Origin: Rhabdothermincola salaria
GTDB taxonomy: Bacteria > Actinomycetota > Acidimicrobiia > Acidimicrobiales > Acidimicrobilacustridaceae
Reading direction: 5' to 3'
Assembly (NCBI RefSeq): GCF_021246445.1
Contig: NZ_JAJQXW010000001.1
Location: 1,196,168-1,260,167 of the forward strand
Length of the DNA stretch: 64,000 bases
Notes under the pieces: model-generated
Database searches by the model: none
Told to the model about the DNA's origin: nothing
Seen by the model: the letters and a program-made list of their open reading frames with translations, nothing else
Shown here: positions 1-64,000 of the stretch, one piece after another
Position numbering within the stretch: position 1 is the first letter of the stretch
Layout of the letters: the number at the start of each line of letters is the position of its first letter
Made by a program: the position numbers and the translations under genes

Positions 1-777
1 CCGGTCGTCGACGAGGAAGACCCGGTCGGCGTCGCCATCGAAGGCCAGGCCCACGTCGGCCCCGGTGGCCCGCACCCGGGCCTGGAGGTCGACCAGGTTC
101 TCGGGCTGGATGGGGTCGGCCGGGTGGTTGGGGAAGGTGCCGTCGAGCTCGCCGTAGAGCATCTCGAGCTCGATGGGCAGCTTCTCGAACACGGCCGGCG
201 CGGTGAGCCCGCCCATGCCGTTGGCGGCGTCGGCGACGACCTTCAGCGGGGCCAGGGCGTCGGGATCGACGAAGGAGTGCACGTGCTCGACGAACGCCGC
301 CAGCGCGTCGTCGCGGCTCGACACGGAGCCGGGCGTGGCCACCGGTTCCAGCCCGCCGATGACATCGGCCTTGATCTGTTGGAGTCCGGTCTCCTCCCCC
401 ACCGGCTTGGCTCCGGCGAGGGCCAGCTTCACGCCGTTGTACTGGGCGGGGTTGTGCGAGGCGGTGAGCATGGCAGCCGGCGCGTCGTAGTGACCGGCGG
501 CCCAGAAGGCCAGGTCGGTGGACGCCAGACCGAGGTGGACCACGTCGACGCCCTGGGCCGTGGCCCCCCGGGCGAAGGCTTCGGCGAACTCCGGTCCCGA
601 CGGCCGCATGTCGTGGGCGACCAGCACGTGGCCGGCGCCGGTGGTGTCGGCGGCGAAGCGGGCGAACGCGGCGCCGATGCGCTCGACGAGGTCGGCGTCG
701 AGCTGATCGGGGACCGTGCCGCGGATGTCGTAGGCCTTGAAGATGCGGTCCAGCGCAGCGAGGTCGTGGGGGGCCAT
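1..777 (-). CDS. manB: Phosphomannomutase/phosphoglucomutase (3' end runs off window start)
   Basis: Manual translation from ATG at 777: MAPHDLAALDRIFKAYDIRG...HDMRPSG...MLTASHNP (phosphoserine loop). Not in the ORF track because it is truncated. Confidence 0.93.
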   Translation of the reverse strand, partial: MAPHDLAALDRIFKAYDIRGTVPDQLDADLVERIGAAFARFAADTTGAGHVLVAHDMRPSGPEFAEAFARGATAQGVDVVHLGLASTDLAFWAAGHYDAPAAMLTASHNPAQYNGVKLALAGAKPVGEETGLQQIKADVIGGLEPVATPGSVSSRDDALAAFVEHVHSFVDPDALAPLKVVADAANGMGGLTAPAVFEKLPIELEMLYGELDGTFPNHPADPIQPENLVDLQARVRATGADVGLAFDGDADRVFLVDDR

Positions 778-788
778 GGGCCGGAACC

Positions 789-1709
789 CTACTTGAGGAC
801 CGGCCCCACCCCGGCGGGGCCGGAACCGGCCAAGAGGTCGTCGGCAGTGAGGTCGTAGCGACCCTCCGTGGCCCATTGGCGCACGAGGAACAGGTCGCGC
901 ACGAGGCGCAGCGCGTCGCGCACCACGTGCACCGACGAGCGGCTCGAGTTGGCCACCGCGACGGGGACCTCGGCGAGGGACAAGTGGTAGCGCTCGATGA
1001 GGTGGAACAGCTCCACGTCGAAGGCGAAACCGTCGACGCGGGAGCGCGAGAAGATGAGTCGGGCGGCGTCGGAGCGGAACGCCTTCAACCCGCACTGCGT
1101 GTCGCGGTACTGCCCCAGCAGCACGGCCCGGGTGAGCAGGTTGATGGCCCGCCCGCCGATCTCGCGCAGGCGACGGGCGCGCACCAAGGTGGTGGTGTCG
1201 GTGTGGCGCCGGCTCCCGACCACGACGTCCCAGCCCTCCTCGACGAGAGCCACCAGACCGGGGATCTGGTCGGGCGAGTAGGCCAGGTCGGCGTCGGTGA
1301 ACACGACCGTGCGACCGCTGGCCGCCAGCACACCGGTGCGCACGGCGGCGCCCTTGCCCTGGTTGACGTCGTGGCGGACCACCACGTCGGCGCCGGCCCG
1401 TTCGGCCGCGCCCGACGTGTCGTCGTTCGAGCCGTCGTCGACCACCACGACCTCGAGGCCGCCGTAGGCCGCCACCACGTCGAGGGCCCGACGGACCTCG
1501 GCCACCGAGGCCCCGATGCGGGACTCCTCGTCGAAGGCGGGGATGACCACGCTCAGGCGACGGCTGCCGGGCGCGACCGGGCGGTCGCGCCGCCGCTCGA
1601 GGTCGGCCCGCACCGGCGACAGGCCCTGCTGCCAACGCCGGAGGGCCACGACCGTCAACGCGCTGCTCGCGGCGGCCACCGCGACGCTTCGCACCGCGGT
1701 CGAGCTCAC
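789..1709 (-). CDS. GT2 glycosyltransferase, polyprenol/dolichol-phosphate sugar synthase type
   Basis: SVVIPAFDE, VVVDDGSND, NQGKGAAVRTG, FTDADL, DTQCGLKAF, GFAFDVE motifs. Confidence 0.9.
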   Translation of the reverse strand: MSSTAVRSVAVAAASSALTVVALRRWQQGLSPVRADLERRRDRPVAPGSRRLSVVIPAFDEESRIGASVAEVRRALDVVAAYGGLEVVVVDDGSNDDTSGAAERAGADVVVRHDVNQGKGAAVRTGVLAASGRTVVFTDADLAYSPDQIPGLVALVEEGWDVVVGSRRHTDTTTLVRARRLREIGGRAINLLTRAVLLGQYRDTQCGLKAFRSDAARLIFSRSRVDGFAFDVELFHLIERYHLSLAEVPVAVANSSRSSVHVVRDALRLVRDLFLVRQWATEGRYDLTADDLLAGSGPAGVGPVLK

Positions 1710-4531
1710 GGACGGCTCCCGCCGTCGGGATCGGCGGCATCAGGATCGGCTGCAGGGGCCTCGGAAGCAGGGACCTCGGAAGCAGGGACCGGGTCGACGA
1801 CGGGGGCCGTGCCGTGGGCCGGGGAGACGTCGTCCGTCGGGGGCCCATCGGGACCTGGTGCGGACCCGGGCCCGTCGGGCGCCGGTCCCTCGACCGGCTC
1901 GGCCACGCCCGGGACCTCGGCCAGGATCACCGAGGCGGGATCGAAGGCGCCGGCGGGCACGCCGGCGTCCGGCGCGGGTGCCCGCCCGGCTGGCGCCTCC
2001 GCCGAGGCCTCGCCGCTCGCACCGGGCGAGGCGAGGTCACCGCCCAGCCCAGGAGGCGGGGGCGCCGGACCCGAATCGGGTCGGGGCCGCCAGGAGCGGG
2101 GCTCGGGGAACGAGAGCGGGCCGGCACGCCACAGCGCCACCAGGCCGACCAGGCCGAGGGCCGCCACCAGCCAGCCCAGCCAGTCGACGCCGGTCATGCC
2201 GTAGCGCAGCGTGACCTCGGTGTCGGTGGGCACCACGACCATGAGGTTGGGGCTGATGCGCCAAGGGCCGTCGGCCCCCTCGGCCTGCCAGTTGGGGAAG
2301 TACGACGTCTTGACCAGCACCGGCGTACCGGGCTGGCTGACCTGGAACGAGATGGTGTCGGTACCGGCCTCGTAGTCGGTGACCGCGACCGGCTCGGTGG
2401 GGATCCGTTCGGGCGTCTCCCCCGGTGCGATGCGCTGCCACTCGTCGGGGCCGTCGGCGGCGAGGAACACCGACCACTGGGTGGGGTCCTCGTACCAGGG
2501 GACCACGGCGTCGAGCCAGCCGTGCCCGGGGTCGACCCCGGTGAGGACCGCCGGCTGGTCGTCGAGGACGACCACCTGCTCGCTGTCGGCCACGGTGAAC
2601 ACCGCCCACGGCCCGCTGGTCGCCACCTCCGTGAGCGACGGGCTGGCCTGCGCCTTCTCGATCATGGGCTCGGAGATCGCCATGTAGTAGCGGATGCCCA
2701 GGAGCTGCATGTGCTGCACGCCGATGTCGAACTCGGTCTGGGTGGGCGCGCCCGGCGAGTAGGGCAGCTCGCGCTGGGCGTTGGACGGGGCTGACGACAG
2801 CTCGTCCTGCATCAAGAAGTGGTAGGGGGTGGTGGACGACGACTCGAAGAAGAGCCCCTCGGAGGACCCGATGCAGCCGTCGGTCCAGAAGGGCAGCAGC
2901 ATCAACGCCATCGGGGTGCCGTAGCGATCGTGGGCCGACTCGTGCTCCCACATGGCTCGACCGCAGCCCTCGGTCTCGCCGAGGTCGGCCATGGTGGAGA
3001 CGATGCCGTGGTACTCGGGGTAGGCCGGCTTGTTCTCGTAGCCGCTGAAGTTCCAGCGGGCCCACGAACCGAGGAAGCTGGAGTCGGTCGTGGACAGGAA
3101 CAACCACCGGTAGGAGCCGTCGGCCTGGACGCTGCCGCCGGGCAGCGAGCGCAGGGGCATGGCCAGGGCCACCAGCACGACCAGGCAGGTGGCCACGGCG
3201 GTCCCGGCCGTGATCGACCGAGGGGGCTTGGAGGGGTCGCGGGCCACCAGGGTGGCGATGGTGCGACCCAGTTCGGCGATGCCCACTGCCGCCAGCAGGT
3301 AGAGCATCAGGTAGTAGAAGGGCAGGAGTCGGGCGTTCCACAGGCGTCCCTGGGGCACCACCACGAAGGCGATGGCCACGCCGATGGAGGCGAGCACGAA
3401 GAAGGCACCCGTGCGGCGCTTCCACGCGATCGACATCACCAGGCCGAGGAAGGCCAGCACCAGCACCAGCTCGATGCGGGGGCTGTCGCTGAGACCGCCG
3501 TCGAGGTTCTCGCGCCGGAAGAGCAGGTCGACGAACTGGGTGCGCTTCTCCCAGCCCATGTCGTTCATGTAGGGCGACCGCAGGTAGAAGGGCAGCAGCC
3601 ACCACATGGTGAGCGCCGACCCCACCGCACCGGCGCCGAACAACCACCACACCCGGAGGGGCCAACCGGTCCGGCGGGCGAGGGCGATCACGAGCCACAC
3701 CAGCGAGGCGCCGATGGCGAAGAGGAACGGGATGAGGTGGGTCAACCCGGTGAGGGTCAACAGCACCGCGGCCAGGGCCCGGTGCTTGCCTGTCTCCATG
3801 CCCCGACCGACCACCCCGAGGAACAGCAGGGCGAAGCTGAGCGAGATGGAGAAGGCGAACTCCCCCGCCATGGTCGACGCGATGTTGCCGCCGAGGATGG
3901 AATAGGACCGGTCGAACAGGAACGCAGTGGCCCCGACGGCCAGGAGGGGCGGGCCCGGGAAGGGAAGGCGGGTCAGACGACCGAAGGCCCAGGCCGCCAT
4001 CGGGAGGGTCACCAGACCGCTGATGGCCACCAGCTTGAAGGCCACTCCGTAGGGGATCACGTAGCTCAACAGGGCGATGGCCAGGGACGGCAGGACCATG
4101 TAGAAGTGGTAGGCGGGCATGCCGGCGTACCAGTCCGGTGTCCAACCGGTGAGGCGGAACGACGGGAGCAGGTGGTCGCGCATGAACGCCGGCCCCCACA
4201 CGTGGGCCCCCATGTCGCCGCCGGCGGGGGTGGAGTCCGAGAAGATGTTCCCCGGGCCGAGCTGGCTGAACACGAAGGCCACGCAGCCGAGGACCACGGC
4301 GAGCGAGACCCATGCCTCGAGTGGCGAGGCGCCCAACGCGTCCAGAGCCCTGCCGGGGAGCGCCTTCAGGCGCTCCGATCGGCCCGGAGGGTCGATGGCC
4401 CGGGCGAGGCGGTCGACGGTCGGGTCGCCGGCCTCGGTGGGGTCATCGGAGATCACGACCCCGGGAGCAGCACCGTGGGCACCGCCCTGCGCGGGGGCGT
4501 CGGGGTCGACGTCGTGATCGCTCGTGGTCAT
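1706..4531 (-). CDS. Large polytopic membrane protein, YfhO/PTPS-related GT-C-like
   Basis: GGDMGAH and W-x-PDWYAGMPAYHFY loop after the first TM, many TM segments, C-terminal VKTSYFPNW (YfhO-like) domain, acidic Pro-rich tail; overlaps the downstream GT2 by 4 nt. Confidence 0.7.
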   Translation of the reverse strand: MTTSDHDVDPDAPAQGGAHGAAPGVVISDDPTEAGDPTVDRLARAIDPPGRSERLKALPGRALDALGASPLEAWVSLAVVLGCVAFVFSQLGPGNIFSDSTPAGGDMGAHVWGPAFMRDHLLPSFRLTGWTPDWYAGMPAYHFYMVLPSLAIALLSYVIPYGVAFKLVAISGLVTLPMAAWAFGRLTRLPFPGPPLLAVGATAFLFDRSYSILGGNIASTMAGEFAFSISLSFALLFLGVVGRGMETGKHRALAAVLLTLTGLTHLIPFLFAIGASLVWLVIALARRTGWPLRVWWLFGAGAVGSALTMWWLLPFYLRSPYMNDMGWEKRTQFVDLLFRRENLDGGLSDSPRIELVLVLAFLGLVMSIAWKRRTGAFFVLASIGVAIAFVVVPQGRLWNARLLPFYYLMLYLLAAVGIAELGRTIATLVARDPSKPPRSITAGTAVATCLVVLVALAMPLRSLPGGSVQADGSYRWLFLSTTDSSFLGSWARWNFSGYENKPAYPEYHGIVSTMADLGETEGCGRAMWEHESAHDRYGTPMALMLLPFWTDGCIGSSEGLFFESSSTTPYHFLMQDELSSAPSNAQRELPYSPGAPTQTEFDIGVQHMQLLGIRYYMAISEPMIEKAQASPSLTEVATSGPWAVFTVADSEQVVVLDDQPAVLTGVDPGHGWLDAVVPWYEDPTQWSVFLAADGPDEWQRIAPGETPERIPTEPVAVTDYEAGTDTISFQVSQPGTPVLVKTSYFPNWQAEGADGPWRISPNLMVVVPTDTEVTLRYGMTGVDWLGWLVAALGLVGLVALWRAGPLSFPEPRSWRPRPDSGPAPPPPGLGGDLASPGASGEASAEAPAGRAPAPDAGVPAGAFDPASVILAEVPGVAEPVEGPAPDGPGSAPGPDGPPTDDVSPAHGTAPVVDPVPASEVPASEAPAADPDAADPDGGSRP

Positions 4532-4589
4532 GGTCGTCCCATCGTGGCACCGACCGGACCCGGCCGAGTGGCACGCCGAGCGCCCGGTC

Positions 4590-5672
4590 TCAGAACAGCG
4601 TGACGTTCCACAGCAACGAGACCGCGGCCACGACGTTGAAGCCGACGTGGGCCCACAGCGCCGGCCCGAGGCGACCCGACCTCACGGTCAGCACGCCGAG
4701 GATCACCCCGAAGACCAACAGGGCGGGGAACTGCAGGGGTTGGAGGTGGGTGGCGGCGAAGAAGGCGGCCGAGGCGAGGATGGCCCACCGGGCCCGGACC
4801 CGGCGCCGGAAGATGGGCAGCGCCATCCCCCGGAAGTAGATCTCCTCGGCCACCGGCGCGCCGATGCCGACGATGACGAACACCAAGACGATCGACAGCG
4901 GGTCGGTGGCCCGGTCGGTGAGGGCCCGGGCCTCGGCCGAGACGTCCTGGACCCCGATGATCTTGAACACCACCCAGTACAGCGCCGGCACCATGAGCAG
5001 CTGGCTGGCGATGCCGATGGCCAGACCGAGCGGGACGTCGGTGGCCTTCATGCGCAGCCCGAGGTCGGCGACGATGCCGCGTCCCTTCTTGGCCGCGAAC
5101 CACAACGGGCCGGCGATCAGCGCCCCCCACAGGGGCAGCTGGAGCAGGGTGCTCAACCAGAGCGGCACGGGCTGGCTGATGACCACGGCCTGACCGGTGG
5201 TGGCCTGGTTGACGGCCTGGCCGACCGCCCCGCCCAGGCCGGTGACGGCGCGCGGGTCGTACTCGCTGCCCGGGATGACCATGGCATAGGCGATGGTGGC
5301 CAGGAGCTGGGCCGCGAAGAACACGATGAGGATGGCCCCGGCGCCGTAGCGGCGGCCGTCGGCCGGACCCTCGGCGGCCCCGCCGTCGTCCGCTGAGGCG
5401 CTCACCACCTCGACGCGGTCGGCACCGACCGGCCGCGGGGGGAACAGGCGGGCCAGCAGGCCGGTCCGGGCCGGCGGCGCGGCCGCCTCGGACACCCGTC
5501 CCTTCGGACGTGACCCGCTCTCGCGAGCCGCCTTCTTCGAGTCCTCGGCTCCGGCCTTGCCGCCCTTGGCGGTGCTCTTGGAACCCGCCCGCGACGAGCC
5601 CCGGGAGCGGCCCTCGGCCAGGTCCTTCTTGGACGGCGTGACCCTCGAGGGTCGGTTGTCGGGTCGGGTCAC
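4590..5672 (-). CDS. CPBP family intramembrane metalloprotease (CAAX/Abi)
   Basis: APVAEEIYFRG, FAATH, AHVGFN motifs; start reassigned to GTG 5672, behind a TAGCCT -10-like box. Confidence 0.85.
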   Translation of the reverse strand: MTRPDNRPSRVTPSKKDLAEGRSRGSSRAGSKSTAKGGKAGAEDSKKAARESGSRPKGRVSEAAAPPARTGLLARLFPPRPVGADRVEVVSASADDGGAAEGPADGRRYGAGAILIVFFAAQLLATIAYAMVIPGSEYDPRAVTGLGGAVGQAVNQATTGQAVVISQPVPLWLSTLLQLPLWGALIAGPLWFAAKKGRGIVADLGLRMKATDVPLGLAIGIASQLLMVPALYWVVFKIIGVQDVSAEARALTDRATDPLSIVLVFVIVGIGAPVAEEIYFRGMALPIFRRRVRARWAILASAAFFAATHLQPLQFPALLVFGVILGVLTVRSGRLGPALWAHVGFNVVAAVSLLWNVTLF

Positions 5673-5729
5673 GGGCGCCGAGGCTACCGGTCCGCCGTGG
5701 CCCCTCCTGCGCCCGCTACCGTCGGCGTC

Positions 5730-5939
5730 ATGACCCGCTCTTGTGCGCGCCCGGGCTGCGGCGAGCCCGCCGAGGCCACGCTCGCCTACGAGTACGCCGC
5801 GTCCACGGTCTGGCTCGACGACCTGGCCCCCGAAGCCCACCCCTCCCTCTACGACGTGTGCCGCCGCCACGCCGACGCGCTCACCGTGCCCAACGGCTGG
5901 CAGCTCGTCGACCAACGAGAGCAGGCCATCGCCTCCTAG
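5730..5939 (+). CDS. DUF3499 family small Cys/His protein
   Basis: CARPGC...ATLAYEY...YDVCRRHADALTVPNGW pattern typical of actinobacterial DUF3499. Confidence 0.85.
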   Translation: MTRSCARPGCGEPAEATLAYEYAASTVWLDDLAPEAHPSLYDVCRRHADALTVPNGWQLVDQREQAIAS

Positions 5940-6032
5940 GACCCTGGGAGCGGGTCCCACACGGCCCTCGCCGACGAATGGATGCCCCGCCCCGTGACGA
6001 GCATTTTCGGCAGCTCCATCTAGGCTTCGGAC

Positions 6033-7991
<1,959 letters not shown>

Positions 7992-8070
7992 CCCCCGCCC
8001 GCTCCCGGACCCCGGCACCGCCGGCGTCCTCCTCGGCCCGGCCCGGGACGATCGGCGGGCCGCGGGTGGG

Positions 8071-8562
8071 TCAGGGGCTCTCGGGACGAGGGTTCTCGTC
8101 GGCTGCCGTCTCGTGGGCCTGGCACTCGCCAGGGGTGGAGCCGGGCGCACGGGCCTCGGCCACCGCGGCCCACAGGTCGGTGGCCGTCACCGGGCCGAGG
8201 AAGTGCCGCACCACCACACCGTCGGCGTCGGCGATCACCACGAGGGGCACGGCATCGATGCCGTAGCGCTCGTGCAGCTCGGCCTCGGCCCCGACCTCGA
8301 GCCCTTGGACCACGACCGGGCCTCCGGGTCCGGCGTCGAGGTGCCGGGCCTTGTCCCACACGCCGGCGCAGGTGTCGCACGTCGCCGAGGTGAACACCGC
8401 GACCAACCAGGGGGCGTCGGGCCGATCGAAGTCGCGGCGGTCGAGCTGGGCGGGAACCTGGAAGGCCGCACGGGTCGGGGGGTCGGCCTGGCGCCGCTGG
8501 AGCACGAGCGCGACCACCACGGCCACCACGACCACGATGGCGGCGATCACCAGCCGCTCCAC
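8071..8562 (-). CDS. Membrane-anchored thioredoxin-like protein
   Basis: N-terminal TM, FTSATCDTC (CxxC), YGIDAVP cis-Pro motif; start GTG 8562 directly after the DUF5719 stop. Confidence 0.75.
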   Translation of the reverse strand: MERLVIAAIVVVVAVVVALVLQRRQADPPTRAAFQVPAQLDRRDFDRPDAPWLVAVFTSATCDTCAGVWDKARHLDAGPGGPVVVQGLEVGAEAELHERYGIDAVPLVVIADADGVVVRHFLGPVTATDLWAAVAEARAPGSTPGECQAHETAADENPRPESP

Positions 8563-8563
8563 G

Positions 8564-10243
8564 TCAGCCGCCTTCGCCGGCGTCGGACGGCGGCTGGTCG
8601 GCCACGGACGTCGTCGACTCGTCGTCCCCCTCGGCCGGCGTGGCGTCGGCGTCGGTGTCGGTGCCGGGGGCCTCGCCATCGGTCGATGTGTCCGGGGCCT
8701 CGGTGACCGGAGGCTCGGTGACGGGAGGCTCGGTGACGAAGGCGTCCGGCCCGGCCAGGGAGGTCGGCATCGACTCGGTGCCCGCCACCGGCATGGCCAC
8801 GGCCGCCGATCGATCGTCGCCCACCACCGCGGCGGACGACACGACGACGGGCTCGTCGGCGGCGACCACCACCGACAGGCCGGCGAGCTCGAGAGCCGGG
8901 CCCTCGACGGGGATCACCACCCGCGATCCGGCCGGGACCACCACCTCGCCCATCCCGGGCACCTCCACGTCGCCTCCACCAGAGAGCGCCCGCAACGTGA
9001 CGGTCGCCTCGCCCACCGCCGAGGGGTTCACCACCACGATGGCGGCGCTGTCGGCGTCGGGCACGGCCGGCACCGGAGCGACCCACTCGGTGGCCACCAG
9101 CGGCGAGCCGACGGAGGCGACAAAGCCGGACGCGTCGGTCCCTTCGATCCCCCCCTCGAGCCGGCCGGCGACGATGGGCACGTCGTTGACGGACCGCACC
9201 AGCACCCAGCTCGCCACCCCTTCGGGGAAGAGCCGCTCCTCGGTGAAGACCTCGACCACGTCGTGGCGACCGCCGGGCACCGTCAGGGTGAAGGGCTCGA
9301 CGCTGCCGTTGGTGGCGGGGTCGTCGAGGAAGACCTGCACCTCGACCTCGGCCTCGTCCTCGGTCGGGTTCAGCACGCTGTAGGAGACGGTGCGGCCCTC
9401 GGCCGGCGGGCTGCCATCGGGGAAGATCCACGACGGCGACGGCGACGGGGCACCGAGGCTGGCGGTGAGGCCGACAGGGGCGTCGTCGGTGCCGTCGCTC
9501 ACCATGAGCTGCTCGGCGATGATCCGGCCGCTGCGGGCGGTCACGGTGATGGCCAGCTCGGCGCGGAGCGTGACGATCGCACCGACGTCGATCACGGTCA
9601 CCGCACTCCCCGGGACGAGGACGGCCTGGAAGCTCGGCGAGGCGCGGGTGCCTTCCTCGGTCTCCACCGAGATGTCGACGGACGCCTCCCCGGGGAAGGG
9701 GTTGAACAGGGCGAGGAGCGTGGTCGTGCCGGCCCGTGACGTGCCGGCCGGGAAGTACCACGACGGCGAGGGGTTCGATGCGCAGGGGCTCACCGAGCTC
9801 CCACCGGGACCGACCAGTTCGTGGTCGACGGCCACCGATCCGGCGTCGAGCTCGACGACCGCCCCGGCCCAGGGCGCCACGAGCACCTCGGACAGCACCA
9901 CCTCGGAGCGGTCCTGGGCACCGACCTCGACGTCGACCATCACCGGATCGCCATCGTCGGGATAGGCGGTGAGACGCCCCTCGACCGGCTGGTCCGAGAC
10001 GTTGGTGAGGACCACCGTGTGCTCGGCCGCTCCCGCGCCCTCGCCCTCGGTGATTCCGGTGGCCGACCCGGCCGCGCAGTACCAGGTGGAGCCTTGGGCG
10101 TCGTCGGCGGCGACCACGGGAGCGAGCTGGTCGACCCTGACCCCGGACCTCCCGCGGCCATCGTCTCGATCGACCACCACCGCCGCCACGAGGAGCGCGA
10201 CGAGCACGACGAGCATGGGCACGCGCCACGCGGAACGGCTCAT
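8564..10243 (-). CDS. DUF5719 family secreted/membrane-anchored protein
   Basis: N-terminal TM, repeated W(Y/I)FP-G / L-NP beta modules, acidic Thr/Pro tail; ATGA overlap with the upstream GT2 fusion, the usual actinobacterial pairing. Confidence 0.7.
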   Translation of the reverse strand: MSRSAWRVPMLVVLVALLVAAVVVDRDDGRGRSGVRVDQLAPVVAADDAQGSTWYCAAGSATGITEGEGAGAAEHTVVLTNVSDQPVEGRLTAYPDDGDPVMVDVEVGAQDRSEVVLSEVLVAPWAGAVVELDAGSVAVDHELVGPGGSSVSPCASNPSPSWYFPAGTSRAGTTTLLALFNPFPGEASVDISVETEEGTRASPSFQAVLVPGSAVTVIDVGAIVTLRAELAITVTARSGRIIAEQLMVSDGTDDAPVGLTASLGAPSPSPSWIFPDGSPPAEGRTVSYSVLNPTEDEAEVEVQVFLDDPATNGSVEPFTLTVPGGRHDVVEVFTEERLFPEGVASWVLVRSVNDVPIVAGRLEGGIEGTDASGFVASVGSPLVATEWVAPVPAVPDADSAAIVVVNPSAVGEATVTLRALSGGGDVEVPGMGEVVVPAGSRVVIPVEGPALELAGLSVVVAADEPVVVSSAAVVGDDRSAAVAMPVAGTESMPTSLAGPDAFVTEPPVTEPPVTEAPDTSTDGEAPGTDTDADATPAEGDDESTTSVADQPPSDAGEGG

Positions 10244-13200
10244 CGGGCGTACTTCCCCTTGCCACGGCGCCCTCGACGGCCCCGCGGTGCACCTTCGACG
10301 GTGATCGCCGGGACGACCCTCGTGACGTCGTCGGGTGCCGGCTCCTCGGCCATCGGCTCCTCCGCCACGGTGTCGGGCCCGGTGTCGGCCTCGGGTCGGT
10401 CTCGGGGTGCGCGCCGCGGTGTCCGGCTCGGGCGTTCGGTCGGCGGTCTGACGACCACCCGCTCGGGCGCCAGCGGCGCGGCCAGCTCGAGCTCGTCGCG
10501 CTCGTCCTCCACCACCCGGACCCGGAGCAGGTAGCCGAGCGCGAGGACCCACAACAGCACCTGCCCGGCGAGCGCCAGCCAGCGCGAGGCAGGGGTGGCG
10601 AACGACAACGTGGCCGGCCCCGAGGTGTCGACCGTGAAGGCGCTGGCCCAGCCGAAGGCGTCCGATCGGGGAGCGTCGCGGCCGTCGACCTCGAGGGTCC
10701 AGCGGTCACCACCGCCCTCGGCCAGGTACACGACCCCCGGACTGTCGAGCGTGCCGGTCGCGTGGGTGCCGACCGCGTCGAAGGACAGCGCGGGGCCCGC
10801 GCCGGCGAGGCCCGGGATGGTCTGCGCGACCGCGCCCTCGTCGGTCGCACCATCACCGATCGCCGTGTCCGGCGGGAGCAGCGCCGGGCTGGCACCCCAG
10901 ACGGCGTTCTCGAACACGCGCACCCCCGGGTTGACGGTGACGCCGTCGAGGTCGAGCTGCGACTCCAGCACGGCCACCAGGTCGGCGGGGTCGTAACGGC
11001 GGTCCTCGGCATAGGGATCCGGAGCCGGGCCCAGGGGGACCACCACGTAGCGCACCCCCATGGGGGCCAGCAGCTCGCCCAGTCGCGAGGTGTCGCCACT
11101 GGACGCGGCGCGCACCGCGTCGGCCAGCTCAGGGGTGGCGCCGGTCGCCGCACCGGGCCACTGACCGGCCAGGGTGGGGACGCCCGCCTCGGTGGTCAGG
11201 TAGGCGAGGGTGCGTTCGGGACCGAGGTCGTCGATCTCCGGTGCCTCGAGCGCCCACCCGACACCCGGCAGCACGCCAGCGTCGCCGAGCCACAGGGCCC
11301 GGAAGGGCTGCTCCTCCGCTTCGTCGCTCATGAAGGTGAGAGCGCGCCGGAAGTCGCCCCGGGGCAGCTCCCACCGGCCCGACCAGGTGGAGCCGATCGC
11401 CGGCACCAGCGCGACCAGGAAGGCGCCGGCGGCCACGAGCGAGACGATCTGGCGCCACCCGAAGTGGTAGTCGGGCAGGTCCACCTCGAATGCCACCATC
11501 CCGAGCCCGGCCGCCAACGCCAGCCCGACCGCCGCCGGGGCCAGCAGGACCTCCGGGGTGGGCTGGTCGAAGGAGAGCCAGCCCTGGGCACCGACGAAGA
11601 CGGACGCGAAGCCGACGAGCGCCACCCCCCAGGCCCGCACCGCCCACCCGACCCGCCACCGCCGACCGATGAGCAACGGGAGCACGGCGGTGAGGGCGAA
11701 CAGTCCGGACGCGACACCGGCGCCCAGCGGGCCGGTGCCGAAGCGGAGCAGGGCACCGAGATCGAGCTCTCGGCCGGCGAGGGAGGTGGGCGCCACGATG
11801 GCCGACCAGCCGTCGAGGAAGGTCAGGCTCCAGGGCAGGTGCAGCACCAGCGCCAACGCGGTCCCACCGACGGTGGCCACGACCAGTCGGACGGCACCGG
11901 CGAACTGGCCGGCCAGGAGCCCACCGAGCACCAGGCCGGCCCCGCACAACGGCAGCACCAGCAACAGCGAGGGGTCGACGACGGCGGCCACGGCCACGAT
12001 CGCACCGAGTGCCACCACCCGTTGGAGCAGCGGACGGCGGCGGACGCCAGGTCCCGCCGCCCCGCCGTCCTCACCGTACGGAGCGACCTGGCTCACCGAG
12101 GCGAGGACCGAGATGACCCACGGGGCCATGCCGAAGGCGACGATGCCCGCCCAGCGACCGGTGGACAGCGCGTTGGTGCCGACGGGCACCAGGGCGTAGA
12201 CGGCGGTCGCGACCAACCGCCCCCGGCGAGAGCCGATGGGCCGGGCGAGTCGGAACATCCCGAACAGCCCGAGGAACAGTGGGGCGAGCACGGCGACGGT
12301 CCGCAGGAACCCGGTCGCCCCGAACAGGAGGGCCCCGAGGCCACCGAAAACGCCGAGGCCGGTGGCGGACGCATCGGTGGACCCCAGCCCGGTGGCGTCG
12401 TACCCGCTGAGCCAGCGGCCGAGGAGCTCGCCGGGAGCGTCGAACCTCGGGAGGTCCCCGACTGCGGGGAGCGATCCCCAGAGCAGCTCGCGACTGCCCA
12501 CCACGAGGAAGAGCACGAGCAGACCCATGACCAGCAGCGAGGTGGTGGCCCGGGCTTCTCGCACGTTGGAGACCACGTCGCGGGCGTGGGTGCTGTTGCG
12601 CCCGAGCTGGCCGCGCAGGTAGGCCGAGAGTCGAGCGCTCCCCCGCACCTGCAGGGCCCGAACCTCACGGTCGGACACCTGGCGCAGGCCTGCGAGCGAA
12701 CGGCGCCGGGCGCGGGTGCCCTTGGCGTGGCGGGCGTTCCACGTCCAGGCCGACGCCACGTCGCGGGCGTGGCGGAAGCGTCCCAGCACCACGGACTGCA
12801 CGACCTCCACCAGCGCGATGAGGAAGGCGACGGGGGTGGTGCGCAGACGGGTGCCGGTGGTGGTGCAGGCCCGCATGGCCCGGAGCCGGTGCCGGGCCTG
12901 GAGGCGACGACGGTCGTCGAGCGGGCGCCGGAGGCCGAGCGCCTCGAGGTGACCGACCCGAGCCGCGGGGGCCACGACGACACGGGCCCCGGCCACGTGG
13001 GCCCGCCAGCACAGCTCCAGATCCTCGCCGTGGAAGCCGATCTCGGGGTCGAAGCCCCCCAAGGCCTCGAAGAGGTCCGCCCGCACCAGGGTCGCAGCCC
13101 CCGGCAGGTAGAAGACGTCGCGGACCCCGTCGTGCTGGGCCTGGTCGAGGTCGCCTCGCTCGACGTACGGCGACGGCTGCCCGAAGCGGTCGGCACCCAT

Positions 13201-13716
13201 GCCGACCTCGAGGAGCCGGCGGGGATCGTGCCAGTCGACCACCTTGGCTCCCACGAAGCCGGCATTGGACCGGAAGGCCTCCTCCACCATGATCTGCACG
13301 GTGTCGGGTTCGAGGCGGACGTCGTCGTGGCACAGCAGGTGGAAGGCCGCCCCCTGCACGGAGCGCACGCCCTCGTCGGCCGCGGGACCGAACCCCGGGT
13401 TGTGCTCGAGGCGCCGCAGGTGAGCACCGGGGAGGGTGGCGGCCACCCGGGCCCGGAGGCCTTCGGGGTCGGCGCTGGCCGCGTCGACGACCAGCACCGA
13501 CGTGTTGGCATAGCGCTGGGAGCCGATGCTCGCCAGGGTCTCCTCGAACCACCAGCCCGGGTCGTGGGTGACCAGGACGACCACCACCGGAGGCACCGCC
13601 TCGGGCAGCGGTCCGGTCGAATCGGACGCGACGTCACCCGCGGCCGGATCGGCGGGCTGGGGGTCTCGGCCGGGCAGGCTCGAGTCCCGTTGGGGGTTCT
13701 CATCCGGGACAGTCAC
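10240..13716 (-). CDS. GT2 glycosyltransferase fused to a large multi-TM domain
   Basis: VVVLVTHD, LVVDAAS, NPGFG, LCHDD, GGFDP, GEDLELCWRA followed by more than 10 TM segments; start estimated at GTG 13716. Confidence 0.85.
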   Translation of the reverse strand: MTVPDENPQRDSSLPGRDPQPADPAAGDVASDSTGPLPEAVPPVVVVLVTHDPGWWFEETLASIGSQRYANTSVLVVDAASADPEGLRARVAATLPGAHLRRLEHNPGFGPAADEGVRSVQGAAFHLLCHDDVRLEPDTVQIMVEEAFRSNAGFVGAKVVDWHDPRRLLEVGMGADRFGQPSPYVERGDLDQAQHDGVRDVFYLPGAATLVRADLFEALGGFDPEIGFHGEDLELCWRAHVAGARVVVAPAARVGHLEALGLRRPLDDRRRLQARHRLRAMRACTTTGTRLRTTPVAFLIALVEVVQSVVLGRFRHARDVASAWTWNARHAKGTRARRRSLAGLRQVSDREVRALQVRGSARLSAYLRGQLGRNSTHARDVVSNVREARATTSLLVMGLLVLFLVVGSRELLWGSLPAVGDLPRFDAPGELLGRWLSGYDATGLGSTDASATGLGVFGGLGALLFGATGFLRTVAVLAPLFLGLFGMFRLARPIGSRRGRLVATAVYALVPVGTNALSTGRWAGIVAFGMAPWVISVLASVSQVAPYGEDGGAAGPGVRRRPLLQRVVALGAIVAVAAVVDPSLLLVLPLCGAGLVLGGLLAGQFAGAVRLVVATVGGTALALVLHLPWSLTFLDGWSAIVAPTSLAGRELDLGALLRFGTGPLGAGVASGLFALTAVLPLLIGRRWRVGWAVRAWGVALVGFASVFVGAQGWLSFDQPTPEVLLAPAAVGLALAAGLGMVAFEVDLPDYHFGWRQIVSLVAAGAFLVALVPAIGSTWSGRWELPRGDFRRALTFMSDEAEEQPFRALWLGDAGVLPGVGWALEAPEIDDLGPERTLAYLTTEAGVPTLAGQWPGAATGATPELADAVRAASSGDTSRLGELLAPMGVRYVVVPLGPAPDPYAEDRRYDPADLVAVLESQLDLDGVTVNPGVRVFENAVWGASPALLPPDTAIGDGATDEGAVAQTIPGLAGAGPALSFDAVGTHATGTLDSPGVVYLAEGGGDRWTLEVDGRDAPRSDAFGWASAFTVDTSGPATLSFATPASRWLALAGQVLLWVLALGYLLRVRVVEDERDELELAAPLAPERVVVRPPTERPSRTPRRAPRDRPEADTGPDTVAEEPMAEEPAPDDVTRVVPAITVEGAPRGRRGRRGKGKYAR

Positions 13717-13778
13717 GACGGGAGGCGAGGGTACTCCCCTCTCCCTGACACGGGGTTCACCCCCGATACGCTCTCGAC

Positions 13779-13982
13779 ATGGCCGACGATCCCCTGCACG
13801 AGGCCGGACGCGTCGCTCGCGAGACGCTCTACGTGGGCGTCGGGCTGGGGCTGTTGGGCTTCCAGGCGCTCCAGGTGCGCCGACGCGAGCTCGAGCGGGA
13901 GCTCGGTGTCGCCGTCCCTCCCCGACCAGCCGACCTGACCCGGCTCCTCGATCGCATCGCCGGTCGGGGCGAGCCGGGGTGA
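13779..13982 (+). CDS. Small hypothetical protein (67 aa)
   Basis: One hydrophobic helix (LYVGVGLGLLGFQ) plus a basic/coiled segment; TACGCT box 6 nt upstream; GTGA overlap with the next gene. Confidence 0.6.
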   Translation: MADDPLHEAGRVARETLYVGVGLGLLGFQALQVRRRELERELGVAVPPRPADLTRLLDRIAGRGEPG

Positions 13983-15109
13983 GGGTCGCCCTCGACGCCA
14001 CCTCGCTGCTCGGACCCCGCACCGGCGTCGGCACCTTCACCGCCGAGCTCCTGGCCGCCCTGGCCGCCCGCCACGACGAGCCCCCGCTCGAACTGACCGC
14101 CTTCGGCCTCACCTGGCGGGGCCGCGAAGACCTGCGCCCCCTCGTCCCTGCCGGCATCGACGTGGTCCGCCGACCGATGGCGGCCCGCCCGCTGCGCGAG
14201 CTCTGGCAACGGATCGACCTGCCCCCGGTGGAGTGGTGGACCGGACCCGTCGACGTGGTCCACGGCCCCAACTTCGTGGTGCCTCCGGCCCGCCGGGCCG
14301 CCGAGGTCGTCACCGTGCACGACCTCACCTGCGTCCGCTTCCCCGAGATGTGCACCCGCGACGTGCTGGCCTACCCGGGCCTGCTCCGGCGCGCCATGGC
14401 TCGCGGCGCCTGGATCCACACCGTGTCCACGTCCGTCGCCGACGAGGTGGCGGCCACCTTCGCCATCGACCCCGCTCGGGTCCGCACCGTCCCCAACGGC
14501 GCACCGGCCCCGCTGGACCCAGACCGGCTCGGTCCCATGGCTGCCCGGGGGCGGCACCTGGCCGGCTCCACCGACTACGTCGTGGCCCTCGGCACGCTCG
14601 AGCCCCGCAAGGACCTGCCCACGCTGGTCCGCGCCTTCGACGTGGTCGCCGCCGAGCAGCCCGACATCGGCCTGGTGATCGCCGGGCCCGACGGCTGGGG
14701 CGCCGACGCCGTGGCCACGGCCATCGCCGCCGCCCGCCACCGCAACCGCATCCGGCGCCTCGGATGGGTCACCGACGCCGACCGCGACGCCCTCCTGGCC
14801 GGCGCCCGCGTCTTCGCCTACCCCTCGCTCTACGAGGGGTTCGGCCTCCCTCCCCTCGAGGCCCTCGCTCACCGCACCCCTGTCCTCGCCACCCGGGCCG
14901 GGGCGTTGCCCGAAGTCCTCGTCGACGCCGCCGAGTGGGCCCAGCCCGGCGACCCCGACGACCTGGCCGCCGGCCTGTTCCGCCTGCTCGACGACGACGA
15001 CCGATGCCGAGCCCTGGTGCACGCCGGGCTGGCCCGCCTCGACGCCTTCTCCTGGGAGCGCACCGCCGATGGCCTGGTCACGCTCTACCGCGACGCGTGG
15101 CACGGGTAG
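13979..15109 (+). CDS. GT4 glycosyltransferase (mannosyl/rhamnosyltransferase-like)
   Basis: TGVG, VVTVHDL, GTLEPRKDL, YPSLYEGFGLPPLEA. Confidence 0.92.
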   Translation: MRVALDATSLLGPRTGVGTFTAELLAALAARHDEPPLELTAFGLTWRGREDLRPLVPAGIDVVRRPMAARPLRELWQRIDLPPVEWWTGPVDVVHGPNFVVPPARRAAEVVTVHDLTCVRFPEMCTRDVLAYPGLLRRAMARGAWIHTVSTSVADEVAATFAIDPARVRTVPNGAPAPLDPDRLGPMAARGRHLAGSTDYVVALGTLEPRKDLPTLVRAFDVVAAEQPDIGLVIAGPDGWGADAVATAIAAARHRNRIRRLGWVTDADRDALLAGARVFAYPSLYEGFGLPPLEALAHRTPVLATRAGALPEVLVDAAEWAQPGDPDDLAAGLFRLLDDDDRCRALVHAGLARLDAFSWERTADGLVTLYRDAWHG

Positions 15110-15167
15110 TGTCGGCACCACGCCCCCACCGAGCAGCGGGGCCCGTCCCGAGGGAAGCGAAGAGTCG

Positions 15168-16088
15168 ATGAGGGTGCTCGTGACCGGTGCGGCCGGGTTC
15201 GTGGGGAGGCACTTGTCGGCGTACCTGGAGGCTCAGGGCGACGTGGTGGTGGGGGTGGACCGTTCCGATGGTCCGGACCTCGGCGATGGTGCGGGGTGGG
15301 CGTCGTTGGTGGAGCGGGTGGCGCCCGATGCGGTGTACCACTTGGGTGGGTGGAGTGATGTGGGGGCGTCGTGGGACGACCCGGCGGCGGCGTTCCGGGT
15401 GAATGCGGAGGGCACGTTGCACGTGTTGCAGGCGTGTGTGGGGTCGGGGTCGAGGCCGAAGGTGTTGGTGGTGTCGTCGGCCGATGTGTACGGGCAGGTG
15501 GCGCCGGAGCGGTTGCCGATCGGCGAGGGTGCGGAGTTGTGTCCGATCACGCCGTATGCGGCGTCGAAGGTGGCGGCGGACTACCTGGGGGTGCAGGCTC
15601 ATCGGGGGTATGGCCTGGAGGTGGTGCGGGCGCGGGCGTTCAACCATCTGGGGCCGGGGCAGACGGCGCGGTTCGTGGCCCCGGCGATCGCGGCGCGGAT
15701 CGTGGCCAACGAGGCCACCGGCGCTGATGTGGTGCCGGTGGGCAATGTGACGCCGCGGCGGGACTTCACCGATGTGCGTGATGTGGTGCGCGCCTATCGG
15801 GCGTTGATCGTCGACGGGGTTCCCGGGGAGGCCTACAACGTGTGCTCGGGGGTGGATCTGGCCATCGGGGAGCTGGCCGAGCGTCTGGTGGGCCTGGCGG
15901 TGGCGCCGATGCGGTTGGTGCCCGACCCGGACCTGCAACGCCCGGTGGAGACCCCGGTGCTGCGCGGCGACAACACCAAGTTGCGCGCCGCCACCGGTTG
16001 GGCGCCCGAGATCGATCTCGACACCACGCTCGCCGACATCCTCGACGAGCACCGTCGGGCCCGGCGTCCCGCCTCGAGCACCCCGTGA
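15168..16088 (+). CDS. rmd: NAD-dependent epimerase/reductase, likely GDP-4-keto-6-deoxy-D-mannose reductase (Rmd)
   Basis: [44 protein letters not shown]; adjacent to gmd. Confidence 0.75.
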
Positions 16089-16185
16089 CCGCCGACCTGT
16101 CGGTTCCGGGCCCCGGGGCGGTCGCTCCTACACTCGTCTGCTTGCCCTGTGCTGCTCGTCGGCACCCGATCGTGATGGTGGTTCC

Positions 16186-17166
<981 letters not shown>

Positions 17167-17187
17167 CCCCGCCATGACCCCCACCCC

Positions 17188-18162
17188 ATGATCACCGTCA
17201 TCGCCGGCGGCGTCGGGGCGGCCCGCCTCCTGGCCGGGCTCGTACGGGTCGTCGACCCCGCCGAGGTGGTCGCGGTGGTGAACGTGGGCGACGACCTCGA
17301 GCTGCACGGGCTGCGCATCTGCCCGGACCTCGACACCATCACCTACACCCTCGCCGACGCCGTCGACCCCGATCGGGGGTGGGGCCTCCGGGACGAGTCG
17401 TGGCAGGCCATGGAGATGGTCGGCCGCTACGGCGGCGAGAGCTGGTTCGGGCTCGGCGACCGTGACCTCGGCACCCACCTCTACCGCACCCAACGCCTCG
17501 CCGAGGGAGCCGACCTCGTCGCCGTCACCGAGGAGATCACGCGGGCATGGGGGCTGGCGCTACGCCTGCTGCCCGTCACCACCGATCGGCTGCGCACGAT
17601 GGTCACCCTCGGCCAGGACGACGCTCCCGGACCCGACTCCCCCGGGCTCACCGCCGGCACCGAGGTGGGGTTCCAGGAGTACTTCGTCCAGCGCCGCCAC
17701 GCGGTTCCCGTGGCCGCCGTGCGCGTCGACGGGGCCGACCTGGCCCGACCGGCCCCGGGCGTCCTCGAGGCCATCGCCGACGCCGACGTCGTGGTCGTGG
17801 CACCGTCCAACCCGATCGTCTCGATCGCTCCCGTGCTCGCCGTACCCGGGGTCCGGCGGGCCCTGGTGGCCCGACGCGACGACGTGGTCGCCGTGTCGCC
17901 CATCGTCGCCGGCGCCGCCCTCAAGGGCCCGGCCGACCGGCTCATGACCGAGCTCGGTCACGAAGCCTCCGTGGTGGGTGTGGCCCGGCTCTACGCCCCC
18001 TTCGCCGCCACCCTGGTCGTCGACGAGGCCGACCTCGACGCCGCGAACATCATCGAGGCCGAGGGCATCCGGCCGGTCGTCGCCCCCACGGTGATGCGCA
18101 CACCGCAGATCGCCGCCGAGCTCGGCCGCGTCGTCATCGACGCCGGGCGGGGCCTCGCATGA
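17188..18162 (+). CDS. cofD: 2-phospho-L-lactate/phosphoenolpyruvate transferase (F420 biosynthesis)
   Basis: GGVGAARLL, NVGDD, GLRICPDLDT, WFGLGDRD, FQEYFV, PSNPIVSI, KGPAD. Confidence 0.95.
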   Translation: MITVIAGGVGAARLLAGLVRVVDPAEVVAVVNVGDDLELHGLRICPDLDTITYTLADAVDPDRGWGLRDESWQAMEMVGRYGGESWFGLGDRDLGTHLYRTQRLAEGADLVAVTEEITRAWGLALRLLPVTTDRLRTMVTLGQDDAPGPDSPGLTAGTEVGFQEYFVQRRHAVPVAAVRVDGADLARPAPGVLEAIADADVVVVAPSNPIVSIAPVLAVPGVRRALVARRDDVVAVSPIVAGAALKGPADRLMTELGHEASVVGVARLYAPFAATLVVDEADLDAANIIEAEGIRPVVAPTVMRTPQIAAELGRVVIDAGRGLA

Positions 18163-18875
18163 GCCGCCTGAGCGTCTTCGGCCTCGACGGGATCGGTGAG
18201 ATCCGCCCCGGCGACGACCTGGCCGGCATCATCGCCGCCGCCGCTGCTGCCTCCCCCGACACCCAGCTGGTCGACGGCGACGTGCTCGTCGTCACCCAGA
18301 AGGTCGTCTCCAAGGCCGAGGACCGCCTCGTCGCCGTCGACCCCGACGACCCCCTCGCCCACAAACCACTGGTCGAGCAGGAGTCGGTGCGGGTGCTGCG
18401 CCGCCGGGGCGAACTGGTCATCAGCGAGACCGCACACGGCTTCGTGTGCGCCAACGCCGGCATCGACCTGTCCAACGTCGACCGCGGCTACGCGGCCCTG
18501 CTCCCGGTCGACTCGGACCGCTCCGCCCGACGCATCCGCGACGGGCTGCGCCACCGCATCGGTGTCGACGTGGCTGTCATCGTCTCGGACACCTTCGGGC
18601 GTCCGTGGCGGCGCGGGGTCACCGACGTGGCCATCGGTTGCGCCGGCATCGCCGCCGTGGTCGACCTCCGGGGCACCCCCGACGCGCTCGGTCGCGAGAT
18701 GCAGGTCACCGAGGTCGCCGTGGTCGACGAGATCGCCGCCGCCGCCGAGCTCGTCATGGGCAAGTCCAGTGGCGTCCCGGCGGCAGTCGTGCGTGGCGTC
18801 GACCCATCGTGGCGACGCGACGGCAGCGTCCACGACGAGATCGTCCGCTCCCCCGCCGACGACCTCTTCCGTTAG
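18159..18875 (+). CDS. cofE: Coenzyme F420-0:L-glutamate ligase (single domain)
   Basis: EIRPGDDL, TQKVVSKAE, CANAGIDLSN, SDTFGRPWRRG, DLFR end; ATGA overlap with cofD. Confidence 0.95.
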   Translation: MSRLSVFGLDGIGEIRPGDDLAGIIAAAAAASPDTQLVDGDVLVVTQKVVSKAEDRLVAVDPDDPLAHKPLVEQESVRVLRRRGELVISETAHGFVCANAGIDLSNVDRGYAALLPVDSDRSARRIRDGLRHRIGVDVAVIVSDTFGRPWRRGVTDVAIGCAGIAAVVDLRGTPDALGREMQVTEVAVVDEIAAAAELVMGKSSGVPAAVVRGVDPSWRRDGSVHDEIVRSPADDLFR

Positions 18876-18878
18876 ATC

Positions 18879-19430
18879 GGCGCCCTCCTCCAACGCACGT
18901 CGGGACGCGGTGTGGGCGGGTCGCTGGCGCTCCCATCGCCCACCTGACGGCAGGCGTCAGCCCACTTGCGACAGCCGACGCTGCGCAGCAAGGAGGCTCA
19001 GCACGCGGACGCGCTTCGCCGAAGGCGGCGCAGGGAGGCTTGCCGACCGAAGCAAGATGTCACGCCCGCCGAGCCGCACTCGCTCCCGTGCGCGCGTCAG
19101 AACCGTGGCACGGGCCACCCCCCGGAACCCACTCGGCCCCGAAAGGACAGACCAGGTCCGTGCCGGCTCGCAACAGGCGACGACCGCAGGGAGGAGCCTC
19201 AGACCGGCCACGCGCTTCGCCGAAGGCGGCGAAGGGAGGCTTGCTGTGCCCATGGCGCCCTCCTCGCGAGCTCGTCGGGACGCAGTGTGGGCGGGTCGCT
19301 GGCGCTCCCGTCGCCCACCCGGCTCCACGCCTCGGCCGACTCCCGAACAGCCGCAGGAGCGCAGCGACGGAGGCTCAGCCAGCTCTCGCGTTTCGGCGAA
19401 GCCGGCGGAGGGAGGCTTGCCGACCGGAGC
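18879..19430. repeat. Mosaic of two palindromic repeat families (A x2, B x3), REP/BIME-like
   Basis: A: GGCGCCCTCCTC..CGTCGGGACGCRGTGTGGGCGGGTCGCTGGCGCTCCCRTCGCCCACC at ~18879-18944 and ~19254-19319. B: ..CGCGYTTCGSCGAAGSCGGCG..GGGAGGCTTGC at ~18971-19053, ~19173-19244 and ~19347-19430. Confidence 0.9.
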
Positions 19431-19436
19431 TGAGTG

Positions 19437-20432
19437 TTACGGCATGTGGACGGCGTGGAGCTCGGCGGCGGGCTCGACGACGACATCGTCGCCGAGGACG
19501 CTGAGCTCGTCGACGATCGCACCCGCACCGACAGTGGCGCCGGGGCCCACCAGCGACGCCGTGACCCGGGCGCCGGCCGCGACCCGTGCCCCGGGCATCA
19601 CGACGGCGTCGCGGACGACGGCACCGGCTTCGACGCTGGCGCCGGCCATCACCACGCTGTGGGTCACGTCCGCACCGTCGGCCACCTGTGCCGACGGGTG
19701 CAGCCCGACCTCGGGGTCGCCTCGCACCCCGTCGATGAGGTCGAGTTGCACCTGGAGGTACGTGGACGGCGTGCCGGCGTCGACCCAGTACGCCTCGCTC
19801 CCCACCGCGTACAGGCGGGCGTCGTCGACCATGGCCGGGAACGTCTCCCGCTCGATGGAGACCTTGCGGCCGTCGTCGATGCGGTCCACGACCGACGGCT
19901 CGAGCACGTAGGTGCCGGCGTTGATCCAGTTGGTGGGGGCGGTGCCGGGAGGAGGCTTCTCGATGAAGGCCCGCACCCGTCCGTCGTCGTCGGTGTCGAC
20001 GACGCCGTAGCGCGAAGGATCGTCGACCGGGGTCAGGGCGATGGTGCCCTCGGCCCCCCGCTCGTGGTGGAGCTTCCACAGGATGCTCACGTCGAGGTCG
20101 GTGAGCACGTCGCCGTTGACCACGACGAACGTCTCGTCGATGCCGGCCGAACGGGCGGCGAAGCGCACCGCCCCGGCCGTGTCGAGCGGCTCGGGTTCGA
20201 CTGCGTAGTGCAGGTCCACGCCGGCGCACCGGCCGGTCGGGTAGGCGTCGACGAAGGCGTCCGGGCGATAGCCGAGGCTGAGCACTGCTTCGCTGACGCC
20301 GTGGGCGGCCAGCGAGCCGATCACCCGCTCGATCATGGGCCGGTCCACGATCGGCAGCATCTGCTTGGGGGTGGCGAGGGTGAGGGGCCGGAGCCTGGTG
20401 CCGAAGCCGCCGACCAGGACGACGGCCCTCAC
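19437..20432 (-). CDS. NDP-sugar pyrophosphorylase (mannose-1-phosphate guanylyltransferase-like)
   Basis: LVGGFGTRLRPLT..PKQMLP, EPEPLDTAGA, NGDVL, FIEKP, INAGTY, C-terminal hexapeptide repeats; start GTG 20432. Confidence 0.92.
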   Translation of the reverse strand: MRAVVLVGGFGTRLRPLTLATPKQMLPIVDRPMIERVIGSLAAHGVSEAVLSLGYRPDAFVDAYPTGRCAGVDLHYAVEPEPLDTAGAVRFAARSAGIDETFVVVNGDVLTDLDVSILWKLHHERGAEGTIALTPVDDPSRYGVVDTDDDGRVRAFIEKPPPGTAPTNWINAGTYVLEPSVVDRIDDGRKVSIERETFPAMVDDARLYAVGSEAYWVDAGTPSTYLQVQLDLIDGVRGDPEVGLHPSAQVADGADVTHSVVMAGASVEAGAVVRDAVVMPGARVAAGARVTASLVGPGATVGAGAIVDELSVLGDDVVVEPAAELHAVHMP

Positions 20433-21190
20433 GGAGCGACCGTGGTGCCCGGGTCGTCGCTGGCGGTGGGTGCCTCGGTGGGGTCGGTGGACCCGCTCGG
20501 GACCTGCTCGACGGGTGTGTCGAGGCCGTCGGGGATGTCGGAGGTGACACCTCCACCCGGCATGTCGCTGAGCTGATCGAGCTGGGGCACGCTCGGCGGG
20601 CGCGGGATCTCGGCGCCGGCGGGGGCCACGGCGATGGTGACCGCCAGGCGATCCTCGTCGAAGCGCACACCCCCCATGTCGTCGGTGACGACGGTGCCGG
20701 GGTCGTCGGGATCGTCGGCCGGCCAGACGGTGACGCTGACCTCGGCGGGTTCGCCGCCGCAGTCGTAGCCGTCGTCGTAGGTCGTGCCCTGGTAGGTGAA
20801 CGAGCCGGAGCCGAACGACCACCCGACCATCTCGCCCAAACCGCCGAGGGTGGCGTTGCGGCCGGCGTAGCCGTTCACGAACGGGTGGAGGTGGGCCACC
20901 CCGTCGTCGTGGGTGTGCAGGCCCGTGGTGTCGGGGCCCACATCGGAACCCGCGGGCAGGAAGGTGTCGCAGACGTAGATGCCGTAGGCGGCGTGCCAGT
21001 GCTCACCGACGCGAGGGCTCTCGGCGGCGGCTTCCTGGTTGGCGCCTCGGGCGACGACGACCAGCACGGCGCCCACGACCACGATGGCCAGGATGCTCAA
21101 GGGGAACGCCAACTGGCGCTTGGGTGCGGATGGTGAGCCGCCGGCGCGTGCAGCGCGGGCGACTTTCTTGGCCGAGGACGCTTTGCCCAT
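20429..21190 (-). CDS. Hypothetical membrane-anchored protein with His-rich motifs
   Basis: Basic N-terminus, one TM, HWHAAYGIYVC, GLHTHDDGVAHLHP; overlaps the start of the NDP-sugar synthase. Confidence 0.75.
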   Translation of the reverse strand: MGKASSAKKVARAARAGGSPSAPKRQLAFPLSILAIVVVGAVLVVVARGANQEAAAESPRVGEHWHAAYGIYVCDTFLPAGSDVGPDTTGLHTHDDGVAHLHPFVNGYAGRNATLGGLGEMVGWSFGSGSFTYQGTTYDDGYDCGGEPAEVSVTVWPADDPDDPGTVVTDDMGGVRFDEDRLAVTIAVAPAGAEIPRPPSVPQLDQLSDMPGGGVTSDIPDGLDTPVEQVPSGSTDPTEAPTASDDPGTTVAP

Positions 21191-21202
21191 AGGGCGGACA
21201 GG

Positions 21203-22489
21203 CTAGTGGCCCGCAGCACCGCTGCCGTCGCGCCGCCGACGCCCGGCGAGCTCGTCGAAGAGCTCCTCGTAGGCGGCGGCCACCGCCGCAGGTGAGGCCC
21301 AACCCTCGACGAACTGCCGGCCCGCCGCACCCATCGCCGACGCCCGGGCCGGATCGTCGAGCAGCTCACCGACCGCACCGGCGAACGCATCAGGGTCCTC
21401 GGGGGGCACGGACAGCCCGGCACCGGCTCGCTCGACCGTGCGCTCCACCTCGGTGCCGGGGTCGACGCTGGCCACCAGCGGCCGGGCGGCGGCGAGAATC
21501 GAGTACAGCTTGGAGGGGACGCTCGACCAGGCCAGACCCCGCTTCAGCGGCACCACGTGCACGTCGGCGGCCGCCAGCACCTCCGGGAGGTGTTCCTTGG
21601 GTTGCATGTCGACGAAGCGGACGTTGGCGAGCCCCCGCGCCTGATCCTCGAGCTCGGGGCGCGCCGCGCCACCGCCGTTGACGACGAACACCACGTCGGG
21701 GCGTTCGTCGGCGAAGCGCCGGGCGGTGGCCAGCACCATGTCGAGGGACTGGGACAGGCCCACGTTCCCGGCGTACATGACGACCTTTCGGCCCACGAGG
21801 TCGTGGTCGCGCCGATAGGCGTTCTCGGTGGGGCCCGGTCGGATCCAGTCGGTGTCGACGAAGTTGGGGATCACCCGCACCTTGGCGGCCTGGCGGGCCG
21901 AGCTCGACGGCTCGACCCCTGCGGTGATCTTGGCCCGGACGTTGTCAGCCAGGTCGTCGGACAGCACGGTCACGGCGTCCGACAGGCGGTAGGTGGTGCG
22001 CTCCAACCACCGGGCGGCGGCGATCACCCGCTCGCCCTGGAGCAGACCGAGCTCCACCGCCACGTCGGGGAAGACGTCCTGGATGTTGAACACGAACGGC
22101 ACCTGTCGGGCCCTAGCCACCGACCACCCGGCTGGCCCCAGCGTCAGCGGCGGCGACATGGAGAGCACGGCATCGGGACGGCGGGACAGCCCCCCGACGA
22201 CGGTCGCCAGGGCGGTGAACCCCCCGAAGGCCAGAGCTCGGGCCGGGATGTTGCGCTTGTCCGTGGGGAACGGGTGCACCCGGCTGACGCGACCCCACCC
22301 GGTGTCCTCGTTGCGGACCAGGCGTCCTTCCCATCCCGGCTCGATGGCATGGCGCTGGTACCAGGGCAGCGACGTCACCACGTGCAGGTGGTGGCCTCGC
22401 TCGACCAACTCGTGGGCGATGCGGGTCATCACCTCACCGGTCGGGGCCACGTCCGGGGCGAAGTGGGGGCACAGCACGACGAGGTTCAC
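21203..22489 (-). CDS. GT4 glycosyltransferase, WcaI/WbuB-like
   Basis: CPHFAPD, SPPL, IQDVFPD, YAGNVGLSQ, SVPSKLYSILAA; start GTG 22489. Confidence 0.9.
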   Translation of the reverse strand: MNLVVLCPHFAPDVAPTGEVMTRIAHELVERGHHLHVVTSLPWYQRHAIEPGWEGRLVRNEDTGWGRVSRVHPFPTDKRNIPARALAFGGFTALATVVGGLSRRPDAVLSMSPPLTLGPAGWSVARARQVPFVFNIQDVFPDVAVELGLLQGERVIAAARWLERTTYRLSDAVTVLSDDLADNVRAKITAGVEPSSSARQAAKVRVIPNFVDTDWIRPGPTENAYRRDHDLVGRKVVMYAGNVGLSQSLDMVLATARRFADERPDVVFVVNGGGAARPELEDQARGLANVRFVDMQPKEHLPEVLAAADVHVVPLKRGLAWSSVPSKLYSILAAARPLVASVDPGTEVERTVERAGAGLSVPPEDPDAFAGAVGELLDDPARASAMGAAGRQFVEGWASPAAVAAAYEELFDELAGRRRRDGSGAAGH

Positions 22490-23676
22490 CGGGGCTCCTG
22501 GTGGGCGGGGTCGATCGGGTGGGACCCGAGGTCGGGTCGGGCGGCGTCGTGGTAGGCGTCGGCCAGCGCGGCGGCGGAGCGGGGCCAGGCGAAGGCGAGC
22601 GCCCGGCGGCGGCCGGCGGCGACGAGGGCCTCGGCCCGTGCCGGGTGGTCGAGCACGTCCGCCAGCGCCGTGGCCCAGGCCGTGGCGTCGTAGGGGTCCA
22701 CGATCACCGCCGCACCGCCGGTCACGTCGGGGAGCGCCCCGGCGTCGGAGGCCACGACGGGGCAGCCGCGGCTCATGGCCTCGACCACGGGCAGGCCGAA
22801 TCCCTCGTAGGCGGAGGGGAAGGCCAGCACCGAGGCACGGCGATAGAGCACCTCGAGGTCGGTCGCGGGGATGCGGCCAGTGCGCACCACGTGCTGTTCG
22901 AGGCCGTAGGCGGCCACCGCGGCGTCGAGGTGCGACTCGGCCGGACCGGCCCGGCCGGTGAGCACCAGCGCCAGGTCCGGACGGGCGCCGACGAGGAGGG
23001 ACAGGGCCCGAACCAGGGTCTCGTGGTTCTTGTGGGCGTAGGTGATGGCCGGGTACAGCACCACCCGCCGACCGGCGAGGCCGAGGCGACCCAGCACCGC
23101 GTCGGGGTCGACCGAGCGGGGCAGCGGGCCGGGCCGATCGACCCCGCTGGGCACCAGACGCAGGTGGCGCGGGTCGACCCCGCAGCGGTCGACGGCGTCG
23201 CGACCCGTGAACGTGGTCAGGGTGATCACGATGCGGGCCCGCCGCAGCGAGGGAGGGGCCACGGCTCGGATGTAGGTGCGCTTCAGCGCCGAGAACCGCT
23301 CGGGGTGAGCCAGGGGTTGCAGGTCGTGGAGGGTGACGACCGACGGCACCGGCGACACCCACGGGATGGTGCCGCCGGCGTGGTGGACGACGTCGAGGCG
23401 CCGACGACGGCTCTCGGCCGCCAACCAGGTGGACTCGGCCAGCACCCGCCGGGGCCGGCTGCGCCCCGAGACGGGCGCCACGACGGTGCGCCAGGCGCCC
23501 GCCAGGTCGGGATGGGCGGACGAGAACGAGCCGTTGACGAACAGGGTCACGTCGAGGTCGCGGGGGGCGGCGTCGGCGAGGGCCTCGAGGAGGCCGACCG
23601 TGTACTCCTCGCTGCCCCCGACGTCGCCGGGGACGAGCCACAGCAGGTTGACACCGACCGCCAGGGCGGCGCTCAC
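22486..23676 (-). CDS. GT4 glycosyltransferase
   Basis: GGSEEY, VVTLHDLQ, YPAITYAHKNH, FPSAYEGFGLPVVEAM; start GTG 23676. Confidence 0.9.
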   Translation of the reverse strand: MSAALAVGVNLLWLVPGDVGGSEEYTVGLLEALADAAPRDLDVTLFVNGSFSSAHPDLAGAWRTVVAPVSGRSRPRRVLAESTWLAAESRRRRLDVVHHAGGTIPWVSPVPSVVTLHDLQPLAHPERFSALKRTYIRAVAPPSLRRARIVITLTTFTGRDAVDRCGVDPRHLRLVPSGVDRPGPLPRSVDPDAVLGRLGLAGRRVVLYPAITYAHKNHETLVRALSLLVGARPDLALVLTGRAGPAESHLDAAVAAYGLEQHVVRTGRIPATDLEVLYRRASVLAFPSAYEGFGLPVVEAMSRGCPVVASDAGALPDVTGGAAVIVDPYDATAWATALADVLDHPARAEALVAAGRRRALAFAWPRSAAALADAYHDAARPDLGSHPIDPAHQEPR

Positions 23677-24794
23677 GACGGCCCTCCTCGGGAGGCTGCC
23701 TCGTGGTACACGGCTTCGAGGGCGGCCGCGGTGGCGGCCCACGAGAAGTGGTCGCGGGCCCGGTCGTGACCGGCCGTGCCCAGCCGGGCCCGACGGTCGG
23801 GATCGTCGAGGAGGCCGCCGAGCGCGTCGCCCAGCCCGCCCACGTCCTCGGGGTCCACGAGGACGCCCGTCTCCCCCGCCACCTCGGCGGTGGCGGTGCC
23901 GGCCGACGTCACGACCGGCGTGCCCTGGGCCATGGCCTCGAGCACGGGGAGGCCGAAGCCCTCCTGGCGGCTCGGGAAGCAGAAGACGTCGGCACCGGCG
24001 TAGGCCGCCCGCAGGTCGTCCTGGGTGAGGAAGCCCACCGGGCGCACGCGCTCCCCCAGCGCCGCCAGGCGGGGCGTCAGGTCCTCGTTCCAGCCCTGGG
24101 GGCCGGCCAGGACCAAGGTGACGTCGCGGCGGGCGAGGGCGGCGAAGGCATCGAGGAGGACAGGGAGGTTCTTGCGAGGCTCGATGGTGCCGGCCCACAG
24201 CACGTAGCGCCCCTCGAGGCCGTGGCGGGCCCGGAAGGCCTCCACCTCGCTCCCGGCGACCGGTCGGGGCTCGATGCCCCAGGGCACCAGGCGGAGGCGA
24301 TCGGGGTCGAAGCCCTGCGCTCGGCACTCGTCGAGCGTGGCCCGGGACGGGGCCATGACGAGGGTGGCGTCGCGCCGGGCCAGATCGATGGCCCGCCGGA
24401 AGAACGCCACGCCGCGCCGGGTGAACTGCGAGGGGTCGTGGGTGAAGGCCAGGTCGTGCACCGTGACCACCAGCGGCGCCGACGGCGGGGGCACTGCCAT
24501 CCCGGTGGCGTGGATCACGTCGACCGGACCGGTGGCCCGCTGCACCGGGGGGCGGCGCAGCCGGTGCCAGGACTCGTAGAGCGCCAGGCGGGGAAGCGGC
24601 AGCGGCACCACCGGAATGGGCGGCACCCAGCTCGTCGCCGGATCGTGGCGGTGGCGGGCGCTCACCCCGATCTGAGCCACCTGCCCGTGCACCTGCAGGG
24701 CGCGCACCGACTCCAGCGCGGCCTGCGCCGTGCCGCCCGGCACGCTGTGCCAGCACTGTTCGAGGGTCACCGCGACCCGTAGCGGTCGGTCCAC
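23673..24794 (-). CDS. GT4 glycosyltransferase
   Basis: EQCWHSVPGGT, VTVHDLAF, GTIEPRKNL, PSRQEGFGLPVLEAM; start GTG 24794. Confidence 0.9.
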   Translation of the reverse strand: MDRPLRVAVTLEQCWHSVPGGTAQAALESVRALQVHGQVAQIGVSARHRHDPATSWVPPIPVVPLPLPRLALYESWHRLRRPPVQRATGPVDVIHATGMAVPPPSAPLVVTVHDLAFTHDPSQFTRRGVAFFRRAIDLARRDATLVMAPSRATLDECRAQGFDPDRLRLVPWGIEPRPVAGSEVEAFRARHGLEGRYVLWAGTIEPRKNLPVLLDAFAALARRDVTLVLAGPQGWNEDLTPRLAALGERVRPVGFLTQDDLRAAYAGADVFCFPSRQEGFGLPVLEAMAQGTPVVTSAGTATAEVAGETGVLVDPEDVGGLGDALGGLLDDPDRRARLGTAGHDRARDHFSWAATAAALEAVYHEAASRGGPS

Positions 24795-24863
24795 GACGGG
24801 CGAGTCTCCCACGCCCGCCGGGACGCCCCGGGACGGCCCCGGCTCGTCGGTAGGGTGGCGGCC

Positions 24864-25853
24864 ATGGTTCCTGTTCCGGGGTTCGAGCCCGATCCGGCGT
24901 TCTGGCGTGACCGCACCGTGTTGGTGACCGGTGGCAACGGGTTCCTCGGTCGAGCGGTGGTCGACCGCCTCCAGACCCGCGGGCCGCGGGCGGTGGTCAC
25001 CCCGACCAGCTCCGACTACGACCTGCGCGACCGCACCGCTGTGGCCTCGATGTTCGCCGACGTCGAGCCGGACCTCGTGATCCACCTCGCCGCCCGGGTG
25101 GGGGGCATCGGGGCCAACATGGCCCGCCCCTCCGACCTCTACCTCGACAACCTCCTGATGGGCACGTACGTGCTCGACGAGGCCCGCCGGCGCGACACCG
25201 AGCAGACCGTGATGCTCGGCACCATCTGCTCGTACCCCAAGTTCACGCCGGTGCCCTTCACCGAGGACTCCCTCTGGCAGGGCTACCCGGAGGAGACCAA
25301 CGCCCCCTACGGGATCGCCAAGCTGGCCCAGCTGGTGCAGCTCCAGGCCAACCGCGCCCAGTACGGCCAACGCGCCGTCTACCTGATGCCCACCAACCTC
25401 TACGGGCCCCGCGACAAGTTCCACCCGGCGGTGTCGCACGTGATCCCCGCCCTCATCAAGAAGACCGTCGACGCCACCGAACGGGGTGACGAGGCCATCG
25501 AGGTCTGGGGCACGGGCTCGGCCAGCCGCGAGTTCCTCTACGTCGACGACGCCGCCGAGGCCATCTTGCTGGCGACCGAGTTCTACGACGACGGCGAGCC
25601 CGTGAACCTCGGTGCCGACCAGGAGCTCCCCATCCGCGATCTGGTCGACATCATCGTCGAGCTGGTCGGCTTCACCGGTGAGGTCCGTTGGGACACCTCG
25701 AAGCCCGACGGCCAGCCCCGCCGGGGCGTCGACGGCAGCCGGGCCCGGGACCGCTTCGGCTTCGTGGCCGGCACCTCGTTCGAGGAGGGGCTGCGCCTCA
25801 CCCTCGACTGGTACCTGGCCAACCGCGAGGAAGCCGAGGCTCGCGCCATCTGA
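24864..25853 (+). CDS. fcl: GDP-L-fucose synthase
   Basis: GGNGFLG, HLAARVGGIGAN, TICSYPK, YGIAK, PTNLYGPRD, SHVIPALI, WGTGSASREFLYVDD, KPDGQPRR. Confidence 0.93.
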   Translation: MVPVPGFEPDPAFWRDRTVLVTGGNGFLGRAVVDRLQTRGPRAVVTPTSSDYDLRDRTAVASMFADVEPDLVIHLAARVGGIGANMARPSDLYLDNLLMGTYVLDEARRRDTEQTVMLGTICSYPKFTPVPFTEDSLWQGYPEETNAPYGIAKLAQLVQLQANRAQYGQRAVYLMPTNLYGPRDKFHPAVSHVIPALIKKTVDATERGDEAIEVWGTGSASREFLYVDDAAEAILLATEFYDDGEPVNLGADQELPIRDLVDIIVELVGFTGEVRWDTSKPDGQPRRGVDGSRARDRFGFVAGTSFEEGLRLTLDWYLANREEAEARAI

Positions 25854-25869
25854 GCCTGCTCGGCGGGGT

Positions 25870-25893
25870 GGTCACCCCGGGCCCGGGGTGACC
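25870..25893. terminator. Perfect 24-bp palindrome between convergent fcl and uxs
   Basis: GGTCACCCCGGG|CCCGGGGTGACC; no U-tract. Confidence 0.55.
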
Positions 25894-25921
25894 GTGGGCG
25901 CGGGCCGGCTCACCGACCGGC

Positions 25922-26875
<954 letters not shown>

Positions 26876-26882
26876 GGTGCTC

Positions 26883-29537
26883 CTACCGGCCGATGCCCTG
26901 GTGGGTGAAGCCCCGCCGCAGCAGGGCGCCGCGGTCGAGGAGGTTGCGGGCGTCGACGACGTGGCGATCGGTCATGGCGTCGGCGACCTTGTCGAGGTCG
27001 ACCCACTTGAACTGGTCCCACTCGGTGAGCACGGCGAGGACCCGGGCCCCCTGGCAGGGGGCGTAGACATCGTCGCAGACAACCACCTCGGGCACCTCGG
27101 GAAGCGATCCGGTGACGGTGGGGTCGTGGGCGTGGACCTCGGCGCCGGCGGCCACCAGGCGGCGCACGATCTCGACGGCCGGGGAGTCGCGGCGGTCGTC
27201 GGTGTTGGCCTTGAAGGTCAGCCCCCACACCCCGATGCGCACGCCGTCGACCGTGCCGCCGGCGGCCTGGGTGATCTTGGCCACGACCCGGTCGAACTGG
27301 GCGTCGTTGATGCTGAGCACGGCGTCGAGCAGGTCGAAGTCGTAGCCCGCCTCGGTGGCCATGAACCGCAACGCCCTGGTGTCTTTGGGGAAGCAGTTGT
27401 GCGCCACCAACCCGCCGGTGGCGACCACGGTGTGCGGCCCAGGGACCTCGATTGAGTAGACGGGCCCGACGTGGTGCCGGCTTTCGACGCGGGCGACGCG
27501 GGCCCACACCGCCCCCTTGCCCAGTCGGCGATAGCCCGTGGGAGCGATGCGCTTGGCCTGGCGGTCGAGGGCTGCACGGATCTCGAAGGCCTCGCCTTCC
27601 GGGACGAGGAACAGGGCCTGCTCGACCTGATCGGCTCCGGAGATGGTGAGGAAGTACGCGTCGGTGGTGGCTTTGGCGGACCGACCGACCTTCAACCGCG
27701 CCACGATCCCGAGCCCACCGAGCAGCCGGAGCATTCCGTCCGCCAACTCGCGTGAGACGGTTCCGTACTCGAGACACACGCTCGGCCCGCCGTTGACGTA
27801 GGACCAGGATCCATCGCCGTCCCAGAGTCCGCGAAGGAACGCCTTCTGCCGGCTTTCGGGCAACCCCCACAGCACGTCGGGCACCCGCTTCGTGTAGCTC
27901 GTGGACCCCAGCCCGAGGCCCGACTCGAACCATGCGGCGAGCACTCGGGAGCTCACGGCGACCTGCCGCGTCGTCGAGACCCGGCGGGCCTCGGCCTTCA
28001 CGCCCTGGCCTTCCCAGTAGGCACGCACTCTCTCGACCAGGTCGTGCTCCAGGTGAGGATGGAAGCTGCACGCTACGCGTCGCCGCGATCCGTCCCGGGT
28101 GACGTGGCCCTCGGCGGCGTAGATGCCGAGCATCCACCACAGCTCGTCACCATCGGGCACCAAGGCCGGCACGTAGGTCCCGTTCGTCGTCGTGCCGAGC
28201 AGTGCTCCGTCGACGTCCATCCCCAGGCGCTCCAGCTCGTCCAGGCGCAGGGTGCCGGAGCGCAGCACGTCCCGCCGACGCCCGGCGGGAAGTTCGTCGG
28301 CGACCTCGAAAAGCCGCTGCCGTTGGACGGCGGACAGTCGACAGATCACCTGTGACGGATCGAGGTCGGCGTGTCCCAACGTGGCGGTCAGGTCATGGAT
28401 GAGGAAGTGGTCTGGCGCGAGGGGCGCTCCCTGGGCGATCGGGAGCCAGTCATCGGTGGTGAGATCATCGGCCAGGCGCAGACCGGTGCGCTCGGGATCG
28501 ACGCCGTCGCCGACCACCATCGGGTGGTCGGCGGTCACAGTGAGGCGCCGTCCCATCTTGGTGACGATGTCGACGACCACGCCGTCGTAGTCACGCACCG
28601 TGAGCTGTGCCACAGGGAAGAACTCAGGGGCCGGGTCCCCGGGGTTCCACGCCAGGACCTCGACACCGGCGATCCCCCGGGACTCCACCTCGCAGGCAAG
28701 CTGCTCGAAGGTGATGAGGGACGTCTGCCAGCCCCGGCGCACGAGGACGGTCTCGGCGCCCTCGAAGCAACTTCCACCCCATCCGGGGCCGGGGCGCAGG
28801 AACTTGTTGCCGATTCGGGTGTCGTACCCCATGCCCAGCATCACGTCGTCGGCATCGGCGCCGAGGGCCTCGCACAGCGCCGCCACCGCGTTCACGAACG
28901 ACAGCTTCATGGCCAGGAAGGCGTTCGAGGCGTACTTGATCGTCTCGGCCGACGCCGGGTCGGTGACCATCAGCGGCGCCGGCACCCCCAGGTACAACGA
29001 GGCCACCCGGATGGCCGCCCCCTGGTCGTCGGAACCGATCACCACCCGGTCCGGGTTCAAGAAGTCGTGCACCGCCGAGCCCTCGCGCAGGAACTCCGGG
29101 TTCGACACCACGTAGAGGTCCGACCGCCCCAGGGCCTGCTCCACCCGTCGGGTCGATCCCACCGGCACCGTGGACTTGTTGACCACCACCGCCTCGGCCG
29201 GCAGGTGCGGGGCGATCTGCTCGGCGGCCGCCTCCAGGTAGGTGAGGTCGGCCGAACCGTCCGCCCCCTGCGGGGTCGGCACGCACAGGTATGCGAACTG
29301 GGCGTCCGCGGTGGCGGCACCCACGTCGGTGGTGAAGCGCAACCGGCCCGCGTCCATCCCCTCACGGACGATCTCCTCCAACCCCGGCTCGTGGATCGGG
29401 ATCCGCCCCTGCTGCAGCGACGCCACCTTGTCCGGGTCGATGTCGACGCACACCACCGTGTGCCCCAGGCTCGAGAAGCACGCACCCGTGGTGAGCCCGA
29501 CGTAGCCGGTCCCGATCACCGCGATCGTCTGGTCCAC
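26883..29537 (-). CDS. ugd: UDP-glucose/GDP-mannose 6-dehydrogenase precursor containing an intein (884 aa; 426 aa after splicing)
   Basis: [45 protein letters not shown]|intein|[24 protein letters not shown]; start GTG 29537. Confidence 0.95.
27396..28769 (-). mobile_element. Intein with LAGLIDADG homing endonuclease (458 aa) in ugd
   Basis: Block [11 protein letters not shown]; block [10 protein letters not shown]; endonuclease motifs [10 protein letters not shown] and [11 protein letters not shown]; block [18 protein letters not shown]; block F VYSIEV; terminal HN followed by extein Cys. Confidence 0.95.
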
Positions 29538-29571
29538 TGAAGTTCCGCCTTCGGTCGTGGGTGGCCGCTCG

Positions 29572-30705
29572 TCAGCCGCACGAGACGCCAGGAGGCGCCT
29601 CGGGCAGGAACGAGTAGCTGGTGGTGGTGGACGTGGTGCTCGGCTCCCCGATCCCAGGGGTCGCGGGCTCCGCCGGGGCCTCGGGTTCGGTGCCGGGCTC
29701 GCCGGTCGGATCCTCGGGCTCGGGTGGGGCTGCACCCCGGAAGATCTCGAAGATCGGCTCGGCTGCGGTCGCGTTCAGCTCGACGACGCTCGCCGCCCCC
29801 ACGAAGACCGGTTCGCCCGGGACCCGGTAGGTGGCCAGGCTCTGCGGGTCGAAGTCGCGGAACTGCGTGCCCAGCGAGACGATGTCGGAGACCGTGTACT
29901 CGCTGTCGAGGGTCACGTTCTGCTGGGCCACGCCGATGAGGTCCTGGAGCACGAACGGGTTGCGCACCCCACGGGCGACGGCCTTCTCGAGCGCCGCGGT
30001 GATGAACAGCTGCTGGCGATCGATGCGGCCGAAGTCACCCGTCGGGTCGGTGCGCCACCGACCGTCGACCTTGATCTCGAACGACCGGGAGCGGGCGAAG
30101 GCCAGGGCCTGGTCGGCATCGAGGGTGACGCAGCCGGGGTCGTACTGGAAGAGCCCCGTCTTCTGGTCCCGTGCTTCCCACGGGAAGTAGACCGGCACGC
30201 CCCCGACGGCGTCGACGAGCGACCGGAAGCCGGCGAAGTCGACCATGGCGTAGTGGTTGATCGGGATGTCGAAGTTGAGGCGGATGGTCTCGATCAGGCG
30301 CTCGGGACCGCCCAGCGCCAACGCCGCGTTGATGCGATCGCGTCCCCCGCCCGCCAGCGGGACGTAGAGGTCCCGCGGGATGGACAAGATGGCGGCTTCC
30401 TTGGTGCGAGGGTCGATGCGCAGGACCATGATCGTGTCGGTGTTGAGCGAGCTGGTGCGCCCGAACAGCACCGGGTCCCCCTCCTCGAGGCCGTCGCCGT
30501 TGTCGATGCCGACGAGCAGCACGTTCTGGGGCTCACCCCCCTCGACCGGCTCGGAGAGGGCCCGACCGAGATCGATGCGCGGCAGATCGCTCGCCTGGGC
30601 GTAGGTCCAGGTCAGACCGCCGGCGGCGACGAGGCACACGATGACGAGCAACGAGTTGAACGTGAGCAGCAGACGCTGCGACCACGTGCGGTGGGGGCGG
30701 CGCAC
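29572..30705 (-). CDS. LCP (LytR-CpsA-Psr) family glycopolymer transferase
   Basis: N-terminal TM, NVLLVGID, TDTIMVL, SIPRDL, RINAA, DFAGF..LVDAVGGV, FARSR, DFGRIDRQQ; start GTG 30705. Confidence 0.93.
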   Translation of the reverse strand: MRRPHRTWSQRLLLTFNSLLVIVCLVAAGGLTWTYAQASDLPRIDLGRALSEPVEGGEPQNVLLVGIDNGDGLEEGDPVLFGRTSSLNTDTIMVLRIDPRTKEAAILSIPRDLYVPLAGGGRDRINAALALGGPERLIETIRLNFDIPINHYAMVDFAGFRSLVDAVGGVPVYFPWEARDQKTGLFQYDPGCVTLDADQALAFARSRSFEIKVDGRWRTDPTGDFGRIDRQQLFITAALEKAVARGVRNPFVLQDLIGVAQQNVTLDSEYTVSDIVSLGTQFRDFDPQSLATYRVPGEPVFVGAASVVELNATAAEPIFEIFRGAAPPEPEDPTGEPGTEPEAPAEPATPGIGEPSTTSTTTSYSFLPEAPPGVSCG

Positions 30706-30805
30706 GGCGGCGAGAGTACTACCGGCCCGTCGCCGCAAGGGGGTCCCCCGGGGCGCGGCGCCGGCGGCCCGGAGCTGTCGCGGCCCGCACGCGTACGCTT
30801 CGGAG

Positions 30806-31852
30806 GTGACCCGCTGCGCCCCAGGCCGACACCTCGACGATGCCGTGGCCGTCGTCGGCGGGATGGTCGCCACCGGCCTCGTCGACGTCACCGACGATCC
30901 CGACGCCCTCGACGGCCACGGTTGGTGGCTGGTCGTCGCCCCCTTCGAGGGTCCGCCGCTGCTGGCCCGCTTCGCCGAGCAGCGCCTCCTCCGCCCCGGC
31001 GAGCTGTCCTCTCGTCGATGGCGCGGGCCCCGGCGGGACGGGTGGACCAGCTCGCTCGACGAGACCGGGTTCCGCCGCGCCGTGACCTCCGTCCGTGCCG
31101 GCATCGGCCGCGGCGACGTCTACCAGGTCAACCTCACCCGCCGGCTCTCCGCCCCCCTGGCGGCCGACGCCTCCATGCTGGCCCTGGGCGGAGCGTTGGC
31201 CGCGGGCAACCCCGCCCCACACGCGGCGATCGTCGAGCTCCCCACGCACGGGGTCAGGTTGGCCTCCGCCTCCCCGGAGCTCTTCCTCGCCCGAGATGGC
31301 GACCGGGTGTGGTCCTCACCCATCAAGGGCACTGCCGAGCACGTCGACGGCTTCCTGGCCAAGGACAGCGCCGAGAACGTCATGATCGTCGACCTGGTCC
31401 GCAACGACCTCGGACGGGTCTGCCGACCCGGCTCGATCTCGGTCCCGTTGCTGCTCGGCCGCGAGGAGCACCCGGGCCTGGTCCACCTGGTCAGCACCGT
31501 GGAAGGGCGGCTCCGCGCCGGTGTCGGGTGGGCCGCCCTCCTCGACGCCACCTTCCCGCCGGGCTCGGTCACCGGCGCCCCCAAGCTGGCGGCGCTCGAG
31601 CACATCGCCCGCCTCGAACCGGTGCCCCGCAACGTGTACTGCGGTTCGGTCGGCTGGGTCGACGCCGACCACGACCGCGGGTCGCTCAACGTGGCCATCC
31701 GCACGTTCTTCGTGGACGACGGGCGGCTCTGCCTGGGCACCGGCGGGGGGATCACCTGGGACTCGACCCCCGACGGCGAATGGGAGGAGACCGAGCTCAA
31801 GGCCCGGCGGCTCCTCGACGTGGTGTCGGCCCCCGTCCCGGCCCGGGCCTGA
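30806..31852 (+). CDS. pabB: Chorismate-binding enzyme, aminodeoxychorismate synthase component I-like
   Basis: GDVYQVNL, SASPELFL, PIKGT, AENVMIVDLVRNDL, FPPGSVTGAPK, NVAIRT, GGGITWDS; followed by a class IV aminotransferase. Confidence 0.8.
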   Translation: MTRCAPGRHLDDAVAVVGGMVATGLVDVTDDPDALDGHGWWLVVAPFEGPPLLARFAEQRLLRPGELSSRRWRGPRRDGWTSSLDETGFRRAVTSVRAGIGRGDVYQVNLTRRLSAPLAADASMLALGGALAAGNPAPHAAIVELPTHGVRLASASPELFLARDGDRVWSSPIKGTAEHVDGFLAKDSAENVMIVDLVRNDLGRVCRPGSISVPLLLGREEHPGLVHLVSTVEGRLRAGVGWAALLDATFPPGSVTGAPKLAALEHIARLEPVPRNVYCGSVGWVDADHDRGSLNVAIRTFFVDDGRLCLGTGGGITWDSTPDGEWEETELKARRLLDVVSAPVPARA

Positions 31853-31853
31853 C

Positions 31854-32720
31854 ATGAGCCCTCCGCCCCCGGTCGTATGGGTCGACGGTTCTCTGGGCGA
31901 CGAGGCCGGAGCCCGCATCGCTGCCCTCGACCGCGGGTTCACCGTCGGCGACGGCGTGTTCGAGACCATCCGCGTCGCCCGCGGCCGACCGGTCTTCTGG
32001 ACCCGCCACCTGCGCCGGCTCCACCACGGGCTGCAGGTCGTCGGCCTCGAGGACCCCGACGATGATGGCGCGGCGCTGGCACTCGACGAGCAGCTGCGGG
32101 CCGGCGCCGAGGCGGTGCTGGCCCATCGGGCCGGGCCGGATGCCCGGCTGCGGCTCACGGTGACCAGCGGACCGGGCCCCCTCGGCCCCCGCCGCTCACC
32201 CGGCCCCCTCACGACGGTGGTGGCCGCCGCCGACACCGGCCCGACGCCCACCTCGATCACGGCCTGCACCGTGAGGTGGGCCCGCAACGAACGATCCGTG
32301 CTGGCCGGGGTGAAGTCCACCAGCTACGGCGAAGGCGTCGCGCTGCTCGACCACGCGAGCCGCATGGGAGCCGACGAGGCGATCCTGGCCGACACGACCG
32401 GCCGGCTGAGCGAGGCGGTCACCGCCAACGTCTTCGTCGCCGTCGACGGGCGTCTGGCGACCCCCGGCCTCGACACCGGCTGCCTGGCCGGCACGGTACG
32501 CGACGTCGTGCTCGAGGCGGGGCTGGCGACGGAGCACGACCTCCCCATCGCCGTGCTGCACGACGCCGACGAGGTCTTCGTGACCTCGGCGACCCGCGGC
32601 GTCGTCCCTGTGTCGATCGTCGACGCCCACCCGGTGCCGTCGGTGGGTGGCCCCCTCACCCTCGCGGCCCGGGAGGCCTACGACCGGGCGGTCGACCAGG
32701 ACCTCGTCACCGACTGGTGA
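31854..32720 (+). CDS. PLP-dependent aminotransferase class IV (ADC lyase/BCAT-like)
   Basis: DRGFTVGDGVFET, HLRRL, GVKSTSY, EAVTANVF, LAGTVR, EVFVTSATRGV. Confidence 0.88.
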   Translation: MSPPPPVVWVDGSLGDEAGARIAALDRGFTVGDGVFETIRVARGRPVFWTRHLRRLHHGLQVVGLEDPDDDGAALALDEQLRAGAEAVLAHRAGPDARLRLTVTSGPGPLGPRRSPGPLTTVVAAADTGPTPTSITACTVRWARNERSVLAGVKSTSYGEGVALLDHASRMGADEAILADTTGRLSEAVTANVFVAVDGRLATPGLDTGCLAGTVRDVVLEAGLATEHDLPIAVLHDADEVFVTSATRGVVPVSIVDAHPVPSVGGPLTLAAREAYDRAVDQDLVTDW

Positions 32721-32759
32721 GGTGCGAGGCGGCGTCGGCGACCCCGCCGCCCGCCGCCT

Positions 32760-33581
32760 TCACCGCTGACGGAGGTGCACGATGTCGCCGACCGCGATCT
32801 CGAGCGGCGGGCCGCCGTCGGAGGGGCTGACGACCAGGTGTCCGTTGGCGGCGACGTCGACCGCCGTCCCCTCGACGGCGGTGCCGTCGGGCAGCTCGGC
32901 CCGCACGGGCCGGCCGATGGTGGCCGAGACCCGGCGCACCGACTCCAGCAGCCGCACGCGGCCGTCCGGTTCGTCGAGGTCGGCGAGCACGGCGTCCAGA
33001 CGGGTGAGCCACGCCACCAGCAGGTCCTCTCGGTCGATCGCACGCCCGCTGACGTGGTTGAGGGCCACGGCGACGTCGACCAGCTCCGGCGGGAGGTCGA
33101 ACGGCCACTCGACGTTCAGGCCCATGCCCACGACCACGGCCTCGACGTCGGGACCCTTCAGGCGGGCCTCGGCGAGGATCCCTCCCAGCTTGCGGCCGGC
33201 GAAGCGGTGACCGGCCAGCACCACCAGGTCGTTCGGCCACTTCAAGCCCGGCGTGATGCCGTCGAGCTGACGACAGGCCTCGACCGCGGCCACACCGGCG
33301 GCGGTGGTCAGCAGATGGGCATCGCCGGCAGCCATCGTCGGGCGCAGCAACACCGAGACCAACAGCGACGCCCCCGCCGGGGCGCTCCACGTGCGGTCGA
33401 GTCGGCCCCGGCCCGCGGTCTGATGATCGGCCACCAGCACGAGGCCGTCGGGAGCGCCCTCTGCCGCTGCCGCGAGCAGGTCGGCGTTGGTCGAACCGGT
33501 CTCGTCGACCCACCGGACCTCCCCGAAACGAGTGCCCTCGAGTCTCGATGTGGCGGAGGACCCCTTCACACATGCCACCAT
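32760..33581 (-). CDS. birA: Biotin-[acetyl-CoA carboxylase] ligase without an HTH domain (start uncertain)
   Basis: TGSTNADL, QTAGRGRLDRTW, LKWPNDL, KLGGIL, GMGLNV. Confidence 0.92.
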   Translation of the reverse strand: MVACVKGSSATSRLEGTRFGEVRWVDETGSTNADLLAAAAEGAPDGLVLVADHQTAGRGRLDRTWSAPAGASLLVSVLLRPTMAAGDAHLLTTAAGVAAVEACRQLDGITPGLKWPNDLVVLAGHRFAGRKLGGILAEARLKGPDVEAVVVGMGLNVEWPFDLPPELVDVAVALNHVSGRAIDREDLLVAWLTRLDAVLADLDEPDGRVRLLESVRRVSATIGRPVRAELPDGTAVEGTAVDVAANGHLVVSPSDGGPPLEIAVGDIVHLRQR

Positions 33582-33586
33582 ATGGC

Positions 33587-35362
33587 GTGCTCAACAAGGT
33601 CCTCATCGCCAACCGCGGCGAGATCGCCGTACGCGTCATCCGTGCATGCCAAGAGATGGGCATCGCCACGGTGGCCGTGTACTCCGATCTCGACCGAGAT
33701 GCCCTACACGTCCGCCTCGCCGACGAGGCCTACGCCCTCGGAGGCCAGAGCGCCGCCGAGAGCTACCTCAACACCGAGGCCATCCTCGACGTCATCGAGC
33801 GCTCCGGCGCCGATGCGGTGCACCCCGGCTACGGGTTCTTCTCGGAGAACACCGACTTCGCCCGGGCCATCACCGAACGAGGCGTGGCCTTCGTCGGCCC
33901 GCCGCCCGAGGCCATCGAGGTCATGGGCGACAAGGTCTCGTCCCGCAAGGCGGCCGAAGCCGCCGGGGTGGCCGGCGTACCGGGTACGTCCGAGTTCCTC
34001 ACCTCCCACACCGAGGTCGTCGACTTCGGCGAGGAGTTCGGGTGGCCGGTCGCCATCAAGGCCGCCTACGGCGGCGGCGGGCGCGGCATGCGGGTCGTGC
34101 GCTCGGCCGAGGAGGCCGAGGAGGCCTTCAACTCGGCGCAGAGCGAGGCGCTCAAGGGCTTCGGCCGCGACGAGTGCTACGTCGAGAAGTACCTGACCTG
34201 GCCCCGCCACATCGAGATGCAGATCATCGGCGACACCCACGGCGACGTGGTGTGGGTGGCCGAGCGCGATTGCTCCGCCCAACGCCGTCACCAGAAGCTG
34301 GTCGAGGAGAGCCCGGCTCCGGCCTTCCCGGCCGAGATCCGCCAGGCCATGGGCGAGGCCGCCGTCAAGGTGGCCAAGGCCTGCGGCTACTACAACGCCG
34401 GCACCGTCGAGTTCCTGTACCAGGACGGCGAGTTCTTCTTCCTCGAGATGAACACCCGCCTGCAGGTCGAGCACCCCGTCACCGAGATGGTGTCGGGCCT
34501 CGACCTGGTGGCCGAGCAGCTGCGCGTCGCCGCCGGGGAGAAGCTCTCGTTCGGCCAGGACGACATCGTGCTCTCCGGCCACGCCATCGAGATCCGCATC
34601 AACGCCGAGGACCCGGCCGAGGGCAAGTTCCTGCCGTCCCCGGGCCACATCGAGACCATCGTCCCGCCGGCCGGCTTCGGCACCCGGTGGGACGGCGGCT
34701 ACGAGTCGGGCGACACCGTCAGCCAGTACTACGACAACCTGGTGGGCAAGCTCATCTGCTGGGGCGCCGACCGCGAGACGGCCATCCTGCGCACCCTGCG
34801 GGCCCTGCGCGAGTTCCGCATCGACGGCATCGCCACCACCATCCCCGCCGACATCGCCATCCTCGAGCACCCGGACTTCGTGGCGGCCACGCACTCCACC
34901 AAGTGGGTCGAGGACGTCCTCGACCTCACCGGCGTCACCGGGGGCGCCACTGGCTCCGGCGAGGACGGCGAGACCAAGGTCCAGCGCGACGTCGACGTCG
35001 AGGTCAACGGCAAGCGCTTCTCGGTCAAGATGTACATCCCCGAGTCCCAGGCCGGCGCCGTCGTCGCCGCCGGGGCGGCAGGCGCCGGGGCCGCTCCTGC
35101 CCGCGCCCGCCGTGGTGGCGGCTCGGGTGCCGGTGCCGCCGGCGGCGGGTCCGGTGCCGTGTCGGTCCCGATGCAGGGCACCATCGTCAAGGTCCTGGTC
35201 GAGGTCGGCCAGGAGGTCGAAGCGGGCGCCACCGTGTGTGTGCTCGAGGCCATGAAGATGGAGAACAACATCACTGCCGACAAGGCAGGCACCATCAAGG
35301 AGATCAAGGTGGCCGCGGGCGACTCCGTCGGTTCCGGCGACGTCGTCGTCGTCATCGAGTAG
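33587..35362 (+). CDS. Acetyl/propionyl-CoA carboxylase alpha subunit (biotin carboxylase + BCCP)
   Basis: KVLIANRGEIA, HPGYGF, GGGGRGMR, RDCSAQRRHQK, EMNTRLQVEHP, EAMKM biotin site; start GTG 33587. Confidence 0.96.
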   Translation: MLNKVLIANRGEIAVRVIRACQEMGIATVAVYSDLDRDALHVRLADEAYALGGQSAAESYLNTEAILDVIERSGADAVHPGYGFFSENTDFARAITERGVAFVGPPPEAIEVMGDKVSSRKAAEAAGVAGVPGTSEFLTSHTEVVDFGEEFGWPVAIKAAYGGGGRGMRVVRSAEEAEEAFNSAQSEALKGFGRDECYVEKYLTWPRHIEMQIIGDTHGDVVWVAERDCSAQRRHQKLVEESPAPAFPAEIRQAMGEAAVKVAKACGYYNAGTVEFLYQDGEFFFLEMNTRLQVEHPVTEMVSGLDLVAEQLRVAAGEKLSFGQDDIVLSGHAIEIRINAEDPAEGKFLPSPGHIETIVPPAGFGTRWDGGYESGDTVSQYYDNLVGKLICWGADRETAILRTLRALREFRIDGIATTIPADIAILEHPDFVAATHSTKWVEDVLDLTGVTGGATGSGEDGETKVQRDVDVEVNGKRFSVKMYIPESQAGAVVAAGAAGAGAAPARARRGGGSGAGAAGGGSGAVSVPMQGTIVKVLVEVGQEVEAGATVCVLEAMKMENNITADKAGTIKEIKVAAGDSVGSGDVVVVIE

Positions 35363-35385
35363 CCGCCACCTCGCACCGAGACGAG

Positions 35386-35426
35386 CGCGACGGAGGGCCG
35401 GCCCCGGGGGCCGGCCCTCCGTCGCG
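35386..35426. terminator. 19-bp stem hairpin between convergent genes
   Basis: CGCGACGGAGGGCCGGCCC-CGG-GGGCCGGCCCTCCGTCGCG. Confidence 0.7.
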
Positions 35427-35486
35427 TCCGGGCGGGACACCACCGCCGCGGTTCGGTCGATGGCGACCCTCAGCCGGGGACGACGA

Positions 35487-36026
35487 TCAACGGGTGGCGA
35501 CCACGATGGTGCCGCCGGCCTGGTCCGGCAGCCCCCGGTGCAGCGCCCCCCCACCGATCCCGGTGAACCACACGGCGAGCAGCATGGCCCCGGAGAACGG
35601 CACCGGGACGGCGTACGCCGCCCACGGGAGCAAGGCCCGCAGCAGAGCCTGGTCGGGCTTGGGGCGTTGTCCGTCGGTGTAGCGAGCCACACGGAGCCCG
35701 AAGAGCCACTTGCCAACGGTACGGCCCCACAACGCCACGGTCACGACCTCGTAGACGAGGCCCACTCCCAGCACGAGCCAGGGCAACCACGAGGGCAGGT
35801 CGACCTGCACCTGCCCCTCGATCTCCGACACCGAGAAGGAGGCCACGATGAGGGCCGGGACGGCCACCAGCAGGAGATCGAGGCCTCGGGCACCGAAGCG
35901 GGGCCCGGGCGCGGCCAGGGCGTTTGGGCCCCGCGCCGGGAAGTCCTCGGGCCCGGGCACTCGCCGCGAGGAGGTGGACGTCACGGGTGGCACCCCGACG
36001 TCGCGGTGCTCTTCGCCATCAGCCAC
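35487..36026 (-). CDS. RDD family membrane protein
   Basis: RFGARGLD, GRTVGKWLFGLRV, RGLPDQAGGTIVV. Confidence 0.85.
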   Translation of the reverse strand: MADGEEHRDVGVPPVTSTSSRRVPGPEDFPARGPNALAAPGPRFGARGLDLLLVAVPALIVASFSVSEIEGQVQVDLPSWLPWLVLGVGLVYEVVTVALWGRTVGKWLFGLRVARYTDGQRPKPDQALLRALLPWAAYAVPVPFSGAMLLAVWFTGIGGGALHRGLPDQAGGTIVVATR

Positions 36027-36038
36027 ACCGCCACCCTC

Positions 36039-37397
36039 TCACTCGGCGGCGTCGGAAAGGGCCTCGGCGAGCGTCGGGTGCACCAGCAGGCTCTCGTAGA
36101 TGTCGTGCACCCGCAGACCGGCCGTGACGGCGAGGGCGATGACCGAGATGAGCTCAGCGGCGCGGCGGCCCACGATGGAACCACCCAGGATCACTCCGGT
36201 GGCCGGGTCCGAGATGATCTTGACGAACCCTCGGGGGTCGTTCTCGATGAGCGCCTTGGCGTTGGCCGAGAACGGCACCTTGGTGACCCGGATCTTGCGT
36301 CCCTCGGCGAAGGCGTCGGCCTCGGCGAGGCCCACGTCGGCGATCTCGGGCACCGTGAAGATGGCCGAGGCGGCCTTGTCGTAGTCGAGGTGGCGGTGGG
36401 CTCCGCCGTGCAGGCCCATGGCGTGCTCGGCGATCTTGCGGCCCTGCATGGAGGCGACCGATGACAGCGGGAGCTTGCCCGAGAGATCGCCGGCGGCGTA
36501 GATGTTCGGAACCGACGACTGGCAGTTGTGGTTCACGACCACGTAGCCGTCGCGCTGCTCGACGCCGGCGGCGTCGAGACCGAGCGTCTCGGAGTTGGGG
36601 ACCGAGCCGATGGCCAACAGCACGTGGGATCCCTGCGCCTTGCGGCCGTCGTCGCACTGCACCGTGACCCCGTCGTCGTCGGTGTCGATGCCCACCGCAC
36701 GGGCGCCTTTGTAGAGCCGCACCCCTCGGGCGATGAAGTCGTCCTCGAGGGCGGCCGCGACCTCGGGGTCCTTGTTGGGCAGTACCTGTTGACGGCTCAC
36801 GATGAGGGTGACCTGGCAGCCGAACGACGAGAACATGTGCACGAACTCGACGCCGGTGACTCCGGAGCCGACCACGACGAGGTGCTCGGGGAGCTGGGGC
36901 GGCGGGTACGCGTCGCGAGTGGTGAGCACCCGCGTGCCGTCGATGGAGGCCCAGTCGGGGATCCGGGGGCGGCTGCCGGTGGAGAGCACCACGGTGTCGG
37001 CCTCGATCTCGAGGGGACCGGCGGCCGTCTCGGCGACCACCTGGTTGGGCCCCACCAGCCGGCCGGCGCCCTCGACCATGCGGACGCCTTGGCTCTCCAA
37101 CAGCTCGACGCCGGAGGTCTCGAGGCGCTCCTCGATCGAGCGGATGCGTTCGGCGAGGGCGTCGAAATCGAGCTCGGCGCTGACGTTGCGCAGGCCCATG
37201 CCCTCGGCCTTGCTCAGTCGCGCCAACGCCCCGCCGGTGGCGATCATGGCCTTGGACGGGATGCAGTCCCAGAGGTGGGCGGCTCCGCCGACCACGTCCT
37301 TTTCGATCATCGTGACTTCGGCACCGAGTCGGGCCGCGTGGGTGGCCGCGGTGTTGCCCGCCGGTCCCCCACCGATGATCACGAAGCGTTTGGCCAT
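36039..37397 (-). CDS. lpdA: NAD(P)H-quinone reductase, mycobacterial LpdA-type flavoprotein
   Basis: IGGGPAG, GGAAHLWDCIPSK (single Cys), VGSGVTGVEF, YAAGD, VHPTL. Confidence 0.85.
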   Translation of the reverse strand: MAKRFVIIGGGPAGNTAATHAARLGAEVTMIEKDVVGGAAHLWDCIPSKAMIATGGALARLSKAEGMGLRNVSAELDFDALAERIRSIEERLETSGVELLESQGVRMVEGAGRLVGPNQVVAETAAGPLEIEADTVVLSTGSRPRIPDWASIDGTRVLTTRDAYPPPQLPEHLVVVGSGVTGVEFVHMFSSFGCQVTLIVSRQQVLPNKDPEVAAALEDDFIARGVRLYKGARAVGIDTDDDGVTVQCDDGRKAQGSHVLLAIGSVPNSETLGLDAAGVEQRDGYVVVNHNCQSSVPNIYAAGDLSGKLPLSSVASMQGRKIAEHAMGLHGGAHRHLDYDKAASAIFTVPEIADVGLAEADAFAEGRKIRVTKVPFSANAKALIENDPRGFVKIISDPATGVILGGSIVGRRAAELISVIALAVTAGLRVHDIYESLLVHPTLAEALSDAAE

Positions 37398-37484
37398 GGG
37401 CGAGAGGCTACTGGCGGCACCACCGCTGTCGGACCGCCCCCGCGAGGCCCGGATGCGGCCGAGGAGCCCGCGAGGCCCGGGTGC

Positions 37485-38270
37485 TCAGCTGGCGACCCGG
37501 GCGAGGGGGACCAGGCGGTGGTCGCGGGTGAACAGGCGCCGGGTCAGCCCCAGGCCGATGACGGTGACGCTGCAGGCCACCGATCCGAGGATCAGGTACA
37601 TGATCGCCAGCTGCACCAGCACGGCGTCACCGGCGTCGACCCCCGCCAGGATGAGGCCGGTCATCGCTCCGGGGAGGAACACCAGCCCCACGGCCTTGGT
37701 GGACTCGATCTGGGGCACCAACGCGGTTCGCAGGGCGGCGCGGACGTAGGGTCGGGCTGCCTCGGGCCATGGCTGCCCGAGCGCCAGGCGAGCCTCCACC
37801 TCGTCGCGCTTGTCGGCCAGCTCGCCCACGATGCGACGGGCGACGATGACGCTGGCGGTCATCGAGTTGCCGATCATCATCCCGGCGAGAGGGACGATGG
37901 TGCGTCCCTCCATGGGGAAGATCTCCAGCCCGAACACGACGCTCAGGCTGACGATCACCACCACGGCCATGGCCAGCACCGCCAGCCCGGCCAGGCCGGG
38001 CACCTCCCGGGCCCGATTGCGCACGGTGACCCCGGCGAACACGACCATGCCGACCACCCACAGCCAGGACCAGGCCAGCGGGGCATCCGGATCGAGGACG
38101 AGGACCAGGGCGGCGCCGACCGCGAGCAGCTGCACACCGGCCCGGGCCGACGCCCACAGGATCGAACGGTTGAGCCCGAGCCGCTGCCAGCCCGACAGGC
38201 CGAGCGCCACCGCCACCAGCACGAGCGAGGCCGCCAGCCCGCCGACGCCGATGGCCGCCGTCGAGCTCAT
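37485..38270 (-). CDS. ABC permease, UPF0014 (FetB/YbbM-like)
   Basis: RAGVQLLAVG, PLAGMMIGNSM, VEARLALG, VGLVFLPGAMTGLILAG; start ATG 38270. Confidence 0.88.
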   Translation of the reverse strand: MSSTAAIGVGGLAASLVLVAVALGLSGWQRLGLNRSILWASARAGVQLLAVGAALVLVLDPDAPLAWSWLWVVGMVVFAGVTVRNRAREVPGLAGLAVLAMAVVVIVSLSVVFGLEIFPMEGRTIVPLAGMMIGNSMTASVIVARRIVGELADKRDEVEARLALGQPWPEAARPYVRAALRTALVPQIESTKAVGLVFLPGAMTGLILAGVDAGDAVLVQLAIMYLILGSVACSVTVIGLGLTRRLFTRDHRLVPLARVAS

Positions 38271-39013
38271 GCCGCCTCTCCCGCGTCTCCGGGCGAGCCT
38301 CCCGGGCCTTCGGGCGCCTCCCCCGGGTCGTCCTGGTCCAGGTAGCGGCGCCGCTCGTCGTCGTCGGCCCGCCGGCCGTCGACCAGCACCACGACCTCGT
38401 CGGCGATGCGGCGGGCCTGGCGCAGGTCGTGGGTGACCCACACCACGGTGATCCCGTCGTCGACCAGGCGCCGGGCCAGGTCCTCCACGCCGTTGCGGGA
38501 GGTCGGGTCGAGCGATGACGTGACCTCGTCCATCAACACGATGTCCGGTCGGGTCAGCAGCGTGCGGGCCAGGCACATCCGCTGGGCCTCGCCGCCGGAG
38601 AGGTCGTCGGCGCCCCGTTCGAGCAGCGAGACCGGGAGGCCCACCCGTTCCAGGGCCCGAGCCAGCTCCTCGGCGGGAGCGGTGGGCGCGGCCACGGCCA
38701 GGTTGTCGCGCACGCTGCCGGGGAAGGGCGTGGGCCGCTGGAACACCATCCCGACCCGGCGCCGCAGGGCCAGCGGGTCGGTGCCGGCGGTGTCGAGCCC
38801 GCCGACGAGCACCCGTCCCGCCGAGGGGACCTCGAGGCGGTTGGCGAGGCGCAGCAGGGTGGACTTGCCCGACCCCGAGGGACCGGCCAGGACCGTGAGG
38901 CGCGCCTCGAACACGTCGAGGTCCACCCCGCGAAGGATCTCGCTGCCGTCCGCGGCCGTCACGTGCACCCCCTCGAAGCGCAGCACCGGCTCGGGCATCG
39001 GCGGGTCGTCCAC
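38267..39013 (-). CDS. ABC ATPase (FetA/YbbL-like)
   Basis: [32 protein letters not shown]; start estimated. Confidence 0.88.
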
Positions 39014-39105
39014 CAGCCCAGCGTTCCAGCCCACGCCACCGCGCGCCACGCTGATCCGACCACCATGCCCCCCCACGAGAACCACCCCACCCCGGCGCCC
39101 ACCCA

Positions 39106-39144
39106 GGCGGCCGATGGGAGCGCCAGCGACCCGGCCGCACCGCG
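39106..39144 (-). repeat. Dispersed copy of family-A palindromic repeat
   Basis: Reverse complement CGCGGT-GCGGCCG-GGTCGCTGGCGCTCCCAT-CGGCCGC matches 18906-18943 with an identical core. Confidence 0.85.
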
Positions 39145-39203
39145 GGGCCCCGCGCCGCCATGGACATGACACCTGCCGGGCCCGCCTCTTAGGCTGCGAG
39201 ACC

Positions 39204-41366
39204 GTGAGCAACGACGCCGAGACCTCCGAGACCGCTGCGCCCACCCTCGACGACTGGAGGGCAGCCGCCAGCAAGGACCTGAAGGGCGCCGACCCGTCGA
39301 CGCTGGTCACCACGACCCCCGAGGGCATCGAGGTCAAGCCCCTCTACACCGCGGAGGACGTCGCGGAGCTGTCCACCGACACCCTCCCGGGCTTCGCCCC
39401 CTTCACCCGGGGTGTGCGAGCGACGATGTACACGGGCCGGGCGTGGACGTTGCGCCAGTACGCCGGCTTCTCCACCGCGGAGGAGTCCAACGCCTTCTAC
39501 CGCCGGAACCTCGCCGCGGGCCAGATGGGCCTGTCCGTCGCCTTCGACCTCGCCACCCACCGGGGCTACGACTCCGACCACCCCCGGGTGGTGGGCGATG
39601 TGGGCAAGGCCGGGGTGGCCATCGATTCCGTGGAGGACATGAAGATCCTGTTCGACGGCATCCCGCTCGACAAGATGAGCGTGTCGATGACCATGAACGG
39701 GGCCGTGATCCCCGTGCTGGCCATGTTCGTCGTGGCCGGCGAGGAGCAGGGCGTCGACCGCTCGGTGCTGGCCGGGACCATCCAGAACGACATCCTCAAG
39801 GAGTTCATGGTCCGCAACACCTACATCTATCCGCCCGAGCCCAGCATGCGGATCGTGGCCGACATCATCGCTTTCACGGCCACCGACATGCCGAAGTTCA
39901 ACTCGATCTCGATCTCCGGCTACCACATGCAAGAAGCCGGCGCCACGGCGGTGCAGGAGCTGGCCTTCACCATCGCCGACGGCAAGGAGTACGTGCGGGC
40001 TGCGCTGGCCAACGGCCTCGACGTCGACGCCTTCGCCGGGCGCCTGTCGTTCTTCTTCGCCATCGGCATGGACTTCTTCATGGAGGTCGCCAAGCTGCGC
40101 GCCGCCCGGGTGCTGTGGCATCGGGTCATGTCGGAGTTCGACCCGAAGAACCCGAAGTCGCTGATGCTGCGCACCCACTGCCAGACGTCCGGCGTCTCGC
40201 TCACCGAGTCCGATCCGTACAACAACGTGGTGCGCACCACCATCGAGGCCATGGCCGCGGTGCTCGGCGGCACCCAGAGCCTTCACACCAACGCCTTCGA
40301 CGAGGCGCTCGGCCTGCCCACCGACTTCAGCGCCCGCATCGCCCGCAACACCCAGCTGGTGATCGCGGACGAGTCCGGCGTGACCCGCACCGTCGACCCG
40401 CTCGGTGGCAGCTACTACGTCGAAGCGCTCACCAACGACCTCGTCGACGCCGCCTGGGAGCTCATCTGCGAGGTGGAGGAGCTGGGCGGGATGACCAAGG
40501 CCGTCGAGACCGGCATGCCGAAGCTCCGCATCGAGGAGTCGGCCGCCCGGAGGCAGGCACGCGTCGACCGGGGTGAGGACGTCGTCGTGGGCGTCAACAA
40601 GTACGTCCCCGAGGACCCGGAGATGGTGGACGTCCTCGACATCGACAACACCAAGGTGCGTGAGGGCCAGATCGCCAAGCTCGAGCAGATCCGGGCCAGC
40701 CGCGACGACGAGGCCTGCCGAGCCGCCCTCGATGCGCTCGCCGAAGGGGCCAAGGGCGACGGCAACGTCCTGGCCCTGGCCATCGAGGCCGCCCGGGCCC
40801 GGGCCACGCTCGGCGAGATCTCCGATGCGATGGAGGCGGTGTTCGGCCGCCACACCGCCGAGGTCCGTACCATCTCCAACGTGTACAGCGAAGGCTACGA
40901 GGAGGACGAGGACTTCCTGGCGCTCCAGAAGGAGATCGCCGCCTTCGCCGAGGCCGAAGGCCGTCGACCCCGCATGTTGGTGGCCAAGATGGGCCAGGAC
41001 GGGCACGACCGGGGTGCCAAGGTCATCGCCACCGCCTTCGCCGACCTGGGCTTCGACGTCGACATGGGCCCGCTGTTCCAGACCCCGGCGGAAGCGGCCC
41101 GCGACGCCGTCGAGCACGACGTGCACCTGGTGGGCGTCTCCAGCCAGGCCGCGGGCCACAAGACGCTGGTGCCCCAGCTCATCGAGGAGTTGGACAAGGC
41201 CGGAGCCGGCGACACGCTCGTGGTGTGCGGAGGCGTCATCCCCCCGCAGGACTACCCCATGCTCACCGAGGCCGGGGTGGCCGCCATCTTCGGCCCCGGC
41301 ACCAAGATCCCTGCCGCGGCCCGCAAGGTCCTGGCGTTGCTCTCCGACGGCCGCCCGGCCGTCTGA
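39204..41366 (+). CDS. scpA: Methylmalonyl-CoA mutase (full-length, with B12-binding domain)
   Basis: [57 protein letters not shown]; start GTG 39204. Confidence 0.96.
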
Positions 41367-41387
41367 GCGCCTGAGCGCCTCCCCGTC

Positions 41388-42377
41388 GTGACCGTCCCGA
41401 TCCCCGACCCCGGCCGCCTCGTCGAAGGCATCCGGGGCGGAGATCGACGGGCCCTGGCCCGGGCCATCACCCTGGCCGAGTCGACGCGGGCTGATCACCG
41501 CACGGTGGCCGACGAGGTGCTCGACACGTTGGCCCCGGAGACCGGGGGGGCCCGCCGGGTGGGCATCTCCGGCCCCCCCGGGGTGGGCAAGTCCACCTTC
41601 ATCGAGGCGCTCGGCACCCACGTCATCGACGAAGGCCACCGCGTGGCGGTGCTGGCGGTCGACCCGTCGAGCCGGCGCACCGGTGGGTCCATCCTCGGCG
41701 ACAAGACCCGCATGGGCGAGCTCTCTCGTCGCGCCGATGCGTTCATCCGGCCCTCCCCCGGCGCCGGCCAGCTCGGAGGGGTGGCCCGCCGCACCCGCGA
41801 AGCGATGTTGCTCTGCGAGGCCTTCGGGTTCGACGTGGTGATCGTCGAGACCATCGGAGTCGGCCAGTCCGAGGTGGCGGTGGCCGACATGGTCGATCTC
41901 TTCCTGCTCCTCGTGGCCCCCGGCGGCGGCGACGAGCTGCAGGGCATCAAGCGGGGCATCATGGAGCTCGCCGACCTGGTGGTGGTCAACAAGGCCGACG
42001 GCGATCTGGCCTCCGCCGCGGGTCGCACCCGGGCCGACTACGCGGCCGCCGTGCACCTGTTGCGCCCGAAGTGGCACAGCTGGGCCACCGAGGTGCTGGC
42101 GTGCTCGGCTCTCACCGGCAGCGGCGTCGACGACGTGTGGGACGCGATCGACCGTTTCGACACCGCCGTGCGCAGCTCCCGAGAGCTCGACGACGCCCGC
42201 GCCCGCCAGGCCACCGCCTGGCTGTGGAGCGAGATCTCCGATGCGCTGATCGACCGGTTCCGCGCCGACCCCACCGTGGCCGGTCTGGTGGGTGCGGTCG
42301 AAGCCGACGTGGCCTCCGGCCGGGTGTCCCCCACCGTGGCCGCCCGCCGCCTCCTCGACAGCTTCGGCGGGCGTTGA
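41388..42377 (+). CDS. meaB: Methylmalonyl-CoA mutase-associated GTPase
   Basis: GPPGVGKST, AVDPSS, GGSILGDKTRM, ETIGVGQSE, GDELQGIKRG, NKAD. Confidence 0.95.
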   Translation: MTVPIPDPGRLVEGIRGGDRRALARAITLAESTRADHRTVADEVLDTLAPETGGARRVGISGPPGVGKSTFIEALGTHVIDEGHRVAVLAVDPSSRRTGGSILGDKTRMGELSRRADAFIRPSPGAGQLGGVARRTREAMLLCEAFGFDVVIVETIGVGQSEVAVADMVDLFLLLVAPGGGDELQGIKRGIMELADLVVVNKADGDLASAAGRTRADYAAAVHLLRPKWHSWATEVLACSALTGSGVDDVWDAIDRFDTAVRSSRELDDARARQATAWLWSEISDALIDRFRADPTVAGLVGAVEADVASGRVSPTVAARRLLDSFGGR

Positions 42378-42489
42378 GGCACCACGCGCAACGAACCGAG
42401 CCCCGCCTCTCGCGGCGTCATCGGGGCGCAGAGGGCCCACTAGGGTGCGTCCGTCGGTGTACGCGTCCATGGTCCGGCGGAAGGTGCAG

Positions 42490-44964
42490 ATGAGCGACTC
42501 GACGGTTTCCGTCGTCCTGGTGAACTACCGAGCGGCGGCGGACACCACCACTGCGGTCGAGGGGCTCCTGGAGCTCGACTGGCCGGCCGACCGTCTCGAG
42601 ATCGTCGTCGTGGACAACTCGCCCGGTGCGGCGGAGGCGGACACGCTCCGCGAGGCGTGCCCGAGCGCTCGCGTGGTCCCCGCAGAGCGCAACCTCGGCT
42701 TCGCCGGAGGCTGCAACCTCGGGGTGGCGAGCTCGTCGGGCGAGTTCGTGGCCTTCTTGAACAACGACGCCCGGCCGGACCCGCGATGGGTGACGGCGGC
42801 CGTCGACCGCCTGCGCAACGACACCAGCATCGGCATCATCGCGTCGAAGGTCCTCGACTGGGAGGGCCGCACCATCGACTTCGCGGCCGCCGCCATGGCC
42901 TTCGACGGGCAGGCCTACAAGCTCCACGTGGGCGCCGACGACGGACCGGAGTTCGACCGCCCTCACGACGTCCTCTTCGCCTCCGGTGCGGCGATGGTGA
43001 TGCCCCGCCACGTGTTCGATCGGCTCGGCGGGTTCGACGAGCGGTACTTCATGTTCTTCGAGGACGTCGACCTCGGTTGGCGGACCTGGTTGGCCGGCCT
43101 GCGGGTCGTCTACGAGCCGACCTCGCTCGTCTACCACCGTCACCACGCCTCGATGACGTCGATCGATCCGGCCTACGAGCAGTTCCTCCTGCAGCGCAAC
43201 GCTCTGTTCACCGTCTACAAGAACTACGACGACGCCAACCTGCGTCGGGTGCTGCCGGCCGCCCTCCTGCTCGCCGTGCGCCGGGCCACCACGCTCGGGG
43301 GCATCGACCGCCACGGCCTCGACATGGAGGTGTCGCCCCCCGTCGCCCTCGAGCCGGCCATCGGCACCCCCCCTGCCGCGCTGGCCCACCTGTCCGCCGT
43401 CGACGCCTTCACCGAGGCCCTCCCCGACCTGCGGCGCCAGCGGGCGGAGATCCAGGCGCAGCGCCTGCGACCGGATGCCGAGATCACCCGCCTGTTCCGC
43501 CTCCCCCTCCAGCCGAACCTCGCCGAGGCGTCGTTCCACGACGTCTTCCGGCCGGTGGCCGAGGCCTTCGGCGCCGATCAGGTCTTCGCCGAACGGCGCC
43601 GGATCCTCATCGCCACGGGCGACACGCTGCGCCCGGCGATGGCCGGGCCGGCCATCCGCGTCTGGCACATGGCCAAGACCCTGAGCCGGGAGCACGAGGT
43701 CCGGCTCGTCACCAAGGCCCGGTGCGAGATCAGCCACCCGGACTTCTCCGTCGAGCACTTCGACGACGCCAGCCTCCACGAGATGGTCGGGTGGGCCGAC
43801 GTCATCGTGTTCCAGGGGTTCCTCCTCGACGAGCACCCCTGGGTGGTGCACACCGACCGCATCATCGTCGCCGACCTCTACGACCCGTTCCACCTCGAGC
43901 AGCTCGAGCAGTTCCGGGACCTGCCCCTGGCCCAGCGCTCCGACGCGATCGGGCACACCGTCCGGGTGTTGAACGAGCAGATCCGGCGGGGCGACTTCTT
44001 CCTGTGCGCCAGCGAGAAGCAGCGGGACTTCTGGCTCGGGCAGCTCTCGGCCCTCCAGCGGGTGAACCCCTACGTCTACGAGGCCGACGAGAGCTTGCGT
44101 TCGCTGCTCGCGGTCGTCCCCTTCGGCGTCGAGGACGATCCGCCTCGGCGCACCGGCCCGGGCATCCGCGGCGTCGTGCCCGGCATCGGCAAGGACGACA
44201 AGGTCATCATCTGGGGCGGTGGCATCTACAACTGGTTCGATCCGCTCACGCTCATCGAGGCCGTCGATCGGATCCGTCACACGCTGCCCGAGGTCCGCCT
44301 GGTGTTCATGGGGACCAAGCACCCCAACCCGGACGTGCCCCAGATGCGGGTCGCCGTCGAGGCCCGCGCCCTGGCCGACGCCCTGGGCATCAACGGCACC
44401 CACGTCTTCTTCAACGAGGGCTGGGTGCCCTACGACGAACGTCAGAACCACCTCCTCGACGCGGACCTCGGTGTGAGCACCCACTTCGAGCACGTCGAGA
44501 CGGCCTTCAGCTTCCGCACCCGCATCCTCGACTACCTCTGGTGCGGGCTGCCCGTGGTGTCCACCCAAGGCGACACGCTCGCCGGGATCATCCACGAGCG
44601 AGGTCTCGGCATCACGGTCCCACCCGAGGACGTGGAGGCGCTCAGCGAGGCCCTGCTCACCACCCTGACCGACGTGGAGTTCCGAGACTCCTGCCGCACC
44701 GCGTCGCTGCAGCTGGCCTCCGAGATGCGCTGGAGCGACGTGCTCGAGCCCCTCGCCAGCTATTGCCGCAGCGCCGGGCGATCACCCGACGCCTGGTCGC
44801 AGCAGCCGGTGGAGAAGCAGCCTGCGCCCGTCGGGCTCGTCGAGCGGATCGTCCGCGCCGCGGTGGGGTCTCTGCGGGGGGCCAAGCGGGCCCGCCAGGA
44901 GGGCGGGCTCGAGCTCCTCGCCCGCCGGCTCGTCAACCGCGGTCGTGCGCTGACCAGACGCTGA
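42490..44964 (+). CDS. Bifunctional GT2-GT4 glycosyltransferase
   Basis: N-terminal VLVNY, VVVDN, NLGFAGGCN, LNNDA, FFEDVDLGWR; C-terminal MAGPAIR, WGGGIYNWFDP, FRTRILDYLW; alternative start at 42469. Confidence 0.88.
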   Translation: MSDSTVSVVLVNYRAAADTTTAVEGLLELDWPADRLEIVVVDNSPGAAEADTLREACPSARVVPAERNLGFAGGCNLGVASSSGEFVAFLNNDARPDPRWVTAAVDRLRNDTSIGIIASKVLDWEGRTIDFAAAAMAFDGQAYKLHVGADDGPEFDRPHDVLFASGAAMVMPRHVFDRLGGFDERYFMFFEDVDLGWRTWLAGLRVVYEPTSLVYHRHHASMTSIDPAYEQFLLQRNALFTVYKNYDDANLRRVLPAALLLAVRRATTLGGIDRHGLDMEVSPPVALEPAIGTPPAALAHLSAVDAFTEALPDLRRQRAEIQAQRLRPDAEITRLFRLPLQPNLAEASFHDVFRPVAEAFGADQVFAERRRILIATGDTLRPAMAGPAIRVWHMAKTLSREHEVRLVTKARCEISHPDFSVEHFDDASLHEMVGWADVIVFQGFLLDEHPWVVHTDRIIVADLYDPFHLEQLEQFRDLPLAQRSDAIGHTVRVLNEQIRRGDFFLCASEKQRDFWLGQLSALQRVNPYVYEADESLRSLLAVVPFGVEDDPPRRTGPGIRGVVPGIGKDDKVIIWGGGIYNWFDPLTLIEAVDRIRHTLPEVRLVFMGTKHPNPDVPQMRVAVEARALADALGINGTHVFFNEGWVPYDERQNHLLDADLGVSTHFEHVETAFSFRTRILDYLWCGLPVVSTQGDTLAGIIHERGLGITVPPEDVEALSEALLTTLTDVEFRDSCRTASLQLASEMRWSDVLEPLASYCRSAGRSPDAWSQQPVEKQPAPVGLVERIVRAAVGSLRGAKRARQEGGLELLARRLVNRGRALTRR

Positions 44965-44999
44965 GCGCCCGACCTGGTCGTCGCGAGACCGGGCCGGCG

Positions 45000-45362
45000 T
45001 CAGCCAGCTGAGCGCCGGAGCAGCCCGACGACCCGGCGCAGCCCGTCGGCGATCGGCTCGGGCAGGCGCGCCGCCTGGGCCCGCAACCACGTCAGCGTGC
45101 GCACCTCCACGATCTGGCGGGCCCGAACCCCGAGCTCGAGGAGTCCGAGGGGCTCCTCCGCCAGCCGTCGCTGCCGCTCGGCCTCGGCCTCGACCTCGAC
45201 CACTCTGGCCTCGGCGAGGCGCCGGCGCTCCACGCACTCGGCCAACCGCCCCGCGGTGGCCTCCAGCGCGCGGCGCTGATGCTCGAGCTCGGCGTCGCGC
45301 CGTTCGAGCAGGTCCAAGGCTTCGTTCAGCTGACGCCGAAGGTCGTTCTCGGGGTCACCCAT
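45000..45362 (-). CDS. Small coiled-coil protein
   Basis: E/R/L/A heptad-like segment plus an amphipathic C-terminus; abuts the stop of the upstream GT. Confidence 0.6.
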   Translation of the reverse strand: MGDPENDLRRQLNEALDLLERRDAELEHQRRALEATAGRLAECVERRRLAEARVVEVEAEAERQRRLAEEPLGLLELGVRARQIVEVRTLTWLRAQAARLPEPIADGLRRVVGLLRRSAG

Positions 45363-47711
45363 TCACCACACCTTCCCCAGAGTGGCCGCCACGAAGGCCG
45401 CCGATCGCGCCAACGAGTACCCGGCGAGGATGTCGCGCCGGGCGCGCTCACCCTTGGCTCGACCGTCGTCGGGGTTCTCGAACAGGTGGCGCATCCATGC
45501 GGCCGCCTCGTCGATGTCGGGCTCGGCCCATGTCGCCTCGGGCGGGTACGGCCACGAACCGTCGCCGACCGGCGTGGGGGTCCAGGAGACCAGATAGCCG
45601 TTGTCGGCGTGCATGTAGTCGAGGTTGGCCGAGTACCCGGTGGCGATCACCGGCTTGGCGTGGGCCATGGCGTCGGCCAGCGTCTGGCCGAACCCTTCGG
45701 AACGGTGCAGCGAGACGTAGGCATCGATCAACGCGTACAGGGCCCGCATCGCCGTCCCGGAGAGGTGATCGTCGATGACCACGATGTCGTCGCGGTCGCC
45801 GATGGCGAGGCGCAACCGCTCGACGTCGGTGGCCCGATGCTGGCCGTTGATGGACTTGAGGACCAGTGCCGCACCATCTGTCGGCGCGAACGCTCGCTTC
45901 CAGGCCTCGACCAACCCGACCGGGTTCTTGCGCTCCATGATCGACAGGTGGTCGAAGAAGAAGCCGAAGAGGTAGCCCTCCGGGAGGCCCAGATCGGCCC
46001 GGGTGAGGTGGGTGGGCCCGCCGGGCAGCACCGGGTGAGGGAAGACCTCGACCGGGGTCTCCGTCCAGGCGGCGAAGAGCTCCTGGTTGTAGCGGCTCGC
46101 CACCCAGATCTCGTCCACGACATCGAACGCCGGGACCATGAACTCCGGCAGCCGGTCCACCTCCCAGAACCACAGGCCGATGTTGCGGCGGTCCTCCAGT
46201 ATCGGTCGATGCGCCGCGCTGGCGGCGAGCAGGGCGACCTCGTTCGGGTTCACCGAGAGGAGGTTGACGTCGTAGGGGCCGACGTCGACCTCGAGGGCAC
46301 GCCGCCCGGGGGGGAGACCGGGGTCGGGGAGGTCGAGGCGGTGGACCGGGAACCCAGCGGCCTCCACGGCGGTGCCCAGGGCGCGGGCGGCCTGCCCGAC
46401 GCCGCGGTCGAGTCCGAGGAACCCGACGACGTTGCATCCCGGTACGGGCTGCGGTCGGGGGTCGGGCTCCACCCCTGCCGCGATGAGCCCGTGCTCGGCT
46501 CCCTCCGGGGGTGCCCACTCCTGCAGCCACGCGTGGAAGCGAGCGGCATCGGCACCGTCGGGGTGCGGGAAGGTGATGCGCAGGTCGATCCGCTCGTCGA
46601 GCAGGCTCTGCCCCCATCGGCTCCGGGGATGCTCGATGGTGCCGCCCACGGGTTCGGCGAGCCACCTGCGATAGGCGTCGGGATCGCGGTCGTCGAACGG
46701 GTCCGGCGGAGGTGCTGTCCCTGCCGCCTCGGCGGCGAGGAGCTCTCGGCGGTAGGTGCTCCTCTGACGCTGGTCGATGTCGAGGCCGCAGGCCGCCGTG
46801 GCCAACGGCCAAGGGGCAGGGGGTGAGGGAAGGGACCGTTGCGCGGCCGTCAGGGCGTCGAGCCGGCCGGCCAGGAGCGCCCGCAGGGGCGGAGCGTCCG
46901 ACAGCCGCACCCGGGGACGGTCGCCCTGGTGCGCCGACAGCAACCACGGTCGCTGCGGATCGAAACCGCCGAAGTCGACGACGTGCAACGGCTCCCCGTC
47001 GACCGTCCAGCCGGTCTCGACGGACCCGTCCAACCGGCGCTCGTGGAGGTTGACGTAGCTCACCCCGACTCCAGGATCGGTGACCAACCGGGCCCCGAAC
47101 ACCACGAGGGCCTCGAGCCAGCGTCGGTCGAGCAGGAGTCCGCCCGGCGGGTCGAGCAGGCAGTCCCGTCGGGCACGGGCCTCCCACCACGCGAGCAGCT
47201 CGTCGGCGGCGCTGGTGACGGCCACGCAGCCGGGGTCGACCAACCCTTCGGTGAGCAGCGAGGCGTCGTCGATGCGCCGTCCGTCGTCCGGGAGCGGAGC
47301 TCGGACCCGGGGGACCAGGGCCAGCCCCTCGCCGGCCGCGGCGTCGAGGAGGGGTGAGAGGTCACCGTGGAGCTCGGAGTCGGCGTCGAGCCACACGGCC
47401 GTGTCGAAGCCGCGCTGCAACGCCAGGCGGAGCAGGGCGGGCTTGAGCGAGGTCAGGAGCTCGTCGGTGCCGGAGAAGGCCGCTCGGCGGTGCACCTCGG
47501 TGAGGCTCACCCCGACGGCAGCGAGATCGCTCCACGCCAACAGCTCGGCCCCGGGGACCGACGCGCCGCTCGCGGTGGGGGCCAGGCACGACATGGAGCT
47601 GTCGGGCATGTGACGAGACACCGACTCGGCCAACACCACGAGCGAGGGCAGGCTGGCCGGCCCCGCGGCCGACACGACCGCGACCGATCGGCCGGTCGCG
47701 CCGACGCTCAC
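45363..47711 (-). CDS. Two-domain glycosyltransferase (GT-A/GT8-like N-terminus + GT4 C-terminus)
   Basis: LKP, WLDAD, NLHER in the N-terminus; WFWEV, DEIWVAS, ERKNP, SLHRSEGFGQTLADAM in the C-terminus; start GTG 47711. Confidence 0.85.
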   Translation of the reverse strand: MSVGATGRSVAVVSAAGPASLPSLVVLAESVSRHMPDSSMSCLAPTASGASVPGAELLAWSDLAAVGVSLTEVHRRAAFSGTDELLTSLKPALLRLALQRGFDTAVWLDADSELHGDLSPLLDAAAGEGLALVPRVRAPLPDDGRRIDDASLLTEGLVDPGCVAVTSAADELLAWWEARARRDCLLDPPGGLLLDRRWLEALVVFGARLVTDPGVGVSYVNLHERRLDGSVETGWTVDGEPLHVVDFGGFDPQRPWLLSAHQGDRPRVRLSDAPPLRALLAGRLDALTAAQRSLPSPPAPWPLATAACGLDIDQRQRSTYRRELLAAEAAGTAPPPDPFDDRDPDAYRRWLAEPVGGTIEHPRSRWGQSLLDERIDLRITFPHPDGADAARFHAWLQEWAPPEGAEHGLIAAGVEPDPRPQPVPGCNVVGFLGLDRGVGQAARALGTAVEAAGFPVHRLDLPDPGLPPGRRALEVDVGPYDVNLLSVNPNEVALLAASAAHRPILEDRRNIGLWFWEVDRLPEFMVPAFDVVDEIWVASRYNQELFAAWTETPVEVFPHPVLPGGPTHLTRADLGLPEGYLFGFFFDHLSIMERKNPVGLVEAWKRAFAPTDGAALVLKSINGQHRATDVERLRLAIGDRDDIVVIDDHLSGTAMRALYALIDAYVSLHRSEGFGQTLADAMAHAKPVIATGYSANLDYMHADNGYLVSWTPTPVGDGSWPYPPEATWAEPDIDEAAAWMRHLFENPDDGRAKGERARRDILAGYSLARSAAFVAATLGKVW

Positions 47712-48922
47712 GACCCTGCGGCCCCGCGAGGCGTGTCCCAGGTACCGCCGAGATCCAACAGGCCGGGGACGAGCCGCTTCCCCGGGCGCACCCACAGGGT
47801 GGCGGCGTTGTCGATGCGGTCGACCACCTCGACGCCGCGCGGGTCGTGGGCGGCCACGTTGAGCACGAAGCTCCCCGGCGCCAGGGGGAGGCGATCGATC
47901 CGGTAATCGACGATGCCCTCGCCCCGGAAGGGGCCGACCCCTTCGACCCGACCCTGCATCCCGGCGGTGGACAGGTGCTGCCCACCCTCGGAGTCGACGG
48001 CGAAGGAGAAGATCGGCCATTCGACGGTCTCACGGGCCCGCCAGTGGATGCGCACGGTGAGCGGTTCGCCGGTGAGCCCGAACTTGGTCGCTTCGCCGCT
48101 GCCGGTGAGGAACTCGACGCCTTCCACCGTGAGGGGTGTGGTTCGCTCCTCGGTGCGCTGCTTGGGGGCCTCGGCCGGGTGCGCCTCCTCCTCGTTGCGG
48201 TTGACCAGCTCGAGGTACTCGCCCACCACGTCGAGCGCCGCTCCCGTGGCCTTCACCTGGCCGTGGTCCATCCAGGTGGCGTGGTCGCACATGGTCTGCA
48301 CCAACGGCAGGCTGTGGGTGACCAGGACGATGGTCACCCCGCGGTTGCGCAGGGACGCCAGGTGCTCGAAGCACCGCCGCTGGAACTCCTCGTCCCCCAC
48401 GGCGATGACCTCGTCGATGAGGAGGATCTGAGGGTCGACGTGGACGGCGACGGAGAAGCCCAGGCGCACGAACATGCCGCTGGAGTAGTGCTTGACCGGC
48501 GAGTCGATGAACGCCTCGAGACCGGAGAAGGCGACGATGTCGTCGAAGAGCCGATCGGTCTCCTTGCGCTTGAGGCCCAGGATCGACGCGTTCAGGTAGA
48601 CGTTCTCCCGCCCGGTGAGCTCGGGGTGGAACCCGGCGCCGAGCTCGAGCAGCGCCGAGATGCGCCCTTCGGTGCGCACCGTGCCCTTGGTGGGCTTGTA
48701 GATGCCGGCCATCAGCCGCAGGAGGGTCGATTTACCGCACCCGTTGTGGCCGATCAGGCCGTAGACCGTGCCCTCCTCCACCTCGAGGCTCACGTCGCGG
48801 AGCGACCAGAAGTCCTCGTAGCGCTTGCTGGCGAACTTGGTGAAGATCTCCTTCACGCTGCCGGGACGGTCCTTGTAGAGCTTGAACCGCTTGGAGACGT
48901 CGTCGACCTCGATCACACCCAC
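47708..48922 (-). CDS. wzt: Polysaccharide ABC exporter ATPase with C-terminal carbohydrate-binding domain
   Basis: GHNGCGKST, GFHPELTGREN, YSSGMFVRLGFS, IDEVIAVGDEEF, plus a ~150-aa Wzt_C-like extension. Confidence 0.93.
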   Translation of the reverse strand: MGVIEVDDVSKRFKLYKDRPGSVKEIFTKFASKRYEDFWSLRDVSLEVEEGTVYGLIGHNGCGKSTLLRLMAGIYKPTKGTVRTEGRISALLELGAGFHPELTGRENVYLNASILGLKRKETDRLFDDIVAFSGLEAFIDSPVKHYSSGMFVRLGFSVAVHVDPQILLIDEVIAVGDEEFQRRCFEHLASLRNRGVTIVLVTHSLPLVQTMCDHATWMDHGQVKATGAALDVVGEYLELVNRNEEEAHPAEAPKQRTEERTTPLTVEGVEFLTGSGEATKFGLTGEPLTVRIHWRARETVEWPIFSFAVDSEGGQHLSTAGMQGRVEGVGPFRGEGIVDYRIDRLPLAPGSFVLNVAAHDPRGVEVVDRIDNAATLWVRPGKRLVPGLLDLGGTWDTPRGAAGS

Positions 48923-48924
48923 GC

Positions 48925-49728
48925 CTACAGCTCCTCGGTGATGTTGCGTGACTTGCGCACGAAGATCGACCATCCCACGACGAACGTGACAACGGAGGTC
49001 AGGATCACCCCGAGGAACGACGAGAGGCTCGGCCACTGCAGCAGGTAGAAGGCGTCGCGGGACCACTCCACGAACTGGCTGATGGGGTTCAACGAGATGA
49101 TCCGCCGCATGGGCAGGCCCCACAGCTGCTCGGGGACGATGCTCAGCGGGTAGATGATGGGGGTGGCGTAGAAGAGGAGGTTCATCAAGATCCCCACCAG
49201 GTAGCCCACGTCGCGGTAGTAGATGTTGTAGACGCTGAGGGCCAACCCGATCCCGATGGCGAACATGGTGACGAACACCAGCAGCAGCGGGAAGAGCAGG
49301 AAGGTGATGCTCACGTTCCCGATGATCACCATGACCAGGGCCAGGATGGCGCCCTCGATGATCGCCTGCAGCACCACCGTGATGGTGTTGGCGATGGCCG
49401 GGCAGGCGGGCGGGAAGTACACCTTGTTGAGCAGACCCCCGGCCTGCAGGGCCGCGATGGCCCCCATCACGGTGCCGTTGAAGAGGTTCCAGACGTAGAG
49501 CCCGGCGAAGAGGTACAGGGCGAAGACGTCGGTGCCGTTGCCCATCGGCGGGGGGGTCTGGCGCAGGAAGACGCCGAACACGACGCTGTAGATGAGCAGC
49601 ATCGACGCCGGGTTGATGAGCGACCAGAGCCAGCCGAGCAGGCTCTTCTTGTACCGAGCTCGGAGCTCGCGTTGTGCGAGGTTGTAGATCAGGCTTCGGT
49701 AGGCCCAGATCTCGGTGACAGCGGTCAA
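48925..49728 (-). CDS. wzm: Polysaccharide ABC exporter permease
   Basis: RELRARYKKSLLGWLWSLINP, KVYFP, YRDV, FYATPIIYP, LNP; TTG start. Confidence 0.93.
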   Translation of the reverse strand: MTAVTEIWAYRSLIYNLAQRELRARYKKSLLGWLWSLINPASMLLIYSVVFGVFLRQTPPPMGNGTDVFALYLFAGLYVWNLFNGTVMGAIAALQAGGLLNKVYFPPACPAIANTITVVLQAIIEGAILALVMVIIGNVSITFLLFPLLLVFVTMFAIGIGLALSVYNIYYRDVGYLVGILMNLLFYATPIIYPLSIVPEQLWGLPMRRIISLNPISQFVEWSRDAFYLLQWPSLSSFLGVILTSVVTFVVGWSIFVRKSRNITEEL

Positions 49729-49877
49729 CTTGGGGGGTCTCCTCGGGGCGGGCCGCGCCGGGCGGAAGCCCCCGATCCAGCCGGGTGTGAGCCCCCCGAG
49801 GGTAGCAGCGGCCGCTCAGCGCTCTCGCGGCCTCGCATGACCTTCAGGCCGCGGCACCCGATGCCGATGTCTCTCTC

Positions 49878-52556
49878 ATGAACGCGCACTCGCGTGCCAG
49901 CCGGGCGCTGGTGGTTTCCGTCTTGGCCACAGCTCTGATCGCCGGCCTGCCGGAGATCGCCGCTTCCGCCGGCACCGCGAGCGCTACCCCGTCCACCACG
50001 ACGTACGTGGAGGCACCCGACTGGGCCGGGGAGAACCTCGCCGACTCGTTCGACTTCGACAATCCCGAGGACCTGCCACCGGCGTCGACCAGCGGCCTCA
50101 CGAATCCGGTCGTGGCTGACGGCCGAATGAGCTTCGGAGCCACCAGCGGCGGGTTCTTCCAGCCGGTGAGGACGCTCGGCAGCATCCTGCGGGGGCGTGA
50201 CAGCGAACAGTTCCCGATCACTGCGACGCGCTACAACCGGATCTCGATCCGGATGTACTCCGGTGCCAGCACGCCGCAGGCGGGGGGCGTCACGTGGTTC
50301 ACCTGTTGGGGCCAGGTCCCGGGCTGCGCCGCCGCCAAGGCCTTCACGGTGTTCCCGGGTTGGAACACCTACGAGATCGATCCCACCCAGGGGCCCTACC
50401 TCTTCGACAGCATCGGGGGCTGGTCCGGTGCCATCACCGGGCTTCGAGTGACCCCGAGCGGCTCGACACCGAGCAGCTTCCCGGTCCACATCGATTGGCT
50501 GCGCATCCACGAGGCCACCGCACCGGTGACGGTCTCGGTCGAAGGCGGCGCCGGCAGCGAGGTGTGGTGGGACTCCGATGCGGATCCCACGAACAACGAC
50601 CCGTCGCGGCTGGAAGGCTCGAGCGCGGGGCGTCTGGGCACCGGCCTGCCTTCGGGGGGCTCGGTGTCGTTCAACGCCGCCGCCTACCCACCGGGCGAGT
50701 ATCGCTTCTACACCAAGGAAGGTGGGCAGGTCGGCGCCTACAGCGATCCACTGGTCATCGCGCCTCGACCCCAACCGGAGATGCTCACCCCCTCCGTGCT
50801 CGGGGGCGACGACTACGCCACGACCCTCAGGGGCGACGCCTGGGACTTCTCACAACCAACCGACGCCGTCGGCATCAACAACTTCCGACCCACGTTCGGT
50901 GGTGGCCTGCTGACCGGGTCCGGCAGCGGTCTGGCCGCCGCTGGCGATCCCTACTTCTACCTGCCGACGGCGGGGCCGATCGACGCCACCACGTGGCATC
51001 GACTCAGCTTCCGGATCTCCTACGACGGACCGATGGGACTCGACGACGCTCCTGGTGGGGGGATGGTGATGCGCCTCATCTGGGGTGTGGACAACGGGTC
51101 GGGCGGCATCAGCTGGCATGACGGCCGCGACGTCGTGGTCACCCCGGGATGGCAGACGGTGAGCTTCGACCTCAAGACCGATCCGCCCTCGCTGATCGAA
51201 GACGAGACGTCGGCCGACCCTGTGGGCTGGGGAGGGCCGAGCAGTCGCCGGATCCGATACATCCGCTTCGATCCCCATGAGGACCCGGGGGGCCGGACCT
51301 GGCGGATCGACCATGTCCGCCTCGCCCGCAACGAACGGGCCGACCCCAACTTCACCTTCACCTTCCGGGACAACGCCTGGCAGTCGGGCACCACGGCCGA
51401 GGTCTGGATCGACGACGATCGCGCCGGATTCGACGGCACCAAGCTCGCCTCGGGACTGTCGATGAACCCGGGAACCAACAGCTTCCAGTGGAACGCGAAG
51501 GGCACACCGTCGGGGACCTATTGGCCCTACCTGGTGTTTCGTTCACCGGACGGGACGGTCAGCCGCGCCTATGCGACCGGCTCGCTCGACGTCGACGTGC
51601 CGAGCGGGATCCCCTTCGGCTCGCTGGACATGGTGAGCGCTCCCCCAGGGACGGTTCGCGTCGCCGGCTGGGCGATCGACCCCGACACCGCCGTCGATGA
51701 GCCGATCGACGTGCACGTGTACGCCAACGGACGGTTCCTGGGAGCCGGCACGGCCTCGCTCCCCCGTCCCGACGTAGGCCGTGCGATCCCCGGCTGGGGC
51801 TCTCTGCACGGCTTCGACATGACGTTCCCGGCTTCCGCCGGAGCCCAGACCGTTTGTGCGTATGCCATCAACGTCGGCAGCGGGGGCAATCCGCTCCTCG
51901 GATGCCGGACCGTGACGGTCCGCTCGGGGAGCCCGTTCGGAACAGTCGACGCGGCACGGCCTTCGGGGCCGGGGAAGATCGGCGTCGCCGGCTGGGCGAT
52001 CGATCCTGACACCGCGGCCTCGATCGGCGTCCACGTCTACGTGAACGGCAACTTCAGCGGTTCCACGATCGCCAGCAACCGGCGCGACGACGTGGCCGCG
52101 GCCTTTGCGGGCTACGGGCCGAACCACGGGTACTCCCTACAGGTTCCGTCCCGAAGTGCGAACAACGTCGTCTGCGCCTACGGGATCAACACCGGCCGAG
52201 GAGGCAACGCGCTACTGGGTTGTCGCAACGTCCGGATGCCGGTCGACCCGTTCGGATCCCTGGACCTGGTCCGGCGCACGGACGCTCGGTCCGTCACGTT
52301 GGCAGGGTGGGCGATCGACCCCGACGCCACGGGACCCAACGAGGTGCATGTCTACGTGGACGGAGTCGGCGCGGCCGCGCTGACGGCCGACCGGCTCCGC
52401 TCCGACGTCGGCCAGGTGTATCCGGCGTTCGGTCCTCGCCACGGGTTCGCCGCCACCCTCGGGGTGACCCCTGGCCCGCACGTGCTCTGCGCCTACGCCG
52501 TCAACAGCCCCGGGACGGCCGGCGGGAACGCCTTGTTGGGCTGCCGGAGGATCTGA
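49878..52556 (+). CDS. Secreted multidomain surface protein (2 CBM/Ig-like modules + 3 C-terminal ~105-aa repeats)
   Basis: Signal-peptide-like N-terminus; duplicated D(W/Y)A..D.(F/W)DF modules; three PFG.LD..AGWAIDPD..VHVY..R.DV..HG(F/Y)..C.Y..N..LGCR repeats. Confidence 0.85.
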   Translation: MNAHSRASRALVVSVLATALIAGLPEIAASAGTASATPSTTTYVEAPDWAGENLADSFDFDNPEDLPPASTSGLTNPVVADGRMSFGATSGGFFQPVRTLGSILRGRDSEQFPITATRYNRISIRMYSGASTPQAGGVTWFTCWGQVPGCAAAKAFTVFPGWNTYEIDPTQGPYLFDSIGGWSGAITGLRVTPSGSTPSSFPVHIDWLRIHEATAPVTVSVEGGAGSEVWWDSDADPTNNDPSRLEGSSAGRLGTGLPSGGSVSFNAAAYPPGEYRFYTKEGGQVGAYSDPLVIAPRPQPEMLTPSVLGGDDYATTLRGDAWDFSQPTDAVGINNFRPTFGGGLLTGSGSGLAAAGDPYFYLPTAGPIDATTWHRLSFRISYDGPMGLDDAPGGGMVMRLIWGVDNGSGGISWHDGRDVVVTPGWQTVSFDLKTDPPSLIEDETSADPVGWGGPSSRRIRYIRFDPHEDPGGRTWRIDHVRLARNERADPNFTFTFRDNAWQSGTTAEVWIDDDRAGFDGTKLASGLSMNPGTNSFQWNAKGTPSGTYWPYLVFRSPDGTVSRAYATGSLDVDVPSGIPFGSLDMVSAPPGTVRVAGWAIDPDTAVDEPIDVHVYANGRFLGAGTASLPRPDVGRAIPGWGSLHGFDMTFPASAGAQTVCAYAINVGSGGNPLLGCRTVTVRSGSPFGTVDAARPSGPGKIGVAGWAIDPDTAASIGVHVYVNGNFSGSTIASNRRDDVAAAFAGYGPNHGYSLQVPSRSANNVVCAYGINTGRGGNALLGCRNVRMPVDPFGSLDLVRRTDARSVTLAGWAIDPDATGPNEVHVYVDGVGAAALTADRLRSDVGQVYPAFGPRHGFAATLGVTPGPHVLCAYAVNSPGTAGGNALLGCRRI
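51612..52553 (+). repeat. Three tandem protein repeats starting at 51612, 51933 and 52248
   Basis: Shared GWAIDPD core and two Cys per unit. Confidence 0.9.
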
Positions 52557-52612
52557 CCCGGGATGTCGCCTCGGCGCGGCGAATCGGACAGCGGTGCGTC
52601 TCGGAGCCGAGC

Positions 52613-54028
52613 TCAGGCGGGAGGGGCAGCAACGAGCGCCAGCGCCAGCGACCCCACGGCGAGGACCGCAGCAGAGCCGGCGACGACGAGGGAGGTGCGA
52701 TAGCGCAGTGCAGGCACCGCAGCCGCGAGCAGCGCTGGTATCAGCGCAAGGCCATACCGGCTCGGGATGACCACGTAGAGGCCTTGCACGATCGCGTTGA
52801 AGAGGACGAGGAGCGGGCCCAGCAGGGGCAAGAGCACGAGGGCGCAGACACCGAGCGATCGTTCTCGGCTTCCCCGCACCGCGAGGATCGTTCCCGCCAC
52901 CGCACCGACGACGATCAACATGGCGACGATGGCCGCCATCGCCATCACGCCGTCGGTCTGGAGGATGTCGGGCAGGTAGGGCGTCTGCAGGGGGCTGACC
53001 GTCTGGCTCCAGGAGCTCGCCATCTCGACGAGCGGGAAGCTCGTGATCTCGTAGCGTGACACCATCGGAATCGTCGATGGCGGTGCTTCCTGGAGCACGC
53101 GCTGCGCGACGAACCAACCGAACGACACCACACCGACGACGACGACGAGACCGCCGGCCATCGTCAAGAGGCGCCGCGCGCGCGACTCCGGTTGCCAGAA
53201 GCGCTCCTTCAGCCCGAAGCGGGTGGAGCGCAGCCCTTCCTCATCCGTGCTGTTCACGGCACGGACGACGAGGTAGGCCACGACGACGGCGACACCCACC
53301 AGGTTCGTCACCTTGATGGCCGCGGCCAACCCCACCAGTGCGAGGGGCACCCACGTCGTCATCCGGCCGCGTTCCCATCGCAGAGTCGCCCACAGCAGCG
53401 CCGCACCAGTCAGCAGTGCGGTCCCATCCGGGTTGATCGTGGCGCTCGCGTGCAACACCGTCGGAGCGGTGACGGCCAGCAGGATGAGACTCGATCGCCC
53501 GAGGAGTCCGGCCCCCAGCTCGGCGAGCAGCAGCCACAGGAAGACGACACTGCCCACCACCCAGGTCAGCCCGGCCAGCCTCCCGGTTGTCAGCAGGTCG
53601 TGGTCACCAGGAAGGACGACGTCGATCCCTCTCGCGAGGACCCCGCCGACCATGTAGTAGGTCGGGGGGTGGATGAACGCCGTGTTGTATCCCTCTTCCT
53701 GGAAGGTGGCAGGGTCGAGGTAGGGACCATCAGCGGGCTGACAGGGCGGTACTGCTTCGTCGAAGGGGGAATCGATGCGTTGACAGGTCTGGATCCGAAG
53801 CGTCTCCTGCCCCATCCGCTCCCCACTGCCGATGAGATCGCCCCGGGGGATGCGGATCAACGAATCGAGATGCTGAGCCTCGTCGATCGGCGACAGCTCG
53901 GTGTAGCGCAACATGTGGGCCACGTTGATCCCGCACGCAACGACGAGCAGCGCCGCGAGGGTGAGCCCCGCCCGGGTCCGCGCCGAGCGTTCCGGGTGGC
54001 CGGTTGCAGGGAGGTGCTCGTCGTTCAC
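52613..54028 (-). CDS. GT-C fold membrane glycosyltransferase (DUF2142/PMT-like)
   Basis: TM1 followed by SPIDEAQH, HPPTYY, INPDG, AIK, RY motifs; about 10 TMs; start estimated at GTG 54028. Confidence 0.72.
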   Translation of the reverse strand: MNDEHLPATGHPERSARTRAGLTLAALLVVACGINVAHMLRYTELSPIDEAQHLDSLIRIPRGDLIGSGERMGQETLRIQTCQRIDSPFDEAVPPCQPADGPYLDPATFQEEGYNTAFIHPPTYYMVGGVLARGIDVVLPGDHDLLTTGRLAGLTWVVGSVVFLWLLLAELGAGLLGRSSLILLAVTAPTVLHASATINPDGTALLTGAALLWATLRWERGRMTTWVPLALVGLAAAIKVTNLVGVAVVVAYLVVRAVNSTDEEGLRSTRFGLKERFWQPESRARRLLTMAGGLVVVVGVVSFGWFVAQRVLQEAPPSTIPMVSRYEITSFPLVEMASSWSQTVSPLQTPYLPDILQTDGVMAMAAIVAMLIVVGAVAGTILAVRGSRERSLGVCALVLLPLLGPLLVLFNAIVQGLYVVIPSRYGLALIPALLAAAVPALRYRTSLVVAGSAAVLAVGSLALALVAAPPA

Positions 54029-54065
54029 CAAGAGATGACGATGGGTCTCGGCACGGGACGCGACC

Positions 54066-55331
54066 CTAGCTTCCGGGCCTGAGGTCGCCGGGCAACGCAG
54101 ACCGGTCGGCGGCCAACCGTGGACGTGTGCACCAGTCCGCGAGCGGAGCGGCGGCGCTCGACCACGTGGACCGGGCCGCCCGCGAGGCGATCCGCGCCGA
54201 CCGCCGCCGAGCTGTCTCGGCGGTCTCGCCGGCGAGCGACCGCAGCGCCGCCGCCACGGCCCCGGCGCTCCCGAAGGGAACGACCGCGCCGAGCTCCTCC
54301 CCCTCCACGATGTCGGCGAAGTGATCACCCTGCGTGCACAGGATCGGAAGACCGGCCCACAGGTAGTCGAGGATCCTGGTGCGGAACGAGAACGTGGTCT
54401 CGACGTGGTCGTGGTGGAGGCTGACCCCGATGTCCGCCGAGAGCAACCAGTCCCCCCGCTCGGCGTAGGGCACCCATCGTTCGACGAGCACGACCCGCCG
54501 ACCCAGCACGCCGAGGTCGTCGGCGAGCTGCCGGGTGCGCTCGACCAGCGGCGAGGCCCCCACTGCCGGGGTGGGGTGGGGTCCGGCGAGGAAGACGGCG
54601 ACCACCCGCTCGTCCTCGCACCGCGCCACTGCCCGGACGAGGGTCAGGGGATCGAGCCAGCCGTAGAGCCCCCCGCCCCACAGCGCCACCACCGCGTCGT
54701 CGGCCACCAGCCCGGCCGATCCGCGCAGCGGATCCCCCCCGGTCGGCTCCGGTGGGTCGCTGGGGGTCCCGAAGGGCACGACGGCGCAGAGCGACCGCAG
54801 GGTGGGGTCCTCGGCCACGGTCCGGGGGTTCACCCGTCCGGCGGCCACGAGCAGGCCCAGCACCAGGTGGCGCTGACGTTCGCTGGCGACCAGCACCAGG
54901 TCGGCCCGCTCGAGCGGATCGAGGAGGTGACGGCGGGCGGCCGACACCCAATCCCGCTGCTCGTTGACGGGTGAGCCCTGGAACCGCACCAGCGTCTCGA
55001 GCAGCCCGGGATCGTAGGCGTCGACCACGACCGGGATCCCCAGCTCGAAGATCCACGGCCGCTCGGCCAGCACCGCGGAGAACCCCACGACAGCGTCGGC
55101 CCCCTGCAGCCTCGCCCGCACGGCCTCGTCGTCCTCGACCGCCGAGACCGGCGGTGTCCCGGCCGGAAGGGGGCCGCTGACCTCGGGGGCCAGGACCTCC
55201 ACCGGATGCCCTTCGGCGGCGAGCGCCCGGGCCAGTTCGACCGCCCTGATGGCCGGCCCGGCCATGAGGGGCCCGACCGGGTCCCCGGTCAGGAAGCAGA
55301 TCCGGCCCGCACCCCTCGCCGTCGCGTTCAA
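54066..55331 (-). CDS. GT4 glycosyltransferase, paralog of the C-terminal domain of 42490-44964
   Basis: MAGPAIR, DAYDP, ASERQR, WGGGLYGWLDP, FRTRILDYLW. Confidence 0.88.
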   Translation of the reverse strand: MNATARGAGRICFLTGDPVGPLMAGPAIRAVELARALAAEGHPVEVLAPEVSGPLPAGTPPVSAVEDDEAVRARLQGADAVVGFSAVLAERPWIFELGIPVVVDAYDPGLLETLVRFQGSPVNEQRDWVSAARRHLLDPLERADLVLVASERQRHLVLGLLVAAGRVNPRTVAEDPTLRSLCAVVPFGTPSDPPEPTGGDPLRGSAGLVADDAVVALWGGGLYGWLDPLTLVRAVARCEDERVVAVFLAGPHPTPAVGASPLVERTRQLADDLGVLGRRVVLVERWVPYAERGDWLLSADIGVSLHHDHVETTFSFRTRILDYLWAGLPILCTQGDHFADIVEGEELGAVVPFGSAGAVAAALRSLAGETAETARRRSARIASRAARSTWSSAAAPLADWCTRPRLAADRSALPGDLRPGS

Positions 55332-56656
55332 ATCTCGATGGGTTCGTGCTCGATGGCCTCGACCAGCGGTTCGATGCCGATCCCCTCGGCCAACCCGATC
55401 CGCGACCAGGTGGCGAAGCCCATGGCGGTGGCCGCGGCCGCCGATCCGACGATGAAGCCGATCTCGACCCTCAGCTCCAGATCGGGGATGATCGCGATCA
55501 CGGCGAGGCAGGCCAGCAGGCCGAGGGCCCAGGAGCCCGCCATCAGCTTGTGCCCACCCAGGGCCATGAGCGCCTGGGCGAGGGTCATGGCGACGATGAA
55601 CGCGCCGCTGCCGGCGGCCAGTAGACCGAGGCCGGTGGCTCCGAGGTTGAAGTCGTTGAACAGGATGCGCCCGACGAAGGGGCCCACGGTGAAGGCCCCG
55701 ATGGCGCCCAGGACGGCCACGCCCACGACGACGAGCAACAGCTTCTGGAGCCCCACGCGGAACTCGTCGTGGCGCCCGGACCCGGCCAGCCCGGCGAGCT
55801 TGGGCAGCAGCGTGCCCTGTATCGCCTGGAACGCCAGCACCGGCACGCGGGCGACGAAGAACGCGGAGGCGAACCCGGCGGCCAGGACGGCTTCGTCCGG
55901 GCCGCTGAGCAGGTTCACGGCCAGCAGGGGCGAGTAGGCCAGCGACTGGGTCAGCACCGACCCCAGCATCAGCCAGCCCAGGGCGGCCGAGAGCTCGCTG
56001 TACGGCGCGTCGGGTCCCGTCTCGAGCAGACCTCGCTGGCGCCGCAGGGCGAAGGCGGCGGCGAAGAACGGGGCGATGGCCAGCACCATGGCGTAGGCGC
56101 CGGCGCGGTCCACCCCGACCCCCGCCAGCGCGAGGGCGCCCACGAGGCGCAGGATGCCCTCGGCGGCCAGCAGCTCGCCGTAGGCCCGGAACCGACCCTG
56201 CCCGGCGAGCACGCCGCGCGTGAGGTGCACGACGTAGAACCCGATGAGGCCCACCACGATCGCGGGCACGAACAGCATGTCGCCGTGGTAGAGGCGATCG
56301 TTGAGCAGCGGCGTCGACGCCACCGACGCGATGATCAGGACCAGGGTGATGAGGCCGCCCAGGCGGGCCGCCCGGTGCACCAGGGGGCCGCCGCCGAGGC
56401 CCTGCGCCCGGCGGTGGGCGACCGCTCGGCCCACCTCCTGTTCGAGGGGGAGGAAGAAGCCGGGCCCGGCCACGAAGATGACCGCCCAGAACGCCGAGAA
56501 GGCCGCGGCTGCGCCGCCGACGAGCGAGTTCAGGGAGATGACGACGAAGACGTACGAGGTGAGGGCGGCGACGGCCAGGCCGGCACCGACCGACGTCGTG
56601 CCCTCGGGCAGCGTCTGACGGGCCTGGGCGGCGATCCGCGTGGCCTTGGCCTTCAT
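55328..56656 (-). CDS. Wzx/MOP-like flippase
   Basis: About 12 TMs; PLEQEVGR, RGVLAG..RFRAYG, ARVP..FQAIQ..LLPKL motifs of actinobacterial polysaccharide flippases. Confidence 0.75.
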   Translation of the reverse strand: MKAKATRIAAQARQTLPEGTTSVGAGLAVAALTSYVFVVISLNSLVGGAAAAFSAFWAVIFVAGPGFFLPLEQEVGRAVAHRRAQGLGGGPLVHRAARLGGLITLVLIIASVASTPLLNDRLYHGDMLFVPAIVVGLIGFYVVHLTRGVLAGQGRFRAYGELLAAEGILRLVGALALAGVGVDRAGAYAMVLAIAPFFAAAFALRRQRGLLETGPDAPYSELSAALGWLMLGSVLTQSLAYSPLLAVNLLSGPDEAVLAAGFASAFFVARVPVLAFQAIQGTLLPKLAGLAGSGRHDEFRVGLQKLLLVVVGVAVLGAIGAFTVGPFVGRILFNDFNLGATGLGLLAAGSGAFIVAMTLAQALMALGGHKLMAGSWALGLLACLAVIAIIPDLELRVEIGFIVGSAAAATAMGFATWSRIGLAEGIGIEPLVEAIEHEPIEI

Positions 56657-57627
56657 CGGGTGGCCTCGGCGACCCGGGCCGAACCGACGATCTGGTCGAG
56701 GACCTCGTGCGGAGGAAGGATGGAACGGCGCTCCGCGTCGACGTCGCCGGCGCCTGCGGCCAGTGCCACGAAGTGCTCGAGCTGGGTGACCAGGGGCTCG
56801 CGGGCGTCGAGGATGGCCGGGATGTCGATCACCGTCTGCTGGCGGTAGCCGGTCTGGCGGCCCTCGAGGAAGTCGGCGCCCACGTGGTGGTACACGGTGA
56901 TGTCACGCCGGAGCAGGTCGACCTCGATGAGACGTTCGAGCTCGGCGACCTGCAGGGTGCGCAGCTTGCGCTGGGAGACCCGGCTGGCCGAGAGGCCCGC
57001 CACCAGACCCCGGGGGAACGACAGCGCGATCTCCGCGATGTCCTCGGAGCCCGGCGGGGACGTGGGGTGGCACCTCGAGAGCTGGGCCTGCACGCGATCG
57101 GGGCGCTCACCGGCCAGCCGGATGGCGAGGTCGACGTCGTGGATGGCGAGGTCGAACGCCACGCCCTGGGTGATGCGCGGCGTGTGCGGCGAGTGGCGCA
57201 CCACGTTCACGTGGACGGGGTTCTCGACGATCTCGTGCATCTTGAGCACTGCCGGGTTGAACCGCTCGAGCAGCCCGCAGACGAGCGGGACGCCGTTGGC
57301 CTCGGAGGCCTCGACCAACCGACGGGCCTCGTCGAGATCCTGCGACAGCGGCTTCTCGACCAGCGTGGGACGACCGGCGTCGAGCGACCGCAGCGCCCAC
57401 TCGAGGTGGGTCTCGCTGGGCGTGGCCACGACGAGGGCGTCGATCGCGCCGAAGTCATCGAGGTCGGGGACCCACTTCGAGCCCCACGTCTCGGCGGTGG
57501 CCAGTCCTCGCGTGGCGTCGGTGTCGACGACGAAGGTGAGCTCGGTCGAGAGGTGCTGGGCGATGACCCGGGCGTGCAGCGAGCCCATCATCCCCGAGCC
57601 CACGAGGGCGATCCGTAGTGGCGACAT
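56653..57627 (-). CDS. Gfo/Idh/MocA oxidoreductase (GnnA/WlbA-like NDP-sugar 3-dehydrogenase)
   Basis: VGSGMMGSLH, ATPSETH, LVEKP, ERFNPA, DLAIHDVD, ASRVS. Confidence 0.85.
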   Translation of the reverse strand: MSPLRIALVGSGMMGSLHARVIAQHLSTELTFVVDTDATRGLATAETWGSKWVPDLDDFGAIDALVVATPSETHLEWALRSLDAGRPTLVEKPLSQDLDEARRLVEASEANGVPLVCGLLERFNPAVLKMHEIVENPVHVNVVRHSPHTPRITQGVAFDLAIHDVDLAIRLAGERPDRVQAQLSRCHPTSPPGSEDIAEIALSFPRGLVAGLSASRVSQRKLRTLQVAELERLIEVDLLRRDITVYHHVGADFLEGRQTGYRQQTVIDIPAILDAREPLVTQLEHFVALAAGAGDVDAERRSILPPHEVLDQIVGSARVAEATR

Positions 57628-57712
57628 TCGTGATCGAAAGTACCACCGGCGCGTCGGCGGCCCGGGAACCCCGGCGGGTGCCGTGGGGCGCCGTTGGGCG
57701 CCCCGGAGCGGG

Positions 57713-58900
57713 CTAGGGCCGGTTCTCGGCGATCGCCCGTTCGTAGAGGTCGAGGTGGGCGGCGGTCACGGCCTCCATGGAGAAGCGCTCCTCGATGAGG
57801 CGCCGCCCACCCTCTCCGACCTGGCGCCGTAGAGCCGGGTCGTCGAGCAGCCGCACGAACGCGTCGGCGATGCCTCGGAGATCGCCGGCGCGGGCCAGCA
57901 GCACGTTCTCGCCGTCGACGAGACGACCGGTCGGGTAGTTGTCGGGGAGCGCGGTGGTCACCACCGGCACCCCGGCCGCCAGCATCTCCAGGCTGGCGGT
58001 GCCGAAGCCGAGATCCTGCAGGTCGTGGGCCTCGACGTCCGCCGCCGCCGCGAAGTCCGGCACCTCGTGCTTGGGCACCGCGCCGGTGACGATGAGCGAC
58101 CCGTCCACGCCCAACTCCTTCGCCCGCCGCTCGAAGCGGTCGTCGTAGACGTGACCGACCACCACCACGGCCACGTCGGGAACCTTCTCGAGGATGCGAG
58201 GCATGGCCTCGACCAGGGCGAGACGATCGCGGAGCGGGATGACGTGGCCCAACGACAGGATCGTCGGGCGGTCGCCGATGCCGAGGCGATCTCGCACCGT
58301 CGCCCCGTCGCCGGTGGTGAAGCGGTCGGTCTCGACCCCCACCGGGATGTCGACGACGTGGTCCTCGGCGATGCCGTAGCGGGCTCGCACGTACGTGTGC
58401 ACCGGACCGTCGACCGCCACCACCCACGGCCGCGACGCCCGCACGAGGGCCCGCACCACCGTGAGGTCGCCCGCGGCCATCACCCCGCCGTGCAGGCGGC
58501 TGGGGCTGATGAGGCGGGTGTGCACCGACAGTACGACGGGGACGTGGCGACGCCGAGCCCACAGGGTGCTCATCCAGGTCAGGTCGAAGAACTGCCCGTG
58601 CTGGTGGACGACGTCGGGTGCGAACTCGTCGAGGAGCCGGAACGCCCGACGGATGTTCCGCGGGGAGGCTGCGAACGGGATGTCGTAGTTGAACGCCAGC
58701 CGCGACGTGGGCGCGAACCCCGGGAGTCGCACCACCCGCAACCCCCCGACCGTCTCCTCGGGCGGGGCGTCGGGGAACGACGAGGTGATGACCATCACCT
58801 CGTGGCCGGCCTCGGCGCAGTGGCGGGCCACCGCCTCGCTCAGGTGGGCGCTGCCCCCGGCCCGCGGCGGGAAAAAGGCGTTGACGACGGCGATGCGCAC
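57713..58900 (-). CDS. GT4 glycosyltransferase
   Basis: FFPPRAGGS, GHEV, VVLSVHT, GFGTASLEMLAAGVPVV. Confidence 0.85.
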   Translation of the reverse strand: MRIAVVNAFFPPRAGGSAHLSEAVARHCAEAGHEVMVITSSFPDAPPEETVGGLRVVRLPGFAPTSRLAFNYDIPFAASPRNIRRAFRLLDEFAPDVVHQHGQFFDLTWMSTLWARRRHVPVVLSVHTRLISPSRLHGGVMAAGDLTVVRALVRASRPWVVAVDGPVHTYVRARYGIAEDHVVDIPVGVETDRFTTGDGATVRDRLGIGDRPTILSLGHVIPLRDRLALVEAMPRILEKVPDVAVVVVGHVYDDRFERRAKELGVDGSLIVTGAVPKHEVPDFAAAADVEAHDLQDLGFGTASLEMLAAGVPVVTTALPDNYPTGRLVDGENVLLARAGDLRGIADAFVRLLDDPALRRQVGEGGRRLIEERFSMEAVTAAHLDLYERAIAENRP

Positions 58901-58909
58901 GGTACCGGT

Positions 58910-60019
58910 CTAGTTCCCGAAGGCTCGGCGCACTGCGGTGACCACCTGGTCGAGGTCGCCGGAGGTGAGGTGGGGGTGCACGGGCAGGCTGAGCACCTCG
59001 GCGGCGGCGCGTGCGGCGTTGGGGGTCTCACCGGCGACGACCCCCGGGTGGTCCTGGTAGCAGGCGTAGTCGTGCACCAGCCGGGGGTAGTAGATGCCGC
59101 TGCCCACACCCGCGTCGGCCAGGCGCTCGCCCAGCTCGTCTCGGGTGAGCGGGGCGTCGTCGGTCACCCGGACGGTGTACTGGTGGTAGACGTGGCGCCG
59201 CCCCGCGACCTCGGGGGGCGTCACCAGCCCCTCGAGGCCACTGAGGCCTTCGTCGAGGGCGGCGGCGTTGGCCCGCCGGGCCTCGGTGATCTCGTCGAGA
59301 CGTTTCATCTGGGGGATGCCCACCGCCGCCTGCAGGTCGGTCATGCGGTAGTTGTGCCCCGCCAGCTCGTACTGGTAGCGGGCCCGCATCCCCTGGTTGC
59401 GCAGGAGGCGGAGCCGATCGGCCAGGTGGTCGTCGTCGGTGGTGACCACTCCCCCCTCGCCGGTCGTGACGTTCTTGGTGGCGTACAGCGAGAAGCAGGC
59501 CTGGCCGAACGCACCCACCCGGCGGCCGTGGACCTCCGCCCCGTGGGCCTGGGCGGCGTCTTCGACGACGGCGAGACCGTGGCGCTCGGCCATCGGGACG
59601 AGCGCGTCCATGTCTGCGGCCTGGCCGTAGAGGTGCACCGGCATCAGGACCCGGGTCCGGTCGGTCAGCGCACCCTCCACCGACGCCGCGTCGAGCCCGA
59701 AGTCGTCGAGGTCGATGTCGGCGAAGCGCACGGTGGCCCCGGCCTCGAGGGCGGCGTTGAGGGTGGCCACGAAGGTGAACGGGGTGGTCACCACCTCGTC
59801 GCCCGGTTCGAGCTCGAGCGCCTGGAGCGCGGCCACGAGGGCGGTGGTGCCGTTGTTGACGGCGACTGCGTGACGAGCACCGGTCATGGCGCTGAAGAGC
59901 TCTTCGAGGCGGGCGACCTTCGCACCCTGGGCGAGCATCCCCGATCGGAGCACCTCCAGCACCAGCTGCTCCTCGGCCTCGCCGAAGCGCACGGTGGTGA
60001 TGGGAACAGTGATCGTCAT
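58910..60019 (-). CDS. DegT/DnrJ/EryC1/StrS sugar aminotransferase (GnnB/WlbC-like)
   Basis: NGTTAL, TPFTFVAT, PVHLYGQ, EDAAQAHGA, SLYATKNVTTGEGG (PLP Lys), NYRMTD, VYHQYT; start ATG 60019. Confidence 0.93.
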   Translation of the reverse strand: MTITVPITTVRFGEAEEQLVLEVLRSGMLAQGAKVARLEELFSAMTGARHAVAVNNGTTALVAALQALELEPGDEVVTTPFTFVATLNAALEAGATVRFADIDLDDFGLDAASVEGALTDRTRVLMPVHLYGQAADMDALVPMAERHGLAVVEDAAQAHGAEVHGRRVGAFGQACFSLYATKNVTTGEGGVVTTDDDHLADRLRLLRNQGMRARYQYELAGHNYRMTDLQAAVGIPQMKRLDEITEARRANAAALDEGLSGLEGLVTPPEVAGRRHVYHQYTVRVTDDAPLTRDELGERLADAGVGSGIYYPRLVHDYACYQDHPGVVAGETPNAARAAAEVLSLPVHPHLTSGDLDQVVTAVRRAFGN

Positions 60020-60099
60020 GTGATGGCCCGCATAGCGTCCAAGATGGTAGTCACCCGCCGTTCCGGTCCAGACGACCGGTCCACCACCTGAGGGATGCG

Positions 60100-60825
60100 A
60101 TGCCCCGTCCTGCCGCCATCCACCGCACGGCCATCGTCGCACCCGAGGTCGAGATCGGCGAGGGGACGGTGATCGGCCCCTACGCGGTGGTCGTGGCACC
60201 GTGCCGCATCGGCGACGACTGCTGGATCGGCCCTCATGCCGTGGTGGGCACCACCGCCGAGCACGTCGGCGAGATGGTCGTGCAGACAGTGGCATCGGAG
60301 GGTCCAGCTCCGACCGACGAGGAGATGTGGTTCGGTCGTCACGGCCGAGGGGTGCAGATCGGTTCGCGGACGATCCTCCGAGAGCGCTGCACGGTCCACT
60401 CGGGGACCGCCGGCCCGACCGTCATCGGAGACGACGTGTTCATGATGAACACGTCGCACGTGGCCCACGACGGCGTCCTCGGCGATCGGGTCCGGATGGC
60501 CAGCTACTCGACGTTGGGGGGCCACGTGACCATCGGCGACGACGCCAACATCGGCCTGGCGGCTGCGGTGCACCAGTGGCGGGTGGTCGGCGCCGGCGCC
60601 ATGGTCGGCATGCAGGCTGCCGTCGTGAAGGACGTGGCGCCGTACCAGCTGGTCAAGGGCGTGCCCGCCGCCCCCGGCGGGGTGAACGCGGTCTGGCTGG
60701 AGCGCGCAGGCTATTCCGCGGCCGACATCGCCGGACTGACCCGCTTCTACGAGGGCGAGGCCGACGCCCTCCCGGCCGCGTTCGCCGACGCGCTGGCGTT
60801 GTGGGAGGCGTCGCGCCGAGCCTGA
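60100..60825 (+). CDS. LpxA-like left-handed beta-helix acyltransferase
   Basis: IHRTAIV hexapeptides, RE..TVHSGT, HVAHD, LGGHV, AVHQ, KDVAPY, GVN..L.R.G, colinear with LpxA. Confidence 0.85.
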   Translation: MPRPAAIHRTAIVAPEVEIGEGTVIGPYAVVVAPCRIGDDCWIGPHAVVGTTAEHVGEMVVQTVASEGPAPTDEEMWFGRHGRGVQIGSRTILRERCTVHSGTAGPTVIGDDVFMMNTSHVAHDGVLGDRVRMASYSTLGGHVTIGDDANIGLAAAVHQWRVVGAGAMVGMQAAVVKDVAPYQLVKGVPAAPGGVNAVWLERAGYSAADIAGLTRFYEGEADALPAAFADALALWEASRRA

Positions 60826-60909
60826 GGCTTCCCGGCCGCCCGACGCGCCGTATCGGGGTCACACCGTTCCCGTCCGACGCGCCGGCCTCGGCCAGGCCCT
60901 CGTGCCCCG

Positions 60910-61320
60910 TCAGCTGCTGGGCTGTCCCGGCGGCTCCGGCGACTCGTCGCTGCGGGTCGCAGGTCCCCCCGAGGATCCGAGTGCGGGCGGCTCAGCGTCA
61001 TCGCTCGAGAGCAGTGCCACTTCCTGGGCGAGGACCTCGACCCGCTCCTCCAGGCGGCTCACGTGCACCGTGAGGTTGATGCAGACGATCAGCAGGAAGA
61101 CGAAGGCCAGAGCGAAGACCAGGCTGGTGCCGTACACGATGCCGATGGCGCTCGAGAGGCGGTCGACGAGCGGTCGAGCGAGCCCCAGGAGCACGCCCAT
61201 GACGCCGACCCCGAGCCACAGCAGGGCGTAGTTCTCCGAGAGGCGCCGCCGCCGCACCACCTCGAGGATCACGACCAACAACACGATGGCCAACGACAAC
61301 ACCGCGATCTCGAGCTTCAC
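60910..61320 (-). CDS. DUF2304 family membrane protein (GacJ/Rv3632-like)
   Basis: VRRRRLSENYALLWL, GIVY, SRLEE..LAQEVAL; 3 TMs; overlaps the upstream GT2. Confidence 0.88.
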   Translation of the reverse strand: MKLEIAVLSLAIVLLVVILEVVRRRRLSENYALLWLGVGVMGVLLGLARPLVDRLSSAIGIVYGTSLVFALAFVFLLIVCINLTVHVSRLEERVEVLAQEVALLSSDDAEPPALGSSGGPATRSDESPEPPGQPSS

Positions 61321-62042
61321 GATCCCCCTCCGACGAGTGCAGGCCGACGGAACCGATGGATGGAGACCACCAGCATGAGCCGTACCAGGTGGAACACGCT
61401 CTTGATCCTGCCCGCCGACGCGCGACCGCCCATCCGTTCGCGCATGCGGACGGGCACCTCGGCGATGCGCAACCCGTCGTCGTGCGCCAGCAGCAGAGCC
61501 TCCACCGTGTCCGACAGGTACTGCGACGGGTAGCTCGCAGCGAAGCGGTCGACGGCGCGGGCGCTGAAGGCCCGGAACCCACTCGTCGTGTCCGTGATCT
61601 CGACACCGAGGCGCCGCGACACCGTGCGCGACAGGGCCCGCATGCTCAGCCGGCGCAGTCCCGAGACCTGGTATCCCTCGGCGAACCTGGACCCCACGAC
61701 GAGATCGACGCCTCCGTCGACGACCGCCGCGACCAGAGCATGGGCTCCCGCGGTGTCGTGCTGGCCGTCGGCATCGACCTGGATCACGACCGGGTACCCG
61801 GTCCTTCGCGCGTACTTGAAACCGGTGCGCAGCGCCGCCCCCACCCCGAGGTTGAAGGGGTGTCGGACGACCACGGCCCCGGCGTCCCTCGCCAACAGGG
61901 CCGTTCGGTCGCTCGAGCCATCGTCGATCACCAGCACATCGGCCTCGAGATCGCCGATGATCGCTTTGACGACGTCGCCGACAGTCGCTTCTTCGTTGAG
62001 TGCGGGCACGATGGCGAGCAACGTGCCATGCGGGTCGGCCAC
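61317..62042 (-). CDS. GT2 polyprenol-phosphate glycosyltransferase (GacI/PpgS-like)
   Basis: VPALNE, IDDGS, NLGVGAALRTG, DADGQH, GSRF, DTTSGFRA. Confidence 0.9.
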   Translation of the reverse strand: MADPHGTLLAIVPALNEEATVGDVVKAIIGDLEADVLVIDDGSSDRTALLARDAGAVVVRHPFNLGVGAALRTGFKYARRTGYPVVIQVDADGQHDTAGAHALVAAVVDGGVDLVVGSRFAEGYQVSGLRRLSMRALSRTVSRRLGVEITDTTSGFRAFSARAVDRFAASYPSQYLSDTVEALLLAHDDGLRIAEVPVRMRERMGGRASAGRIKSVFHLVRLMLVVSIHRFRRPALVGGGS

Positions 62043-62112
62043 CGCCAGACCCTAGCTGGCCACCTCTACCGGCCCATCTCGGGGACGACCGCGGGGGCGA
62101 CCTCCGTCAGCC

Positions 62113-63354
62113 TCACGTCGGGGTCCCGGAGGCGATCCTGACGGACCAGGACGACGATCGTCGACGCTCGAACGCGGTGCGCGCGTCGGTGAGGAGCGCT
62201 TCGTAGTTCTCCATGACCACATCCCAGGCATAGTGCTGCTCGACGTAGCGACGGCCGGCCTGCCCGAGGCGCTCGGCCACGGCGGGCTCTGCCAGCAAGA
62301 TGTCCAATGCGGCCTCGAACTCCGCGAAGCCGACATAGGGGATGGCCCCGCCCGACCTACGGCTCTGGCCGACCAGGACATCGCACCGCCCCTGCACCAG
62401 GGCCGCTCGTTCGAGGGCCCACGCCTCGGTGAGCGCCATCGAGAAGCTCTCGAAGTACGACGGTTGGAGAAAAGCCAGCGAGCCGGCCAAGGCGTCGGTC
62501 TTCGCTTGCTCGGACAGGAAGCCGGTCAGCACGACATCGGGATGCGGTGGCAGCGGCACGACCTGGTCTCCCACGACCACGAGCTTCAAGGGCCCCGGGT
62601 TCCGTTCCTTGTAGGTCAGGAAGTACTGGTAGGCCTCGAGAGACCCCTTCCCAGGGTCCACTCTCCCCACGTAGACGAGGTACGGCTCGTCGCCGAGCCC
62701 GTGGGCCGCCCTGAACGTCGACCCGTCGCCCTCGACGTCGAGGTCCACCCCCACTCCCAGCACGTCGTTGAGGGTCTGCACCCCGCGGCTCTCCTCGACC
62801 AGCCCGCGCTCTTCGACGGTGAGGTAGCCGATCGCATCCGGCAGGCGGAAGAGTCGATCGTAGAGGGGCACGGTGAAGCCCGGCTCGTGGTGGGCAGTCG
62901 GGTGGAAGACCGTGCACACCTTGCCGGCCACTGCCTCGAGTCCGCGCACCGTGGGGAAGTAGTGGTACGTGAAGAAGACGATGACGTCGAGGTCCGAGGC
63001 GCGCTGGACCAGGTAGGCCGGAAGGTCCACGGTGCGGGGGCCCATGCGGTCCACCCACTCCTCCTGCAGGAAGAGCGGCACCGGTCGGTTGGTACCCACG
63101 TTCACCCAGTTGATGTCGGAGAAGTGTGCATCTCGAGGCCGATCGACCGGGAAGCGGTGAACCGTCACCCCGTTGACGTCGGTGGGGCCGGCCGGGAACT
63201 CGTTCACCCAGTCCGTGTAACGCCGAGCACAGCTCGTCGCCACCTCGACGTGGTGCCCGCGCTGCAGCATGTGCTCGGCGAACAGCCGGCAGCACTGCTC
63301 CGATCCCCCGGCGATGTCCTCTCCATAGCGTTGGACCACGAACATCAGCCGCAT
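62113..63354 (-). CDS. GT4 glycosyltransferase
   Basis: VQRYG..IAGGSE, PTAHHE, VGRVDPGKG, PSYFESFSMALTEAW. Confidence 0.9.
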   Translation of the reverse strand: MRLMFVVQRYGEDIAGGSEQCCRLFAEHMLQRGHHVEVATSCARRYTDWVNEFPAGPTDVNGVTVHRFPVDRPRDAHFSDINWVNVGTNRPVPLFLQEEWVDRMGPRTVDLPAYLVQRASDLDVIVFFTYHYFPTVRGLEAVAGKVCTVFHPTAHHEPGFTVPLYDRLFRLPDAIGYLTVEERGLVEESRGVQTLNDVLGVGVDLDVEGDGSTFRAAHGLGDEPYLVYVGRVDPGKGSLEAYQYFLTYKERNPGPLKLVVVGDQVVPLPPHPDVVLTGFLSEQAKTDALAGSLAFLQPSYFESFSMALTEAWALERAALVQGRCDVLVGQSRRSGGAIPYVGFAEFEAALDILLAEPAVAERLGQAGRRYVEQHYAWDVVMENYEALLTDARTAFERRRSSSWSVRIASGTPT

Positions 63355-64000
63355 CAGATGACCTCGGCCAGTTCGTCGAGGAACGCGCTGATGTTGCGGT
63401 CGAGCACGAGCTCGTCAGCCCGCCGGCGCCCGTGCGCGCCCAGCTCCTGGGCGAGGCGCCGGTCAGCGTGGACCTCGCTGACCGCCTCCGCGAGCTCGAC
63501 CGCCCCCGTGTCGGCCGGAAGGACCATGCCGCCGGCGCCGACCGTGTCGGCCAGGCCCCCGGAGTCTCGAGCGATGACCGGTACTCCCATCGCCAGCGCC
63601 TCGAGGACCGCGGGCGACGACCCCCGGTGCTCACTCGCCGTGACCACGATGTCCGCTCGGCGCATCACCGCGGCCAGCGCATCCTCACCCAGCGCACCGA
63701 GCATGAGGCACATGGGGATCCCCAGGTCCCGGGCGTGCTCCTGCAACGCCCTCGCGGTCACCGGGTCGGTCGAGGGACCGACGATCGCCAGCGTCGACGA
63801 GAGACCGATCCGGTGCAGAACGAGCTGCGCGTGCAGGATCACGTCGAGCCGTTCGTGCGCCAGCAGCTCGCCCACGGCGACCACGAGGGGATCGCCCACA
63901 TAGGCGCTCAAGGTCTGCATGGCGTTCTCATCGGGGTCGACACGCCGCAACCGCCCCACGTCCAGCCCGACCGGGATCGTCACCACGTCGACGTAGCCGA
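63354..64000 (-). CDS. GT4-like glycosyltransferase (5' part beyond window)
   Basis: ADIVVTASEH..LEALAMGVPVIARDSGGLADTVG; TGATG coupling with the downstream gene. Confidence 0.8.
   Translation of the reverse strand, partial: GYVDVVTIPVGLDVGRLRRVDPDENAMQTLSAYVGDPLVVAVGELLAHERLDVILHAQLVLHRIGLSSTLAIVGPSTDPVTARALQEHARDLGIPMCLMLGALGEDALAAVMRRADIVVTASEHRGSSPAVLEALAMGVPVIARDSGGLADTVGAGGMVLPADTGAVELAEAVSEVHADRRLAQELGAHGRRRADELVLDRNISAFLDELAEVI

Follow-up and report, generated by a model that had tools for sequence, protein, structure and literature searches.

The UDP-glucose dehydrogenase intein of Rhabdothermincola salaria lies at a site known from archaea and is patchily distributed among related bacteria

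The ugd gene of Rhabdothermincola salaria, located in the window of 64,000 nucleotides (the whole stretch of DNA that was analysed), very probably carries an intact class-1 LAGLIDADG intein of the known 'UDP GD'/'udp' allele, inserted between Ser256 and the catalytic cysteine of the only gene of UDP-glucose dehydrogenase (UGDH) type in the genome. Both the site and the allele are already known from archaea, and the intein occurs patchily in many related bacteria. The result extends a classic intein allele by a bacterial clade whose hosts are for the most part uncultured, and it clearly exemplifies a homing cycle affecting a metabolic gene, with full-length, endonuclease-deleted and empty alleles found among close kin. 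It also concerns annotation, as the ugd genes of about 880 amino acids in Acidimicrobiia and their relatives are intein precursors and not fusions.

The ugd precursor gene (26883..29537; minus strand, as are all the features below) includes 884 codons and a stop, counted from a GTG start (29535–29537) placed by homology. The open frame continues upstream past this GTG to 29735, including altogether 950 amino acids (26883..29735). The N-extein of 256 amino acids (28770..29537) ends in GPGWGGS and contains the NAD-binding domain plus the larger part of the central UGDH domain, the remainder of which lies with the UDP-binding domain in the C-extein of 170 amino acids (26886..27395). When the insert was taken out, a UGDH of 426 amino acids remained, counted from the same GTG. 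Pfam detected three UGDH (UDPG_MGDP_dh) domains in the precursor, N-terminal, central and C-terminal, and the NCBIfam model TIGR03026 scored 432 against a cut-off of 189.8. The unspliced precursor scored 417.9 with the TuaD model (cut-off 700) and 356.4 with the AglM model (cut-off 670). The three domains together with the catalytic cysteine indicate that the extein is probably a UDP-glucose 6-dehydrogenase.

Precursor residue 257, which is Cys1 of the intein, aligned with the catalytic cysteine of solved UGDHs, including 4a7p, and marks the place taken by Cys715 (+1) once the protein is spliced. Counted by hand from the alignment ranges, residue 257 corresponds to Cys276 of human UGDH, through which covalent catalysis proceeds according to PMC3265891. 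The Cys+1 (27393..27395) is thus the catalytic cysteine of the CFPKD motif and also the predicted nucleophile of the splice junction, and the alignment to solved UGDHs agrees with the earlier note, which had placed the intein directly before this residue (GGS/CFPKD). The sole ugd paralogue of the genome is 33% identical and obtained its best score as UDP-ManNAc dehydrogenase; a second UGDH-type gene was not found in the genome, which is 97.8% complete. The uxs gene (UDP-glucuronate decarboxylase, 25922..26875) starts 7 nt past the ugd stop, directly downstream, in agreement with the adjacency noted earlier, and the two genes probably form one operon.

The intein of 458 amino acids (27396..28769, first codon 28767–28769, last codon 27396–27398) matches to the base the insert recognized earlier. 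It consists of a Hint splicing domain split by a double-motif LAGLIDADG endonuclease domain, begins with CFEGAETV and ends with VAHN, so that the junction reads GGS/C...HN/CFPKD. The assignment to LAGLIDADG inteins was well founded, since Cys1, TADH, two LAGLIDADG motifs, VYSI and HN were all present and the family models concur. Residue conservation was read from 25 aligned actinobacterial UGDH inteins. Cys1, the block A nucleophile (28767..28769), is invariant in all 25, and so are T79 and H82 of block B (T79-A-D-H82, 28524..28535), the TxxH of which is a defining feature of the block in PMC4031507. Also the acidic residues of the LAGLIDADG motifs are invariant, E220 in motif 1 (L210–G221, 28107..28142) and D319 in motif 2 (A310–S321, 27807..27842), and the penultimate His and terminal Asn of block G (H457–N458, 27396..27401) are both nearly so. 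Cys1, TxxH and the C-terminal His-Asn followed by Cys+1 are the sequence features of a class-1 intein, and autocatalytic splicing is predicted from them.

Block F (V437–H446, 27432..27461) reads VYSI (V437–I440), as had been noted, but this is not an oddity of the R. salaria copy. S439 is invariant within the UGDH intein family: it was present in 25 of the 25 aligned actinobacterial copies, and the serine was found in all 12 copies listed, of which 11, the haloalrchaeal and methanococcal ones among them, have VYS and one VLS. Asp is given as the commonest assisting residue at this position in PMC4031507, and the serine in its place may make the splicing kinetics unusual.

Of the models for the intein, three exceeded their cut-offs: LAGLIDADG_3 of Pfam (59.2 bits, cut-off 22.5) and the NCBIfam models intein_Nterm TIGR01445 (28.5, cut-off 24.5) and intein_Cterm TIGR01443 (24.5, cut-off 15.6). 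Pfam Intein_splicing scored 32.9, under its cut-off of 35.8. The AlphaFold (AF2) model of the intein had a pLDDT of 92.5 and a pTM of 0.92, and its top Foldseek matches were PI-PkoII 2cw7 (E 1.4e-25, TMq 0.71), TliVMA, PI-PfuI and PI-SceI. The fold of the endonuclease domain matched I-DmoI, I-Tsp061I and the endonuclease domains of PI-SceI and PI-PfuI. A profile search of solved structures likewise found 2cw7 (4.6e-20), and PI-PkoII, the DNA polymerase intein 2 of Thermococcus kodakarensis, is the best solved relative by both profile and fold. It shares the Hint domain, the linker region and the LAGLIDADG endonuclease with the R. salaria intein but is situated in another host protein and insertion site, with an identity of 16%; it is a member of the intein superfamily with an analogous structure and belongs to a different allele. 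Motifs and modelled fold suggest a two-motif single-chain LAGLIDADG homing endonuclease, which is predicted to cleave the intein-free allele. Mean pairwise identities were 0.53 and 0.65 in the endonuclease halves versus 0.52 and 0.60 in the splicing lobes; the endonuclease, conserved as much as the lobes, appears to be under selection.

The archaeal UGDH intein allele bears the InBase name 'Mja UDP GD'. The allele of Euryarchaeota was named 'udp' by Soucy et al. 2014 (PMC4071816) and 'UDP-GlcDH' by Novikova et al. 2016 (PMC4760082). The former describes its diversity as crossing class and domain boundaries and gives as bacterial hosts Dictyoglomus and a Fervidibacteria bacterium, and no others. 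In open-access PMC and bioRxiv, the literature search led just to the archaeal allele and these two bacterial hosts, and to no paper about UGDH inteins of actinobacteria. With bacterial hosts given by 2014 and the intein spread across Actinomycetota, the novelty that had been attached to a bacterial UGDH intein found no support in the form in which it had been put.

Homology to the archaeal copies is significant. In a phmmer search with the intein as the query, the Haloplanus cluster (P0140) was matched at E 5.4e-58 and that of Methanothermococcus (P0176) at E 1.1e-33, both matches spanning residues 1–458, the identities being 36% (BLAST) or 34% (alignment) and 25%, respectively. In 171 of the 171 insert-bearing rows, Haloplanus salinus and Methanothermococcus among them, GGS is directly followed by the Cys that opens the insert, and C[FL]PKD comes next after its end; the boundaries were drawn by BLAST to the R. 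salaria exteins, which partly imposes the site, and the junction residues confirm it. The R. salaria intein thus resembles the euryarchaeal udp allele in host enzyme, insertion point (GGS/C...HN/CFPKD), double LAGLIDADG domain, the block F serine where Asp is usual, and size (458 amino acids, as compared to 454–478 in the archaeal and other outgroup copies). The differences are that archaeal copies are only 25–34% identical to the actinobacterial inteins in the alignment, that the latter form a separate clade, and that their hosts are high-GC Actinomycetota, mostly MAGs.

According to the explanation favoured here, the intein splits the active-site loop GGS-C-FPKD, which would leave the 884-aa precursor without activity. 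Cys1 would perform the N–S acyl shift, Cys+1, the catalytic thiol to be, would accept the N-extein, and cyclization of Asn458 would yield the 426-aa UGDH and a free endonuclease of 458 amino acids. The endonuclease probably cuts intein-free ugd at the conserved site coding for GGS-CFPKD, with the intein then copied in. Such homing would explain the patchy spread within Actinomycetota. Splicing and DNA cleavage are in this scheme predicted from the conserved residues, and homing is a putative step.

At E ≤ 1e-3, the insert had 1577 matches among database proteins, and UGDH domains are present in all of the best 120 listed; judged by sequence, the match to UGDH-borne inteins is far beyond chance. 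The nearest intein relatives among the database matches listed were all Actinomycetota MAGs, and the intein is carried by 36 named MAG loci, which belong to families of Acidimicrobiales, Solirubrobacterales and Nitriliruptoria type. A survey of ugd alleles in the class, as had been suggested, found ugd in 324 of the 401 sampled genomes and the cognate intein in five, leaving 319 of the 324 ugd-bearing genomes without it. All four same-family genomes with ugd have an empty site, in frames of 428–436 amino acids. The intein is thus widespread yet rare within Actinomycetota. Matches to the intein in 67 of the 401 genomes were rejected as a measure of occupancy, all but five being weak (E 1e-20 or worse). 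The weak matches rely on the endonuclease domain, lie in frames of different size and were read as other inteins, the DnaB intein of genome G000 being the single one checked. In 26 relatives, the empty site codes for the same GPG[WF]GGSC[FL]PKD and matches the joined ugd flanks at 28–37 of 42 nt. Minis of 175–395 amino acids were found in 11 relatives, and nine of the 11 minis lack one or both LAGLIDADG motifs; the host ugd extein of one of the minis, P0009, has identities of 97% (N) and 95% (C) with that of R. salaria.

The persistence of minis without endonuclease in relatives would also be compatible with a domesticated switch, in which splicing is restrained, as by a Cys1–Cys+1 disulfide under oxidizing conditions, gating UDP-glucuronate and UDP-xylose for the envelope cluster. 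Both nucleophiles are cysteines, Cys+1 being the catalytic thiol of UGDH, the gene is the sole one of its type with uxs 7 nt downstream, and active-site cysteine disulfides are reported to render splicing oxidation-sensitive in PMC4031507, a precedent by which redox-gated splicing is plausible. The intein is, however, dispensable in kin, as seen in the intein-free ugd genomes, all four of the same family included; the conservation of the endonuclease fits a selfish element, and lasting minis are predicted also by an ordinary homing cycle. The switch is therefore considered an unlikely explanation. The same low confidence applies to the wider proposal that the UGDH inteins of Actinomycetota, a distinct clade on which no paper was found, are still homing across classes, and that splicing might be conditional owing to the block F serine together with the Cys1/Cys+1 pair, and would so gate the supply of envelope nucleotide sugars. 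If splicing were conditional, a selfish element would be tied to envelope sugar supply.

The intein and extein trees were 'quick' LG+G4 trees, for which warnings were issued on long branches and on odd composition in the outgroups. In the intein tree, the 41 actinobacterial inteins all formed one clade (SH-aLRT 100) with a stem of 0.84 changes per site, excluding every archaeal and other outgroup copy; the tree is unrooted and does not give the direction of any domain crossing. With the actinobacterial groups assigned solely by record names and tree position, mean identity was 0.28 between inteins and outgroups and 0.47–0.55 among the actinobacterial groups. The earlier note had proposed inter-domain transfer, and a recent transfer directly from a euryarchaeon into the R. 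salaria lineage would account for the shared insertion site and the clear homologues in Haloplanus and Methanothermococcus, as it would agree with the domain-crossing diversity of the udp allele described in PMC4071816. The single well-supported, long-stemmed clade apart from the archaeal copies, the low outgroup identity and the closest relatives, all Actinomycetota MAGs among the matches listed, instead indicate that any crossing between domains is older than the spread within the phylum, and recent transfer is regarded as very improbable.

Within the phylum, most local clades agreed between the intein and extein trees, and for this reason vertical inheritance in which the intein was repeatedly and precisely lost, and not frequent homing, could account for much of the pattern. 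A spread throughout actinobacteria with a tree congruent with that of the extein was what the earlier note had named as speaking against transfer, and the results largely correspond to it. Explaining where the intein is present and absent on the extein tree of 76 rows takes no fewer than 15 changes, and starred branches force 12 of these. In all 156 pairs formed between the Acidimicrobiia-type and Nitriliruptoria-type groups, intein conservation exceeded extein conservation (0.53 versus 0.44), and inside the Acidimicrobiia-type group the intein was less conserved than the extein (0.55 versus 0.68). This suggests movement of the intein between classes inside Actinomycetota, although the reversal across classes could partly derive from non-orthologous ugd genes or saturation.

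That the insertion is dead, the gene being a pseudogene or its precursor non-splicing and UDP-glucuronate coming from another route or being absent, is the least credible explanation: the change of block F Asp to Ser and two related MAG loci (L057 and L059) with the gene spread over several frames could be read in its favour, but all 884 codons are open, neither intein nor enzyme lacks a catalytic residue, the genome has no other UGDH-type gene, extein GC3 (0.95–0.97) is similar to that of the neighbouring genes, and the block F serine, invariant across copies including the archaeal ones, is a conserved feature rather than decay.

Whole GC, 0.693 in the intein versus 0.705 in the extein, showed no sign of foreign origin, and the GC3 of the intein is lower, 0.86 versus 0.95, which is only suggestive of one. 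Beside the junction, the GC3 dip on the N side was present also in empty alleles (0.80). The dip on the C side was specific to intein-bearing alleles, and the AT-richer flanking codons of the C-extein may be a mark of co-conversion.

The minus-strand open frame 26883..29735 holds ugd together with an insert of 458 residues (27396-28769, minus strand), which begins with CFEGAETV, ends in GLVAHN and has CFPKD after it; its position is exactly the one given in the earlier note. The start of ugd was placed at the GTG at 29535-29537 because solved UDP-glucose dehydrogenases (UGDHs) align from residue 5, and this start would give a precursor of 884 aa and an enzyme of 426 aa without the insert. The profile search proposed in the earlier note found three UGDH Pfam domains in the precursor, the central one split, together with LAGLIDADG_3 (59.2 bits). 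The NCBIfam intein models matched the N-terminal (28.5, cut-off 24.5) and C-terminal (24.5, cut-off 15.6) regions of the insert, and the nucleotide-sugar dehydrogenase model TIGR03026 matched the precursor with 432 bits. Pfam Intein_splicing scored 32.9, slightly under its cut-off of 35.8. The GC3 of the intein (0.86) is lower than the 0.93-0.97 of the two exteins, of uxs and of the fucose-synthase-like gene (24855-29537), despite an equal overall GC.

When aligned to Sphingomonas UGDH (4a7p), the N-extein terminates with GGSC-F (chain residues 270-273), and residues 271-272 are where the C-extein picks up again. The intein therefore immediately precedes the active-site cysteine, which its own Cys1 mimics in this alignment. 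By alignment ranges, the human UGDH residue equivalent to precursor residue 257 is Cys276, for which covalent catalysis is established (PMC3265891), and the +1 nucleophile is therefore the catalytic cysteine, as had been claimed from the sequence alone.

An alignment of 25 full-length inteins, the window's copy and 24 from related loci with 47-70% identity to it, showed Cys1, Thr79 and His82 (block B, TADH), Glu220-Gly221 (end of the first LAGLIDADG motif), Asp319-Gly320 (second motif) and Ser439 (block F, VYS) to be invariant, and His457 and Asn458 nearly so. The roles of these positions were assigned according to a review (PMC4031507), and all the elements named in the earlier note (Cys1, TxxH, two LAGLIDADG motifs, VYSI and HN) were located. 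According to the same review, Asp is the commonest residue at position 4 of block F; here 11 of the 12 copies displayed, including those of Haloplanus and Methanothermococcus, have VYS, and the remaining one, an outgroup copy, has VLS. The endonuclease halves (mean pairwise identity 0.53 and 0.65) are conserved to the same degree as the splicing (Hint) lobes (0.52 and 0.60), the linker having a value of 0.37. Some relatives (e.g. L035, L038, L045, P0039 and P0092) have HQ, GQ, SN, QQ or GN at the C-terminal end where the window's copy has HN; the references of PMC4031507 include work on splicing with a C-terminal Gln. Six Solirubrobacterales-type inteins (L040, L042, L043, L047, L053, L062) are 479-481 aa long and have additional segments in the N-lobe and linker, absent from the other copies.

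The AlphaFold2 model built on this alignment had a mean pLDDT of 92.5 and a pTM of 0.92. Its top Foldseek match in the PDB was PI-PkoII (2cw7; E 1.4e-25, TMq 0.71), also first in a profile search of PDB sequences (4.6e-20), followed by the TliVMA intein, PI-PfuI and PI-SceI, while free LAGLIDADG enzymes such as I-DmoI ranked below these inteins. The insert is a genuine, intact intein with a homing endonuclease and, judging from its sequence, it is probably active. The redox-gated splicing envisaged in the earlier note may be kept as an idea, with precedent in other inteins (PMC4031507).

Among 401 genomes sampled from the window's class, its own included, 67 had intein matches at E<=1e-5, and only five (the window's genome, G163, G183, G239 and G370) had a strong match adjoining a ugd extein. 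The other matching genomes are read as having weak endonuclease-domain matches to other inteins, a reading checked on one case, the DnaB intein of the window's genome. With ugd found by the N-extein at E<=1e-40 in 324 of the 401 genomes, occupied sites thus amount to about 5/324. Both tallies take in four genomes flagged as unpublished (G212, G254, G275, G389), from which the cognate intein is absent and none of which was used in alignments or trees. Within the window's family, ugd was found in four of the nine other genomes, and in all four the site is empty and the frame 428-436 aa long. Of 401 genomes sampled across the phylum, two (the window's and G759) had an intein match at E<=1e-25. 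A pattern scan with one genome per species detected at least 36 loci, all in MAGs, labelled Acidimicrobiales, Microthrixaceae, Acidimicrobiaceae, Solirubrobacterales, Nitriliruptoraceae or Egibacteraceae, or more loosely.

A word-indexed protein search (8000 scored) gave 1577 matches to the intein region at E<=1e-3. The best 120 of these all have UGDH domains and are 49-88% identical in the intein, and the named ones among them are labelled Acidimicrobiia, Acidimicrobiales, Iamia or Ilumatobacteraceae. Exhaustive phmmer of cluster representatives gave 1849 matches, 68 of them at E<=1e-30; ten distant matches of about 900 aa were checked, and they included one cluster of Haloplanus salinus and one of Methanothermococcus. 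Rows in which the N-extein match reached its last residue and the C-extein match began from its first were split at the junction, giving 197 proteins or locus ORFs (a few of them duplicates), 171 with an insert and 26 without. All 171 inserts have Cys first after G-G-S and are followed by C[FL]PKD; the splitting method partly dictates these boundaries, and the displayed junction residues bear them out.

The intein tree was built from 31 loci and 19 proteins, 50 full-length rows in all, with minis, the broken L057 and L059, the partial L004, L052 and L065 and, for size, most of P0006-P0120 excluded. All 41 actinobacterial rows formed one clade (SH-aLRT 100, stem 0.84), divided into Nitriliruptoria-type and Solirubrobacterales-type clades plus an Acidimicrobiia-type group, and the nine outgroup rows, including Haloplanus and Methanothermococcus, fell outside it. 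The extein tree added 26 alleles without the intein; these came from the 30 best-matching N-extein loci and are therefore biased to the window's order. There intein bearers and non-bearers were mixed, requiring at least 15 changes, 12 of them forced by starred branches. These separate phylogenies, also suggested in the earlier note, agree on many local clades, e.g. the window's copy with P0002, P0005, P0004, L032 and L033, and differ in others: L035 groups with L036 by intein and with L076 and L054 by extein. Both are quick LG+G4 trees with outgroups flagged for long branches and composition.

Identities were compared between groups assigned by record names and tree position. Within the Acidimicrobiia-type group, intein identity was 0.55 against 0.68 for the exteins, the two measures being correlated (r = 0.65), and in just 1% of the 325 pairs did the intein equal or exceed the extein in conservation. 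Between the Acidimicrobiia and Nitriliruptoria types, the intein (0.53) exceeded the extein (0.44) in all 156 pairs; between the Acidimicrobiia and Solirubrobacterales types both values were 0.47, and against the outgroups they were 0.28 for the intein and 0.42 for the extein. We read these sequence comparisons as pointing to an intein that spread within the phylum across ugd genes that had already diverged, and the link to the archaeal copies would be old.

The novelty seen in the earlier note largely falls away, as there are many actinobacterial relatives and the allele has already been published. UDP-glucose dehydrogenase appears as an intein host in a 2010 review. Soucy et al. 2014 deal with the 'udp' allele of Halobacteria and list homologues in methanococci and in the bacteria Dictyoglomus thermophilum and a Fervidibacteria bacterium, describing its diversity as crossing class and domain boundaries. 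In Novikova et al. 2016, UDP-GlcDH ranks in the archaeal top 15 of intein hosts, with 10 inteins, and does not appear in the bacterial top 15. No paper on actinobacterial UGDH inteins was found in open-access PMC or bioRxiv, the supplement of Novikova et al. 2016 being covered in part. The allele of the window's intein is a known one, and all that the actinobacterial clade adds is a set of new members.

In eleven relatives the intein is shortened to 175-395 aa, and in nine of these motif patterns did not find one or both LAGLIDADG motifs, owing to internal deletions lying between about residues 117 and 295, or larger. One such intein, that of protein P0009 (302 aa), lies in exteins 97% (N) and 95% (C) identical to the window's ugd, its remaining parts being 88% identical to the window's intein; full-length and degenerate alleles therefore coexist in very close kin. 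In the MAG loci L057 and L059 the intein-bearing ugd is split over two or three frames, which could reflect either decay or assembly indel errors. The first 10 C-extein codons (27366-27395 in the window; L003-L067) have a GC3 of 0.76 in 36 intein-bearing alleles, against at least 0.91 further away and 0.91 in the 26 empty alleles (Mann-Whitney p 3e-6, overstated since the rows are kin). The N-side dip is present both with the intein (0.79) and in empty alleles (0.80). The C-side dip may be a short co-conversion tract brought by homing.

The uxs gene starts 7 nt past the ugd stop and matches human UDP-glucuronate decarboxylase (3.4e-111); a GDP-fucose-synthase-like gene (24855-25853) is divergent. 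At 97.8% completeness, the genome (3.9 Mb in 7 contigs) has one further member of the dehydrogenase family, 33% identical to ugd and scoring best as UDP-ManNAc dehydrogenase, and UDP-glucuronate supply therefore probably depends on intein splicing. The genome has a second intein inside the replicative helicase DnaB (L002, contig C2:474051-474425 and the surrounding frame), in a frame of 803 aa with DnaB_C 340 bits, Intein_splicing 72 bits and LAGLIDADG_3 66 bits. The minus strand of the window contains, at 22486-25439, a pair of long open frames, of 756 and 588 aa, which overlap in different reading frames; both end in glycosyltransferase-looking sequence, and what lies upstream in each is probably a spurious extension of a type common in high-GC DNA.
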